Source: Candidatus Hodarchaeota archaeon
Lineage (GTDB): Archaea; Asgardarchaeota; Heimdallarchaeia; Hodarchaeales; Hodarchaeaceae
Assembly: GCA_029856365.1 (NCBI GenBank)
Contig: JAHQWW010000024.1
Location: 1-45,502, forward strand
Direction: 5' to 3'
DNA: 45,502 nt
The notes beneath the pieces are model-generated. The model made no database searches, was not told where the DNA came from, and saw nothing but the letters and a program-made list of their open reading frames with translations. The first letter of the stretch is position 1; each line of letters opens with the position of its first letter. A program made the translations under genes and the position numbers. Shown piece after piece: positions 1 to 45,502 of this stretch.

Positions 1-2651
1 TCCAGTTTTATATCTTGAAAAAATCCATCTATTCCCAAGGGGACTTTAAAAAGTTGACTTAATTCCTTCGCGCTAGATGAATTCACAAGTGGAGTGGTTA
101 ATAATATTAAATCAGCTGGATAAGAATAATCTTCTCCCGTAAATATGTTATGGAATGATATAGTGATTCCAGATTCACTAATTACTACATTGGGTTTGTT
201 TTCCTCTTTATAACGTATGAAATACACCTGTGGAAGTTTTCGTACCTCACTATAATATTCTTCAGCAATTTTTTCAACTAATCGAATATCTTGATGCAGA
301 ATGTGAATATGAGCATTAGGATAGACTTCACTTAATCTTCGTGCAGTTTTTAAAATAGCTGCGCATCCAACTCTGCAACAATACGTACGGTTGCTTTTTT
401 CTTTCTCTTTCGATCCCACGCAGCTTATCAGAAATATGTTGGTAACATCTTTCGGTAATTTCTTCTTCTTAAGTGCTTGTTCAAATTCTAGTAAAGTCAG
501 TATGTTCTTATGGCGAGAATAGCCATAATATCCAACTGGTTTGAATTCCTCACCACCAGTCGCAATAATAACAGTTCCAACGTTGATTTTTTTGCTATCA
601 TCACCTGAAAGGATAATTTCAAAATTTCCGACATATCCCCCAACATTTTCAACAGTTGTACTAAGATATACATGAATTTTTGGATTATTGGATATACTAT
701 TAATCTTCTCTTTCAGAATATCTCCAGCAAATTGATCTGTAGGAAATAATGTCATCATTGTACGTAAAAGGCCTCCCAAGTTCTTCTTCTTTTCCACTAA
801 ATGAACATCAAACCCCATATTTGCAAGATCGTCAGCAGCAGTTAGTCCTGCAATTCCTCCACCGATAATTAGTGCTTCTGGAATCACTTTGAGTTGTTTT
901 CTTACAGATGGTTCTAATAAACGGGCTTTTGCCACTGCCATAGCTGTAAGATCTTTGGCTTTATCAGTAGCATTTTCCCGCTCGTGTGAATGGACCCAGG
1001 AACATTGGTCGCGGATATTTGCCATCTCAAAGAGAGATTCATTCAAACCTGCTTCTTTGCAGGTTGTTCGAAAAAGGGATTCATGCGTTCTCGGAGAACA
1101 TGACGCAACAACAATCCGGTTTAGATTATAATCTTGAATAGCCTTTTTTATCAGAGTCTGAGTAGCTTCTGAACAGGTAAAAAGGTTATTTGTGGCGAAT
1201 TTAACATTGAGTAGGCTTTTTGCATATTTGGTTACGCTTTCCACATCAAGATAGCCGCCAATATTATGCCCACAATGACAAATAAAAACTCCAATTCGTG
1301 GTTCCTCATCCCTTATATCTTGTAATATAATAGATGTTTCCTTGACTACTTCTTTATCAACTTCGAAGTTATTTTTAGCTATTATAGCTAAAGCTTTCGA
1401 TGCAGCACCGCTTGCTTGAGAAACAGAATCTGGAATATCTCTTGGACCAGAACTACACCCACAGAGGTAGATACCATCAACTGAAGCTTCTAGTGGTGAT
1501 GATATGGCTTTTTCTTTAAAAAAACCATATTTATCAAGTTCTACTCCTAGGATCTCTGCTAATTTTTTATTGCTTTCTGGGGCTTTAATAGCAGAGGATA
1601 AAACTACTAAATCTACGTTTAGCTCAGCAGCCTTTGCAGAAATAATATCTTCATAATATATGACTAAATTATTGTTATTTGTTTCATTAATTTCCGCTGG
1701 ACGACTTTTTATATAATTGATCCCAGTATCATGTTTTCCTCTCTGATAATATTCTTCAAAGCCTTTTCCATATGCTCGTAGATCCATATAGAAAATATAG
1801 GGATTAATTTCAGAATGATGTTCTTTAGCTATCATTGCTTGTTTAGTTGCCCACATACAACATACACGAGAACAATATGGTTGATTTATTGTAACATCAC
1901 GAGAACCTACGCATTGAATCCAAGCAATGGTCTTTGGTATCTTTCCGTCCGAAAGTCGGCGAACTTGCCCTTCTGTTGGTCCTGATGCAGAAAGCAATCG
2001 TTCAAATTGCATTCCTGTAATAATATTAGGATAAATGCCATATCCTAAATTCCTCTTTACTTTAGGGTCAAATTCTTCAAATCCTGTAGCTAATATGATT
2101 GCAAATACCTTGATTTTACGAATTTTTGGTTTATCATTACGATTTATTGCACCTGGAACACATACTAATTCACATAATCCACAATTAAGGCAATAATCCA
2201 TATCAATTGTGGCAACATTCGGGACTGCTTGCGCAAAATAACGATAAATAGCGCCCCTAAGACCCAAATTATGATCAAATTCATTTAAAACCTTAACTGG
2301 ACAAACTTCAAAACAATCCCCACAACCAGAACATTTTGACGTGTCAATGTAACGTGGTTTTTCTTCTATAGTGACTGTAAAGTTACCTATTGTTCCCTCC
2401 ACCTTAGTGATATTAGCATAAGTGATTATTTCAATCTGCTCATTCCGTCCAACTTCAACCATTTTGGGAGCTTCAATGCATATCGCACAATCATTTGTAG
2501 GGAGAGTTTTATCAAGTTTTGCCATCGCTCCTCCAATTGCTGGTGCATAATCAACTAGATATACTTGGATCTTCTGGTTAGCAATATCGAGTGCAGCTTG
2601 CATACCTGCTATCCCTCCGCCAATAACTAGAACTCCATTAATCGCATTCAT
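1..2651 (-). CDS. hdrA: HdrA-like FAD/Fe-S protein (CoB-CoM heterodisulfide reductase subunit A family, double-module type); 3' end runs off the window
   Basis: Not in the ORF track because it has no stop inside the window. Manual translation from ATG at 2651 is open to position 1 (~883 codons): VLVIGGGIAGMQAALDIA, LDKTLPTNDCAICIEAPKM, ferredoxin motifs CSGCGDCFEVCP and CLNCGLCELVC, CVGSRD..YCSRVCCM, GCSSGPRDIPDSV; then a second module RIGVFICHCGHNIGG..VVASCSPRTHE..NIRDQCSWVH, ALIIGGGIAG, CVGSK..YCCRVGC. Confidence 0.92.
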   Translation of the reverse strand, partial: MNAINGVLVIGGGIAGMQAALDIANQKIQVYLVDYAPAIGGAMAKLDKTLPTNDCAICIEAPKMVEVGRNEQIEIITYANITKVEGTIGNFTVTIEEKPRYIDTSKCSGCGDCFEVCPVKVLNEFDHNLGLRGAIYRYFAQAVPNVATIDMDYCLNCGLCELVCVPGAINRNDKPKIRKIKVFAIILATGFEEFDPKVKRNLGYGIYPNIITGMQFERLLSASGPTEGQVRRLSDGKIPKTIAWIQCVGSRDVTINQPYCSRVCCMWATKQAMIAKEHHSEINPYIFYMDLRAYGKGFEEYYQRGKHDTGINYIKSRPAEINETNNNNLVIYYEDIISAKAAELNVDLVVLSSAIKAPESNKKLAEILGVELDKYGFFKEKAISSPLEASVDGIYLCGCSSGPRDIPDSVSQASGAASKALAIIAKNNFEVDKEVVKETSIILQDIRDEEPRIGVFICHCGHNIGGYLDVESVTKYAKSLLNVKFATNNLFTCSEATQTLIKKAIQDYNLNRIVVASCSPRTHESLFRTTCKEAGLNESLFEMANIRDQCSWVHSHERENATDKAKDLTAMAVAKARLLEPSVRKQLKVIPEALIIGGGIAGLTAADDLANMGFDVHLVEKKKNLGGLLRTMMTLFPTDQFAGDILKEKINSISNNPKIHVYLSTTVENVGGYVGNFEIILSGDDSKKINVGTVIIATGGEEFKPVGYYGYSRHKNILTLLEFEQALKKKKLPKDVTNIFLISCVGSKEKEKSNRTYCCRVGCAAILKTARRLSEVYPNAHIHILHQDIRLVEKIAEEYYSEVRKLPQVYFIRYKEENKPNVVISESGITISFHNIFTGEDYSYPADLILLTTPLVNSSSAKELSQLFKVPLGIDGFFQDIKL

Positions 2652-2743
2652 TTTCTCGACACTTTTTTTTGTAACAGAATCTAGTATCTCTGGTATTTTT
2701 AATATATTAACTTGAAAAAAGCTTAAGGATAAATTTAATTGGT

Positions 2744-3151
2744 TTAGATAACTTCTTTTCCATCTCTGACAATTTTAATGACCTGTTTTGCTACATATTG
2801 GGGATTAAATCTGTTTTTTGCAATTTTTACCCCTCTTTTATGCCGTATGATAGGAAAAATATCTGAAAAATTCTGATAGATGGGTATAATCTCTAATCCT
2901 GAATTAAAAGCTAAATTGACTTCTTCACACATATCTAAGATGTCTCGTGCTTCTTTTGAACAGAAAAAAATACACACATCAATCATGTTATTGGAGAAAT
3001 TAAGACACTTACAAAGGCTGTCTTTACTCCTATTAGTTTCACACAAAATAATTCTATCAAAATCCGAATATGTTTTGATTTCTTCAACGAAATCAGGAAC
3101 TTTCAAACTTTGCTTATCATTTTCACTATAACTAATAAATAGATTAAACAT
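2744..3151 (-). CDS. Stand-alone TIR-domain protein (TIR_2-like), Cys-rich
   Basis: LFISYSEND (betaA), VCIFFCSKEA (betaC), DMCEEVNLA (alphaC, Glu77 twelve residues after Ser65), IIPIY (betaD); 135 aa; 6 Cys. Confidence 0.7.
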   Translation of the reverse strand: MFNLFISYSENDKQSLKVPDFVEEIKTYSDFDRIILCETNRSKDSLCKCLNFSNNMIDVCIFFCSKEARDILDMCEEVNLAFNSGLEIIPIYQNFSDIFPIIRHKRGVKIAKNRFNPQYVAKQVIKIVRDGKEVI

Positions 3152-3163
3152 TTTTTTTTCTTC

Positions 3164-4396
3164 CTATGATTCATCCTCTAAAGCGTCTAAGACTCTCTGT
3201 TGAGCAATTTCTTTAGCTATTATTCGTGGAATAAGGCCAGAATCAATTGTTTTTTCACTAATTAATTTAACATTCTTCTTGATTTTTGACTCAATTAATA
3301 CAAAAGCTTCTGTTGCATCCATCTTTTTATATTCGGCAAAAGAGCCAATAATCCCTCCAGCATTGACTAGAATATCAGGGAGAATAATAATACCTTTTTC
3401 AAACAATTTTCTTTCAGCAACAGTGGTTGAACTATTATTAGCTCCTTCAACAATAAGTTTTGTTTTAAGTTGAGAAATTGTATCCTCATTTATTGCACAA
3501 TCATATGCACAGGGAATAAATACATCACATTCTATTTCATAGATCTCGTCTCTAGGTAAGATCATACCTTCTCTAGAACGTTTTAAAGAACGTTCTTTAC
3601 TCATGGCATATGCAAATTCTCTAATCTTTGTAATATCTATACCATCTGAATTATAGAGGGTTCCCCAGTTATCATTTACAGCGATTATAATTGCTCCTTT
3701 GCTATTCAAATATTTAGCAGTTCCATAACCTACCTTACCAAAACCTTGGATCACTATGCGTGTTTCGGATAAACAATTAGGACATCGAATTGAATCCTGT
3801 AAAACTTGAAGGCTTGTTTCAAGAGCTACTCCAATTCCGAATCCAGCCATATCATTCTTATAAGCTATTCCTCCAAGGTCAGTTGGTTTTCCAGTGGCTC
3901 CCAGCAGGTCACCAACCGTTTCAACAAAAGCTGCAATCTCTTTTTCACCAACATTTATGTCTGGACCAGCTATATATTTATTAGGAATAAAAGGTGCTAT
4001 TTTATCAGCAAAAGCTTTAATATACTTAATTGTATCAATTTCAAACGGATTTGCACGAATACCAGCTTGAGCTCCCCCAAAAGGGATTTCTGCCAGAGCG
4101 CACTTCCATGTCATTAATCTAGCAAGTTTAAAAATCCCTAAAGGAGTAATATTAGGAGAAATTCTAATTCCTCCCTTCCCTGGCCCTAATGTAGTATTAT
4201 CTATTATTAAGTACCCTTGCATCTGTATATCAGGGTCATAGACTTGAACTACCCTTTCAGGCCCCCACTTATCTAGAAAAGCTGAAATATTAACATGATT
4301 TAAGGCCTCAAGAATATTTTCAGTGCTTAGTACTGTTTTTTCATCCTGAGAAGACATTCTTGCCCTATCCGTGAACTTTAAGCCATCTAGATTCAA
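3164..4396 (-). CDS. Glu/Leu/Phe/Val dehydrogenase family protein with the catalytic Lys replaced by Gln (start may be ATG at 4357)
   Basis: GPGKGGIR, MTWKCA, PFGGAQAGI (canonical GGxKxG), AGPD, ATGKP, IQGFGKVG, VEGAN, PDILVNAGG. Confidence 0.9.
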   Translation of the reverse strand: MNLDGLKFTDRARMSSQDEKTVLSTENILEALNHVNISAFLDKWGPERVVQVYDPDIQMQGYLIIDNTTLGPGKGGIRISPNITPLGIFKLARLMTWKCALAEIPFGGAQAGIRANPFEIDTIKYIKAFADKIAPFIPNKYIAGPDINVGEKEIAAFVETVGDLLGATGKPTDLGGIAYKNDMAGFGIGVALETSLQVLQDSIRCPNCLSETRIVIQGFGKVGYGTAKYLNSKGAIIIAVNDNWGTLYNSDGIDITKIREFAYAMSKERSLKRSREGMILPRDEIYEIECDVFIPCAYDCAINEDTISQLKTKLIVEGANNSSTTVAERKLFEKGIIILPDILVNAGGIIGSFAEYKKMDATEAFVLIESKIKKNVKLISEKTIDSGLIPRIIAKEIAQQRVLDALEDES

Positions 4397-4483
4397 GAAT
4401 AATTAAAAAACAGAAATATAAAACATTTATGTACAAAATTAAAAATAAAGATCTAATAATTGATAATAAAGCAAAGGATAATA

Positions 4484-4636
4484 TATCAAAAATGACATTT
4501 TTTTGGCTGCTTTTTTATTTATATATTATAAAATATTGACTTAAGAAACACTTTTATTCGTAATTTTGACATATTTGATAAAAAAAAAAGAATTTTTATT
4601 CCAAAATGATTACATTTATATTTATCAATATTTACA
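4484..4636. promoter_or_regulatory. Three imperfect TATCA-W4-TGWCA-like boxes in the divergent promoter region (candidate operators)
   Basis: TATCA-AAAA-TGACA 4484-4497; TGACA-TATT-TGATA 4567-4580 (reverse orientation); TATCA-ATAT-TTACA 4623-4636. The very AT-rich background lowers significance. Confidence 0.3.
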
Positions 4637-4665
4637 CTATAAGTTGATCAACAAATAAAATTTGG

Positions 4666-5748
4666 ATGGTCTCGTATTTCATGAAAAAGATTCTTGAAGA
4701 TCAATTAAACCTAAAAATCTTAGAATTAGTATGTAAAGGTGAGGGGGTCACTGTCAATAATACTGAGCTATCAAAAATCTTAGGTAAACATAGAAATACA
4801 ATAAAAAACAATATTGATAAGTTATTCGAACACGAAATTATAGAAAAGCCTTTCTATCCTTTTTCTCATCTTTTTAAGGAATGTCCTCTTCTTGTCATTG
4901 AAAAAGCAAATTTTCAAAGAAACTTGAAAACAAATGTTTTTATTGAAAAGGATCCAGTTATATGGGCAGCTTTTTTTGTGAAGGAAAATGAATACAACAC
5001 ATTTCTAATTGAATTTCATAAGGATTTATATTCTTATCAAAACTGGAAAGAAAGTATAATCAAAGAGGCAAAGATTACTCTCAAGGAGGAAATTTATCCA
5101 TCTGAGGCAATTTATTTAACCATGAGAAATTTAATTAAGTATGACCCCACAATCGCAGTGCAAATATTAGAAGCTAATTATAAGAATCATCATCATCCAG
5201 AGCTAAATGGCTTAAGGATTAATGATTTTAGACTTCAACTTATTAAACTTCTTTTATCTGGGAAAGGCATTAGAACTAATGAGTATCACATAAGTGATAT
5301 GCTTAATGTTCATCGTCGCACTGTTAAACGTCGGATTGAAATATTGTTGGAGCATAGAATAATTGATAATCCAGTTTGTTGCTTCCCGCGAGTTTGGGTG
5401 CCACCAAAATATTTTTTGGTCTTTTCTTTATTTGAAATCAAAAATAAGAATGAGTTGGTATTGAGAACATTAAGGAATGATCCCCATGTTCCAATTCTTT
5501 TTAGAGCTGTTGTAGATAAATTTAATCTTGCTCTCTTTAGCAATTTTTACAAAATGGAAGATTTTCTGGAATGGGCAGAAGAATATGATCAAAGATTTCC
5601 TGGATGCATTGGAGCAGTGAGAAATACATTTCTTTCTCCCTCCATGACTTTCTCTATTGCCCATAATTATGTTACTCTCACCTTTATTCAAAATATTGCT
5701 AATCGTTTACGAGGTAAAGTATTTGTTGAAATGATGAAAGAAAGCTAA
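4666..5748 (+). CDS. Transcriptional regulator with two tandem wHTH + Lrp/AsnC-like effector-domain units
   Basis: Internal repeat: LNLKILELVCKGEGVTVNNTELSKILGKHRNTIKNNIDKLFEHEIIEKP vs FRLQLIKLLLSGKGIRTNEYHISDMLNVHRRTVKRRIEILLEHRIIDNP, each followed by an alpha/beta segment. Confidence 0.7.
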   Translation: MVSYFMKKILEDQLNLKILELVCKGEGVTVNNTELSKILGKHRNTIKNNIDKLFEHEIIEKPFYPFSHLFKECPLLVIEKANFQRNLKTNVFIEKDPVIWAAFFVKENEYNTFLIEFHKDLYSYQNWKESIIKEAKITLKEEIYPSEAIYLTMRNLIKYDPTIAVQILEANYKNHHHPELNGLRINDFRLQLIKLLLSGKGIRTNEYHISDMLNVHRRTVKRRIEILLEHRIIDNPVCCFPRVWVPPKYFLVFSLFEIKNKNELVLRTLRNDPHVPILFRAVVDKFNLALFSNFYKMEDFLEWAEEYDQRFPGCIGAVRNTFLSPSMTFSIAHNYVTLTFIQNIANRLRGKVFVEMMKES

Positions 5749-5847
5749 TTATTTTGTAATTTTTTAATTCATAAAGAACCAATTATCTAGCTTTGATGAA
5801 TTTTCGTCTTTGAATATTTAATATTAATAGCCAGTAATTAACACCAG

Positions 5848-8800
5848 TCATTTTTGAATACTAATTGTTATTCCTCTAATATTTTCATGAGGATCTTGAA
5901 TTTTCCAGTCTTTTGTAAAACCTTCTTGCACTGATTTAAATTCTAATTTTCTCCCTAAAACCTCTTCTTTAATTAATGATGAATAATTATTGATGATTTC
6001 AATGATTTCTGGATCAGTATTCGAAACATTTACTGTTATCTCAGCATTATATTCAAGTCCCATATCTTTTCGCATTGATTGGATTCGTCGAATCAAGTCT
6101 CGTACGAACCCTTCATGAATCAAATCCTCAGTTAATTCTAAGTTTAAGAAAAGATCACCATGACTAAAAGAAGTCCCACTAAATCCCTCTCGCTCTGTAA
6201 TTCTGATTTCAAGATCATCCTTATGAATTTCAAAAGGATTTTCATCAATGGTTATCTGATAGTTTCCATCTTGTGCTATTTTTTCAGCAATTTCTTTTGT
6301 TATTTGGCCCTTTTGGTTTCTCATCCAGTTTGCGATAGCATTGGCGTTCTTTTTGAATTTTGGTCCGAGCTGTTTATAATTAGGGGAGAAAATAATTTCT
6401 TGAAATTCCAAGGGGTCATCTGTGAATTTCATGTCCTTAACATTGAGCTCTTGAAGAATTAGATCTTTTAGTGTATTAAGAGCTTCATTTCCTTCCGCAT
6501 TAGTAACAAAAATAACTTGTGGTAAAGGCCAACGAGCCTTCAAACCTTTTTGGGCACGAATAGCACGACCATTCGTAATTGCATCCCGTGTAATTTTGAC
6601 CAAACTCTCAGTTTTAGGATCAATCAAGGTCTCATTTGGTTCTGGTAAACTTTCTAGATGAACACTCTCTAATCCAAGTCCTTGACTAGTAACAAGGACT
6701 TGATACATTTTTTCACTAAAAAAAGGCAGAATTGGAGCAAGAGTCTTCGTTAATGAGTAGAGGATTTCATAGAGGGTAGAGTAAGCAGATTTCTTGGATA
6801 AGCTTAGTTCTTTCTCCCAAAATCGACGACGAGATTGTCGAATCCACAAATTTGAGAGATCACTATTCAGAAATGTCTGTAGTGTTTTGGTCACTAGATG
6901 AATTGATAAATCATCAAAACCCTTGTGAACGTCTTTAAGTACACTATTGTATCGTGAAAGAATCCACTGATCTAAAATAGGGCGATCCGTTGGAGAAATG
7001 TGATATTTTTTATCTTCTGGTGAATATTGATCAAGGTTAGCATAAGTTACAAAGAATAATAATACATTCCATAAGGGGAGGATGAATTCTTTCATACTCT
7101 CTTCTATGAGATTAAGTCCAAATCGAACATCATTCCATGTGGGAGTGCTGAACAGCATCCAGCGAGCGGGGTCAGCTCCAAATTTCTCAAAAACATCCTT
7201 CGGTGCAATAACATTGCCTTTTGACTTTGACATCTTCTTTCCCTCTTCATCTTGGGTATGACCCATCGTTAGACACGTTTTAAACGAAATATTATCGAAA
7301 ACAACGGTTGAAATAGCATGAAGCGAATAGAACCATCCCCGTGTTTGGTCAATAGCTTCAGTAATGAAATCAACTGGAAAATGAAGTTGAAATTCTTCCT
7401 TATTTTCAAATGGGTAATGCCATTGAGCAAAAGGAGCAGCTCCTGAATCATACCAACAATCAATGACATATTCTTCACGAGTAGATTTTGCGCTGCATGA
7501 GGGACATTTGACTACAATCTGATCAACATAGGGTTTATGGAGAGAAAAATCGTCAGGTAATCCTCCCTGAGTTAAATTATCAAGTTCTTCTCGACTGCCA
7601 ATAGCAAATTCATGTCCATTCTCACAGGTCCAAATAGGAAGAGGAGTACCCCAGTAACGAGAACGAGAGAGTGCCCAATCTTTAAGTTCATCAAGAAAAT
7701 TCCCAAATCGCCCATTTTTCAGATGTTTGGGCATCCAATGTATTTGTTGGTTCAATTCTTGGATGCGGTCCCGTAATTGGCTCATTCCGATGAACCATGA
7801 CTCCATAGCATAATAAAGTAACGGAGAATCACATCTCCAGCAAAAAGGATAGGTATGTGTGATTGTTTTCTCACGTAAGAGCTTATTTTCCTGGCGTAAC
7901 TTTTCCATGATATAGGGATCTGCTTCTTTAACATGCATACCTCCAAAGTCAGGTATGTCCTTTACAAAAGTACCATCTTCTAAGACTGGATGGAACATCT
8001 CTACTCCAATCTCTTGACAGAGTTCATAATCTTCAACACCAAAAGCAGGGGCACAATGAACGATACCTGTACCCTCATCCATTAAAACAAAGTCTGCATC
8101 AGTTACAAAGTGGGCTTTTCCTGATTTTTTCTCAGCCGTGTATGGGAATAGGGCTTCATATTCCATTCCAATTAGCTCTTCTCCCTTAAATTCTCGGATA
8201 ATTGGTTTTTCCTCTGGAAATATTGGAGATAACAATTTTTTAGCAAAGATTAGGAACTCATTATTATGTTCCACTTCAATGTAGGTTTCATTCTTGGCTA
8301 TTGCTAAAACTAAGTTCGATAACAGGGTCCAAGGAGTTGTTGTCCAAGCCAAAAAATAGCGATTTTCTTCTCCCTTGACTTTAAATTTGATATATATACT
8401 TGGATCTTGAGTTTCTTGATATCCTTGAGCGACTTCATGAGACGAGATCGGAGTACCACATCTGGTACAGTAAGGAATAACTTTATACCCTTTGAATAAG
8501 AGTTTTTTCTCATATATCTGTTTTAATGACCACCATACTGATTCAATGTACTCCTCTGACATGGTAATGTAAGATCTTGGCATATCAAGATGAAATCCAA
8601 TTCTAGTAGACATTTCCTCCCATTCATTAACATATCTTAATACAGATTCACGACATCTGGCATTGAATTTCTCAATACCATAAGCTTCAATATCCTCTTT
8701 TCCTTCCAATCCTAACTCTTTCTCTACTTCGATTTCGACAGGTAATCCGTGACAATCCCAGCCTCCAATTCGAGGAGTAATGTGATGGCCTGTCATAGAT

Positions 8801-9138
8801 TTATAACGTAAGAAAACATCTTTGATAGCGCGGGTCAGGGCATGCCCCATGTGCGGATGCCCATTGGCTGTTGGTGGGCCTTCAACAAAAACATAAGGAG
8901 TTCTTCCTCGTGATGCTTCTTGTACCTTTTTTTCGATATTATTTTTTTTCCAATAGTCAAAAATAGCCTCTTCTTGGTTTGGAAGATCAGGTATAGCAGA
9001 TAAAGTAGGAAATTTCACACTTAATGCCTCGATATGGCGAAAGTAGGAATAATACTTGTACATTTGCTCCCTAAAGAAATGGTAAAAAAACTTTAGGGTC
9101 AGTACTTGTTTAATAAGAATTATTTTATTCTTTATCAT
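5848..9138 (-). CDS. ileS: Isoleucine--tRNA ligase, archaeal/eukaryotic type (true start probably GTG at 9018)
   Basis: EGPPTANGHPHMGH, GWDCHGLPVE, WTTTPWTL, GTGIVHCAPAFG, DWALSRSRYWGTPLPIW, DQTRGWFYSL, KMSKS. Confidence 0.98.
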   Translation of the reverse strand: MIKNKIILIKQVLTLKFFYHFFREQMYKYYSYFRHIEALSVKFPTLSAIPDLPNQEEAIFDYWKKNNIEKKVQEASRGRTPYVFVEGPPTANGHPHMGHALTRAIKDVFLRYKSMTGHHITPRIGGWDCHGLPVEIEVEKELGLEGKEDIEAYGIEKFNARCRESVLRYVNEWEEMSTRIGFHLDMPRSYITMSEEYIESVWWSLKQIYEKKLLFKGYKVIPYCTRCGTPISSHEVAQGYQETQDPSIYIKFKVKGEENRYFLAWTTTPWTLLSNLVLAIAKNETYIEVEHNNEFLIFAKKLLSPIFPEEKPIIREFKGEELIGMEYEALFPYTAEKKSGKAHFVTDADFVLMDEGTGIVHCAPAFGVEDYELCQEIGVEMFHPVLEDGTFVKDIPDFGGMHVKEADPYIMEKLRQENKLLREKTITHTYPFCWRCDSPLLYYAMESWFIGMSQLRDRIQELNQQIHWMPKHLKNGRFGNFLDELKDWALSRSRYWGTPLPIWTCENGHEFAIGSREELDNLTQGGLPDDFSLHKPYVDQIVVKCPSCSAKSTREEYVIDCWYDSGAAPFAQWHYPFENKEEFQLHFPVDFITEAIDQTRGWFYSLHAISTVVFDNISFKTCLTMGHTQDEEGKKMSKSKGNVIAPKDVFEKFGADPARWMLFSTPTWNDVRFGLNLIEESMKEFILPLWNVLLFFVTYANLDQYSPEDKKYHISPTDRPILDQWILSRYNSVLKDVHKGFDDLSIHLVTKTLQTFLNSDLSNLWIRQSRRRFWEKELSLSKKSAYSTLYEILYSLTKTLAPILPFFSEKMYQVLVTSQGLGLESVHLESLPEPNETLIDPKTESLVKITRDAITNGRAIRAQKGLKARWPLPQVIFVTNAEGNEALNTLKDLILQELNVKDMKFTDDPLEFQEIIFSPNYKQLGPKFKKNANAIANWMRNQKGQITKEIAEKIAQDGNYQITIDENPFEIHKDDLEIRITEREGFSGTSFSHGDLFLNLELTEDLIHEGFVRDLIRRIQSMRKDMGLEYNAEITVNVSNTDPEIIEIINNYSSLIKEEVLGRKLEFKSVQEGFTKDWKIQDPHENIRGITISIQK

Positions 9139-9314
9139 TTGAACTTTTCTTAGAGAAATTAATCAATACCCTCAGTACCCTAAGCTCGATTAGCAAATAT
9201 TTTTCAAGTATCAAAGACCTTCCGTCTTTGAGTCAAATCAACTCTGCCAGAAAATCTGACCAATAGATTTTGTCTCCTTCAGAATGAAAACGGAGATTTT
9301 ATATACCTTGTTTC

Positions 9315-9734
9315 GTGTTTGAGTTCTCCATTGAGCTGATTGTTATGTCTGAAAGTGCCCAAAAAGCAATAAGTGTTGTTGAAAAGGTTTTCAATAGTAA
9401 ATATGTGGAAATTCCTCTGTGTATTTCCATTATTACTGGTGAGGGACTCGAATTATACTCCACAGCTACTTGTAATCCCGCTGAGATGGAGTCAATTAAT
9501 ATATTGGGACTCGTTGCGTTCGAGGAATTGAAATCTTCCTTTAATGCCCGAACTGAAGAAGATATTAATATCTTAATCTTTCGTACTGCTAAAAAAGAAT
9601 GCTATATAGCTCCAGTGGCAATAGATATTTTTATGGTTGCTGCAGCGGTACCTGGTGCCGTTGGTGATGTGATGCCCCTGTTGGATGGTTTAAGTGCACA
9701 AGTAAGATTTGAATTGGCTAAGCTGGAGAAGTGA
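9315..9734 (+). CDS. Roadblock/LC7 (MglB-like) domain protein (start probably ATG at 9345)
   Basis: ~130 aa with an alpha-beta-beta-alpha-beta-beta-beta-alpha pattern; ISIITGEGLELYS resembles the roadblock hhhSxDGLhhxS motif; C-terminal G-x-h helix. Confidence 0.6.
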   Translation: MFEFSIELIVMSESAQKAISVVEKVFNSKYVEIPLCISIITGEGLELYSTATCNPAEMESINILGLVAFEELKSSFNARTEEDINILIFRTAKKECYIAPVAIDIFMVAAAVPGAVGDVMPLLDGLSAQVRFELAKLEK

Positions 9735-10566
9735 GGTAAGTATAATGGAAGTTGAACGTCTTCAAATAGTTGCAGAACAAGCTGCTAGAATGGCTGGGTC
9801 ATGTTTACGCTTATTGTCCTTTGAAAAGCTACAGATCTTTCGGAAGGGTAAAAGTGATGTTGTAACAAACTTTGATATGGAATCTGAACGATTAATCAAG
9901 AATCACATATTGATGCACTTCCCTGATCACATAATTCAAGCTGAAGAATCAAAAATTGACCTCCAAAGCCTCCCTGAGAATGTAATTTGGTTTATTGATC
10001 CCTTAGATGGTACAAAAGCATTCTTGAGAGGAAATTTCGCCTTTGTAAGTATGTCTATCGCAGCTTGGGATAAATCAGGGGTTTTAGTAGGTGTAGTATA
10101 TAATCCCTTTACTGATATGCTTTATTCTGCTGTAAAGGGGGGAGTAGTACGCTTAAATAAAAATCCTCTTCCTAAGCCTCGTACATGCCCTATCAGTAAA
10201 GCTCGTCTCCTCATTGATTTCTCAAGTCATTTATCTGATTCTCTCAAGAAAGAATTAGCAATTGCTGATTTAAAGGGTAAGATTGGAAGGTCATATCGCC
10301 TTGGTGGAGGGATCTCACAGCATCTGATGTTGATTGCTCAAGGTACACTTGATGGAGGATTGTTTTGGGGAGCTGGAAGGAAAGGCCAATTTTGGGACAT
10401 AGCAGCGGCAGCAATTATTCTCGAAAAACTCGGTTTTAATTTTACTAATTTGAATGGCGATCCCGTTCATCCAACTGACGAGGTATTTGATCGACTTCTT
10501 GTAGCGGCTCCATCTTTACATCAGGAATTATTAGAGTGGGTAGCTGAATTGAAAAATATTCAATAA
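9709..10566 (+). CDS. Inositol monophosphatase family protein (start probably ATG at 9745, preceded by GAGGT)
   Basis: DVVTNFD, AEES, WFIDPLDGTKAF, GVVYNP, WDIAAA. Confidence 0.93.
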   Translation: MNWLSWRSEVSIMEVERLQIVAEQAARMAGSCLRLLSFEKLQIFRKGKSDVVTNFDMESERLIKNHILMHFPDHIIQAEESKIDLQSLPENVIWFIDPLDGTKAFLRGNFAFVSMSIAAWDKSGVLVGVVYNPFTDMLYSAVKGGVVRLNKNPLPKPRTCPISKARLLIDFSSHLSDSLKKELAIADLKGKIGRSYRLGGGISQHLMLIAQGTLDGGLFWGAGRKGQFWDIAAAAIILEKLGFNFTNLNGDPVHPTDEVFDRLLVAAPSLHQELLEWVAELKNIQ

Positions 10567-10625
10567 AATATAGATGGTCTAATCTGACTTATTCGTCTCC
10601 CTCGAAATTTCTGGAGTCGTTAAAG

Positions 10626-11354
10626 TTAAATTCTTGAGTCTTTATAGGATTCAAGGTATTCAGATCGAAGAGCCATACGTTGGATAACATCACCATTCTC
10701 ACGACGAGTATAAGTATAGGTAAAGTTTGGCGATTCCATCAATTTTTCAAATAATAATCGTCTTAGTGTTTCATCTAACGCAAAATGTTGTCCAAATTCC
10801 CAGAAATTTAATTGAAGTGCACCAGCAGAATTTATGAATTCACCATAAATCCATTGTTGAAGATAGTGCTCTAAATCTCGTTTTCGACTCAAATGGCCTT
10901 TGATTAACTCTGTTTGTCGATCTGTTATATCAGGAAACTTTCCTTGGAGTCTTTCTTTAATTTCTTCTGGATCTAGAGATTTACCAAAATCCTCAGTTAT
11001 TACTCCAGCTTTACTCTTTTCATCCTCAAAAAGGGCTATTATATAATCTTCTGGTAAAGCAATGCTATCCATATCAATACTTATTACAAAATTTTTATGT
11101 TTGACTTTCCAATGTTTTACTTCTCGTTGCCCTCCAATTTTTTGCATATCATAATAAGTCAGATCTAGTTCTTCAAGATTTTTAAGATGATGAAGAATAG
11201 TTGGAATTTTTTTTCGTAGCATGTCTGCTAGATTTAATGCAGTAAGCCCTGTAGGATTTCTATACATCAGGAGCAGCATCCTCCGCCGCGTAGGGTCTGC
11301 TAATGCTTCAATAACCTGAATAACTTGTCCAGGTTGGTCATAGTAAGCTTCCAC
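10626..11354 (-). CDS. ArsR-type wHTH protein with an uncharacterised C-terminal domain
   Basis: ALADPTRRRMLLLM..LTALNLADML..PTILHHLKNLEELDL; GTG start with AGGAG upstream. Confidence 0.8.
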   Translation of the reverse strand: MEAYYDQPGQVIQVIEALADPTRRRMLLLMYRNPTGLTALNLADMLRKKIPTILHHLKNLEELDLTYYDMQKIGGQREVKHWKVKHKNFVISIDMDSIALPEDYIIALFEDEKSKAGVITEDFGKSLDPEEIKERLQGKFPDITDRQTELIKGHLSRKRDLEHYLQQWIYGEFINSAGALQLNFWEFGQHFALDETLRRLLFEKLMESPNFTYTYTRRENGDVIQRMALRSEYLESYKDSRI

Positions 11355-11557
11355 TGAATTCGGCTCCTATATAATCATTCTCGCATTCCTTTAAAAATGC
11401 CGACCTAATGGCATCTGATGCTTTCAAAGGTCAGTGGGAATTGTGCTTAGATAGACCATTAGACGATATTTTCCCAAAAAACATAGAAATAATCATGATT
11501 GCGTTTATCAATCTCTCTAATATAATATGAAAGGAAACAAACATAGAATATCGAGAG

Positions 11558-11878
11558 TCACTCAATTGGCTTTTTTTGATTTGTATTAGAGGATATGATA
11601 CCAATTGTTTTTTTTGATTCTTGATTCAGAATAATCAGGCTTAATAATAGAATTAATCCACCTGATAAAAGCAATAATCCTAATATAAAACCATGGGGGT
11701 ATAATAAAGTTGCTTGGGGCGCTGAAACTGCTAGAATGCTGATTAAGATAACGAATCCAAAAGTGGAAGCTGATATCGCGAGAAAGATGAGAATTCCGTA
11801 AATTTGTTTTGAAATAATCACTTCAGGCTCCAGTAAATCTTCTGTTTTATCGAATGATTCAGTTTGACTGTTTTGCAT
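11558..11878 (-). CDS. Small 2-TM membrane protein, hypothetical
   Basis: Two hydrophobic segments; ATG start. Confidence 0.65.
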   Translation of the reverse strand: MQNSQTESFDKTEDLLEPEVIISKQIYGILIFLAISASTFGFVILISILAVSAPQATLLYPHGFILGLLLLSGGLILLLSLIILNQESKKTIGIISSNTNQKKPIE

Positions 11879-12035
11879 GAAAAATTCACTCTGATGATGT
11901 CTTTTTAATAATCGTTCAAAACAGTTTAGGAATTTTTAATCTCACAAACTAATTTTTCTATGATAGCTGACGAAAATTAAGGTTCTTATGAAGATTACAA
12001 ACAAACTCAATTGAGGTAAAATCTAATTTGGGACT

Positions 12036-12476
12036 ATGTTCCTGTCTGATTCAACAACATGTTTGACTGGTATCGCCCTTAAAAGATCTCACTTTTCCAA
12101 CAATTCTAAATTTTTGGAAGTAATCAGATTTACAGATCAATACCACAATTTTCTCTTTCTCGATTATGAATGAATAAACCATCTTCTTAATCCAACCCAA
12201 TTAGAAACAATTATTAAACAGATTCGTCATCACCTGGTTTTTACTATTGTAGTTCGAGGCTGTGAATTTCATTTCCAGAGAAAGTTTCTGTTTGAAAATT
12301 ATTTACGATTAACAAGGAAGTATCTCCATCTAGTTTTCTGTATTGTTGCTGGGTATCCTGCTTATTCGTCCATTGATACCCAATTACCCAATTTGCGCCC
12401 CAGTGTTTTTAAAGAAGAGAATGATAACATTACTTCCGATTGTAAAACGATTTATGACTTATTTTCAAATGATTGA
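12036..12476 (+). pseudogene. Interrupted reading frame of unknown function (in-frame TGA at 12171-12173)
   Basis: ATG at 12036, 45 codons (MFLSDSTTCLTGIALK..FLFLDYE), TGA, then ~100 more open codons (INHLLNPTQLETIIKQ..LVFCIVAGYPAYSSID). The last part overlaps the esterase remnant in another frame. Confidence 0.4.
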
Positions 12477-12805
12477 AAAAGTAGACGCTCAAGATCCTGC
12501 TGCAAAAGCTGATTTAATTTTTCAAGAGAACATGAAGAAATATGATAAAACTGTGGTATCAACAGTAGTTGCTATCTCTTATGAAAGAGGCCAAGGAGAA
12601 CTTGGTTCAAATTAAACAACCTATAATGATAGTTCAAGCTAAAAAGGATAAAACTGTACATCCTAGTAACGCTACGTATATTCTAGAACATGTGAGTACA
12701 GAGTTATCAAAAAAACAAATATTATGGCTCGAGAATTATGGCCATGTAGCCACGATGGATTATAATAGAGATTTACTCTTTTCAGAGGTCTCCCTTTTTT
12801 TTTAG
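12388..12805 (+). pseudogene. 5'-truncated, frameshifted carboxylesterase (alpha/beta hydrolase) remnant
   Basis: PICAPVF.. in one frame, shift near 12570 to LMKEAKENLVQIKQPIMIVQAKKDKTV..WLENYGHVATMD (catalytic Asp and His motifs). No GxSxG-containing N-terminal half upstream. Confidence 0.75.
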
Positions 12806-12840
12806 GAGAATATGTAAACAATAATAATGAAACTCTATTT

Positions 12841-13704
12841 TTGATAGTTAGGAGTTTTCCCAAGATGGTTGATAAAAAAACAATCGTTGCTGTTTATTCG
12901 CATCCAGACGATGGGGAATTCATGGCCGGAGGTTCGTTGGCGAAATGGGCTGAGGAAGGCCATCAAGTATATGCAATTTGTGCAACAAATGGTAATTTGG
13001 GAGCAAAAGTAACAGATATTACACCTGAAGAATTAGCTAAAACTCGAAAAAAGGAACTAACAAATGCAATGAAAACTCTGGGAGGTAATCCACCAATTTT
13101 CCTTGACTTACCTGATGGTTTCGTGCGGGATCATATCAGAGAGTTAAAAGAACGTCTTGTCTACTGGTTTAGAAAACTCAAACCTCATCGTGTAATAACT
13201 TGGGATCCTTGGAAAAAGTATCAAATACATCCTGATCATATTGAGGTGGGCCGGATCGCATCCGAAGCAGCTGCTTTCTCTTGTTTTCCTTTGATGTATC
13301 CTGAACATCTGGAAGGGGGATTAAAACCCTACCAACCAGAAGAAGTTTGGTACATGATCCCCATGGAGCATAAACCTAATCGGCTTGTAGATATCACTAA
13401 ATATATGGATAAAAAGATGAAAGCGCTTTTCTGCCATCAATCGCAATTAGAAATGATGGCAGACCTGTTTGTACCTGGAGCTGACCCTGCTAATCTGACT
13501 GAAGAGCAGAAGACTCGGCTTCATGAAGGAGCTGACACAATGGTGAGGATGGTTGCACAAGCATTTGGTTCTTTGTCTGGAGGGAAAATAGAACTGGCTG
13601 AAGCTTATTATACAATTAAATTAGGCCCTGGTATGTTTGATAACTACCAGGAAATGATTCAAGAAATTATAGGCATGGAATCTGATTTTCTAGAGATTCT
13701 ATGA
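12841..13704 (+). CDS. PIG-L/LmbE family deacetylase (start probably ATG at 12865)
   Basis: VYSHPDDGE, ATNGNLG, R..E, LPDG, HPDH, KMKALFCHQSQ. Confidence 0.93.
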   Translation: MIVRSFPKMVDKKTIVAVYSHPDDGEFMAGGSLAKWAEEGHQVYAICATNGNLGAKVTDITPEELAKTRKKELTNAMKTLGGNPPIFLDLPDGFVRDHIRELKERLVYWFRKLKPHRVITWDPWKKYQIHPDHIEVGRIASEAAAFSCFPLMYPEHLEGGLKPYQPEEVWYMIPMEHKPNRLVDITKYMDKKMKALFCHQSQLEMMADLFVPGADPANLTEEQKTRLHEGADTMVRMVAQAFGSLSGGKIELAEAYYTIKLGPGMFDNYQEMIQEIIGMESDFLEIL

Positions 13705-13821
13705 ATTCATTTGAGACCATTTCCATCTTTTTCTACTTTTCATCTGAAATAGTAATATCTTGATAATATTTCAATTTTAGAACTTAACTGAACTAGCTAT
13801 AAGAAAAGCTAGGGATAAAAG

Positions 13822-14070
13822 GTGTCTCACCCAAATCAAACAATGCTTATACAGAATTATCGTGTCAGGAATTTTACAGAAGAAAATGTTGAAGAAGAGG
13901 AGTTAACCTGCTTAATTCAGTTTCTTTCTTCTCTAGATATATGCAAAACGTGTGTTAGAGAGATCCCCAAAATCCAATCAGCTTTTGGATCCGATCTCGA
14001 TTATCAGATAGATTTCGAATCTCATACCTTGGATATTCATTATAATAAGAACATTGTTTCTGGTTGGTAA
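13822..14070 (+). CDS. Small hypothetical protein
   Basis: 82-aa ORF filling an intergenic gap; contains CxxC. Confidence 0.45.
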   Translation: MSHPNQTMLIQNYRVRNFTEENVEEEELTCLIQFLSSLDICKTCVREIPKIQSAFGSDLDYQIDFESHTLDIHYNKNIVSGW

Positions 14071-14159
14071 TAAGAAAGGTAAATTTCTAAGTAACATTAA
14101 CTTCTCTATCTAAATCTCTTCTCTTTGATGTGGTTTCACGTCAAGGTTAGAACTACTAA

Positions 14160-14966
14160 TTATCCACCTGCTGATTCAAATTTGGTTATTGCTCGACTCC
14201 AAAAGAGCTTCGTTAGAAAACTTAATACCCCGATCCAAAAAATCCCGTAAACAATTGCTAGAAAAAGCTCGAAAGGGGTTATTCGTCCCAACATCCAAGC
14301 AGAAGGGACGTAATTTATTAGATAAAAGGGTAAAATATAAGCTAGTTCGCGTATAACAGGTGGAAGAATATCTACAGGGACTAATTCTCCTCCAACGACT
14401 TGCATGACCGCTAAAAATAAGGCTCGAGTCGGCCAGATATATCTAATATAAAAAGTAGTTAAGCCAACGAGAATAAAACAGAAATAACTAAGTATGTAGC
14501 TTATTATTAAAGAAATCACGAAACCTAAGAGAATAAAACCATTTAATTCAATTGGAATTTGAATAACATCAATTAAAAGGATAACAACAGGTAAAGAAAG
14601 GCTAAAACTTATCAGTGAAAATGGTATTGTTTCTGCGAGACTAAATGCTAGGTAATCAACTGGCCGACAAAGATAAATTGTTAACGTACCATTAAGATTG
14701 TCATTCTGCAAACGCCATGCCACTCTGTATAAAAATAATGATTCAGAAATTAATGTAGAAAATAACGCATACCCTAAAATTGCAGATAAAGAATACCCAA
14801 ACTCTGATTCTGCTTGAGGATTTTGGTAAATGATTGTCCATATGAAGAAAAGCAGGATAAAATGAACAGGAGTCCAAATTAAGACTCCTATAAACTCACC
14901 CATATAGGCTTTCATGTCAACGAAAGTCGTTCTGATAATTCCCGTATATTTCCTGAGATGAAACAT
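14160..14966 (-). CDS. ABC-2 family transporter permease (DUF990-like)
   Basis: 6 TM; GTLTIYLCRPVD, GGELVPVDILP, LPF..YVP; operonic with the ATPase. Confidence 0.88.
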   Translation of the reverse strand: MFHLRKYTGIIRTTFVDMKAYMGEFIGVLIWTPVHFILLFFIWTIIYQNPQAESEFGYSLSAILGYALFSTLISESLFLYRVAWRLQNDNLNGTLTIYLCRPVDYLAFSLAETIPFSLISFSLSLPVVILLIDVIQIPIELNGFILLGFVISLIISYILSYFCFILVGLTTFYIRYIWPTRALFLAVMQVVGGELVPVDILPPVIRELAYILPFYLINYVPSAWMLGRITPFELFLAIVYGIFWIGVLSFLTKLFWSRAITKFESAGG

Positions 14967-14981
14967 TTGCTCTTTACTCCA

Positions 14982-15788
14982 TCAGTTACTTGCACTCTCG
15001 TATCGCTTTATTCCAAGCCTCCATACGGCTAAAAACATCATTAACCAGAATAAACAGAGTGGGATTATGAGTAGTAATATGAAAGCTGCCTCAGTTATCT
15101 CAATGCGGTTTAATAATATTTCTGCAGGGAAAGCACTGATGAAAGCGACAGGATATCCAAAAATTAGGATCCCTTTCAACCCTCCTGGTAGTGTCGTGAC
15201 AGGAATTCGTACAAAGTTATCTTCTAGGGAATCAAACGCTTGTTGGATAAATTCTGCTCGACCAATAGTAAATCCAAGAAATGATGAGACTGTAGCATAA
15301 ATGATGTATAAAGTAGTCATTCCAAGGATCAATACTAGAAATGCTATGAGAAGATTATGTAATTCATATTGTAGGTGATAATAAGAACTTACTATGACAA
15401 GTAATATTGTTGAAACAACAAAAAAAGCTCCTCCTCCAACCCATACCTCTTCAAATAATACTCCAAGTAAGGGGTGACGGAGCGGCCTACAGAGCCACCT
15501 CTCAATTTCTCCCTCTATGATCTTGAATGGAAGCATCCAGACTCCAGTAAAAAAAAATGAAGCTATCCCCCAACAAAGGTACCCTAATGCTGAAAAAATA
15601 AGAATTTCATGTAATGCCCAACTACTAAACTCTTGATCAGTAAGAACTACCTGCCAAAAAATGTAAAATGATAAGACAGTCACTGTAGCTTCAATGAATC
15701 CTCCTAAAATAATGGAAGGATACTGATAAATCAGTTTATAAGACATGATAATAAATCGAGTTTGAATTCGAAAAATCTTCAGCATCAT
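14982..15788 (-). CDS. ABC-2 family transporter permease (DUF990-like)
   Basis: 6 TM; GEIERWLCRPL, PVAFISAFPA, GIKRYESASN; start overlaps the ATPase stop. Confidence 0.88.
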   Translation of the reverse strand: MMLKIFRIQTRFIIMSYKLIYQYPSIILGGFIEATVTVLSFYIFWQVVLTDQEFSSWALHEILIFSALGYLCWGIASFFFTGVWMLPFKIIEGEIERWLCRPLRHPLLGVLFEEVWVGGGAFFVVSTILLVIVSSYYHLQYELHNLLIAFLVLILGMTTLYIIYATVSSFLGFTIGRAEFIQQAFDSLEDNFVRIPVTTLPGGLKGILIFGYPVAFISAFPAEILLNRIEITEAAFILLLIIPLCLFWLMMFLAVWRLGIKRYESASN

Positions 15789-16843
15789 TAGTCACCTTTC
15801 TTTGCTCCGTTTGTATAGAGTTCCTCGATAATATCCTCGAGGTCTGCATCTGAAATTTGAATGTCGAGAACTCGATCCACCATTTGCAAGAGATTATGAA
15901 TGAGAAAATCAAGATCAACTGCATCAGCGTTATATTCAATTCTAATTGAGTTATCATTCCCATTGAGAGTTTCTAGTGATTTCCCATCCTGATTGGTGAT
16001 TTTAACATTTTCTTGTACTGATAATTTTTGGAGAAAATGGATTAGGGTTGTTATTGGTTTTTTTTCAGTTCTGAAAGTGAAATCTAATCTTTTTTCTTTT
16101 TGTAATAGACTCGCCAATTCCTTAGTGGGACCATCATAATGTATTTTTCCTTTCAAAAGTAGTATTGCTCTATCACAGATTTGTTCAATATCTTTCACAT
16201 TGTGAGAACATAGGATAACCGTTGTACCATCCTCTTGATTGCGTTCGTTGATAAATTTGCGAATACGACGAGCAGCAACGATATCTAAGCCAATTGTAGG
16301 TTCATCGAGAAAAACAACTGGAGGATTGTGAATGAGCGCAGCAACAAGTTCACATCGCATACGTTCTCCTAGTGATAATCGACGGGGTTGTCGGTGAAGA
16401 AATGGTTTAATTTCTAGTACAGAAATAAAATCAGCTAATCTACGTTCAAATGTTTGACTATCAAGTTCATATACATCTCGATATAGTCTTAGTGATTCAA
16501 TGACGGGGATATGTCTCCATAATAAGGATCTATGACCAAATACGACCCCAAACTGATAAGCCGCATTGTATCGTTGTTTCTGTGGATCATAACCATTAAC
16601 AATTGCATTTCCTTTATCGAATTGAATGATTCCTGTCAAAATCTTAATTATAGTGCTTTTTCCAGCCCCATTGGGTCCAATAATAGTTATTTTCTCTCCC
16701 AGTTTTACAGAGAATGACACATTGTCGAGAGCTTTGATTGTTTGATAATCACGTTTGATGAATGACCGAAAACGGGAGATGAAATTCGCTTCTCCAGTTA
16801 ACCGGCGATATGTTTTTTCTAGTTGATAAGCGTCGACTGACAA
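15788..16843 (-). CDS. ABC transporter ATP-binding protein
   Basis: Walker A GPNGAGKST, signature LSLGERMR, Walker B VFLDEPTIGLD, H-loop CSH. Confidence 0.96.
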   Translation of the reverse strand: MSVDAYQLEKTYRRLTGEANFISRFRSFIKRDYQTIKALDNVSFSVKLGEKITIIGPNGAGKSTIIKILTGIIQFDKGNAIVNGYDPQKQRYNAAYQFGVVFGHRSLLWRHIPVIESLRLYRDVYELDSQTFERRLADFISVLEIKPFLHRQPRRLSLGERMRCELVAALIHNPPVVFLDEPTIGLDIVAARRIRKFINERNQEDGTTVILCSHNVKDIEQICDRAILLLKGKIHYDGPTKELASLLQKEKRLDFTFRTEKKPITTLIHFLQKLSVQENVKITNQDGKSLETLNGNDNSIRIEYNADAVDLDFLIHNLLQMVDRVLDIQISDADLEDIIEELYTNGAKKGD

Positions 16844-16955
16844 TGATAAACCCTACTATAAGTAACAAGTTTAGTCATTTCTTAGGAAAAATTATCGTCT
16901 TATTAATAATCATTGAATTAGGCAATGGATTTAAAAACGGGTTTGGAAGTAGAAA

Positions 16956-17666
16956 TTGGGATCGATGCCTAGAGAAAAAATAGTACGATATGTTGGACAA
17001 GAATTTCATCGCTATACTGAAGATGAATGGACCCTTCTCAAAGAATTTCGTAAAAAGACCATAAATATTTTCGAAATTCTGGAAAGTACAGGAATTAAAG
17101 CATTCGTACACGGATCAATAGCGAGAGGAGATATTAATGATGCATCAGATATCGATATTCATATTCCTGTTCAAATCCCCTCTTTTAAATTAGATCTTAT
17201 TGATCACTTGCACGTTACAGATCGTCGAATAATGATGGGTACTCCCAATTCCACCATACGCGCTGTTTTATCAATGCAAGATGATGTAGCTATCAGCTTT
17301 CCATTAAGTAATCCTGTTGAAAGAGAAGATGAGTTTTATCGTTTTTCTGGGCTCCTCTATCACGAAGATCTCCTTGTTGAGCGAAGAATAGCAGGAGTAA
17401 CTAAACAACTGTTACTCATTGAGCCCGAGGAGGAAGGCTATTGGTATTCATCAATTAATACAAATAAAAAAAGAGCAATCCAAATCTTATCTCTCTCCCA
17501 ACGTATGATTGATGAGAGAATACGGGTCCTCTCCCGAAGGGACAAAATTGGAAGAACTGGTTTGTTTTTAGACTATTCTCTAACTCCTGATGAGAACTTC
17601 GAATATGCCCTCAAAAGTTTAGCTGACAGAAATGTTATCGTCCGAAGAATGCTGAAACGAAGATAG
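16956..17666 (+). CDS. Pol-beta-like nucleotidyltransferase (archaeal COG2413-like)
   Basis: HGSIARGD...SDIDI motif; EFYRFSG; ERIRVLSRRDKIGRTGLF. Confidence 0.88.
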   Translation: MGSMPREKIVRYVGQEFHRYTEDEWTLLKEFRKKTINIFEILESTGIKAFVHGSIARGDINDASDIDIHIPVQIPSFKLDLIDHLHVTDRRIMMGTPNSTIRAVLSMQDDVAISFPLSNPVEREDEFYRFSGLLYHEDLLVERRIAGVTKQLLLIEPEEEGYWYSSINTNKKRAIQILSLSQRMIDERIRVLSRRDKIGRTGLFLDYSLTPDENFEYALKSLADRNVIVRRMLKRR

Positions 17667-17682
17667 TGGCAAGGGGTATAAC

Positions 17683-18519
17683 ATGTTTAATGAAGAAGAA
17701 ATCGATAGGCGCTATCTATTACGTAGGTATAATAACTTAAAGGTACTGTTAGTTGCTGATCTTCATTTAGGATTTGAAGCTGAATGGTCACGTAAAGGAT
17801 TAGATACAAGAGAGCCGAATTGGTCAATTGAGGTCATTAATCGTCTGAAAAAGGACATTGAAGAGACACAACCAGATCATCTGATTATATTAGGGGATAT
17901 AGAACATAGCTTTGCACACTTCAAGGGATCAAAAGCCAACCAGAATGGAATTTGGGTTTCAAACAAATGGTTAAGAGAAAAGGCTTTTTCATATTTTATA
18001 GAACAAATTGTTAAGATTAATGGCATAAAAACAAGTCTAATCCGAGGAAATCAAGATACTTCAGTTGTAAAATCTCTATCTCAACAAGTTGAAATCTACC
18101 CTCAAAAAGAAGCTTCTTTATTTAATCAACTAGGTATCTTCCATGGTCATAGGAAACCTAGTGAAACCGTGTTATTTTCTTCAGAAATAATGCTAGGTCA
18201 TGTCCATCCTGCAATTGAACTTATTGATGAATTAAAAATTCACCATAAGTTTCCAGTCTTTGCAAGACTTACTGTTCCTCGTGAGGAAGTATTCCAAATC
18301 TTTGATCATCAATTTGAGTCAGAGGAGATTGGCCTGATCGAACAGGTTTCAATCACTATTCTCCCTGCTTACAATTTCTATTTAAATGGTTTCACCCTGA
18401 ATCAACCTCATGAGAAAAAAACATTTCCAGTGTTATGGAACTTAATTCAACACCCCAAATTGAGAATTCAATTGACTAATGGAATTGATCTAGGTACATT
18501 AGAAGATTTAACTTCCTGA
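17683..18519 (+). CDS. Calcineurin-like metallophosphoesterase (COG1407 / Lhr-associated type)
   Basis: VADLHLGFE, ILGDIEH, RGNQD, FHGH, GHVHP, LPAYN. Confidence 0.88.
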   Translation: MFNEEEIDRRYLLRRYNNLKVLLVADLHLGFEAEWSRKGLDTREPNWSIEVINRLKKDIEETQPDHLIILGDIEHSFAHFKGSKANQNGIWVSNKWLREKAFSYFIEQIVKINGIKTSLIRGNQDTSVVKSLSQQVEIYPQKEASLFNQLGIFHGHRKPSETVLFSSEIMLGHVHPAIELIDELKIHHKFPVFARLTVPREEVFQIFDHQFESEEIGLIEQVSITILPAYNFYLNGFTLNQPHEKKTFPVLWNLIQHPKLRIQLTNGIDLGTLEDLTS

Positions 18520-18534
18520 CCATATTGATTTCTC

Positions 18535-21354
18535 TCAGTCCCAATATTCTCGTGTACGAGCAAAATCAGCTTCATGTTTGTAAATTAGGGAAAGAAGATC
18601 CTCCGTATCTTTTTGAGGTGCCCTGAGAATTCTGATTGCAGTAGTCGGGCCGATACCACGTCCAGCTAAAACGAATGCAGCTTTTTTTCCGAACGATAAT
18701 ATTAAATCAGCCGATTTCTTTGCAGTATTGAGTTCTTTTTTCTCTTTTCGAGATAACTTTGTCTTTTTTGAGACAGATTTCTTTAACAATCCTTTTACTC
18801 CGATTTTATTTTGATGTACAACTGCAATGAAGCGTGAATTACAATTAGGACATTGAATATCTTCTTCTAGACTCTCTACACGTTGAACTTTTTCAAATTT
18901 ACAATCGAGTCTCATACACACAAGTCTTATCCAGGTATTTCTTATTCTTTTTTCCACTTTTTCCAAAATGACATGTGAAGGTCTTAATTTGAGAACATTC
19001 AGAGATATTGGTTGAGTTGCTGCAAATGAAAGTGGAGTTTCAAATTGCTTTACAGAAATTTCTTTAACTTTCAATGTTTCATTATGAATTTGTGAAAAGA
19101 AATCAATTACTGCCTTAACATCCATTTTCTCAAAAAGAATTTCATTAATGGTCTCTTCTCCAATAATCGTATCCTTATAACGAGAGACAAGTAACCTTGT
19201 TACCATTGGTGAGCTTTCTAGGGGCTCCATTATAGCCCCAAAACGTTTCGCTACCTGACGAATCCTCCATGCAAATAGATCACTGTTTCCAATACGATGC
19301 TTTAATAATGGAGGGATGTGTTTAGGTTCAATGGATAAGAGAATAGGCTTTAAATTAGTTGGTCGTGGTAATGAGAGAAAAATAGAGTAAGGATCAGAAC
19401 GAAATTCTATGGAATATCCTTGTTTAGCACCAACTATTGAAGAAACTAATAGTCCTAAGGTTTCATTACCTTTAGAACCTAGGAAGCTGTGAAGAACTTT
19501 TTGTCTTCCTACAGACTCAATAAGAATCTCATTCTTCCTCGGTATAACTCCAAGCTTTTTATGTTCATTAATGAAAGCTAACAGTTCATTTCGAATAGTT
19601 GATGGTTGCATTTCATCTAGAAGATTATTTTCGAATAATTCCTTTGCAGTCTCTGTCACCATCTGAGAAACAGGAATTAATTCACCCTCCCATGTGGGTA
19701 TCGCTGCCTCTGTTAACCCTTTTACCTGACGTACCTCAATTCGATCTTCTTTTTGAGCTAGAAATTCCCAAGGAAGACCATTCAAGATAAAAATAGCTCC
19801 TTTTTCCCCTCTAGTTGAAACAAATGCTTCATCTAATTGCCCCACTCGGTTTTGTCTTCCTATGTCAATAACAATATAATTTCTTTTAGAGGGAATGCTA
19901 CTAAGGTTTGAATAATAATATTTGAAAGCTTTCCGTTTAGCTCTCAAAGAAATAACTCCTGAATCAGGCTCTTTGTTTATATAGAAGAAATAATTTTCCT
20001 TGCCATATTTTAATAGTGGTAAAAGATCCCGAGGAGTGAAATTCTTATATGTGTGTGTACTTGTTATTATTTTCATTATTGTCTGTATTTTAGTCTCTCC
20101 AAAATCAAGTAAAATTCCAATTATACTATGAAAAAGAATATCTAAAGCAAATGAATGGATAGAAGTTGGTTCAACCTCCTCCTTTGAAACACAGTGCTGT
20201 ATTGTGAAAGACTCTAGAAGATCACGTGGAGTTTCTGTTATTATTATACCTTGGCTAACGCGATCTAATCCATGTCCCGCGCGTCCTACTCTTTGAATGA
20301 GGGTTTCTATTCTCCTTGGGCTCATATATTGAATTACTAAACTTACAGCTCCAATATCTATTCCCAATTCGAGGGAAGAAGTCGCAATGATTAATTCTAA
20401 ATTTCCTTTCCTAACCTCTGTCTCCGCTTGTAGTCGATATTGAGCTGATAGACTAGAGTGGTGAACCTCGAAGTTTATTCGTTTATCAATGTCAACATTT
20501 TCATTGTAACGGTTAAATCGATACCCAAGGATTTCTGCTTGTTGTCGTGTATTAGTAAAGAGTAATACTGTTCCTGACTCTTTTTTTACGATTTCAACTA
20601 TCCGAAAAAATCGTGCTGCTGCCTCTTCAGTAGTTTGTAATATTTTGGTAAATTCATGGAGATCTGGAGATAATTGAGTTGGATATTCAATTGTAAGCCG
20701 TAGCTTTTTTAAAGAAGGGATTTCAACAACTTTGCAATTAGTACATCTTGGTGTAAGAAAATTCATTACTTTTTCAGGATTTCCCAGAGTTGCTGAAAGC
20801 CCTATTCGCTGAATTTTTCTACCTGTACGCATAGAAAGGCGTTCAAGGGCAATTGAAAGCTGTACCCCTCGTTTAGTCTCAACTAGTTCATGAATTTCAT
20901 CAATCACTACTGTTTGAACATTTTTAAGCCGTTCTCGTCCAAGAATTTTCGCTGGTAATAAAGCTTGAAACAATTCAGGTGTGGTGATTAAAATTTGCGG
21001 AGGATCTTTGGTTTGTCTTCTTCTTTCCGTACTAGTTGTGTCTCCATGACGAACTGCGATTGATACTCCCAGCTTTTCTCCCAATGATGGCAATACTCGT
21101 CGAAAAATATCCCGATTGAGGGCTTTAAGTGGTGTAATCACCACAGTGGCTATTGGGGTTGATTTTTCAGAAAGAATTCGATGAAGACAAGCGATAACTG
21201 TTCCAAAGGTCTTTCCAGAGCCAGTACTAGCAACAACCAAAACATCTTTTTTAGCAATAATAGCTTCAAGATATTCTAATTGTCCTGGGGTAGGAGAGAG
21301 CTCTAACTCTTCTAAAAGCCTTTGTAGTTGAGGAATCAATATTTCGAACGACAC
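18535..21354 (-). CDS. lhr: Lhr-like SF2 helicase (archaeal)
   Basis: STGSGKT, TPLKALNRD, RHGDT, TTPE, DEIHE, GLSAT, HHSSLS, TSSLELGIDIG, QRVGRAGH, IPTWEGE; C-terminal Cys cluster and GRGIGP HhH-like motif. Confidence 0.95.
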   Translation of the reverse strand: MSFEILIPQLQRLLEELELSPTPGQLEYLEAIIAKKDVLVVASTGSGKTFGTVIACLHRILSEKSTPIATVVITPLKALNRDIFRRVLPSLGEKLGVSIAVRHGDTTSTERRRQTKDPPQILITTPELFQALLPAKILGRERLKNVQTVVIDEIHELVETKRGVQLSIALERLSMRTGRKIQRIGLSATLGNPEKVMNFLTPRCTNCKVVEIPSLKKLRLTIEYPTQLSPDLHEFTKILQTTEEAAARFFRIVEIVKKESGTVLLFTNTRQQAEILGYRFNRYNENVDIDKRINFEVHHSSLSAQYRLQAETEVRKGNLELIIATSSLELGIDIGAVSLVIQYMSPRRIETLIQRVGRAGHGLDRVSQGIIITETPRDLLESFTIQHCVSKEEVEPTSIHSFALDILFHSIIGILLDFGETKIQTIMKIITSTHTYKNFTPRDLLPLLKYGKENYFFYINKEPDSGVISLRAKRKAFKYYYSNLSSIPSKRNYIVIDIGRQNRVGQLDEAFVSTRGEKGAIFILNGLPWEFLAQKEDRIEVRQVKGLTEAAIPTWEGELIPVSQMVTETAKELFENNLLDEMQPSTIRNELLAFINEHKKLGVIPRKNEILIESVGRQKVLHSFLGSKGNETLGLLVSSIVGAKQGYSIEFRSDPYSIFLSLPRPTNLKPILLSIEPKHIPPLLKHRIGNSDLFAWRIRQVAKRFGAIMEPLESSPMVTRLLVSRYKDTIIGEETINEILFEKMDVKAVIDFFSQIHNETLKVKEISVKQFETPLSFAATQPISLNVLKLRPSHVILEKVEKRIRNTWIRLVCMRLDCKFEKVQRVESLEEDIQCPNCNSRFIAVVHQNKIGVKGLLKKSVSKKTKLSRKEKKELNTAKKSADLILSFGKKAAFVLAGRGIGPTTAIRILRAPQKDTEDLLSLIYKHEADFARTREYWD

Positions 21355-21644
21355 GAATTAATATCTTCCATTTGCATTAGGATCAGAAAGAAACTGTTAA
21401 AAAAAGCAGTCAAATTAAATTTGTTTCAACAAGATAGAAAGAATATATACAATTCTTTCGGTTTTTTATAACCAAGAACAAATTCTGAGGGGATGAAGTT
21501 TAAATTCTTCATTAATCTTAAGAGAATTAGTTTTATGGTGAGCTCTTTAAAAAAGAGATGAGAAGTTAGTAATCTAAAGCAAATAATACTCTAACCTTGC
21601 TTTGAGAAATTCTAAAACAGGATTAATGTACATCCGAAGAGATA

Positions 21645-21890
21645 TTAAGATTTAAAAGATACCAAGGTAAACTCATTTTGAATAATTTTATCTAAGCTAG
21701 AAAGGATAATTTTTTCACAGTCAGATGGTTTTCTTGGAAGGACAAAGATACCATAAATATCTGTAAGTTTAATGCAAGGAGGAAATAAATCCCCTATCAG
21801 TACTATATTGTTAAGATAATCGTCTTTCACCAATTCAAAACATCTATGAATCAATTCTCGATTATTTTTCGAGATTAGATTGATTTCCAA
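21645..21890 (-). CDS. Small hypothetical protein
   Basis: 81-aa ORF in an intergenic gap, TTG start; no recognised motif. Confidence 0.35.
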   Translation of the reverse strand: MEINLISKNNRELIHRCFELVKDDYLNNIVLIGDLFPPCIKLTDIYGIFVLPRKPSDCEKIILSSLDKIIQNEFTLVSFKS

Positions 21891-21996
21891 TATGGATCCT
21901 CGGGATAGTGATTACTAAAGGCTTACTTAAGGTTGAGCTCAAATAGATATGAAAACCCTCTCCTTTTAAAAGAATACTTCAAATTGTACCATTATT

Positions 21997-23115
21997 ATGG
22001 TGAATCTCCGAGATTTGGGCTGGCATTGTGGTAGTTATGAGCCAGGTAAAAATAATGCGATAACTGACATTCCTGGGGTTGCAGTTGGTCATAAAACTAT
22101 CATTGAAGGAGAAGGAGAACTGATTCCTGGAAAAGGGCCTATTCGAACAGGCGTGACCATGATTCTTCCTCATGGTGGAAACATTTTCAAAGAAAAAGTA
22201 CCTGCGGGTGTTTTTGTTGCTAATGGTTATGGGAAAGCAACTGGTATTCCCCAAATCTTTGAGACAGGATGTCTCGAAACACCAATAGCAATGACTAACA
22301 CATTAAATGTGGGTTTAGTTTTTGACGCTTTGGTAAGTCACGCAATAAGGAATAATCCTGAAATTGGTATAAAAACAGGATCAGTAGCACCAATTGTCAC
22401 AGAGTGTTTTGACGGTTATTTGAACGATATTCAAGGTCGACATATTAGAGAATCCCATGTCTTAGAGGCAATAACCCAAGCGAAGTCAGCTAGAGTACAA
22501 CAAGGAAACATTGGTGCAGGAACAGGTATGCAGGTTTTCGAATTAAAAAGTGGTATTGGCACTGCTTCGAGGGTTGTACCTAATGAACGGATTGACAGTA
22601 ATGAGGTCTATCACATAGGAACACTTGTTTTACCGAACTTTGGTCGTTTTAAAGACTTTCATTTTTATGGAACTAAAATGGCTTCAATTCTTGAAAAACA
22701 AAAATACTTACCAAAAAGGGACGATGAATGGGTTGCGAAATTGGGAGGTGGATCAATCATAGTTGTAATTGCTACAGATTTACCTCTTAATAGTCGTCAG
22801 CTAAGTAGGCTAGCCCATAGAGGTGCGTTTGGTATTGCACGGACAGGATCAATCCTGAGTCACACAAGTGGAGATTTTATAATTGCATTCTCAACACAAA
22901 ATACAATATTACATGCTAATAAAGATCCATTTCTCCAAAAAACACTATTTAATGACACAAGTCCGTTACTCTCAGATATCTTTAGAATGACTATTGATCT
23001 AGTGCAAGAAGCTATCTATAATGCAATGTTATCTGCTGAAACCTTAATAGGCCGTGATAATCACATTCGTGTTTCATTAAATCCTGAAGATCTTCCTAAA
23101 TCTCCAGAGAATTGA
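21997..23115 (+). CDS. DmpA-like P1/S58 family aminopeptidase
   Basis: NAITDIPGVAVGH, RTGVT, NGYGKATG, ECFDGYLNDI, GAGTGM, G|SIIVVIATD autoproteolysis site, SGDFIIAFST. Confidence 0.94.
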   Translation: MVNLRDLGWHCGSYEPGKNNAITDIPGVAVGHKTIIEGEGELIPGKGPIRTGVTMILPHGGNIFKEKVPAGVFVANGYGKATGIPQIFETGCLETPIAMTNTLNVGLVFDALVSHAIRNNPEIGIKTGSVAPIVTECFDGYLNDIQGRHIRESHVLEAITQAKSARVQQGNIGAGTGMQVFELKSGIGTASRVVPNERIDSNEVYHIGTLVLPNFGRFKDFHFYGTKMASILEKQKYLPKRDDEWVAKLGGGSIIVVIATDLPLNSRQLSRLAHRGAFGIARTGSILSHTSGDFIIAFSTQNTILHANKDPFLQKTLFNDTSPLLSDIFRMTIDLVQEAIYNAMLSAETLIGRDNHIRVSLNPEDLPKSPEN

Positions 23116-23296
23116 ATTAAGGGGAGATAATATAGCCTTTTCAAAAATAAATACATTATCTTCTAGTTATTTTCGATGATGACCCTTTTTTTTCTCTTAA
23201 CGAGGTTTTAGTTTCATTTATTGTCAGGTTATTTACAGTAAAAATACTAGTTAATCTTTTTTCTTGATTAGAGTGTATGGTATTACTTCTTCGTAT

Positions 23297-23390
23297 TGAT
23301 TTACCGCGCCGAGAAGGTGCGTATCTTTCGAGAGAAAGATATTTAAGGCTTGGTGTGTTAGGGTTTGGTGGGATCAAACCCATCAAATCA
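23297..23390 (+). ncRNA. Candidate structured RNA element of unknown class
   Basis: Stems CGCGCC/GGTGCG (loop GAGAA), TATCTTTC/GAAAGATA (loop GAGA), GGGTTTGG/TCAAACCC; closing stem TGATTT/AAATCA. Confidence 0.35.
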
Positions 23391-23396
23391 CTTTTA

Positions 23397-23966
23397 TCAT
23401 AGGAAGGTGAGTAAGATTTTCGGTTTACTTTTACCTTGCAATATCACAGGGATTATTTCTAACACACGTTTTGATCGGTCTTTGAAAACTAATGAAACTA
23501 ATTCTGAGGTCAATGCATAGTCTTCAAGACGAACACAGGTTTCTAGGTTTATCTGTTGTTGGAGTTCGAACATATTTTCAAAGTGGTCTGTTAATTCTTC
23601 GAGTTTCTTAATTAGAAAGGAGGAGTCTTTTGTTGTAACTAAAACGACCAAAAGATTTATCCGTTCATCTATTAAAACTTTTCTTCTCCCTAAATCTATC
23701 ATATTTAAACGAGCTGACCTATCTACAATTTCTCGCATCATTTTTGCTAGAGCTGTGAACCCCATCCCCACTAACTGGTTCTCAATCTGCGATATTGCCC
23801 CCAATTGGAAATGATGTGAAAATAAGCAGATACCATCACTCTTACGAATAATATAAAGGGAAATAAGATGTTTTTTCCAATCTTTAGGAAGTTTATTAGG
23901 AGAATTATCTCTAATTTGGTTTTTAAGCCAAACGAACCTTTTTAATGAATATTTCATGCTCTTCAA
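23397..23966 (-). CDS. Longin-like domain protein
   Basis: LYIIRKSDGICLFSHHF..QLVGMGFTALAKMMREIV..MIDLG..VLID...LVVLVT..LEELTDHFENMF fits a beta-beta-alpha-beta-beta-beta-alpha-alpha longin pattern. Confidence 0.65.
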   Translation of the reverse strand: MKSMKYSLKRFVWLKNQIRDNSPNKLPKDWKKHLISLYIIRKSDGICLFSHHFQLGAISQIENQLVGMGFTALAKMMREIVDRSARLNMIDLGRRKVLIDERINLLVVLVTTKDSSFLIKKLEELTDHFENMFELQQQINLETCVRLEDYALTSELVSLVFKDRSKRVLEIIPVILQGKSKPKILLTFL

Positions 23967-24047
23967 ATGTATTTTTTACAAACGAATATAAGCACCGAAG
24001 TTTTTTTTACAGAGAATCAAGTAAGGATATTTTATTCCTCAATTTAA

Positions 24048-25307
24048 TTAATCGGAAAGATCTACATCATATACAAATTGAAGAGCAATTTCAGCTGCAT
24101 TTGCAATACTTGAACCAGATAATTTTTCAGGGGTATCGTTTAAAGTGTGCCAATAATGAGGAACACCAGTCTTAGCTAAACCAAATAATGTCGTTGCATG
24201 AAGGCCTTTACGTGAAAAGTTTGCAGCATCTGATCCAGCAAACCTCAAAGGCCCAACATTAACAGGCATATTAACTTTATTGGCAGCCTGTGCAACTTTT
24301 TCAACTACCAACGGGGAATGTTTTGCTAAAAACATATTTTCTGCTGTAGCAACAAGAAATAGATCAGCACTCAAGCATTCAAGGTTAAGTAATAGTCCTT
24401 GGCGTTTTTGAAGTTCTTTCTGGTGAAGAGACACAAATCTTTTGGATCCTCTCATATGTTCTTCACCAGCAAAGCTAATCAACCAAATTTCTGTATGATC
24501 AGGTCTGTTCTGAGAAAGAAATCTTCCACATTCAAGTATAGCCGCAACTGCAGTTAAATTATCATTTGCTCCAAAAACAACATTATTAGAACGAAGATAA
24601 AGAGCTAAAATTATCACTAAGATAGTTCCAATTGGGAATATAATTATCTGGACTAAATCAATAACATATAGAATAGTAAAGTTTTGTAACACTCGTATGA
24701 CTGCAAATGGATCTACCTGAGAAAATTGCTGGTCATGAGAAATTAGTACAAGAGTTTTGAGGATACCAAGGAGAGTACTTAAAATCGCAAAAATTACAGC
24801 TAAAATAATTAAGATAGTTGATTTGCCTCCCAATTTACTCAACAAAGGAAATTCATAAGCTGAATCATGGTGACCTGATAAGAGAACCAATTTTTGTGAT
24901 TCCTTACGAGGTTTAATCTTTCCAATGATATGATATTCAGTTTTCTTAGGAAATAAAAAGTCTATCACTTCATAGAGCAGGTTTTGCTGGACAAAATATA
25001 TCCCAAGCCCAATGAAGATAAGAAGACTTGATAACAAAGGATGAATAACGAAATAAGCCACTACTCCAGCTATATAAAACAAAGCTGTTACCCAAATAAA
25101 ATCTAAAAAGCCTCCAGGACGACATGTGAATTCTTCTTGGTTTATTTCATCACAATAATTTTGGAGTTCTTCATAGATGATGTTACCTGCTTTTTTTTCT
25201 TCTTCCGAACCCGCCAGTCGAGGGCCTACTTCATTAAATATTTTCTGAATAAAATCAATCATTCTTTGCCCTGAAGGATCTATTCGGGGTTTAAGTTCTT
25301 TCAACAT
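24048..25307 (-). CDS. Membrane-embedded M28 family metallopeptidase
   Basis: GPRLAGSEEE, SGHHDS, GANDNLTAV, AGEE, SD, YWHTLNDT; TM inserts. Confidence 0.92.
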   Translation of the reverse strand: MLKELKPRIDPSGQRMIDFIQKIFNEVGPRLAGSEEEKKAGNIIYEELQNYCDEINQEEFTCRPGGFLDFIWVTALFYIAGVVAYFVIHPLLSSLLIFIGLGIYFVQQNLLYEVIDFLFPKKTEYHIIGKIKPRKESQKLVLLSGHHDSAYEFPLLSKLGGKSTILIILAVIFAILSTLLGILKTLVLISHDQQFSQVDPFAVIRVLQNFTILYVIDLVQIIIFPIGTILVIILALYLRSNNVVFGANDNLTAVAAILECGRFLSQNRPDHTEIWLISFAGEEHMRGSKRFVSLHQKELQKRQGLLLNLECLSADLFLVATAENMFLAKHSPLVVEKVAQAANKVNMPVNVGPLRFAGSDAANFSRKGLHATTLFGLAKTGVPHYWHTLNDTPEKLSGSSIANAAEIALQFVYDVDLSD

Positions 25308-25386
25308 ATCTCACCTAAATAAACGTGAATACCTTGGTGAAGTATTAATAATTATAATGTTTTCAATGTGTCGATAGGGAGAAAGA

Positions 25387-26262
25387 TTATTTTGATAAGA
25401 ATGGGAAAACGGCCTCGAAAAACTCATTGGGAGTTTCGATCATAGGCCAATGACCACATTTTTCGATTATAACGCGATTTGCTCCAGGTATTTGCTCGTG
25501 AAGAAGCTTAGACCCTAAAACAATATGAGGCATATCATCATCCCCATTGATGATTAATGTTGGAACATTTATGTGGTGAATTAATTCTCTAAGATCATAT
25601 TCAGATGCTTCATTTTTATTGAAGTAATGGTGGGGTTTCGCTGAAACAACCATATTCGTCAAATAATTATTGACTTGTGAAGAAACATTCTCAAAGTTAT
25701 AGAAATGAATGATTGGTAATAAAATTTTGAGAATGGCTCTTTCTTTCTCATTATCAGAATGAATTTCAGTATTTTGAAGCTTTTTGAGAGCGGATAACGC
25801 CTCTCTATAACCTTTCCTTTTCCTTAACCAATTATCATAATTTCCCAGAAAAATATGAGGTGTAGTGTCTATTAAAACGAGACGTTCGACTGTTTTTGAA
25901 TATTTAAGGGCATATTTCAAAGCAACAAATCCACCATGACTGTGAGCAGCGATGGCAATCTTTGGTATCTCAAAAAATTGTCTTAAGGATTCAATATCTT
26001 CGACATATTCATCCAAACTATAAGCATTAGGTTCATTCAAACGTTGTGAACGGCCAATCCCTCGTGGTTCCAGATAGACCATGGTTCTTAATTCTTCAAG
26101 TGGTTTAAGAGTTTCAATGTAGGGAATAGCATCTCCACCCCAACCAGCACCACCAGGTTGGAACAACAAAACTGGTCCCTTACCCTGTACATAATACCAC
26201 AGTTTTACTCCACGAATGTTAACATAATGCTCCCCTGGTGAAAGTTTTTCCTTATGGTACAT
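25387..26262 (-). CDS. Alpha/beta hydrolase (proline iminopeptidase-like)
   Basis: PRGIGRS, nucleophile AHSHGG, PTLIINGDDD, CGHWP. Confidence 0.9.
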   Translation of the reverse strand: MYHKEKLSPGEHYVNIRGVKLWYYVQGKGPVLLFQPGGAGWGGDAIPYIETLKPLEELRTMVYLEPRGIGRSQRLNEPNAYSLDEYVEDIESLRQFFEIPKIAIAAHSHGGFVALKYALKYSKTVERLVLIDTTPHIFLGNYDNWLRKRKGYREALSALKKLQNTEIHSDNEKERAILKILLPIIHFYNFENVSSQVNNYLTNMVVSAKPHHYFNKNEASEYDLRELIHHINVPTLIINGDDDMPHIVLGSKLLHEQIPGANRVIIEKCGHWPMIETPNEFFEAVFPFLSK

Positions 26263-26636
26263 AGTGATAACCTTTGATGGGATTTGAGTAATTTTAATGA
26301 GTTGATATACCTTTTAGCGTCGATTAACAAGTCTTTAATTGCAACATTTGCACTTAAGAGCTTCTTTTGAAGTTAACTCCTTTCTAATTGAAGAGAAGAC
26401 TCGATGATACCTTTTCTAAAATGTACATTTCTTATTCCCTCGCACTATTAAAAAAATTAACTAGAATCATAAATAAAACTAGGATATATGGCAATCATAG
26501 GACATTTACCTTGGTTTTACTTTCTTCTGTGAAAAGCAAAAATAAGATATTCTTTCTTAGACATTGAACTACAAAAAAAGCCCTCAGATTAAGTAGTTGA
26601 GCAGCAGTAATTTCTTAATTACATATAACCAAAATT

Positions 26637-26888
26637 GTGAACATAATGGAAACCAAAGGGTTAATTATCTTTGTTGTATCTATTTTGATCTCTTTAGTGA
26701 GTCTAATTTTGTTTATATTCTTTGATTTCCCGTTTTTGTTCTTATTCCTTTTTTTCCCTTTTGTTTTTGGGATTAAGAGCTCCTTCAGAGGTAGAGAAAA
26801 ATATTCTCGTGCTTTTTGTAGAAGATGTGGTTCCAGATTACCTCCAGATTCGATTTACTGTCCAGATTGTGGAGTTAGTATTGACTAA
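26637..26888 (+). CDS. Small membrane protein with a C-terminal zinc ribbon
   Basis: Hydrophobic N-terminal half; CRRCG..YCPDCG. Confidence 0.75.
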   Translation: MNIMETKGLIIFVVSILISLVSLILFIFFDFPFLFLFLFFPFVFGIKSSFRGREKYSRAFCRRCGSRLPPDSIYCPDCGVSID

Positions 26889-26963
26889 ACTAAAAGCAAA
26901 AATAATTCATATCCGTACTTGACTGATTGAAAAGCATTCGAAAAAAATTAATGTACATAAGAA

Positions 26964-28124
26964 TTGGAACTCAGAACAATGCACTACAGAAAATTAGGAA
27001 AAACAGGAATTGAGGTTTCTGCTTTAGGGTTTGGATGTATGAGGCTTCCAACACTTAAACCTGGAGAACCCGCCATAAATCGTGAGGAGGCAATTCGTTT
27101 GATCAGAAAAGGAATTGATTCTGGAATCAATTATATTGATACCGCGTATCCGTACCACGCGAAAGAAAGCGAGATTGTTGTTGGCCAGTCATTAAAAGAT
27201 GGTTATCGTGAAAAAGTAACTCTTGTAACCAAGTGTCCCGTTGGGCTACCCGATTTCACGGAACCAGCTCATTATGATAAATACCTCAATGAACAACTAG
27301 AGAAACTTGATGTGGACTATCTTGATTTTTATCTTTTTCATAGCATTAATGGCAAAACCTTTCATGAAAAAGTGTTAGGATTGAACCTTATCGAAAGGGC
27401 CCAGGCTGCAAAAGAGGCTGGAAAAATAAAGCATATTGGATTCTCATTTCATGATAAACCAGAGGTTCTAAAGGAAATCATTGACACTGGACATTTTGAA
27501 TTGATGCTGGTTCAGTATAACATTATAGATCAAGTGAACGAAGAAATGTTGGCTTATGCTGCCGAAAATGGGTTAGCTGTGGCAATCATGGGGCCCGTAG
27601 GGGGTGGAAGATTGGCTGGGATACCTCCTCCTAGATCGATGCAGCATTGGTTAACAGCAGATAGAAATAATTTTGTAGATCTTGCTCTCAAATTTGTGTT
27701 AAGTAACCCCAATGTTTCTGTTGCTCTTTCAGGGATGGGATCAGAAGAAATGCTGGATGATAATTTAAAGCTAGTGTCAAAAGAAAACTATAATCTGTTA
27801 ACTAGTGATGAAAAAGACCGAATTCAGAACATTGCAAATAAATTCAAAGAACTTTCTGATGTTGTGTGCACAGGTTGTGGCTATTGTATGCCCTGTCCAA
27901 ATGAAGTGAATATTAAAGAAATCTTCGATTTTTTAATTCGCTATCAAGTATATGGACAAGAAGAAGATGCTAAAAGCATGTATGCTCAGATTGGGAAGGT
28001 TGGCTGGCTACCTGGGAAAGACGCAACAGCTTGTGTTGAGTGTGAAGAATGTCTTGAAAAATGTCCACAAAAAATACCAATAATAGAGCAATTGAAGGAA
28101 GCCCATCAAATTTTAGGGAATTAA
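26964..28124 (+). CDS. Aldo/keto reductase with a C-terminal 4Fe-4S dicluster domain (start probably ATG at 26979)
   Basis: VSALGFGCMRLP, YIDTAYPYH, GFSFH, CTGCGYCMPCP, CVECEECLEKCPQ. Confidence 0.95.
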   Translation: MELRTMHYRKLGKTGIEVSALGFGCMRLPTLKPGEPAINREEAIRLIRKGIDSGINYIDTAYPYHAKESEIVVGQSLKDGYREKVTLVTKCPVGLPDFTEPAHYDKYLNEQLEKLDVDYLDFYLFHSINGKTFHEKVLGLNLIERAQAAKEAGKIKHIGFSFHDKPEVLKEIIDTGHFELMLVQYNIIDQVNEEMLAYAAENGLAVAIMGPVGGGRLAGIPPPRSMQHWLTADRNNFVDLALKFVLSNPNVSVALSGMGSEEMLDDNLKLVSKENYNLLTSDEKDRIQNIANKFKELSDVVCTGCGYCMPCPNEVNIKEIFDFLIRYQVYGQEEDAKSMYAQIGKVGWLPGKDATACVECEECLEKCPQKIPIIEQLKEAHQILGN

Positions 28125-28160
28125 TAGATAGGTATTTAGAATTGATAATAACCTAGTAAG

Positions 28161-28188
28161 AGGAAAGGGTGAACTTTTTCCTTTTTTT
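28161..28188 (+). terminator. Hairpin followed by a T-tract downstream of the aldo/keto reductase
   Basis: AGGAAAGGG-TGAA-CTTTTTCCT followed by TTTTTT. Confidence 0.5.
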
Positions 28189-28340
28189 ACCTCAATTGGC
28201 TTTGATACTGTAAAAGTCGTCGTTGTTTCTGTAAAAGAATACAATCATGAATAGACAAGAGAACACGATTCTTGCATTTTGGAGTTATTTTTAAGTGACA
28301 AACCTTTTTAGGGAAAGAAACATTTACATTACGAATCACA

Positions 28341-28994
28341 ATGACAAGCTCATTATCATGTAAATATCATCCATCAAGAACAGCAATGGACAAATGTGAA
28401 CAGTGTGGCGCCTTAATATGTTTAGATTGCAAAAAAATTCATAAAGTAACACACACGACTTCTTCCAGTTCATTTGATGATGATTTTCATAGCTCTGATA
28501 CATATACTACACGTCATATCTTCTGCCCATTGTGTTACTACGATAATATCGAGAAGGCAGGGACTAAAGGTCGATTTTTCCTAATTTGTCCAATTATATT
28601 CGTAATTATCTTTTTTGGTGTCGCTTTATTCATGTTTAGCTTTTTTCTTGAATTCATTGAAGACTGGAACAGTAGTGGTGGAGGAGATCTTCCCGGCCCC
28701 GGACCAGAAATATTCCTATTAGTTTTCCCTATTTTTTTGATTGTTCCAATAGCAATACTTATCTGTATGCTACGGAATTTTTTCATTGCGGCTCCACGCG
28801 CAGCACAACAAGCAAGAGTTGAACGTGAAGCATTCTTGCGAGAAATTGGCATGGAAAGTGGGTTTACTCCTAGAGATGAATTTCGAACTGATTCTTTTAA
28901 ACAATCAAGGAAATCATTTTTTTGTAAAACCTGTGGGGCGAGAATATCAGTTGATGAAGTATATTGTCCATTTTGTGGATCGTCCGTGGAATGA
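28341..28994 (+). CDS. 2-TM membrane protein with an N-terminal B-box-like Zn finger and a C-terminal zinc ribbon
   Basis: CKYHP..CEQCGALICLDC..CPLC; two TM helices; CKTCG..YCPFCG. Confidence 0.8.
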   Translation: MTSSLSCKYHPSRTAMDKCEQCGALICLDCKKIHKVTHTTSSSSFDDDFHSSDTYTTRHIFCPLCYYDNIEKAGTKGRFFLICPIIFVIIFFGVALFMFSFFLEFIEDWNSSGGGDLPGPGPEIFLLVFPIFLIVPIAILICMLRNFFIAAPRAAQQARVEREAFLREIGMESGFTPRDEFRTDSFKQSRKSFFCKTCGARISVDEVYCPFCGSSVE

Positions 28995-29120
28995 TTCTCT
29001 CTCTGAAAATTAAATGCATACATGATTCAGTACTTGAATGAAAGCAGTTTTGCGAATAATGGAGCATTGACAACTCCAAATATTCCTCCTTTGTTAATCC
29101 CAATATGATTAATAGAGCTT

Positions 29121-30305
29121 TCACATAACTTGTTGTAATATCCCTATTAATACATCTTTCTTCAATTTAATTGGATTATAATTCATACTTGAGGATTTTT
29201 TTGCTTTATCAACAATAGTGCGTATATCAGAATCAGTTAATCCGAAATCTGATAATGTAGGTATTTTTAACTCTTGGGTCAACTTTTTCAAGTAATCTAT
29301 TACCGCCTTATGGGCATCATCAATCGAAGTGAAGGATTTTTCTGACACCAACTCCCCTAATTTAGCATACTTTGTAAGTGTCACATTCTCAGGGTCAACC
29401 GCTTTTAATTGCTTAATATTTGCTTCTATTGTTGTTGCTAGGAGAGCTGCGCATATAACCCCGTGAGGAATCTGTAATCCTCCCATAGGAGAAGCAAAGC
29501 CATGTATAGCCCCCAAACCAGCGTTTGCTAAGCAAATTCCACTGAGTAAGGATGCCAAGGCCATATTTTCCCGTGCTTCCAATGATTGACCATTTCTATA
29601 ACAGGTGAGAAGAGATTTTGAGGCTTTTTTTACTCCCAATAAAGCCCAAGCATCTGTTAAAGGTTGGGATTTTTTTGATGTATAAGCTTCAATCAGTTGT
29701 GTTAAAGCATCCATTCCGCAAGTTGCTGTAACAGAAGGTGGAACTGTTTGCATTAACCTCGGATCTATGATTGCAATTTTCGGAATTAGAAGTGGACTAC
29801 GAATACTGGCTTTAAATTTCTCTTTCTCAGCTAAAATTACTGCATTCTTTGTTACTTCACTTCCTGTTCCTGCAGTTGTTGGGATTGCTATGATCGGTAA
29901 AGAAGGCTTAGTAATTACTGCCCCTTTTCCTATTACTTCCATATAATCTCTAGCTGATCCTCCGTTCGTGAATAAACCTGCAATTGCCTTACACGTATCA
30001 ATAGCACTACCCCCGCCAAGTCCCATAATTACATCTGTTTTGAATTCTTTCGCTTTCTGTACTCCAAAATCTACCGTTTCAATGGTTGGTTCTCCTTTAA
30101 TTAAATAGGTGTCGAACTTAAGATCTTGTTTTATTATTGAAACCGTGAAAGTTTCTCTTATTTCAGGGGAGTTTAACGCACTTCCACTTGCAACCACAAA
30201 TAATCGTGATCCGAATTCTTTCACAAGGGTACCAATATTATGAAACTGCTTAGGGCCAAAAAATATGCGAGGAGTAGGAAGAAACTCAAATTCCATGGTT
30301 TTCAC
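29121..30305 (-). CDS. Iron-containing alcohol dehydrogenase
   Basis: GLGGGSAID, IPTTAGTGSEVT, GMDALTQLIE, GLGAIHG, PHG. Confidence 0.95.
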   Translation of the reverse strand: MKTMEFEFLPTPRIFFGPKQFHNIGTLVKEFGSRLFVVASGSALNSPEIRETFTVSIIKQDLKFDTYLIKGEPTIETVDFGVQKAKEFKTDVIMGLGGGSAIDTCKAIAGLFTNGGSARDYMEVIGKGAVITKPSLPIIAIPTTAGTGSEVTKNAVILAEKEKFKASIRSPLLIPKIAIIDPRLMQTVPPSVTATCGMDALTQLIEAYTSKKSQPLTDAWALLGVKKASKSLLTCYRNGQSLEARENMALASLLSGICLANAGLGAIHGFASPMGGLQIPHGVICAALLATTIEANIKQLKAVDPENVTLTKYAKLGELVSEKSFTSIDDAHKAVIDYLKKLTQELKIPTLSDFGLTDSDIRTIVDKAKKSSSMNYNPIKLKKDVLIGILQQVM

Positions 30306-30623
30306 CTATTTTGATTGAAAAGCTTCTTCAATCTCTGGGAAGAGATTCTTATGTTTGATGCCTTCACGGGGTTTCGCCATCATTTCTTCAACAGTTTCTC
30401 GCCATTTTTTGTAATGAGTGGTGGCCTTATGATCATCCATGCCACTTTCATCGCGATAGACCTCATACAAGAAGAAACGGTCAAGGTCATCTAAACCTTG
30501 TAAAACATCAAAACGTAAGTTCTTAGGTTCTTTCCTTGTATTTCTAGCATTCTCAAATGTAGCCTCTATAAACGCATCTCGGTATTCAGGTTTAACAAAA
30601 ACACTTACACATACAATAAACAC
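30306..30623 (-). CDS. Antibiotic biosynthesis monooxygenase (ABM/LsrG-like) family protein
   Basis: EPKNLRFDVLQ, FFLYEVY, HKATTHYKKWR. Confidence 0.9.
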   Translation of the reverse strand: MFIVCVSVFVKPEYRDAFIEATFENARNTRKEPKNLRFDVLQGLDDLDRFFLYEVYRDESGMDDHKATTHYKKWRETVEEMMAKPREGIKHKNLFPEIEEAFQSK

Positions 30624-30741
30624 ATTCTAAACCTCCAAGAAGTACTAAAGAAGATAATTGTAGGAATTATTATGAGGATTTCTGACCCCAATTCATCATT
30701 GTCGTAATTCTGAATAATAAGAAAAGAAGCTGAAAAAACAC

Positions 30742-31878
30742 TTAATCTTTGATTAAAAAATCATCTAATCGATCACGTGCTTTTTCTCGTTCTAGCCTAT
30801 GATTTTCAAGGAACGTATTGACTTTATCTATCAAAATGGCTTTTAATTCCCCAGTGAGTAAATCTCCATTTCTGTAATCTTCTTCTAATGTTTTAAGCTT
30901 TTTATCGTCCTCTTCAAAGAGGATTTTTAACCATTGAAAACTGACGTCAACATCTGGGTCGCCCCCTTTCTTCCGATGTTCCGCGATAGATACTTGACCC
31001 CCAGAAAATGCATATTTAACAATCTTCTTTTCAACAGTCTCAGGGTCATCGGTCACATACACTGTTTGAGTAGGATCAGAAGCAGACATCTTACCTTCAG
31101 GCCCACCAAGAGCAGGAAGGAACGAACATTGAATACTGGCAGGTTTATAGTATCCTAACCGTGGGAGGACATCTCGAGCCAACCTGAAATGGGGATCTTG
31201 ATCTATCGCGTGTGGAATGAGGCAGGGGACATTTCTTCCCTGCCTAACACTTTCCAAAACTGCAGGGACGGCTTGAATGCTTGTGTAAAATACACTTCCA
31301 ATATTGATGGAATTATCAAATCCAAATGAAGCTTTAACTGTTGAATAAGTAATTTTTTTAGCAATGGGAAGAGCAATGTTATAGAAGGTTTGAGCATTAT
31401 CTGTATCAATAACGATTTCAGTATTTTTAGGATCAAAACCTAAGGCAATCACATCACAAGCATTTTCGATTGCAAAGGAATAAGTATCTTCCTTACTTAA
31501 TTTTTCTTCAAATAGAAATTTCTCATCATCTGTCAGTTGGAAAATGAACTTAACTTTGAATTTATCCTGCAACCATTTAGTAAAAACCCAAGGTACCAAA
31601 TGACCAATATGAATGTCCTCTGAAGGCCCCCTACCAGTGTAAAGATGGAATTTATTTCCTTTTTCCCATTGATCTAAAATGAAATTCATATCTCGATGGG
31701 TAAAAAAGGTTCCACGGCGTAACATATAGTGTAGTTCTCCAGTATGCTTTTTTATTCTTTCAAGGAGAGGCTCATCTATTGGTTCTGTTCCGAATCGTTC
31801 CATTAGTTTATCGTAGTCTACTCTTCCATGAACTTCCCATGGTGTGACAACGAAATCATTTTCATCTTCTTTAGTCAT
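30742..31878 (-). CDS. trpS: Tryptophan--tRNA ligase, archaeal/eukaryotic type
   Basis: VTPWEV, YTGRGPS, HIGH, TDDEKFL, AIDQDPHFR, KMSAS, AFSGG. Confidence 0.98.
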   Translation of the reverse strand: MTKEDENDFVVTPWEVHGRVDYDKLMERFGTEPIDEPLLERIKKHTGELHYMLRRGTFFTHRDMNFILDQWEKGNKFHLYTGRGPSEDIHIGHLVPWVFTKWLQDKFKVKFIFQLTDDEKFLFEEKLSKEDTYSFAIENACDVIALGFDPKNTEIVIDTDNAQTFYNIALPIAKKITYSTVKASFGFDNSINIGSVFYTSIQAVPAVLESVRQGRNVPCLIPHAIDQDPHFRLARDVLPRLGYYKPASIQCSFLPALGGPEGKMSASDPTQTVYVTDDPETVEKKIVKYAFSGGQVSIAEHRKKGGDPDVDVSFQWLKILFEEDDKKLKTLEEDYRNGDLLTGELKAILIDKVNTFLENHRLEREKARDRLDDFLIKD

Positions 31879-32231
31879 TTTTTAGGAACTCCTGAGTTTA
31901 AACATGGTTGATTTATTTAAAAAATGGACGAAATATTGCTCTAGAGCTTTTCCTAGACAATTCACAAGGAAAGAGATTTGCAATAAATAGTATATTGATC
32001 TTCTTTACACATAGGCTGCATACTCCTCTCATAGAAAAATGTCTTCGAAAAAGATAGTAAAATCTAAAGAGTATGCTCAACTTTATCTTTTTTGAATCGA
32101 AAAAAAGTGCTGGTGGTCGTCCACTAGCGACAAATTCCATTGGTAGAGCATTCTCATCTCCAAGTGGTTGGTTTCACTTCTTATATTAAAATCTTATCAA
32201 TGGGATTTAGCAGATAATATGAAATCAAGAT

Positions 32232-32759
32232 GTGAAATTACATATTGGTTATTTTGAGGGGAAAATAGTGCCAGTTAACTTAAACATATTAGTGGATCCT
32301 GATGTTTCTCACTTCTTGACAATGGAACTTGACCAGCATTTAATGGAGGTATTTCCTGTTACCAACATTGATGTACTTGAATCAGTCAAACTTCCCATTA
32401 CCTGTTGGAATAAATCTCGACGTCAGTATAATGCCCATTGTCTGTTAGCTTTTGCAGCATCCCATAACAGCAGTGGAATCGTAATGTTAATATTTTCTAA
32501 AGATGCATTTGTATCAGGTTTGAATTTTGTTTTTGGGGTCGCATCTAGAGGTGTCGGTGCTGTTGTCTCGATTTATAGACTTGAAAATGACCCAGGCTTT
32601 TTGAAGAAAGAAGTTACTCACGAATTGGGGCATGTATTTGGGCTCGAGCATTGTACTCTTCCTTGCGTCATGACTTTTTCAAATAGCGTTTGGGAAGCTA
32701 GACTCAAGAGTAGTGCGTTCTGTGAAAAATGTTCGAGACAACTAAAACAAGCTTTTTGA
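32232..32759 (+). CDS. amzA: Archaemetzincin (M54 zinc metalloprotease)
   Basis: RRQY, LNFVFG, HELGHVFGLEHC, CVMTFSNS, FCEKC. Confidence 0.9.
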   Translation: MKLHIGYFEGKIVPVNLNILVDPDVSHFLTMELDQHLMEVFPVTNIDVLESVKLPITCWNKSRRQYNAHCLLAFAASHNSSGIVMLIFSKDAFVSGLNFVFGVASRGVGAVVSIYRLENDPGFLKKEVTHELGHVFGLEHCTLPCVMTFSNSVWEARLKSSAFCEKCSRQLKQAF

Positions 32760-32777
32760 GAAGTACTTAAATGGAGA

Positions 32778-33293
32778 TTGTTTCTAAAAGGAGATAAAGA
32801 AAAGGGAAATCTAATGAAAGATCTAGAAGTTTTTAATCAAGTTTTAACCCAGGCCTATAAAAGAATGCATTGTTATACTTGTGCAGAGGCATCCTTACAA
32901 GCTTTGCTGACCCTATGGAATCTGCCTCTTGAGGACTATTCTTGGGCCACTGGGGGGTATCTTGGAGCCATTCTTTCAGGGGAAACTACTTGTGGGCTTC
33001 TAATCGGCAGTACCATTGCTATTGGCTTTCGTTGTGGGAAAGAAAAAAGAAAAATACCTGAAAAATGCGAAGAGGAAAGAAATATAGCTATCCAAGTAGT
33101 AGGTGAATTATATACGGACTTCTTGGAAGAATTTGGATCAACTAAATGTAAAGAATTAAGCAATGTAGACTTTAAAAAAGGCGAAGAAATTGCTAACTAT
33201 TTAGCAACGAAAGGGTGGAGACAGACCTGTGACAGATTTTTAGATTTTATTATGAGAAAATGTGTATCAATGACAGAAGAAGGAAAATTTTAG
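32778..33293 (+). CDS. C-GCAxxG-C-C family putative redox protein (start probably ATG at 32814)
   Basis: TCAEA, TCGLLIG, FGSTKCKEL, TC; family Cys spacing. Confidence 0.8.
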   Translation: MFLKGDKEKGNLMKDLEVFNQVLTQAYKRMHCYTCAEASLQALLTLWNLPLEDYSWATGGYLGAILSGETTCGLLIGSTIAIGFRCGKEKRKIPEKCEEERNIAIQVVGELYTDFLEEFGSTKCKELSNVDFKKGEEIANYLATKGWRQTCDRFLDFIMRKCVSMTEEGKF

Positions 33294-34039
33294 AATTTCT
33301 TAATAGCTTCCTCCAATTGTTTTCGAGCCTCAGCAGAAAACCAGTGCTTTAAGAAAGATTGTTCTTTTTCTGTTAAATATTTCAGTATCTGAGCTTCAAC
33401 AATCTCTATCCGATTATGTTTGATCGTAACGAAAGCTTCTTGTGGTAATGAGCCCAAGAATTTCGCTTTCTCGATCGCTTCACTTTGAACTAGCTCTAAT
33501 GGAACTACTTTATTGACCATACCCATTTGAAGTAATTTTTCAGACGGATAGAAGTCACCAGTATATGTTATCTCCTGAGCATTCCGTGCTCCAACAATCT
33601 GACGTAAAATACAATCACCAGGATATGGTACAGGAACCCCAAGCTTGATTTCATTGAGTCCCATGAGTTTACGCCCTTCACTTATGATTCGATAGTCACA
33701 ACAGAGGGCTAAGATGCAACCACCAGCTATTGCATGTCCAGTTATTGCTGCAATTGTGGGTTTAGGAAAAGAGAACAAATCTAGACAGAGTCGATTGTAT
33801 GATCGATAAAAAACCATGAAATCTTCTGGAGAAAGCTTAATTAACTCTGGAATATCAAACCCGATAGCAAAAAACTTATCATTTGAACCAGAAATTACAA
33901 TACTACGAATATCTGGATCTTGTCTTATTTTCTGGAGATTTCTGGTCAGTTCATTAACTAATTCGAGATTTATTGCATTTGTGATCCCTCTAGTTAACTT
34001 GAGTACCCCAACAGTTTCAAAGACCTCTATACTAATCAT
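33290..34039 (-). CDS. Enoyl-CoA hydratase/isomerase family protein (Delta3-Delta2 isomerase-like)
   Basis: FFAIGFDI, PKPTIAAITGHAIAGGCILALCCDYR, GLNEIKLG. Confidence 0.93.
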   Translation of the reverse strand: MISIEVFETVGVLKLTRGITNAINLELVNELTRNLQKIRQDPDIRSIVISGSNDKFFAIGFDIPELIKLSPEDFMVFYRSYNRLCLDLFSFPKPTIAAITGHAIAGGCILALCCDYRIISEGRKLMGLNEIKLGVPVPYPGDCILRQIVGARNAQEITYTGDFYPSEKLLQMGMVNKVVPLELVQSEAIEKAKFLGSLPQEAFVTIKHNRIEIVEAQILKYLTEKEQSFLKHWFSAEARKQLEEAIKKF

Positions 34040-34205
34040 CTTAGGTTACCAACTCTTAGATATAGATGTTATAAATCCAAGATTGCACAAATCTACATTT
34101 TCAAAAACTGTTCGGTAATGGCATTTTGAATGATCATCCCTAGAAATTCAAGTGATTTCTTTTTAAAAGAGAATTTCTCTCTCCACAAGGCTTTGATAAT
34201 GCCAT

Positions 34206-35279
34206 TTATAAAGCAAAACTTAGCTTTTGTTTATACCATGGGTTTTCTAACACAAAATTCCCAAATTTCTTCATCGACTCAGATAGAGTGACGGTATATT
34301 TGAAACCAGTCTTTCTAATCTTACTATCATCTACCCAAATATCTTGTCCAAGTTTATCGAATAAAAATGGAATCAAAATTGAATTTTCTTTTGCTTTCTT
34401 TATTTTTCGAATAAGACGGGCTAAATAATAACATGGTCTGAATATAAATAATGGAATAGATATGATTGACACCTTTTGCTTTTGTAAGGCTTGGCCTAAT
34501 TCTTGAACAACCTCACGAAGTGTCGGAGTGTAACTAACGACGTTATATACCTCTCCATTACCTTTTTGAAAATCGGAAAGAAAAACAATAGCACGCGCAA
34601 CATCTTGAGTATCAACAAGGCTTATCTTATCTCTCCCTCCGCGAGGTAAAGGAACAAAACGACCAATGAACATTCTTGAGAACATATCTAACGTAGAACT
34701 AGAGCCTCCAATAATTCCAGATGGACGGAGAATTGTTATCAACTTTTGAGGATGGTTAAATTGATACTCTTTAACAAGCTCTTCTCCCAGAGCTTTTGTG
34801 AGTTCATAATTCTTTTTCATGTTCAAGTCAATCGGATGATCTTCTTTGATCCCCTGCCCATCAGTTCCGTTCATTTCACCATAAACAGCAACCGAGGAGA
34901 GATAAATTAGTTTCTTTATTCCATTCTTATGAAAAGCTTGAAGAATTCTCTCCGTTCCATTCACATTAACATCATATAGGAGCTCGTAGGGCTGCCATAA
35001 ATTAAATATTGCTCCACAGTGTATCAATATAGATGATTCGGGATCGGGTACTTGGGTAAAAGTTATCCCATCTTCAAGACTTCTCAGATCGCCAGAGAAC
35101 ATGTCAATCTTTTTTTCCTCACACCACCTTAGAAATTGCTGTCTATGGTGATTTCCCTTTTTTTCACGAATTAATAAACGTATTTTGTAAGGTTTTTTGC
35201 CGTAAAATGTTTCACTAAGTAAATAGCGAACTAGGGCTTGCCCAACTAAACCTGTACTACCTGTAATCAATAAAGTCAC
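34206..35279 (-). CDS. Extended SDR NAD-dependent epimerase/dehydratase
   Basis: TGSTGLVG, NVNGT, SSVAVYG, YELTK, LRPSGI. Confidence 0.92.
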   Translation of the reverse strand: MTLLITGSTGLVGQALVRYLLSETFYGKKPYKIRLLIREKKGNHHRQQFLRWCEEKKIDMFSGDLRSLEDGITFTQVPDPESSILIHCGAIFNLWQPYELLYDVNVNGTERILQAFHKNGIKKLIYLSSVAVYGEMNGTDGQGIKEDHPIDLNMKKNYELTKALGEELVKEYQFNHPQKLITILRPSGIIGGSSSTLDMFSRMFIGRFVPLPRGGRDKISLVDTQDVARAIVFLSDFQKGNGEVYNVVSYTPTLREVVQELGQALQKQKVSIISIPLFIFRPCYYLARLIRKIKKAKENSILIPFLFDKLGQDIWVDDSKIRKTGFKYTVTLSESMKKFGNFVLENPWYKQKLSFAL

Positions 35280-35386
35280 TTATCAACCCTCAAAATTAAT
35301 ATACATAATTTGTTAGGATTTTTCAATAAAAAAACCCAAAAATATTAAGACGGTATAAATAGGTTCATTAGTTAGAGGAAGATAAA

Positions 35387-35854
35387 ATGCATGAGTCTAC
35401 TCGTGAAGGGAACAAAAGATTGGTTCAGAAATGCAAACAACTAGTTGTTTCTATTAGAAGTGATCCCCTGCTGAGTCTGGTTATCTTTCAGTTTTTCATT
35501 TTTGGAATAATTGGTCTAGCAGGATTCGTGGGTTGTTTGTTGTCTCTAATTTTGCAGCTATCCGCTCCAGGTTATTTAAATTATATAACAGATCATCTCG
35601 AACACTGGACAACCAATTTTTCTTGGTGGGGAGTGTTAAGCTTGTGTGTAGGGATCATAAGTTTTGCAGCAGCTATTTTGATCAGAAAAAATGATATAAT
35701 AGGAGCTAGTGTGGGATTATTTGCTTTTCTATTAGGTTTTGTGACAAATATGACCGTTGCTCGTAATCCCCCCGCTCATATTGCTGTAGGAGCCATCGTT
35801 GGTTGGATTTTAATAATTCCCACTGTATTTTACTTAATTAGACAGAAAAAATAA
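35387..35854 (+). CDS. 4-TM hypothetical membrane protein
   Basis: Four hydrophobic segments; GAGG upstream of the ATG. Confidence 0.7.
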   Translation: MHESTREGNKRLVQKCKQLVVSIRSDPLLSLVIFQFFIFGIIGLAGFVGCLLSLILQLSAPGYLNYITDHLEHWTTNFSWWGVLSLCVGIISFAAAILIRKNDIIGASVGLFAFLLGFVTNMTVARNPPAHIAVGAIVGWILIIPTVFYLIRQKK

Positions 35855-35918
35855 TTAAAAAACATCTATATTTTAAGGATGAAAATATCTTAAGAAATAT
35901 TACATATGTCCCTTTATT

Positions 35919-36950
35919 ATGTTCAATCCTGGAAATATTGGTTTATTAAAGCTGCAGAATCGTTTCATTCGTTCTGCTACAGCTGAATTTATGGCAAACG
36001 ATGAGAATGGTACGGTAACTAAAGAATATCATTCCTTGTACTTAAATCTAGCATTAGGGGATATTGGCCTTATAATCCAAGGGCATCTTTATGTTATGGA
36101 TGAGGGGAAGGCTCACAAACACATGGCTGGTATTGCACATGATGCTCATATTGTTGGTTTAAGACAAATTACTAAACTAGTTCATGAAGCAGGGAGTTTG
36201 ATAGCTGCTCAATTGAACCATGGAGGGGCTTTTTCAGTGAGTACTAAGACCGCTTCACCCCGAGAGGATAAAGAAATCAAAGTTATGAGTGAAGAGGACA
36301 TCGAAAACGTCGTTAATGGATTTGGAGAGGCAGCTTTACGAGCAAAAAAAGCTGGTTATGATGCAATTCAAATTCACTCCGCTCATGGATATTTGTTAAG
36401 CCAGTTCCTCTCTAATAAAACAAATAAGCGAACTGATTCTTGGGGTGGAAGTTTGGAGAATAGAGCGCATTTCTTATTATCAGTATATCAGGAGATAAGA
36501 TCGGCAGTTGGGTCTAATTATCCAGTATTAGTAAAAATGAATGGATCAGATGATCCCTTGGAAGGTTTCACGGCAGGAGAAGGGTCTAAAGTGGCGAGTT
36601 GGCTAGCTAACGAAGGACTTGATGCTATTGAAATAAGTGGAATGAGATCTACTCGTACAGTTAAACCTGAAAGAGAAGCATATTTCGCACCTACAGCTAG
36701 AATAATCAAACAACATATTGGTGACATGCCACTTGCATTGGTTGGAGGACTTCGTTCTTTGGCCCAAATGCAAGAACTTCGGGGGGAATTTGTCAGCTTT
36801 ATTTCGATGTGTCGTCCTTTTATCAGAGAACCTAATCTCGTACAGAAGTTCAAGTCAGGAAAGAAAAGAAGCGATTGTATCTCCTGTAATCAATGTTATA
36901 AAGCGCGTAATATTACTAAATGCTTTGAAAAAAACAATAATGACCTCTGA
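35919..36950 (+). CDS. NADH:flavin oxidoreductase (Old Yellow Enzyme family)
   Basis: NRFIRSAT, AQLNHGG, AGYDAIQIHSAHGYLLSQFLS..NKRTDSWGGSLENR, CRPFIREP, CISCNQC. Confidence 0.95.
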   Translation: MFNPGNIGLLKLQNRFIRSATAEFMANDENGTVTKEYHSLYLNLALGDIGLIIQGHLYVMDEGKAHKHMAGIAHDAHIVGLRQITKLVHEAGSLIAAQLNHGGAFSVSTKTASPREDKEIKVMSEEDIENVVNGFGEAALRAKKAGYDAIQIHSAHGYLLSQFLSNKTNKRTDSWGGSLENRAHFLLSVYQEIRSAVGSNYPVLVKMNGSDDPLEGFTAGEGSKVASWLANEGLDAIEISGMRSTRTVKPEREAYFAPTARIIKQHIGDMPLALVGGLRSLAQMQELRGEFVSFISMCRPFIREPNLVQKFKSGKKRSDCISCNQCYKARNITKCFEKNNNDL

Positions 36951-37004
36951 TTAACATTTTTCAAATCTATTAAGAGATATTAATAATTTTAATATTTAAT
37001 TTAC

Positions 37005-37664
37005 TTACATAAACAAAATGACAAAACCTATTAGAATAAATAATAGACCACAAATGATATCAATCTTATCTCTAGGAATTTTGGTGGCCAATTTCTCACC
37101 AGCATATACCCCTATCCCATTTACCAAAGATAAAGCAAACACAGCTCCAAATAAAACTCCCCAAGGATCAAATTGAGTTGCCAAACCAACTCCCATTAAC
37201 ATCGTTTTGTCACCTAATTCGGCTAAAAACATGAAAGTAATTGAGCCAATGAATCCTCCTTTCTGAATGACCGTTTTCAGATAAATATCACAGTGTTCCA
37301 TATCTGGGCAATTTTCATGAGGTTTATTACAGAATTCTAGATCAACTGGACATATTTTGATCGGCCTATCATGGTGTTTTCGGAATTGAATAAATAAAAA
37401 TATTAGTCCCCCAAGAATGAAAAGAATACCTATAATTGGTTTTAAAAAGGAGACTTCAATAGTATTTTTCATTATTATACCGATAATTATAGCAATTATC
37501 GTAACTCCAGTTAAACCAAAAATAGCTCCAAAAAACACTTTTAATGGACTTCGATATTTCATACTTAAAGCAAAGGCAGTTAATTGAGTTTTATCTCCCA
37601 TTTCCATGATAAAAACAGCTGAAAAAGATAATAAAAGTGCTTGAGCTATTTTAATCAATGTCAT
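37005..37664 (-). CDS. TMEM165/GDT1 (UPF0016) Ca2+/Mn2+ transporter family protein with a Cys/His-rich central loop
   Basis: Two family motifs, EMGDKTQL and ELGDKTML; 6 TM. Confidence 0.92.
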   Translation of the reverse strand: MTLIKIAQALLLSFSAVFIMEMGDKTQLTAFALSMKYRSPLKVFFGAIFGLTGVTIIAIIIGIIMKNTIEVSFLKPIIGILFILGGLIFLFIQFRKHHDRPIKICPVDLEFCNKPHENCPDMEHCDIYLKTVIQKGGFIGSITFMFLAELGDKTMLMGVGLATQFDPWGVLFGAVFALSLVNGIGVYAGEKLATKIPRDKIDIICGLLFILIGFVILFM

Positions 37665-37756
37665 TTGGGTTAATTTCCTAAATAAATCTCAAGCTGAACT
37701 ACACATTAAAACCCTAAATAAAATTATTGTAATAGAATTTATATTCGGTGAATTTT

Positions 37757-37906
37757 ATGTGTCAATGGTGTGTTGAGCACACTGTACGAAAATTTTGGTA
37801 TTTGGAGCCCTTAAACAATCCTTTAGGAACGATAAACAAGTTTCTTGGTCTGTTAATTTTGCTTTTTGAAATAGTCTTAGGAGGATGGTTATTATTTTAT
37901 TCATAG
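37757..37906 (+). CDS. 49-aa ORF with CxxCxxH and a C-terminal hydrophobic helix (microprotein or gene remnant)
   Basis: MCQWCVEHTVRKFWYLEPLNNPLGTINKFLGLLILLFEIVLGGWLLFYS; GGTGA SD-like sequence upstream; below the ORF-track cutoff. Confidence 0.4.
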   Translation: MCQWCVEHTVRKFWYLEPLNNPLGTINKFLGLLILLFEIVLGGWLLFYS

Positions 37907-38281
37907 ATCATCCACTAGCGGATGTGGCTGAGAGTGAATTGATACCAATATTAATTATAATTTTGCCTCGAATGATGATGAAACTAACTGATTGGTTGAA
38001 TCTAGGAAAATTTATCCTTATTGCCTTTAAAAATTCAGATTATTAAGAGTGATCAAAATTAAGAATAATAAGAATTTCCGAATTTTTTGATTTGAAATTT
38101 ATGGAAAGCTGGCTTTAACAATTATAATAAACGTTTGAGGCATCATTTTTTTGAAATAGGATCCCCTTCTATATAATTTTTAAATTTGAATTCACAAATT
38201 ACTTGGTAAGAAAAGTAGTATGAAATTATTGTAGTATACTATAATGTAATAATACTTATTTTTGACAACCCTTTTGACTTA

Positions 38282-40234
38282 ATGGAAAAAGCTCTAATGG
38301 TTGATAACACGTTGGGAAAAAGATCTAAAACTAAACAGCAGTTCAAATTTATTTTCATGCTAATGATATTAATCGGATCACTGATTTTATTAATTTTGGA
38401 AATGTTTCCAACCACCTCTGATCGTATACAATTTCCACCACCAGATTATAAAGGTTATTTACCTTTAAGTACTGCTATAAATCAATCTAAATCATCTCGA
38501 GATCTTAGGAACTCTATAATTGAAAATAAAAGCATTTCTCAGTTAATGTGGGCTCTTCAAGGCGTAACACACGGCCCTCGTTTTCGAACTGTCCCATCTG
38601 CAGGTGCAACATATCCTTTGGAAATATTCATTGTCAGCAATGGAACATCTGCTCTAAAAAAAGGGTTGTACAATTATATTCCACAAGACCACCAGTTAAG
38701 ATGTGTTTCTTCTTCGTACAATTGGACAATATTACAATCTGCACTTTTTGGTGAAGATAGTGAGGCGGTATCAAACGTAAGTACTGTTTTTTTTATTTTT
38801 GCTGATTATGCTCGTACTACATTCAGATATGGTGATAGAGGAGTTCAATACGTACATCTGGAAGTAGGACACGCTATTCAAAATTTTCTTTTACAATTGG
38901 TTTCCCTGAATTTAAATACAAGAATGATTGCAAATTTTAATTCACATAAAATTCAGAATTTTCTAAATACAAAGCTAGAGCCTATGGTAGTACTACCCGT
39001 TGGTGTCAATGGAGGTTCTGATTCTCCTTTAATTAAACTCAAACAACTTAGTTTTAGTAACACAGAAGAAATGACTGTTGAGGAAGCCATTGCAAAACGT
39101 CAATCTGTGAGAGATTATCTAACTGGGAAAATTCCCCTCTCAGTAGTCTTAGATGTGTTGGAGGATAGCATCACAATTCCTCATATTGTTGGAAATAATT
39201 CTCAGCTCGACCTCCGTTTAGTAGTTAATGATATAGATGGATTGCCAATCGGTTCATACCGGTATTTCTTAGAGAATAATTCTTTATATCAATTATATCA
39301 AGGAGACTTGCGATCTTCCATCACGGAAACATATAGGATTTCAGGACAACCATGTGTTGTGGCAGCTCAATTAGATATTGTTATCTCGGTTGATACAGCT
39401 TGGATAAATCAACAGATTGATTTAAATCTTTATCATAGGATAATGATGTTTAATATCGGCATGATAGCTCAAAATATCTATCTTAAATGTGCTGTTAATG
39501 GCCTAGGGACAGTAGTCATAGGTGCTTTTTCAGGAAGTGGGTCAGCTCAGCTGTTAGATATTCCAAGTAGATATACTCCCATCTATCTCATACCTATTGG
39601 TCTGACACTCGAATATTTTGAAGAACCAACGGGCCTTCAACTTTCGTTATCAGAAATGGCAAGGTTAACAGGACTCTTGTTATATGTTCTCTTCTTTATT
39701 AGCCTATATCTCTCCCTGCCTATGCTAAGAAAACGTGTGAAAAAGAAAATACGTTGGTTACATTGCATATTTGGCATTGTCGCCTTTATAGGAGGGATTT
39801 TTCATTATATGGTTATCCACGGTCATGTTTACAATCTTTGGGAATTTCTAAATGTAACTTCTTATTTTAATGCTCTGAGTTACTTTATATTCAACATTTT
39901 TTTATTTCCAGAGACTCAAGTTGATGTAGGGATGCTCATGGCATACCTAACTGTATGTTTTGGAACCATTGCTGTCATTACTGGGGCTGTGTTTGCTTTC
40001 AAGCTGGTTAACCGAAGAACAATTCTTCGAACAATTCACAAATATTTTATCTTCTTCACACTAGTCTTTGCGATTATTCATAACATATTAAATGGAGTAA
40101 TTTTTGCAACTGAACCTTTTATTTTTCTTTTACTTAATATAATGGCTATAGATCTATATTTTGTATTGTACATCTCTCCTGATTTAGCTAAAGACATCTT
40201 TAAAAAGAAGGAAAGGATATCTGTCATCGAATAA
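38282..40234 (+). CDS. Signal anchor + tandem SagB/ThcOx-type nitroreductase domains + putative di-heme cytochrome b (ferric-reductase-like) TM domain
   Basis: RTVPSAGATYPLE, EVGHAIQN; KRQSVRDY, GMIAQN..GLGTVVIGAF; H494-x13-H508 and H586-x13-H600 in TM helices. Confidence 0.85.
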   Translation: MEKALMVDNTLGKRSKTKQQFKFIFMLMILIGSLILLILEMFPTTSDRIQFPPPDYKGYLPLSTAINQSKSSRDLRNSIIENKSISQLMWALQGVTHGPRFRTVPSAGATYPLEIFIVSNGTSALKKGLYNYIPQDHQLRCVSSSYNWTILQSALFGEDSEAVSNVSTVFFIFADYARTTFRYGDRGVQYVHLEVGHAIQNFLLQLVSLNLNTRMIANFNSHKIQNFLNTKLEPMVVLPVGVNGGSDSPLIKLKQLSFSNTEEMTVEEAIAKRQSVRDYLTGKIPLSVVLDVLEDSITIPHIVGNNSQLDLRLVVNDIDGLPIGSYRYFLENNSLYQLYQGDLRSSITETYRISGQPCVVAAQLDIVISVDTAWINQQIDLNLYHRIMMFNIGMIAQNIYLKCAVNGLGTVVIGAFSGSGSAQLLDIPSRYTPIYLIPIGLTLEYFEEPTGLQLSLSEMARLTGLLLYVLFFISLYLSLPMLRKRVKKKIRWLHCIFGIVAFIGGIFHYMVIHGHVYNLWEFLNVTSYFNALSYFIFNIFLFPETQVDVGMLMAYLTVCFGTIAVITGAVFAFKLVNRRTILRTIHKYFIFFTLVFAIIHNILNGVIFATEPFIFLLLNIMAIDLYFVLYISPDLAKDIFKKKERISVIE

Positions 40235-40237
40235 GAG

Positions 40238-41176
40238 GTGCCGAAAAAGGAGCTAGCTATTATGACTCGTTCTTCAAGAAAATGTATTGCGATATGTTGC
40301 CACGGATTTCTAGGCGAACCTGGAATGCTAAAAGAAATTGAGGCAACTCTTAATGAAGATCCTTTTGATCAGATATATGATCTTGTGTCTAATCTGTCTT
40401 ATTATAGTTCAAAGTATGGTATTAATTTTACACAGCCTTACGATCTGAAAACTCCGATTTTTAAGAATGACTCCAACCAATCGCTTGCTTATCATTTTTT
40501 TCTACAAATATGTTCAATTATCAAAGATTATAATGAAGAAGTAGACTTAGACATTTATGCTCATTCCATGGGCGGATTAGTAACGCGAAGCATGATAAAA
40601 TATCTATCAGAGGAAAAAAATAACAGTGTTTGGATAAAAAATGGATTAATCAGGAATATATTCTTATTAGGAACTCCTAATCATGGTACTAGACTAGCAC
40701 AACATGCAATAAATATTCCTGTTGATATTTTGATGACAGGAATGAATATCCTACTTGAACTTCCTGATGAGGTTACCTCTGAAGATTTGCAAATACTTAA
40801 TTCTCAGTTTATACAGATGATACCGAATTCATTTTTCCTTAAACGACTCAATCAACCTTCAAAAAATCTTGAAGAATCAATCAATTGGATTACAGTAAGG
40901 GGATTGAGGTGGATTGGGCAGCTTGGATGGTTACCAATGGTGTGGCAACCATTTCTCTTTAGAAAGTTCTGGATTGATCGTCATTTTCCATTCTTGCATG
41001 TTGGGGTCATTCCTAACGATGGATTAGTGGATGCTAGCCGCGTCCCTCTGAAATATGCAACCAATCTAACTGTCCCTAGTGCTACTCATATGAGTCTTCT
41101 TTATTGGAAGAGTAAAAAGTCAGGAAAACTAGTTTTAAAACTACTTAAACCAATAATTCTTGATAGAAAAATTTAA
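40238..41176 (+). CDS. Lipase/esterase-like alpha/beta hydrolase (PGAP1/DUF676-like)
   Basis: CHGFLG, AHSMGGLVTR, LGTPNHGT, NDGLV, ATH. Confidence 0.88.
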   Translation: MPKKELAIMTRSSRKCIAICCHGFLGEPGMLKEIEATLNEDPFDQIYDLVSNLSYYSSKYGINFTQPYDLKTPIFKNDSNQSLAYHFFLQICSIIKDYNEEVDLDIYAHSMGGLVTRSMIKYLSEEKNNSVWIKNGLIRNIFLLGTPNHGTRLAQHAINIPVDILMTGMNILLELPDEVTSEDLQILNSQFIQMIPNSFFLKRLNQPSKNLEESINWITVRGLRWIGQLGWLPMVWQPFLFRKFWIDRHFPFLHVGVIPNDGLVDASRVPLKYATNLTVPSATHMSLLYWKSKKSGKLVLKLLKPIILDRKI

Positions 41177-41340
41177 CCATCTCTGTTTTCTTAACTAACA
41201 GTAATATAGAAATTGACTAGATGAACAACTTTTATTTTTAATAAGAGAACCTCAAAAATATACCTGAAAATACACTAAAGAAAGCTCCAACAACACTTTT
41301 TTTGCCTAACTACAAAAAAGGAAACTAGGAAGAAACAAAT

Positions 41341-42414
41341 ATGAAAATAAACATTGAATCTTTTCCTGAAACAGAGCTAAAACAAAAATATTCCTCAGAA
41401 GACAACTTAGGTTTTGGAAAAATATTTACTGATAGAATGTTAGTCATAGAGTATAAAAATGGTGCCTGGGAAGACCCAACGATAAAAAAATATTCACCGA
41501 TCACACTTGATCCCTCTGCTATCGTTTTACATTATGCCCAAGAAATATTTGAAGGGCAAAAAGCTTTTAGCACTCCAGATGGACAAATTAATTTGTTTCG
41601 TCCAGATCGTAATGCTGCTCGCTTTAATTCTTCCGCTAGACGGATGATGATGCCAGAAGTAGATCCAGAAATATACTTGACTGGATTAAAAGAGCTAATA
41701 AAACTCGAGAAAGATTGGGCTCCAAAATCTCCTGGTACCTCATTATACATAAGGCCAACAATGATTGGAATTGAACCAGGTTTGGGTGTACGGCCCTCCA
41801 CTGATTATCTCTTCTATATCATACTCTCACCCTCTGGACCATATTTTCCTGAGGGGTTTCAGTGTGTCAAAATATTTGTCAGCGAATTCTATATTCGAGC
41901 TGCTCCTGGTGGTACCGGTAGTGCAAAAACAGGAGGCAATTATGCAGCTAGCTTGTTAGTGGGTGGTGAAGCTGAAAACTATGGTTGTAGCCAAGTACTA
42001 TGGCTTGATGCTATTCATAAGAAGTATGTTGAAGAAGTTGGTGCTAGTAACATCTTTTTTGTTTATGATGATGTCATTTACACGGCACCTTTGACCTCTG
42101 GAACGGTATTACCAGGAGTAACTAGGGATAGTACAATTCAATTAGCGAAAGACGGGGGAATGACGTTAAAAGAAGAAGCTCTTTCAATAGATGAAGTCAT
42201 TGAAGGTATATACAGTGGAAAAACATCTGAAGTATTTATGAGTGGGACTGCTGCCTCAATTGCACCTGTTGGAAGTCTTTATTATCAAAACAAAGAACAT
42301 ATTATAAACAACTTTGAGATCGGTGATATTTCAAAAAAGCTTTATAGACAACTAACTGATATTCAATATGGGAAGGTGGAGGATCCTTATGGATGGATTG
42401 TCAGAGTAATGTGA
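41341..42414 (+). CDS. ilvE: Branched-chain amino acid aminotransferase
   Basis: LHYAQEIFEGQKA, LFRP, LYIRP, AKTGGNYAASL, EEVGASNIFF, LPGVTRDS, SGTAA. Confidence 0.96.
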   Translation: MKINIESFPETELKQKYSSEDNLGFGKIFTDRMLVIEYKNGAWEDPTIKKYSPITLDPSAIVLHYAQEIFEGQKAFSTPDGQINLFRPDRNAARFNSSARRMMMPEVDPEIYLTGLKELIKLEKDWAPKSPGTSLYIRPTMIGIEPGLGVRPSTDYLFYIILSPSGPYFPEGFQCVKIFVSEFYIRAAPGGTGSAKTGGNYAASLLVGGEAENYGCSQVLWLDAIHKKYVEEVGASNIFFVYDDVIYTAPLTSGTVLPGVTRDSTIQLAKDGGMTLKEEALSIDEVIEGIYSGKTSEVFMSGTAASIAPVGSLYYQNKEHIINNFEIGDISKKLYRQLTDIQYGKVEDPYGWIVRVM

Positions 42415-42514
42415 TATCGTTTCAATCATATATCTACTCTAAAGAAGCTTCTTGTAAGAGAAGTTTTCACAGCTATAACCTAAAATCCTTTATATTTGTA
42501 TTATCTTTAAACAA

Positions 42515-43177
42515 GTGATCAGTATGACCAGTACATTTATAGAATCCAATCCTGATGAATTATGGATAATTCGTCGAGGGAATAAGCTACAGAGTGTTTT
42601 TTTTGTGATAATGGGTTTTTTCTTTCAACTATTGTTTGTATGGGCTTATTGGAGTTTTTTGGATGCAACTGGGCCTTGGGCGTTCTTTTGGCTTGGTTTG
42701 ATAAATAGTGATTATTTTCCTTTTACTTCACTGTTATTCTTATTTGGTGGAGGCTGTTTTTTGATTGCTATAAAGGAAGGAGTTTGGATTGAAAGTTGGA
42801 TTATTAAGAAGGAATTATCTACGAAAACACCAGGGGTACAAAAGCAATGGCAGCTCTTCAAGTGGTCTAGGGTGAAAACTTTTCCAAAAGATCAAATTCG
42901 ATCAGTTAGGGTTCACACAATTCCTTTAGACACTTTGAAACTCTTTAATCGTTATCAGCTTGAAGTAGATTGTCAAGGTACTCTTCACTCACCTATAGAA
43001 ACTCATGTCCTTTATTCAGATGATAGTGAATTAGCAGGTGCTACAATAATACGATTGGCAGACCAAATTCAGGAGATTTTAAATCTAATCGAAGGGGTCG
43101 AGAGGACAGAGGCTCCATATCCGACCCTAGAAAGATCTAAGAATTTCAAAGAAAAAAAAGATGAAACACAAGAATGA
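42515..43177 (+). CDS. Hypothetical membrane protein (2 TM plus a soluble beta-rich domain)
   Basis: Hydrophobic N-terminal segments; no recognised motif. Confidence 0.65.
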   Translation: MISMTSTFIESNPDELWIIRRGNKLQSVFFVIMGFFFQLLFVWAYWSFLDATGPWAFFWLGLINSDYFPFTSLLFLFGGGCFLIAIKEGVWIESWIIKKELSTKTPGVQKQWQLFKWSRVKTFPKDQIRSVRVHTIPLDTLKLFNRYQLEVDCQGTLHSPIETHVLYSDDSELAGATIIRLADQIQEILNLIEGVERTEAPYPTLERSKNFKEKKDETQE

Positions 43178-43191
43178 AATTCAATCTTGTA

Positions 43192-44634
43192 TTAGAAATA
43201 TTGGGTAGGGTCTCGCATACCTCGTTTTCTTCGATCTCGAGCAGCTAAAGTTTTGAATTCAGTACGAAGCTCTGTGGGGAGACGACTTGGTTTTTTGTAA
43301 CCTTCAATAGTATCTTTTGCATAAGAATAAAGGAAAGAACGGAAAGCCACTTTCATGGGCATAGTAACAACATTATAGGGTAAACTTCCTAGAAAGAGGA
43401 ATATGAAAGCAAATAGAATACCAAATCCGATATCTCGGCTAACTGCAAATCCCAAGCCAAATCCAGCCAAGATCCATATTAGAGAATTGATTATAGCGAA
43501 GATGAAAGTTGTAAGTCCAAATCCTGACTCTCCTACTAATACATCCAATAATGAATTCCAAGTTGTTTTTGCTGAATCCTTAATAGAATCTTTTAAACCT
43601 CGTTTATTCTGAACTATTGATATTAACGTAAAATAATTCATAAACATCCAGATCGCGCCAAGAATTGAAATAAATAAACCTGCAATGGCACCACCAATAA
43701 TTCCAGCGATGATTGCCCCACCGCCATATTGTCTGTCAGTAGCTCTTGCTTGGCTTCTTCCTGCTGATGTAACTATTTGCATAATCATCTTAACAGTCGC
43801 CATTGCAAAAGCAAATTTGATGATTATAGGAAACACTTGACGCACATCTTTCATCGCAGAGTTCAAGTCTGGATCCAAACCTCGATACCAATCACTAGCA
43901 TAAGAAATTACACCAGCAGATAAACTGTAATATACCCCCAAATATACAATTAAGTAGATAAATTCAAATAAAATGGCAAAAATATAACCAGGGAGAGTAA
44001 GTTCGGTTTCACCCATAGAGTTCTGAACCGTAAAAAGACTAAGGATTTCTAGAAAACCAAAAAGCATGAAAAAACCTGTAATAATAGTATATATACCTAG
44101 AAGGATAGGCATCGCTATTACTGCTTTTTCATCCAGTACAAGTTTGGCAGAAAATTCTACAAATTGTCCAGAGCGTTTAATTAAAGTAAATTTCCAAATG
44201 ACAAAAATAAAGAATAAAGCACCAAGTCCTGCAATAATTAATGCGATTAAGACTGCTTCAGGATCATAAATAAAAACTAAAGCTCCAATTCCTATCATAA
44301 ATAGAGGAAAAAGAATACACACCGCAATTGTGACTTCTTGAGCAAGTTTACTCATAATCCAGACAATAACATATGCTAGTATGATTGTAATAAATAAAAA
44401 GATTGCAGCAAAAGCGAGTAAAAGTGGCAAAAAATCCATAGTAACTGGGATTACAATATAAAAGACCTCTGAAATAGACTCTAGTGTGTCAGCGTTTTCA
44501 GGGGCAAATATATAGTGGCCAAAAGAGTATGCTCCAAAAGTATAAAGAATTGCCACTATTACCAAATATAACCATGTTGGTATGCTAGAAAAATCAGTTT
44601 TTATGTCAGGTTTTCTATATCCAGATACACTCAA
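43192..44634 (-). CDS. Polytopic membrane protein, choline-transporter-like (CTL/SLC44)-like
   Basis: ~10 TM; segments resembling CTL conserved blocks (see findings). Confidence 0.55.
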   Translation of the reverse strand: MSVSGYRKPDIKTDFSSIPTWLYLVIVAILYTFGAYSFGHYIFAPENADTLESISEVFYIVIPVTMDFLPLLLAFAAIFLFITIILAYVIVWIMSKLAQEVTIAVCILFPLFMIGIGALVFIYDPEAVLIALIIAGLGALFFIFVIWKFTLIKRSGQFVEFSAKLVLDEKAVIAMPILLGIYTIITGFFMLFGFLEILSLFTVQNSMGETELTLPGYIFAILFEFIYLIVYLGVYYSLSAGVISYASDWYRGLDPDLNSAMKDVRQVFPIIIKFAFAMATVKMIMQIVTSAGRSQARATDRQYGGGAIIAGIIGGAIAGLFISILGAIWMFMNYFTLISIVQNKRGLKDSIKDSAKTTWNSLLDVLVGESGFGLTTFIFAIINSLIWILAGFGLGFAVSRDIGFGILFAFIFLFLGSLPYNVVTMPMKVAFRSFLYSYAKDTIEGYKKPSRLPTELRTEFKTLAARDRRKRGMRDPTQYF

Positions 44635-44799
44635 ATAAATTCACCATAAATAAATTAATTTGTCAGAATTTGTCATTTCACAATAAAAGGGGTCTGTTAA
44701 TTGGGTATTATCAAACTATTAAGGTGTTTTGATTTATTAAAAAAGATTATCCCTTGTTGGTAATTAAGCAGAATTCCTGTTTACATAGAAGCCCTTCAA

Positions 44800-45502
44800 T
44801 TAAGTAGCTTTAAACTTTATCATAGAGGAAACTGATACATCTAAGAATTTTTTCCCAAATGTTGTTGATAGGGCACATCTTCCACGTAAACCCGTACAAT
44901 GGCAGGGAGCCATAATTCTTATTGGATATTTCTTTAATTCTCGAACTGTAAATGATAGACGGTCGTGTGATGCATCATGGAGATGTAGACCACCAACAAT
45001 TCCAACTATTTTATTAGAATTGGTTAATTCTATTGTTTTAGCAACTGTGTTAACTATCCCTGCATGACAACATCCTGCAAGGATCACAACAGAATCATCA
45101 GCTAAATGAAAAATCAATGAAAGGTCGTCTATTAACTCATCTGGAATGGTTTTACCATCTTTTATTGTTGTGACATCTTTGAGTCTACCTGATAATACTT
45201 CATAATCATTTCTACGAGGAACTTCACCTGTTGTCATAATTGATTCAGTAAATTTATGAGATGTTGTCGTTGTTATTAGGGTAGCTTGTTTTTTGAGATC
45301 CTCTATCGACTCAAAGAATCCTTGAATTCCTAAATCAATCATTCTTCCTTTATCAATAAATATCTTAGGTGAAAGAGCCTGAGGATGACAAATGACAGGG
45401 ATTCGCTTCGTTTGTACAAGCACTTCTTTTAATCCCCCCACATGATCCCAATGGCCATGACTTAGAACTATTGCATCTATAATAGTAAGGTCCACTTCAA
45501 GT
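44800..45502 (-). CDS. MBL-fold metallo-hydrolase (COG1237-like); 5' end lies outside the window
   Basis: LSHGHWDHVGG, DDLSL, AGCCHAG, GGLHL, PCHCTG. Confidence 0.92.
   Translation of the reverse strand, partial: LEVDLTIIDAIVLSHGHWDHVGGLKEVLVQTKRIPVICHPQALSPKIFIDKGRMIDLGIQGFFESIEDLKKQATLITTTTSHKFTESIMTTGEVPRRNDYEVLSGRLKDVTTIKDGKTIPDELIDDLSLIFHLADDSVVILAGCCHAGIVNTVAKTIELTNSNKIVGIVGGLHLHDASHDRLSFTVRELKKYPIRIMAPCHCTGLRGRCALSTTFGKKFLDVSVSSMIKFKAT

Follow-up and report, generated by a model that had tools for sequence, protein, structure and literature searches.

Members of the superfamily of ferric-reductase-domain (FRD) proteins (NOX, FRE, SpNOX and STEAP; PF01794) have six transmembrane (TM) helices with the N-terminus inside, and carry pairs of histidines on TM3 and TM5, for which a separation of 12–13 residues is the membership criterion. 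The MsrQ–MsrP (YedZ–YedY) system contains a short-form FRD protein which has no cytoplasmic domain of its own and passes electrons to a redox enzyme that lies beyond the membrane's outer face (PMC8238504, PMC3591440), namely the separate molybdoenzyme MsrP; the first TM3 histidine is absent in YedZ (PMC3591440). The ApbE-dependent extracytosolic flavoprotein systems (MsrQ-like, PepSY-like and NapH-like) follow the same concept, a membrane electron carrier serving a flavoprotein outside the cytoplasm, with FMN-bind domains that are covalently flavinylated (PMC8238504). In FdnI and HyaC (PF01292), as in cytochrome b561/Dcytb, two stacked b haems join an outer redox site to a quinone or cytoplasmic donor, and the partner enzymes of the FdnI/HyaC type are separate subunits. 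The histidine ligands of FdnI/HyaC and b561/Dcytb are spread over the helices differently than in the protein described here. Tandem nitroreductase folds in one chain are known from Ava_2154 (PDB 3eo7) and ThcOx (5lq4), which are soluble and have neither TM segments nor a cytochrome; ThcOx partners a cyclodehydratase pathway.

The protein P0001, encoded within the 45,502-nucleotide stretch of Asgard archaeal DNA that was analysed (the window), is most likely an electron-passing membrane protein whose parts are familiar and whose combination is apparently undescribed. It shares the six TM helices, the inside N-terminus and the TM3 and TM5 histidine pairs, at a 13-residue spacing, with the FRD superfamily, but lacks the cytoplasmic FAD/NADPH domain and has a predicted external flavin module inserted in loop A. 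Like MsrQ it would serve an outer redox enzyme as a short form, whereas its enzyme is a fused, putatively FMN-type nitroreductase pseudo-dimer and its family retains all four histidines. The proposed arrangement of two stacked b haems is that of FdnI/HyaC and b561/Dcytb, and the tandem nitroreductase chain is that of Ava_2154 and ThcOx. Unlike the ApbE-dependent flavoproteins, P0001 has no FMN-bind domain (no Pfam match to PF04205), and ApbE (PF02424) was not found in its genome by profile search. A nitroreductase fusion is absent from the listing of the FRD survey (PMC3591440), and nitroreductase goes unmentioned in PMC8238504. An earlier note on this DNA did not know the architecture, and our literature search likewise found no publication describing a fusion of nitroreductase and di-haem TM domains.

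The evidence presented here makes it fairly probable that P0001 is a single-chain trans-membrane electron conduit with an external flavin module and two haems. The domain families, the invariant ligand and FMN-motif residues, the signals of topology, and the homology and tentative fold likeness to FRD proteins come from computation; haem and FMN occupancy, coupling between FMN and haem, and an inner partner are what we infer. The earlier note had proposed such a conduit; the proposal was supported overall, and the refutation tests that could be run in silico did not refute it.

Gene, membrane helices and the four histidines

The frame claimed by the earlier note is open and uninterrupted over its 650 codons, with candidate start codons at 38282 (ATG), 38297 (ATG) and 38312 (TTG). 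Hydropathy analysis gave six TM segments (residues 23–42, 462–483, 492–514, 549–575, 586–608 and 613–634), the first of which coincides with the single N-terminal helix noted earlier; the basic N-terminus KRSKTK and the basic loop RKRVKKKIR were likewise located in the translation where they had been described. The whole-protein AF2 model (pLDDT 86, pTM 0.82) shows the TM segments as helices. Screening the whole model with Foldseek returned nitroreductases only, and the TM domain was therefore modelled separately (pLDDT 89.8).

Features of P0001 and their positions in the window
Feature	Position	Strand	Residues and remarks
Whole gene (P0001)	38282..40234	+	Single chain of 650 aa: TM1, then an ectodomain of tandem nitroreductase folds and a five-helix domain of di-haem type
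TM1	38348..38407	+	aa 23–42; predicted N-in signal anchor after KRSKTK; hydropathy; pLDDT 94–95 in full model
Ectodomain 1, SagB-type nitroreductase fold	38423..39007	+	aa 48–242; keeps R102/P105-S106-A107-G108 and Y183, RxSxR motif lost; passes TIGR03605 alone
RTVPSAGATYP loop, domain 1	38585..38617	+	Cross-subunit half of the single proposed FMN site; invariant residues
Ectodomain 2, divergent nitroreductase fold	39065..39604	+	aa 262–441; keeps R273-x-S275-x-R277, no PSAG loop
RQSVR, domain 2	39098..39112	+	FMN-phosphate-type RxSxR motif; R273, S275 and R277 invariant in 57/57
TM2–TM6, divergent FRD-like core	39647..40189	+	aa 456–636; basic inner loops KRVKKKIRW and VNRRTILRTI
H494 (TM3, inner end)	39761..39763	+	Proposed inner-haem ligand; invariant 57/57; aligned to the first of the two TM3 His in short FRD proteins
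H508 (TM3, outer end)	39803..39805	+	Proposed outer-haem ligand; invariant; aligned to FRD His
H586 (TM5, inner end)	40037..40039	+	Proposed inner-haem ligand; invariant; aligned to FRD His
H600 (TM5, outer end)	40079..40081	+	Proposed outer-haem ligand; invariant; aligned to FRD His

Conservation, spacing and charge were assessed in 57 full-length homologues (25–80% identity). The two pairs H494/H508 and H586/H600 lie where the earlier note had placed them, and all four histidines, together with P480, are invariant even in the homologues of 25% identity, a pattern beyond chance; the H-x13-H spacing is kept in 56/57 homologues for one pair and in 57/57 for the other. The proposed ligands of an inner haem b are H494 and H586, and those of an outer one H508 and H600.

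The kinship of the TM domain with FRD/NOX/MsrQ-type di-haem domains, suggested by the earlier note, is supported by profile comparisons and may extend to the fold, with P0001 itself below every Pfam cytochrome/FRD threshold and without a PF01794 match at E ≤ 1. Weak Pfam matches within the TM-domain family (DUF4405 in 17, Ni_hydr_CYTB in 15 and Ferric_reduct in 3 of 24 members) fall nearly all in di-haem b families. When a profile of the TM domain (A3) was run against 1.84 billion proteins, it matched a protein (P0108; library-wide E 5e-5) that exceeds the PF01794 threshold (31.3 bits against 28). Furthermore, hhalign of A3 with eight short Asgard FRD proteins (A4) gave 90.3% (E 1.4e-6, 146 columns), with all four histidines aligned and the match beginning past TM1 of the template. 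Against L106, a template of one long-form FRD sequence, the value was 5.5% with a shifted alignment, a result regarded as uninformative given the single-sequence template, and A3 gave 0 matches at E ≤ 10 among PDB sequences. L106 is a true long-form FRD protein from a congener; a PF01794 profile search of the genome encoding P0001 gave no match.

In the fold comparisons, the top Foldseek matches to the TM domain were STEAP2, NOX5-TM and SpNOX, at E 0.27–0.35, with no E-value for this domain better than 0.27. VIA gave Z values of 14.1 for cytochrome b561, 13.7 for Dcytb, 12.2 for STEAP1, 12.1 for STEAP4 and 11.4 for NOX5, the FRD chains thus falling under the caution level for helical bundles of roughly 13. 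A structure atlas set a PF01794 cluster at TM 0.63 to the domain, and the ESM-atlas feature matches (scores <0.8) serve as leads only. Judged from the alignments, TM2–TM6 is a divergent version of FRD TM2–TM6. The N-terminal anchor probably completes a six-helix unit as FRD TM1, so that TM1 (N-in) and TM2–TM6 would form an FRD-like bundle; with the anchor at this position, the flavin pseudo-dimer of ∼400 residues would lie inside outer loop A, between TM1 and TM2.

Haem supply bears on this assignment from both sides. Cytochrome bd subunit I (CydA) is encoded in the genome, which makes haem proteins and a quinol pool plausible. Searches of this genome (83.6% complete) revealed neither ALAD nor PBG deaminase. 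Of 18 congeners searched for ALAD, a single one had it, at a contig edge, and the four congeners checked for both enzymes (two 96–99% complete; two single-contig, 96% and 70%) gave neither. Haem would consequently need scavenging, and may be scavenged. If the TM domain were no cytochrome, its histidines binding a non-haem metal or being structural, P0001 would be an anchored surface flavoenzyme with soluble external partners (O2). The results for ALAD and PBG deaminase in the genus fit this alternative, as do the sub-threshold matches of P0001 itself to haem proteins, in sequence and in fold, and the existence of anchor-only homologues, whose ectodomain is able to work without the TM domain. 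We nonetheless regard it as quite unlikely: H-x13-H pairs of fixed spacing on TM3 and TM5 align with the four FRD histidines, the weak matches and fold neighbours are nearly all di-haem b proteins, and the haem-dependent cytochrome bd in the same genomes means that haem must be available.

Putative flavin ectodomain

Two nitroreductase domains had been described in the earlier note, and Pfam Nitroreductase (PF00881) indeed matches P0001 twice (E 3.3e-26). The SagB model TIGR03605 (cut-off 78.4 bits) is also passed, at 141.9 bits by the whole protein and 104.8 bits by domain 1 alone. The tandem nitroreductase 3eo7 is the best solved match to the full model (Foldseek E 1.6e-19) and the best match to residues 43–450 both by sequence and by fold; the sequence and fold matches include McbC, ThcOx and BmdC, and the Acg homologue 2ymv is also matched by fold.

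Domain 2 alone retains the RxSxR motif and domain 1 alone the R..PSAG motif, whereas a soluble paralogue has both in one domain. Because domains 1 and 2 keep complementary motifs, a single FMN site is predicted from the sequence, to which domain 2 would contribute RxSxR and domain 1 the R..PSAG loop. R102, P105, S106, A107 and G108 show no variation (57/57 homologues), and the invariant columns also include Y111 and P112. Y183, also invariant in 57/57, aligns with FKY of McbC and is preceded by Arg in 43/57 and by Lys in 7/57 sequences.

Two considerations weigh on the conduit reading at this point. Classical nitroreductases shun one-electron chemistry and so make an awkward fit with haem partners. 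Moreover, P0001 has no twin-arginine motif and its anchor is of the Sec type; how FMN would be loaded into a domain exported unfolded lacks explanation, which counts against the conduit reading. With ApbE and hence an external flavin-loading route not found, the ectodomain might be a flavin-free pseudo-enzyme, an Acg-type binding or receptor module, with the di-haem domain handling or sensing haem or iron in a haem auxotroph. The match to 2ymv would suit such a module, and apparent haem auxotrophy would favour surface haem or iron chemistry. This account is decidedly unlikely, however, since the invariance of R273/S275/R277, R102, P105–G108 and Y183 would be difficult to account for if there were no cofactor site, and domain 1 passes the SagB model.

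Databases name the protein a SagB family peptide dehydrogenase, that is, an azoline dehydrogenase from a pathway that makes thiazole/oxazole-modified peptides. The TIGR03605 score, the matches to McbC, ThcOx and BmdC, and the invariant Tyr of the Lys-Tyr motif, the active-site motif of the SagB-type family, agree with the name, yet the assignment is highly improbable, as the motif Lys is replaced by Arg in 43/57 homologues, the domains are predicted to be extracellular, such pathways contain no equivalent of the fused TM domain, and the cyclodehydratase YcaO was found neither in the genome (83.6% complete) nor in the nine homologue neighbourhoods examined. The conduit reading would correct the database name, the peptide-antibiotic role being unsupported by context.

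Orientation in the membrane

The flavin domains had been placed outside in the earlier note, and three lines of evidence agree with this: a family-wide positive-inside charge, an enrichment in sequons and the alignment to FRD TM2–TM6. Across the 57 sequences, net charge is +2.0 at the N-terminus, +4.5 in loop 484–491, +4.3 in loop 576–585 and +1.2 at the C-terminus, and the flanks of the flavin domains and the outer loop are negative. All eight sequons listed earlier (N67, N82, N120, N147, N165, N305, N332 and N524) are present. The ectodomain has 6.9 sequons where shuffled sequences have 3.4, and the density per 100 residues is 1.74 in P0001 and 1.2–1.4 in anchored homologues, against 0.24–0.52 in TM-less homologues and 0.53 in soluble ORFs of the window; the enrichment, put at 3-fold, is confined to anchored forms. 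From charge bias, sequons and FRD homology the nitroreductase domains are predicted to be extracytoplasmic, and the ectodomain is probably N-glycosylated.

Characterised SagB-type nitroreductases are cytoplasmic. The flavin module of FRD enzymes is usually cytoplasmic as well (PMC3591440), and a reversed P0001, its nitroreductase domains being the cytoplasmic electron-input module of a NOX-like enzyme, would conform to both, but is scarcely tenable given the charge bias at six positions in 57 sequences, sequon enrichment in anchored forms only and an FRD TM2–TM6 alignment that sets loop A outside.

Proposed electron path, host genomes and distribution

In the conduit reading, electrons would move in either direction between FMN, the outer haem, the inner haem and a membrane quinone or cytoplasmic partner. 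P0001 would have no cytoplasmic domain to act at the inner end: its cytoplasmic tail is ∼15 residues long, and no Pfam match to an FAD- and NAD(P)H-binding C-terminal domain was obtained. As to quinone, MqnA and MqnD were not found; NuoH-like genes are present and are ambiguous in this respect, related subunits occurring in membrane hydrogenases. Between a surface dehydrogenase passing electrons inward and a NOX/MsrQ-like reductase working outward we lean slightly towards the former, because relatives in the SagB clade act as dehydrogenases or oxidases and some forms have the anchor but no cytochrome.

If the conduit reading is true, it adds a new wiring from cell surface to membrane, with a flavoenzyme in the outer loop of a NOX/MsrQ-type di-haem domain and no cytoplasmic module. 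It would then bear on FRD diversification, on the loading of FMN and probably scavenged haem into an archaeal surface protein without ApbE or a tetrapyrrole pathway, and on the external redox chemistry of Heimdallarchaeia, electron exchange with partners being central to models of eukaryogenesis. The Asgard lineage in question is usually placed closest to eukaryotes among archaea. More speculatively, and on balance unlikely, the family might give Heimdallarchaeia a dedicated means of electron exchange with their surroundings that needs no multihaem c-type cytochromes. It would be an ‘inside-out NOX’ with which hosts that make no haem use external substrates, organic or mineral, or a syntrophic partner either for respiration or as a source of electrons.

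Two neighbouring genes, a 2x[4Fe-4S] gene upstream and an alpha/beta-hydrolase gene downstream, were considered as obligatory partners and rejected, both being kept in one syntenic subclade only and absent or replaced elsewhere. One congener that carries the P0001 gene is without CydA and COX1. Candidate stand-alone TM-domain forms, which would represent a split version of the protein, were also discarded, as the short matches are mostly fragments. The anchor-only homologues of 420–440 residues, on the other hand, genuinely stop ahead of the TM domain. Asgard (Heimdallarchaeia) genomes were the only ones in which the fused architecture was found. In nearly all cases this TM domain is joined to a nitroreductase or to other N-terminal domains rich in sequons, which favours the conduit reading.

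Domain organisation and the predicted flavin site

The reading frame of P0001, the tandem nitroreductase protein, is intact, with an ambiguous start codon: the database copy begins at M6 (38297) and close homologues begin where TTG 38312 stands. Pfam returned two Nitroreductase matches (E 3.3e-26), and the SagB domain model TIGR03605 (NCBIfam) scored 141.9 bits (cut-off 78.4), domain 1 passing on its own (104.8 bits) and the more divergent domain 2 reaching 43.7 bits. The two nitroreductase/SagB domains proposed in the earlier note are thereby borne out, and translation places KRSKTK, RKRVKKKIR, H494/H508, H586/H600 and the eight N-x-S/T sequons where it had put them. In Foldseek, the closest match of the AF2 model of the whole protein (pLDDT 86, pTM 0.82) was 3eo7, a tandem nitroreductase (E 1.6e-19); single-domain FMN nitroreductases, BmdC, ThcOx and McbC came next, and the sequence search was concordant.

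In domain 1, R102, P105-S106-A107-G108 and Y183 are invariant and the N-terminal RxSxR position is not conserved; in domain 2, R273-x-S275-x-R277 is invariant and the PSAG loop is absent. A soluble SagB-like paralogue in the same genome (33% identical to aa 7–238) carries RxSxR and PSAG together in one domain. In nitroreductase homodimers, elements from both chains hold each FMN, which with this complementary retention of motifs implies one predicted composite FMN site shared by domains 1 and 2. YcaO was found neither in the genome nor beside any homologue examined; ‘SagB family peptide dehydrogenase’ is therefore a label for the fold rather than an assignment to a pathway, and identity as a SagB-pathway peptide dehydrogenase was rejected.

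Across 57 sequences, mean net charge was +2.0 before TM1, +4.5 in loop 484–491, +4.3 in loop 576–585 and +1.2 in the C-terminal tail; it was negative in loop 515–548 and on either side of the nitroreductase region. Such a distribution follows the positive-inside rule for a protein that is N-in, crosses the membrane six times and exposes aa 43–455 on the outside. Ectodomain sequons averaged 6.9, against 3.4 after shuffling. Their density was 1.74 per 100 aa in the P0001 ectodomain, 1.2–1.4 in the anchored relatives P0066 and P0072, 0.24–0.52 in the TM-less relatives P0079 and P0080, and 0.53 in soluble ORFs of the window (observed/expected 1.09). The alignment to ferric reductase domains (FRD) described below gives the same orientation, and charge, sequons and homology together place the flavin domains outside, the predicted location the earlier note had favoured.

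Membrane domain and its conserved histidines

By itself, P0001 gave a weak Pfam match to Ni_hydr_CYTB and nothing stronger for the membrane part. When 24 homologues were scanned one at a time over their last 200 residues, the matches, all sub-threshold, fell almost exclusively on di-haem b families (DUF4405 17/24, Ni_hydr_CYTB 15/24, DUF4079 6/24, Ferric_reduct 3/24). An exhaustive search of 1.84 billion representatives with the TM-domain profile retrieved 37 proteins only, mostly the same fusion; shorter matches have one nitroreductase domain each, and others show sequon-rich N-terminal domains of unknown family and weak but full-length Ferric_reduct matches. P0108, one of these matches (E 5e-5 library-wide), has 228 aa and six TM helices and passes PF01794 with 31.3 bits against a cut-off of 28. 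The family profile was compared by hhalign with A4, an alignment of eight short Asgard proteins (~205 aa) whose PF01794 matches span almost the entire model and whose scores in the genome searches, 24.6–30.4 bits, straddle the 28-bit cut-off. The match (90.3% probability, E 1.4e-6, 146 columns) aligns all four histidines and starts after TM1 of the template.

The model of aa 450–650 (pLDDT 89.8) matched STEAP2, the NOX5 TM domain, S. pneumoniae NOX, STEAP1 and STEAP4 best in the PDB by Foldseek, with probabilities up to 0.99 but weak E-values of 0.27–0.6. VIA-align Z-scores were 14.1 for cytochrome b561, 13.7 for Dcytb, 12.2 for STEAP1, 12.1 for STEAP4 and 11.4 for NOX5, and an atlas structure search gave a PF01794 cluster (TM 0.63). 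The suggested kinship to ferric-reductase-type domains is upheld by the A4 alignment, and FRD folds lead the Foldseek matches, at weak E-values. We conclude that TM2–TM6 constitute a divergent core of the FRD type. TM1 of the bundle probably comes from the N-terminal anchor (pLDDT 94–95 in the whole-protein model), in which case the nitroreductase tandem would be inserted into outer loop A.

In 57 full-length homologues (25–80% identity), H494, H508, H586, H600 and P480 are invariant, as the earlier note's reading required of the four histidines, and H513 and N604 nearly so; the H-x13-H spacing holds in 56/57 sequences for TM3 and 57/57 for TM5. Since both helices run from inside to outside, the positions of the histidines along them suggest that H494 and H586 would hold an inner haem and H508 and H600 an outer one.

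Searching 5.8 billion proteins by word index gave 79 relatives; wherever a source was named, the label was Hodarchaeales, Heimdallarchaeota, Kariarchaeaceae or another Asgard name. Among 185,579 species genomes the full-length architecture was confined to Asgard assemblies, the remaining kept matches being single-domain SagB-like genes of ~200 aa. In 30 relatives, the TM-domain profile matched 12/18 congeners and some other Heimdallarchaeial families. Anchor-only forms of 420–440 aa, which have the anchor and nitroreductase and no cytochrome, are real. Two relatives, P0104 and P0106, join the same divergent TM domain to other sequon-rich extracytoplasmic N-terminal domains with no Pfam match, a hint that outward-facing conduits of this kind form a modular family. 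Other Asgard families (L107–L113, L115) encode a family of short FRD proteins of ~205 aa with six TM helices, four histidines and no extra domains, whose scores lie close to the PF01794 cut-off.

Proposed electron path and its direction

The reading we favour, and consider rather probable, is that P0001 is a trans-membrane electron conduit, in which electrons would pass between FMN at the surface and a quinone or cytoplasmic partner by way of the outer and then the inner haem b. The direction is more finely balanced. To our knowledge every characterised FRD protein moves electrons outward, which favours outward flow here too. Relatives in the SagB clade, however, act as dehydrogenases or oxidases, and anchor-only forms would lack an external electron donor, yet could use O2 as acceptor; for these reasons we lean slightly against outward flow and towards a surface dehydrogenase delivering electrons inward.

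A NOX/FRE long form was rejected because P0001 has no cytoplasmic FAD/NADPH domain. A true long form (Ferric_reduct, FAD_binding_8 and NAD_binding_1, with H-x13-H and H-x12-H) occurs in a congener of the same Heimdallarchaeial genus. An ApbE-dependent system was likewise rejected, the Pfam scan of P0001 showing no FMN-bind domain and ApbE not being found in the genome; the survey of such systems does not mention nitroreductase (PMC8238504). Literature searches found no paper on the P0001 architecture, which appears to be undescribed, built from familiar kinds of component and argued here from computation.

Haem supply and gene neighbourhood

ALAD was not found in the genome (83.6% complete) and occurs in 1/18 congeners, at a contig edge. 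PBG deaminase was found in 0/5 genomes, namely this one and the congeners G007, G009, G011 and G015 (two 96–99% complete, two single-contig assemblies of 96% and 70%); ALAD was likewise missing from these four congeners. Four of these five, this genome included, encode cytochrome bd subunit I and one encodes COX1. Haem enzymes are thus encoded without the common tetrapyrrole trunk pathway, which suggests haem auxotrophy; the simplest reading would be that haem is scavenged, as certain lactic acid bacteria do. MqnA/D were searched for and not found; NuoH-like genes are present and ambiguous.

Coordinates of P0001, its helices and related genes
Feature	Coordinates	Strand	Length	Remarks
P0001	38282–40234	+	650 aa	
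Hydrophobic helices of P0001	aa 23–42, 462–483, 492–514, 549–575, 586–608, 613–634			six; hydropathy scan, 19-residue window
Fe-S gene remnant	37757–37846	+	30 codons	within 617-bp gap 37665–38281
Full 2x[4Fe-4S] copy	G000:C160:125266–126108			46% identical
Alpha/beta-hydrolase	40238–41176	+		begins 4 nt past P0001 stop
SagB-like paralogue	L005:1474–2211 (G000:C191)	−	245 aa	soluble, single-domain
FRD long form	L106:547–1902	−	452 aa	congener G017
P0075 neighbour	L003:8023–8742	−		
P0075 neighbour	L003:2442–3925	+		

In close relatives the gene order is OYE, GDT1, a 280-aa Cys-rich 2x[4Fe-4S] protein, the P0001 orthologue and an alpha/beta-hydrolase. In several relatives an intact Fe-S gene directly precedes the orthologue; in an 80%-identical relative it is cleanly lost, and in the window it is reduced to a remnant that reads MCQWCVEHTVRKFWYLEP...; a full copy lies elsewhere in the genome. 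With this decay or loss, and with unrelated neighbours in distant homologues, there is no obligatory partner gene. The hydrolase (DUF7379/DUF676/PGAP1-like, GHSMGG-type motif) is conserved downstream in one subclade only and has 6 sequons against 2.1 expected and no obvious signal sequence. At the locus of the distant homologue P0075 there is a convergent 239-aa NAD_binding_1 (FNR-like) gene and, upstream, a Redoxin and DsbD_TM pair and gamma-glutamyltranspeptidase, possible redox-envelope genes at this one locus.
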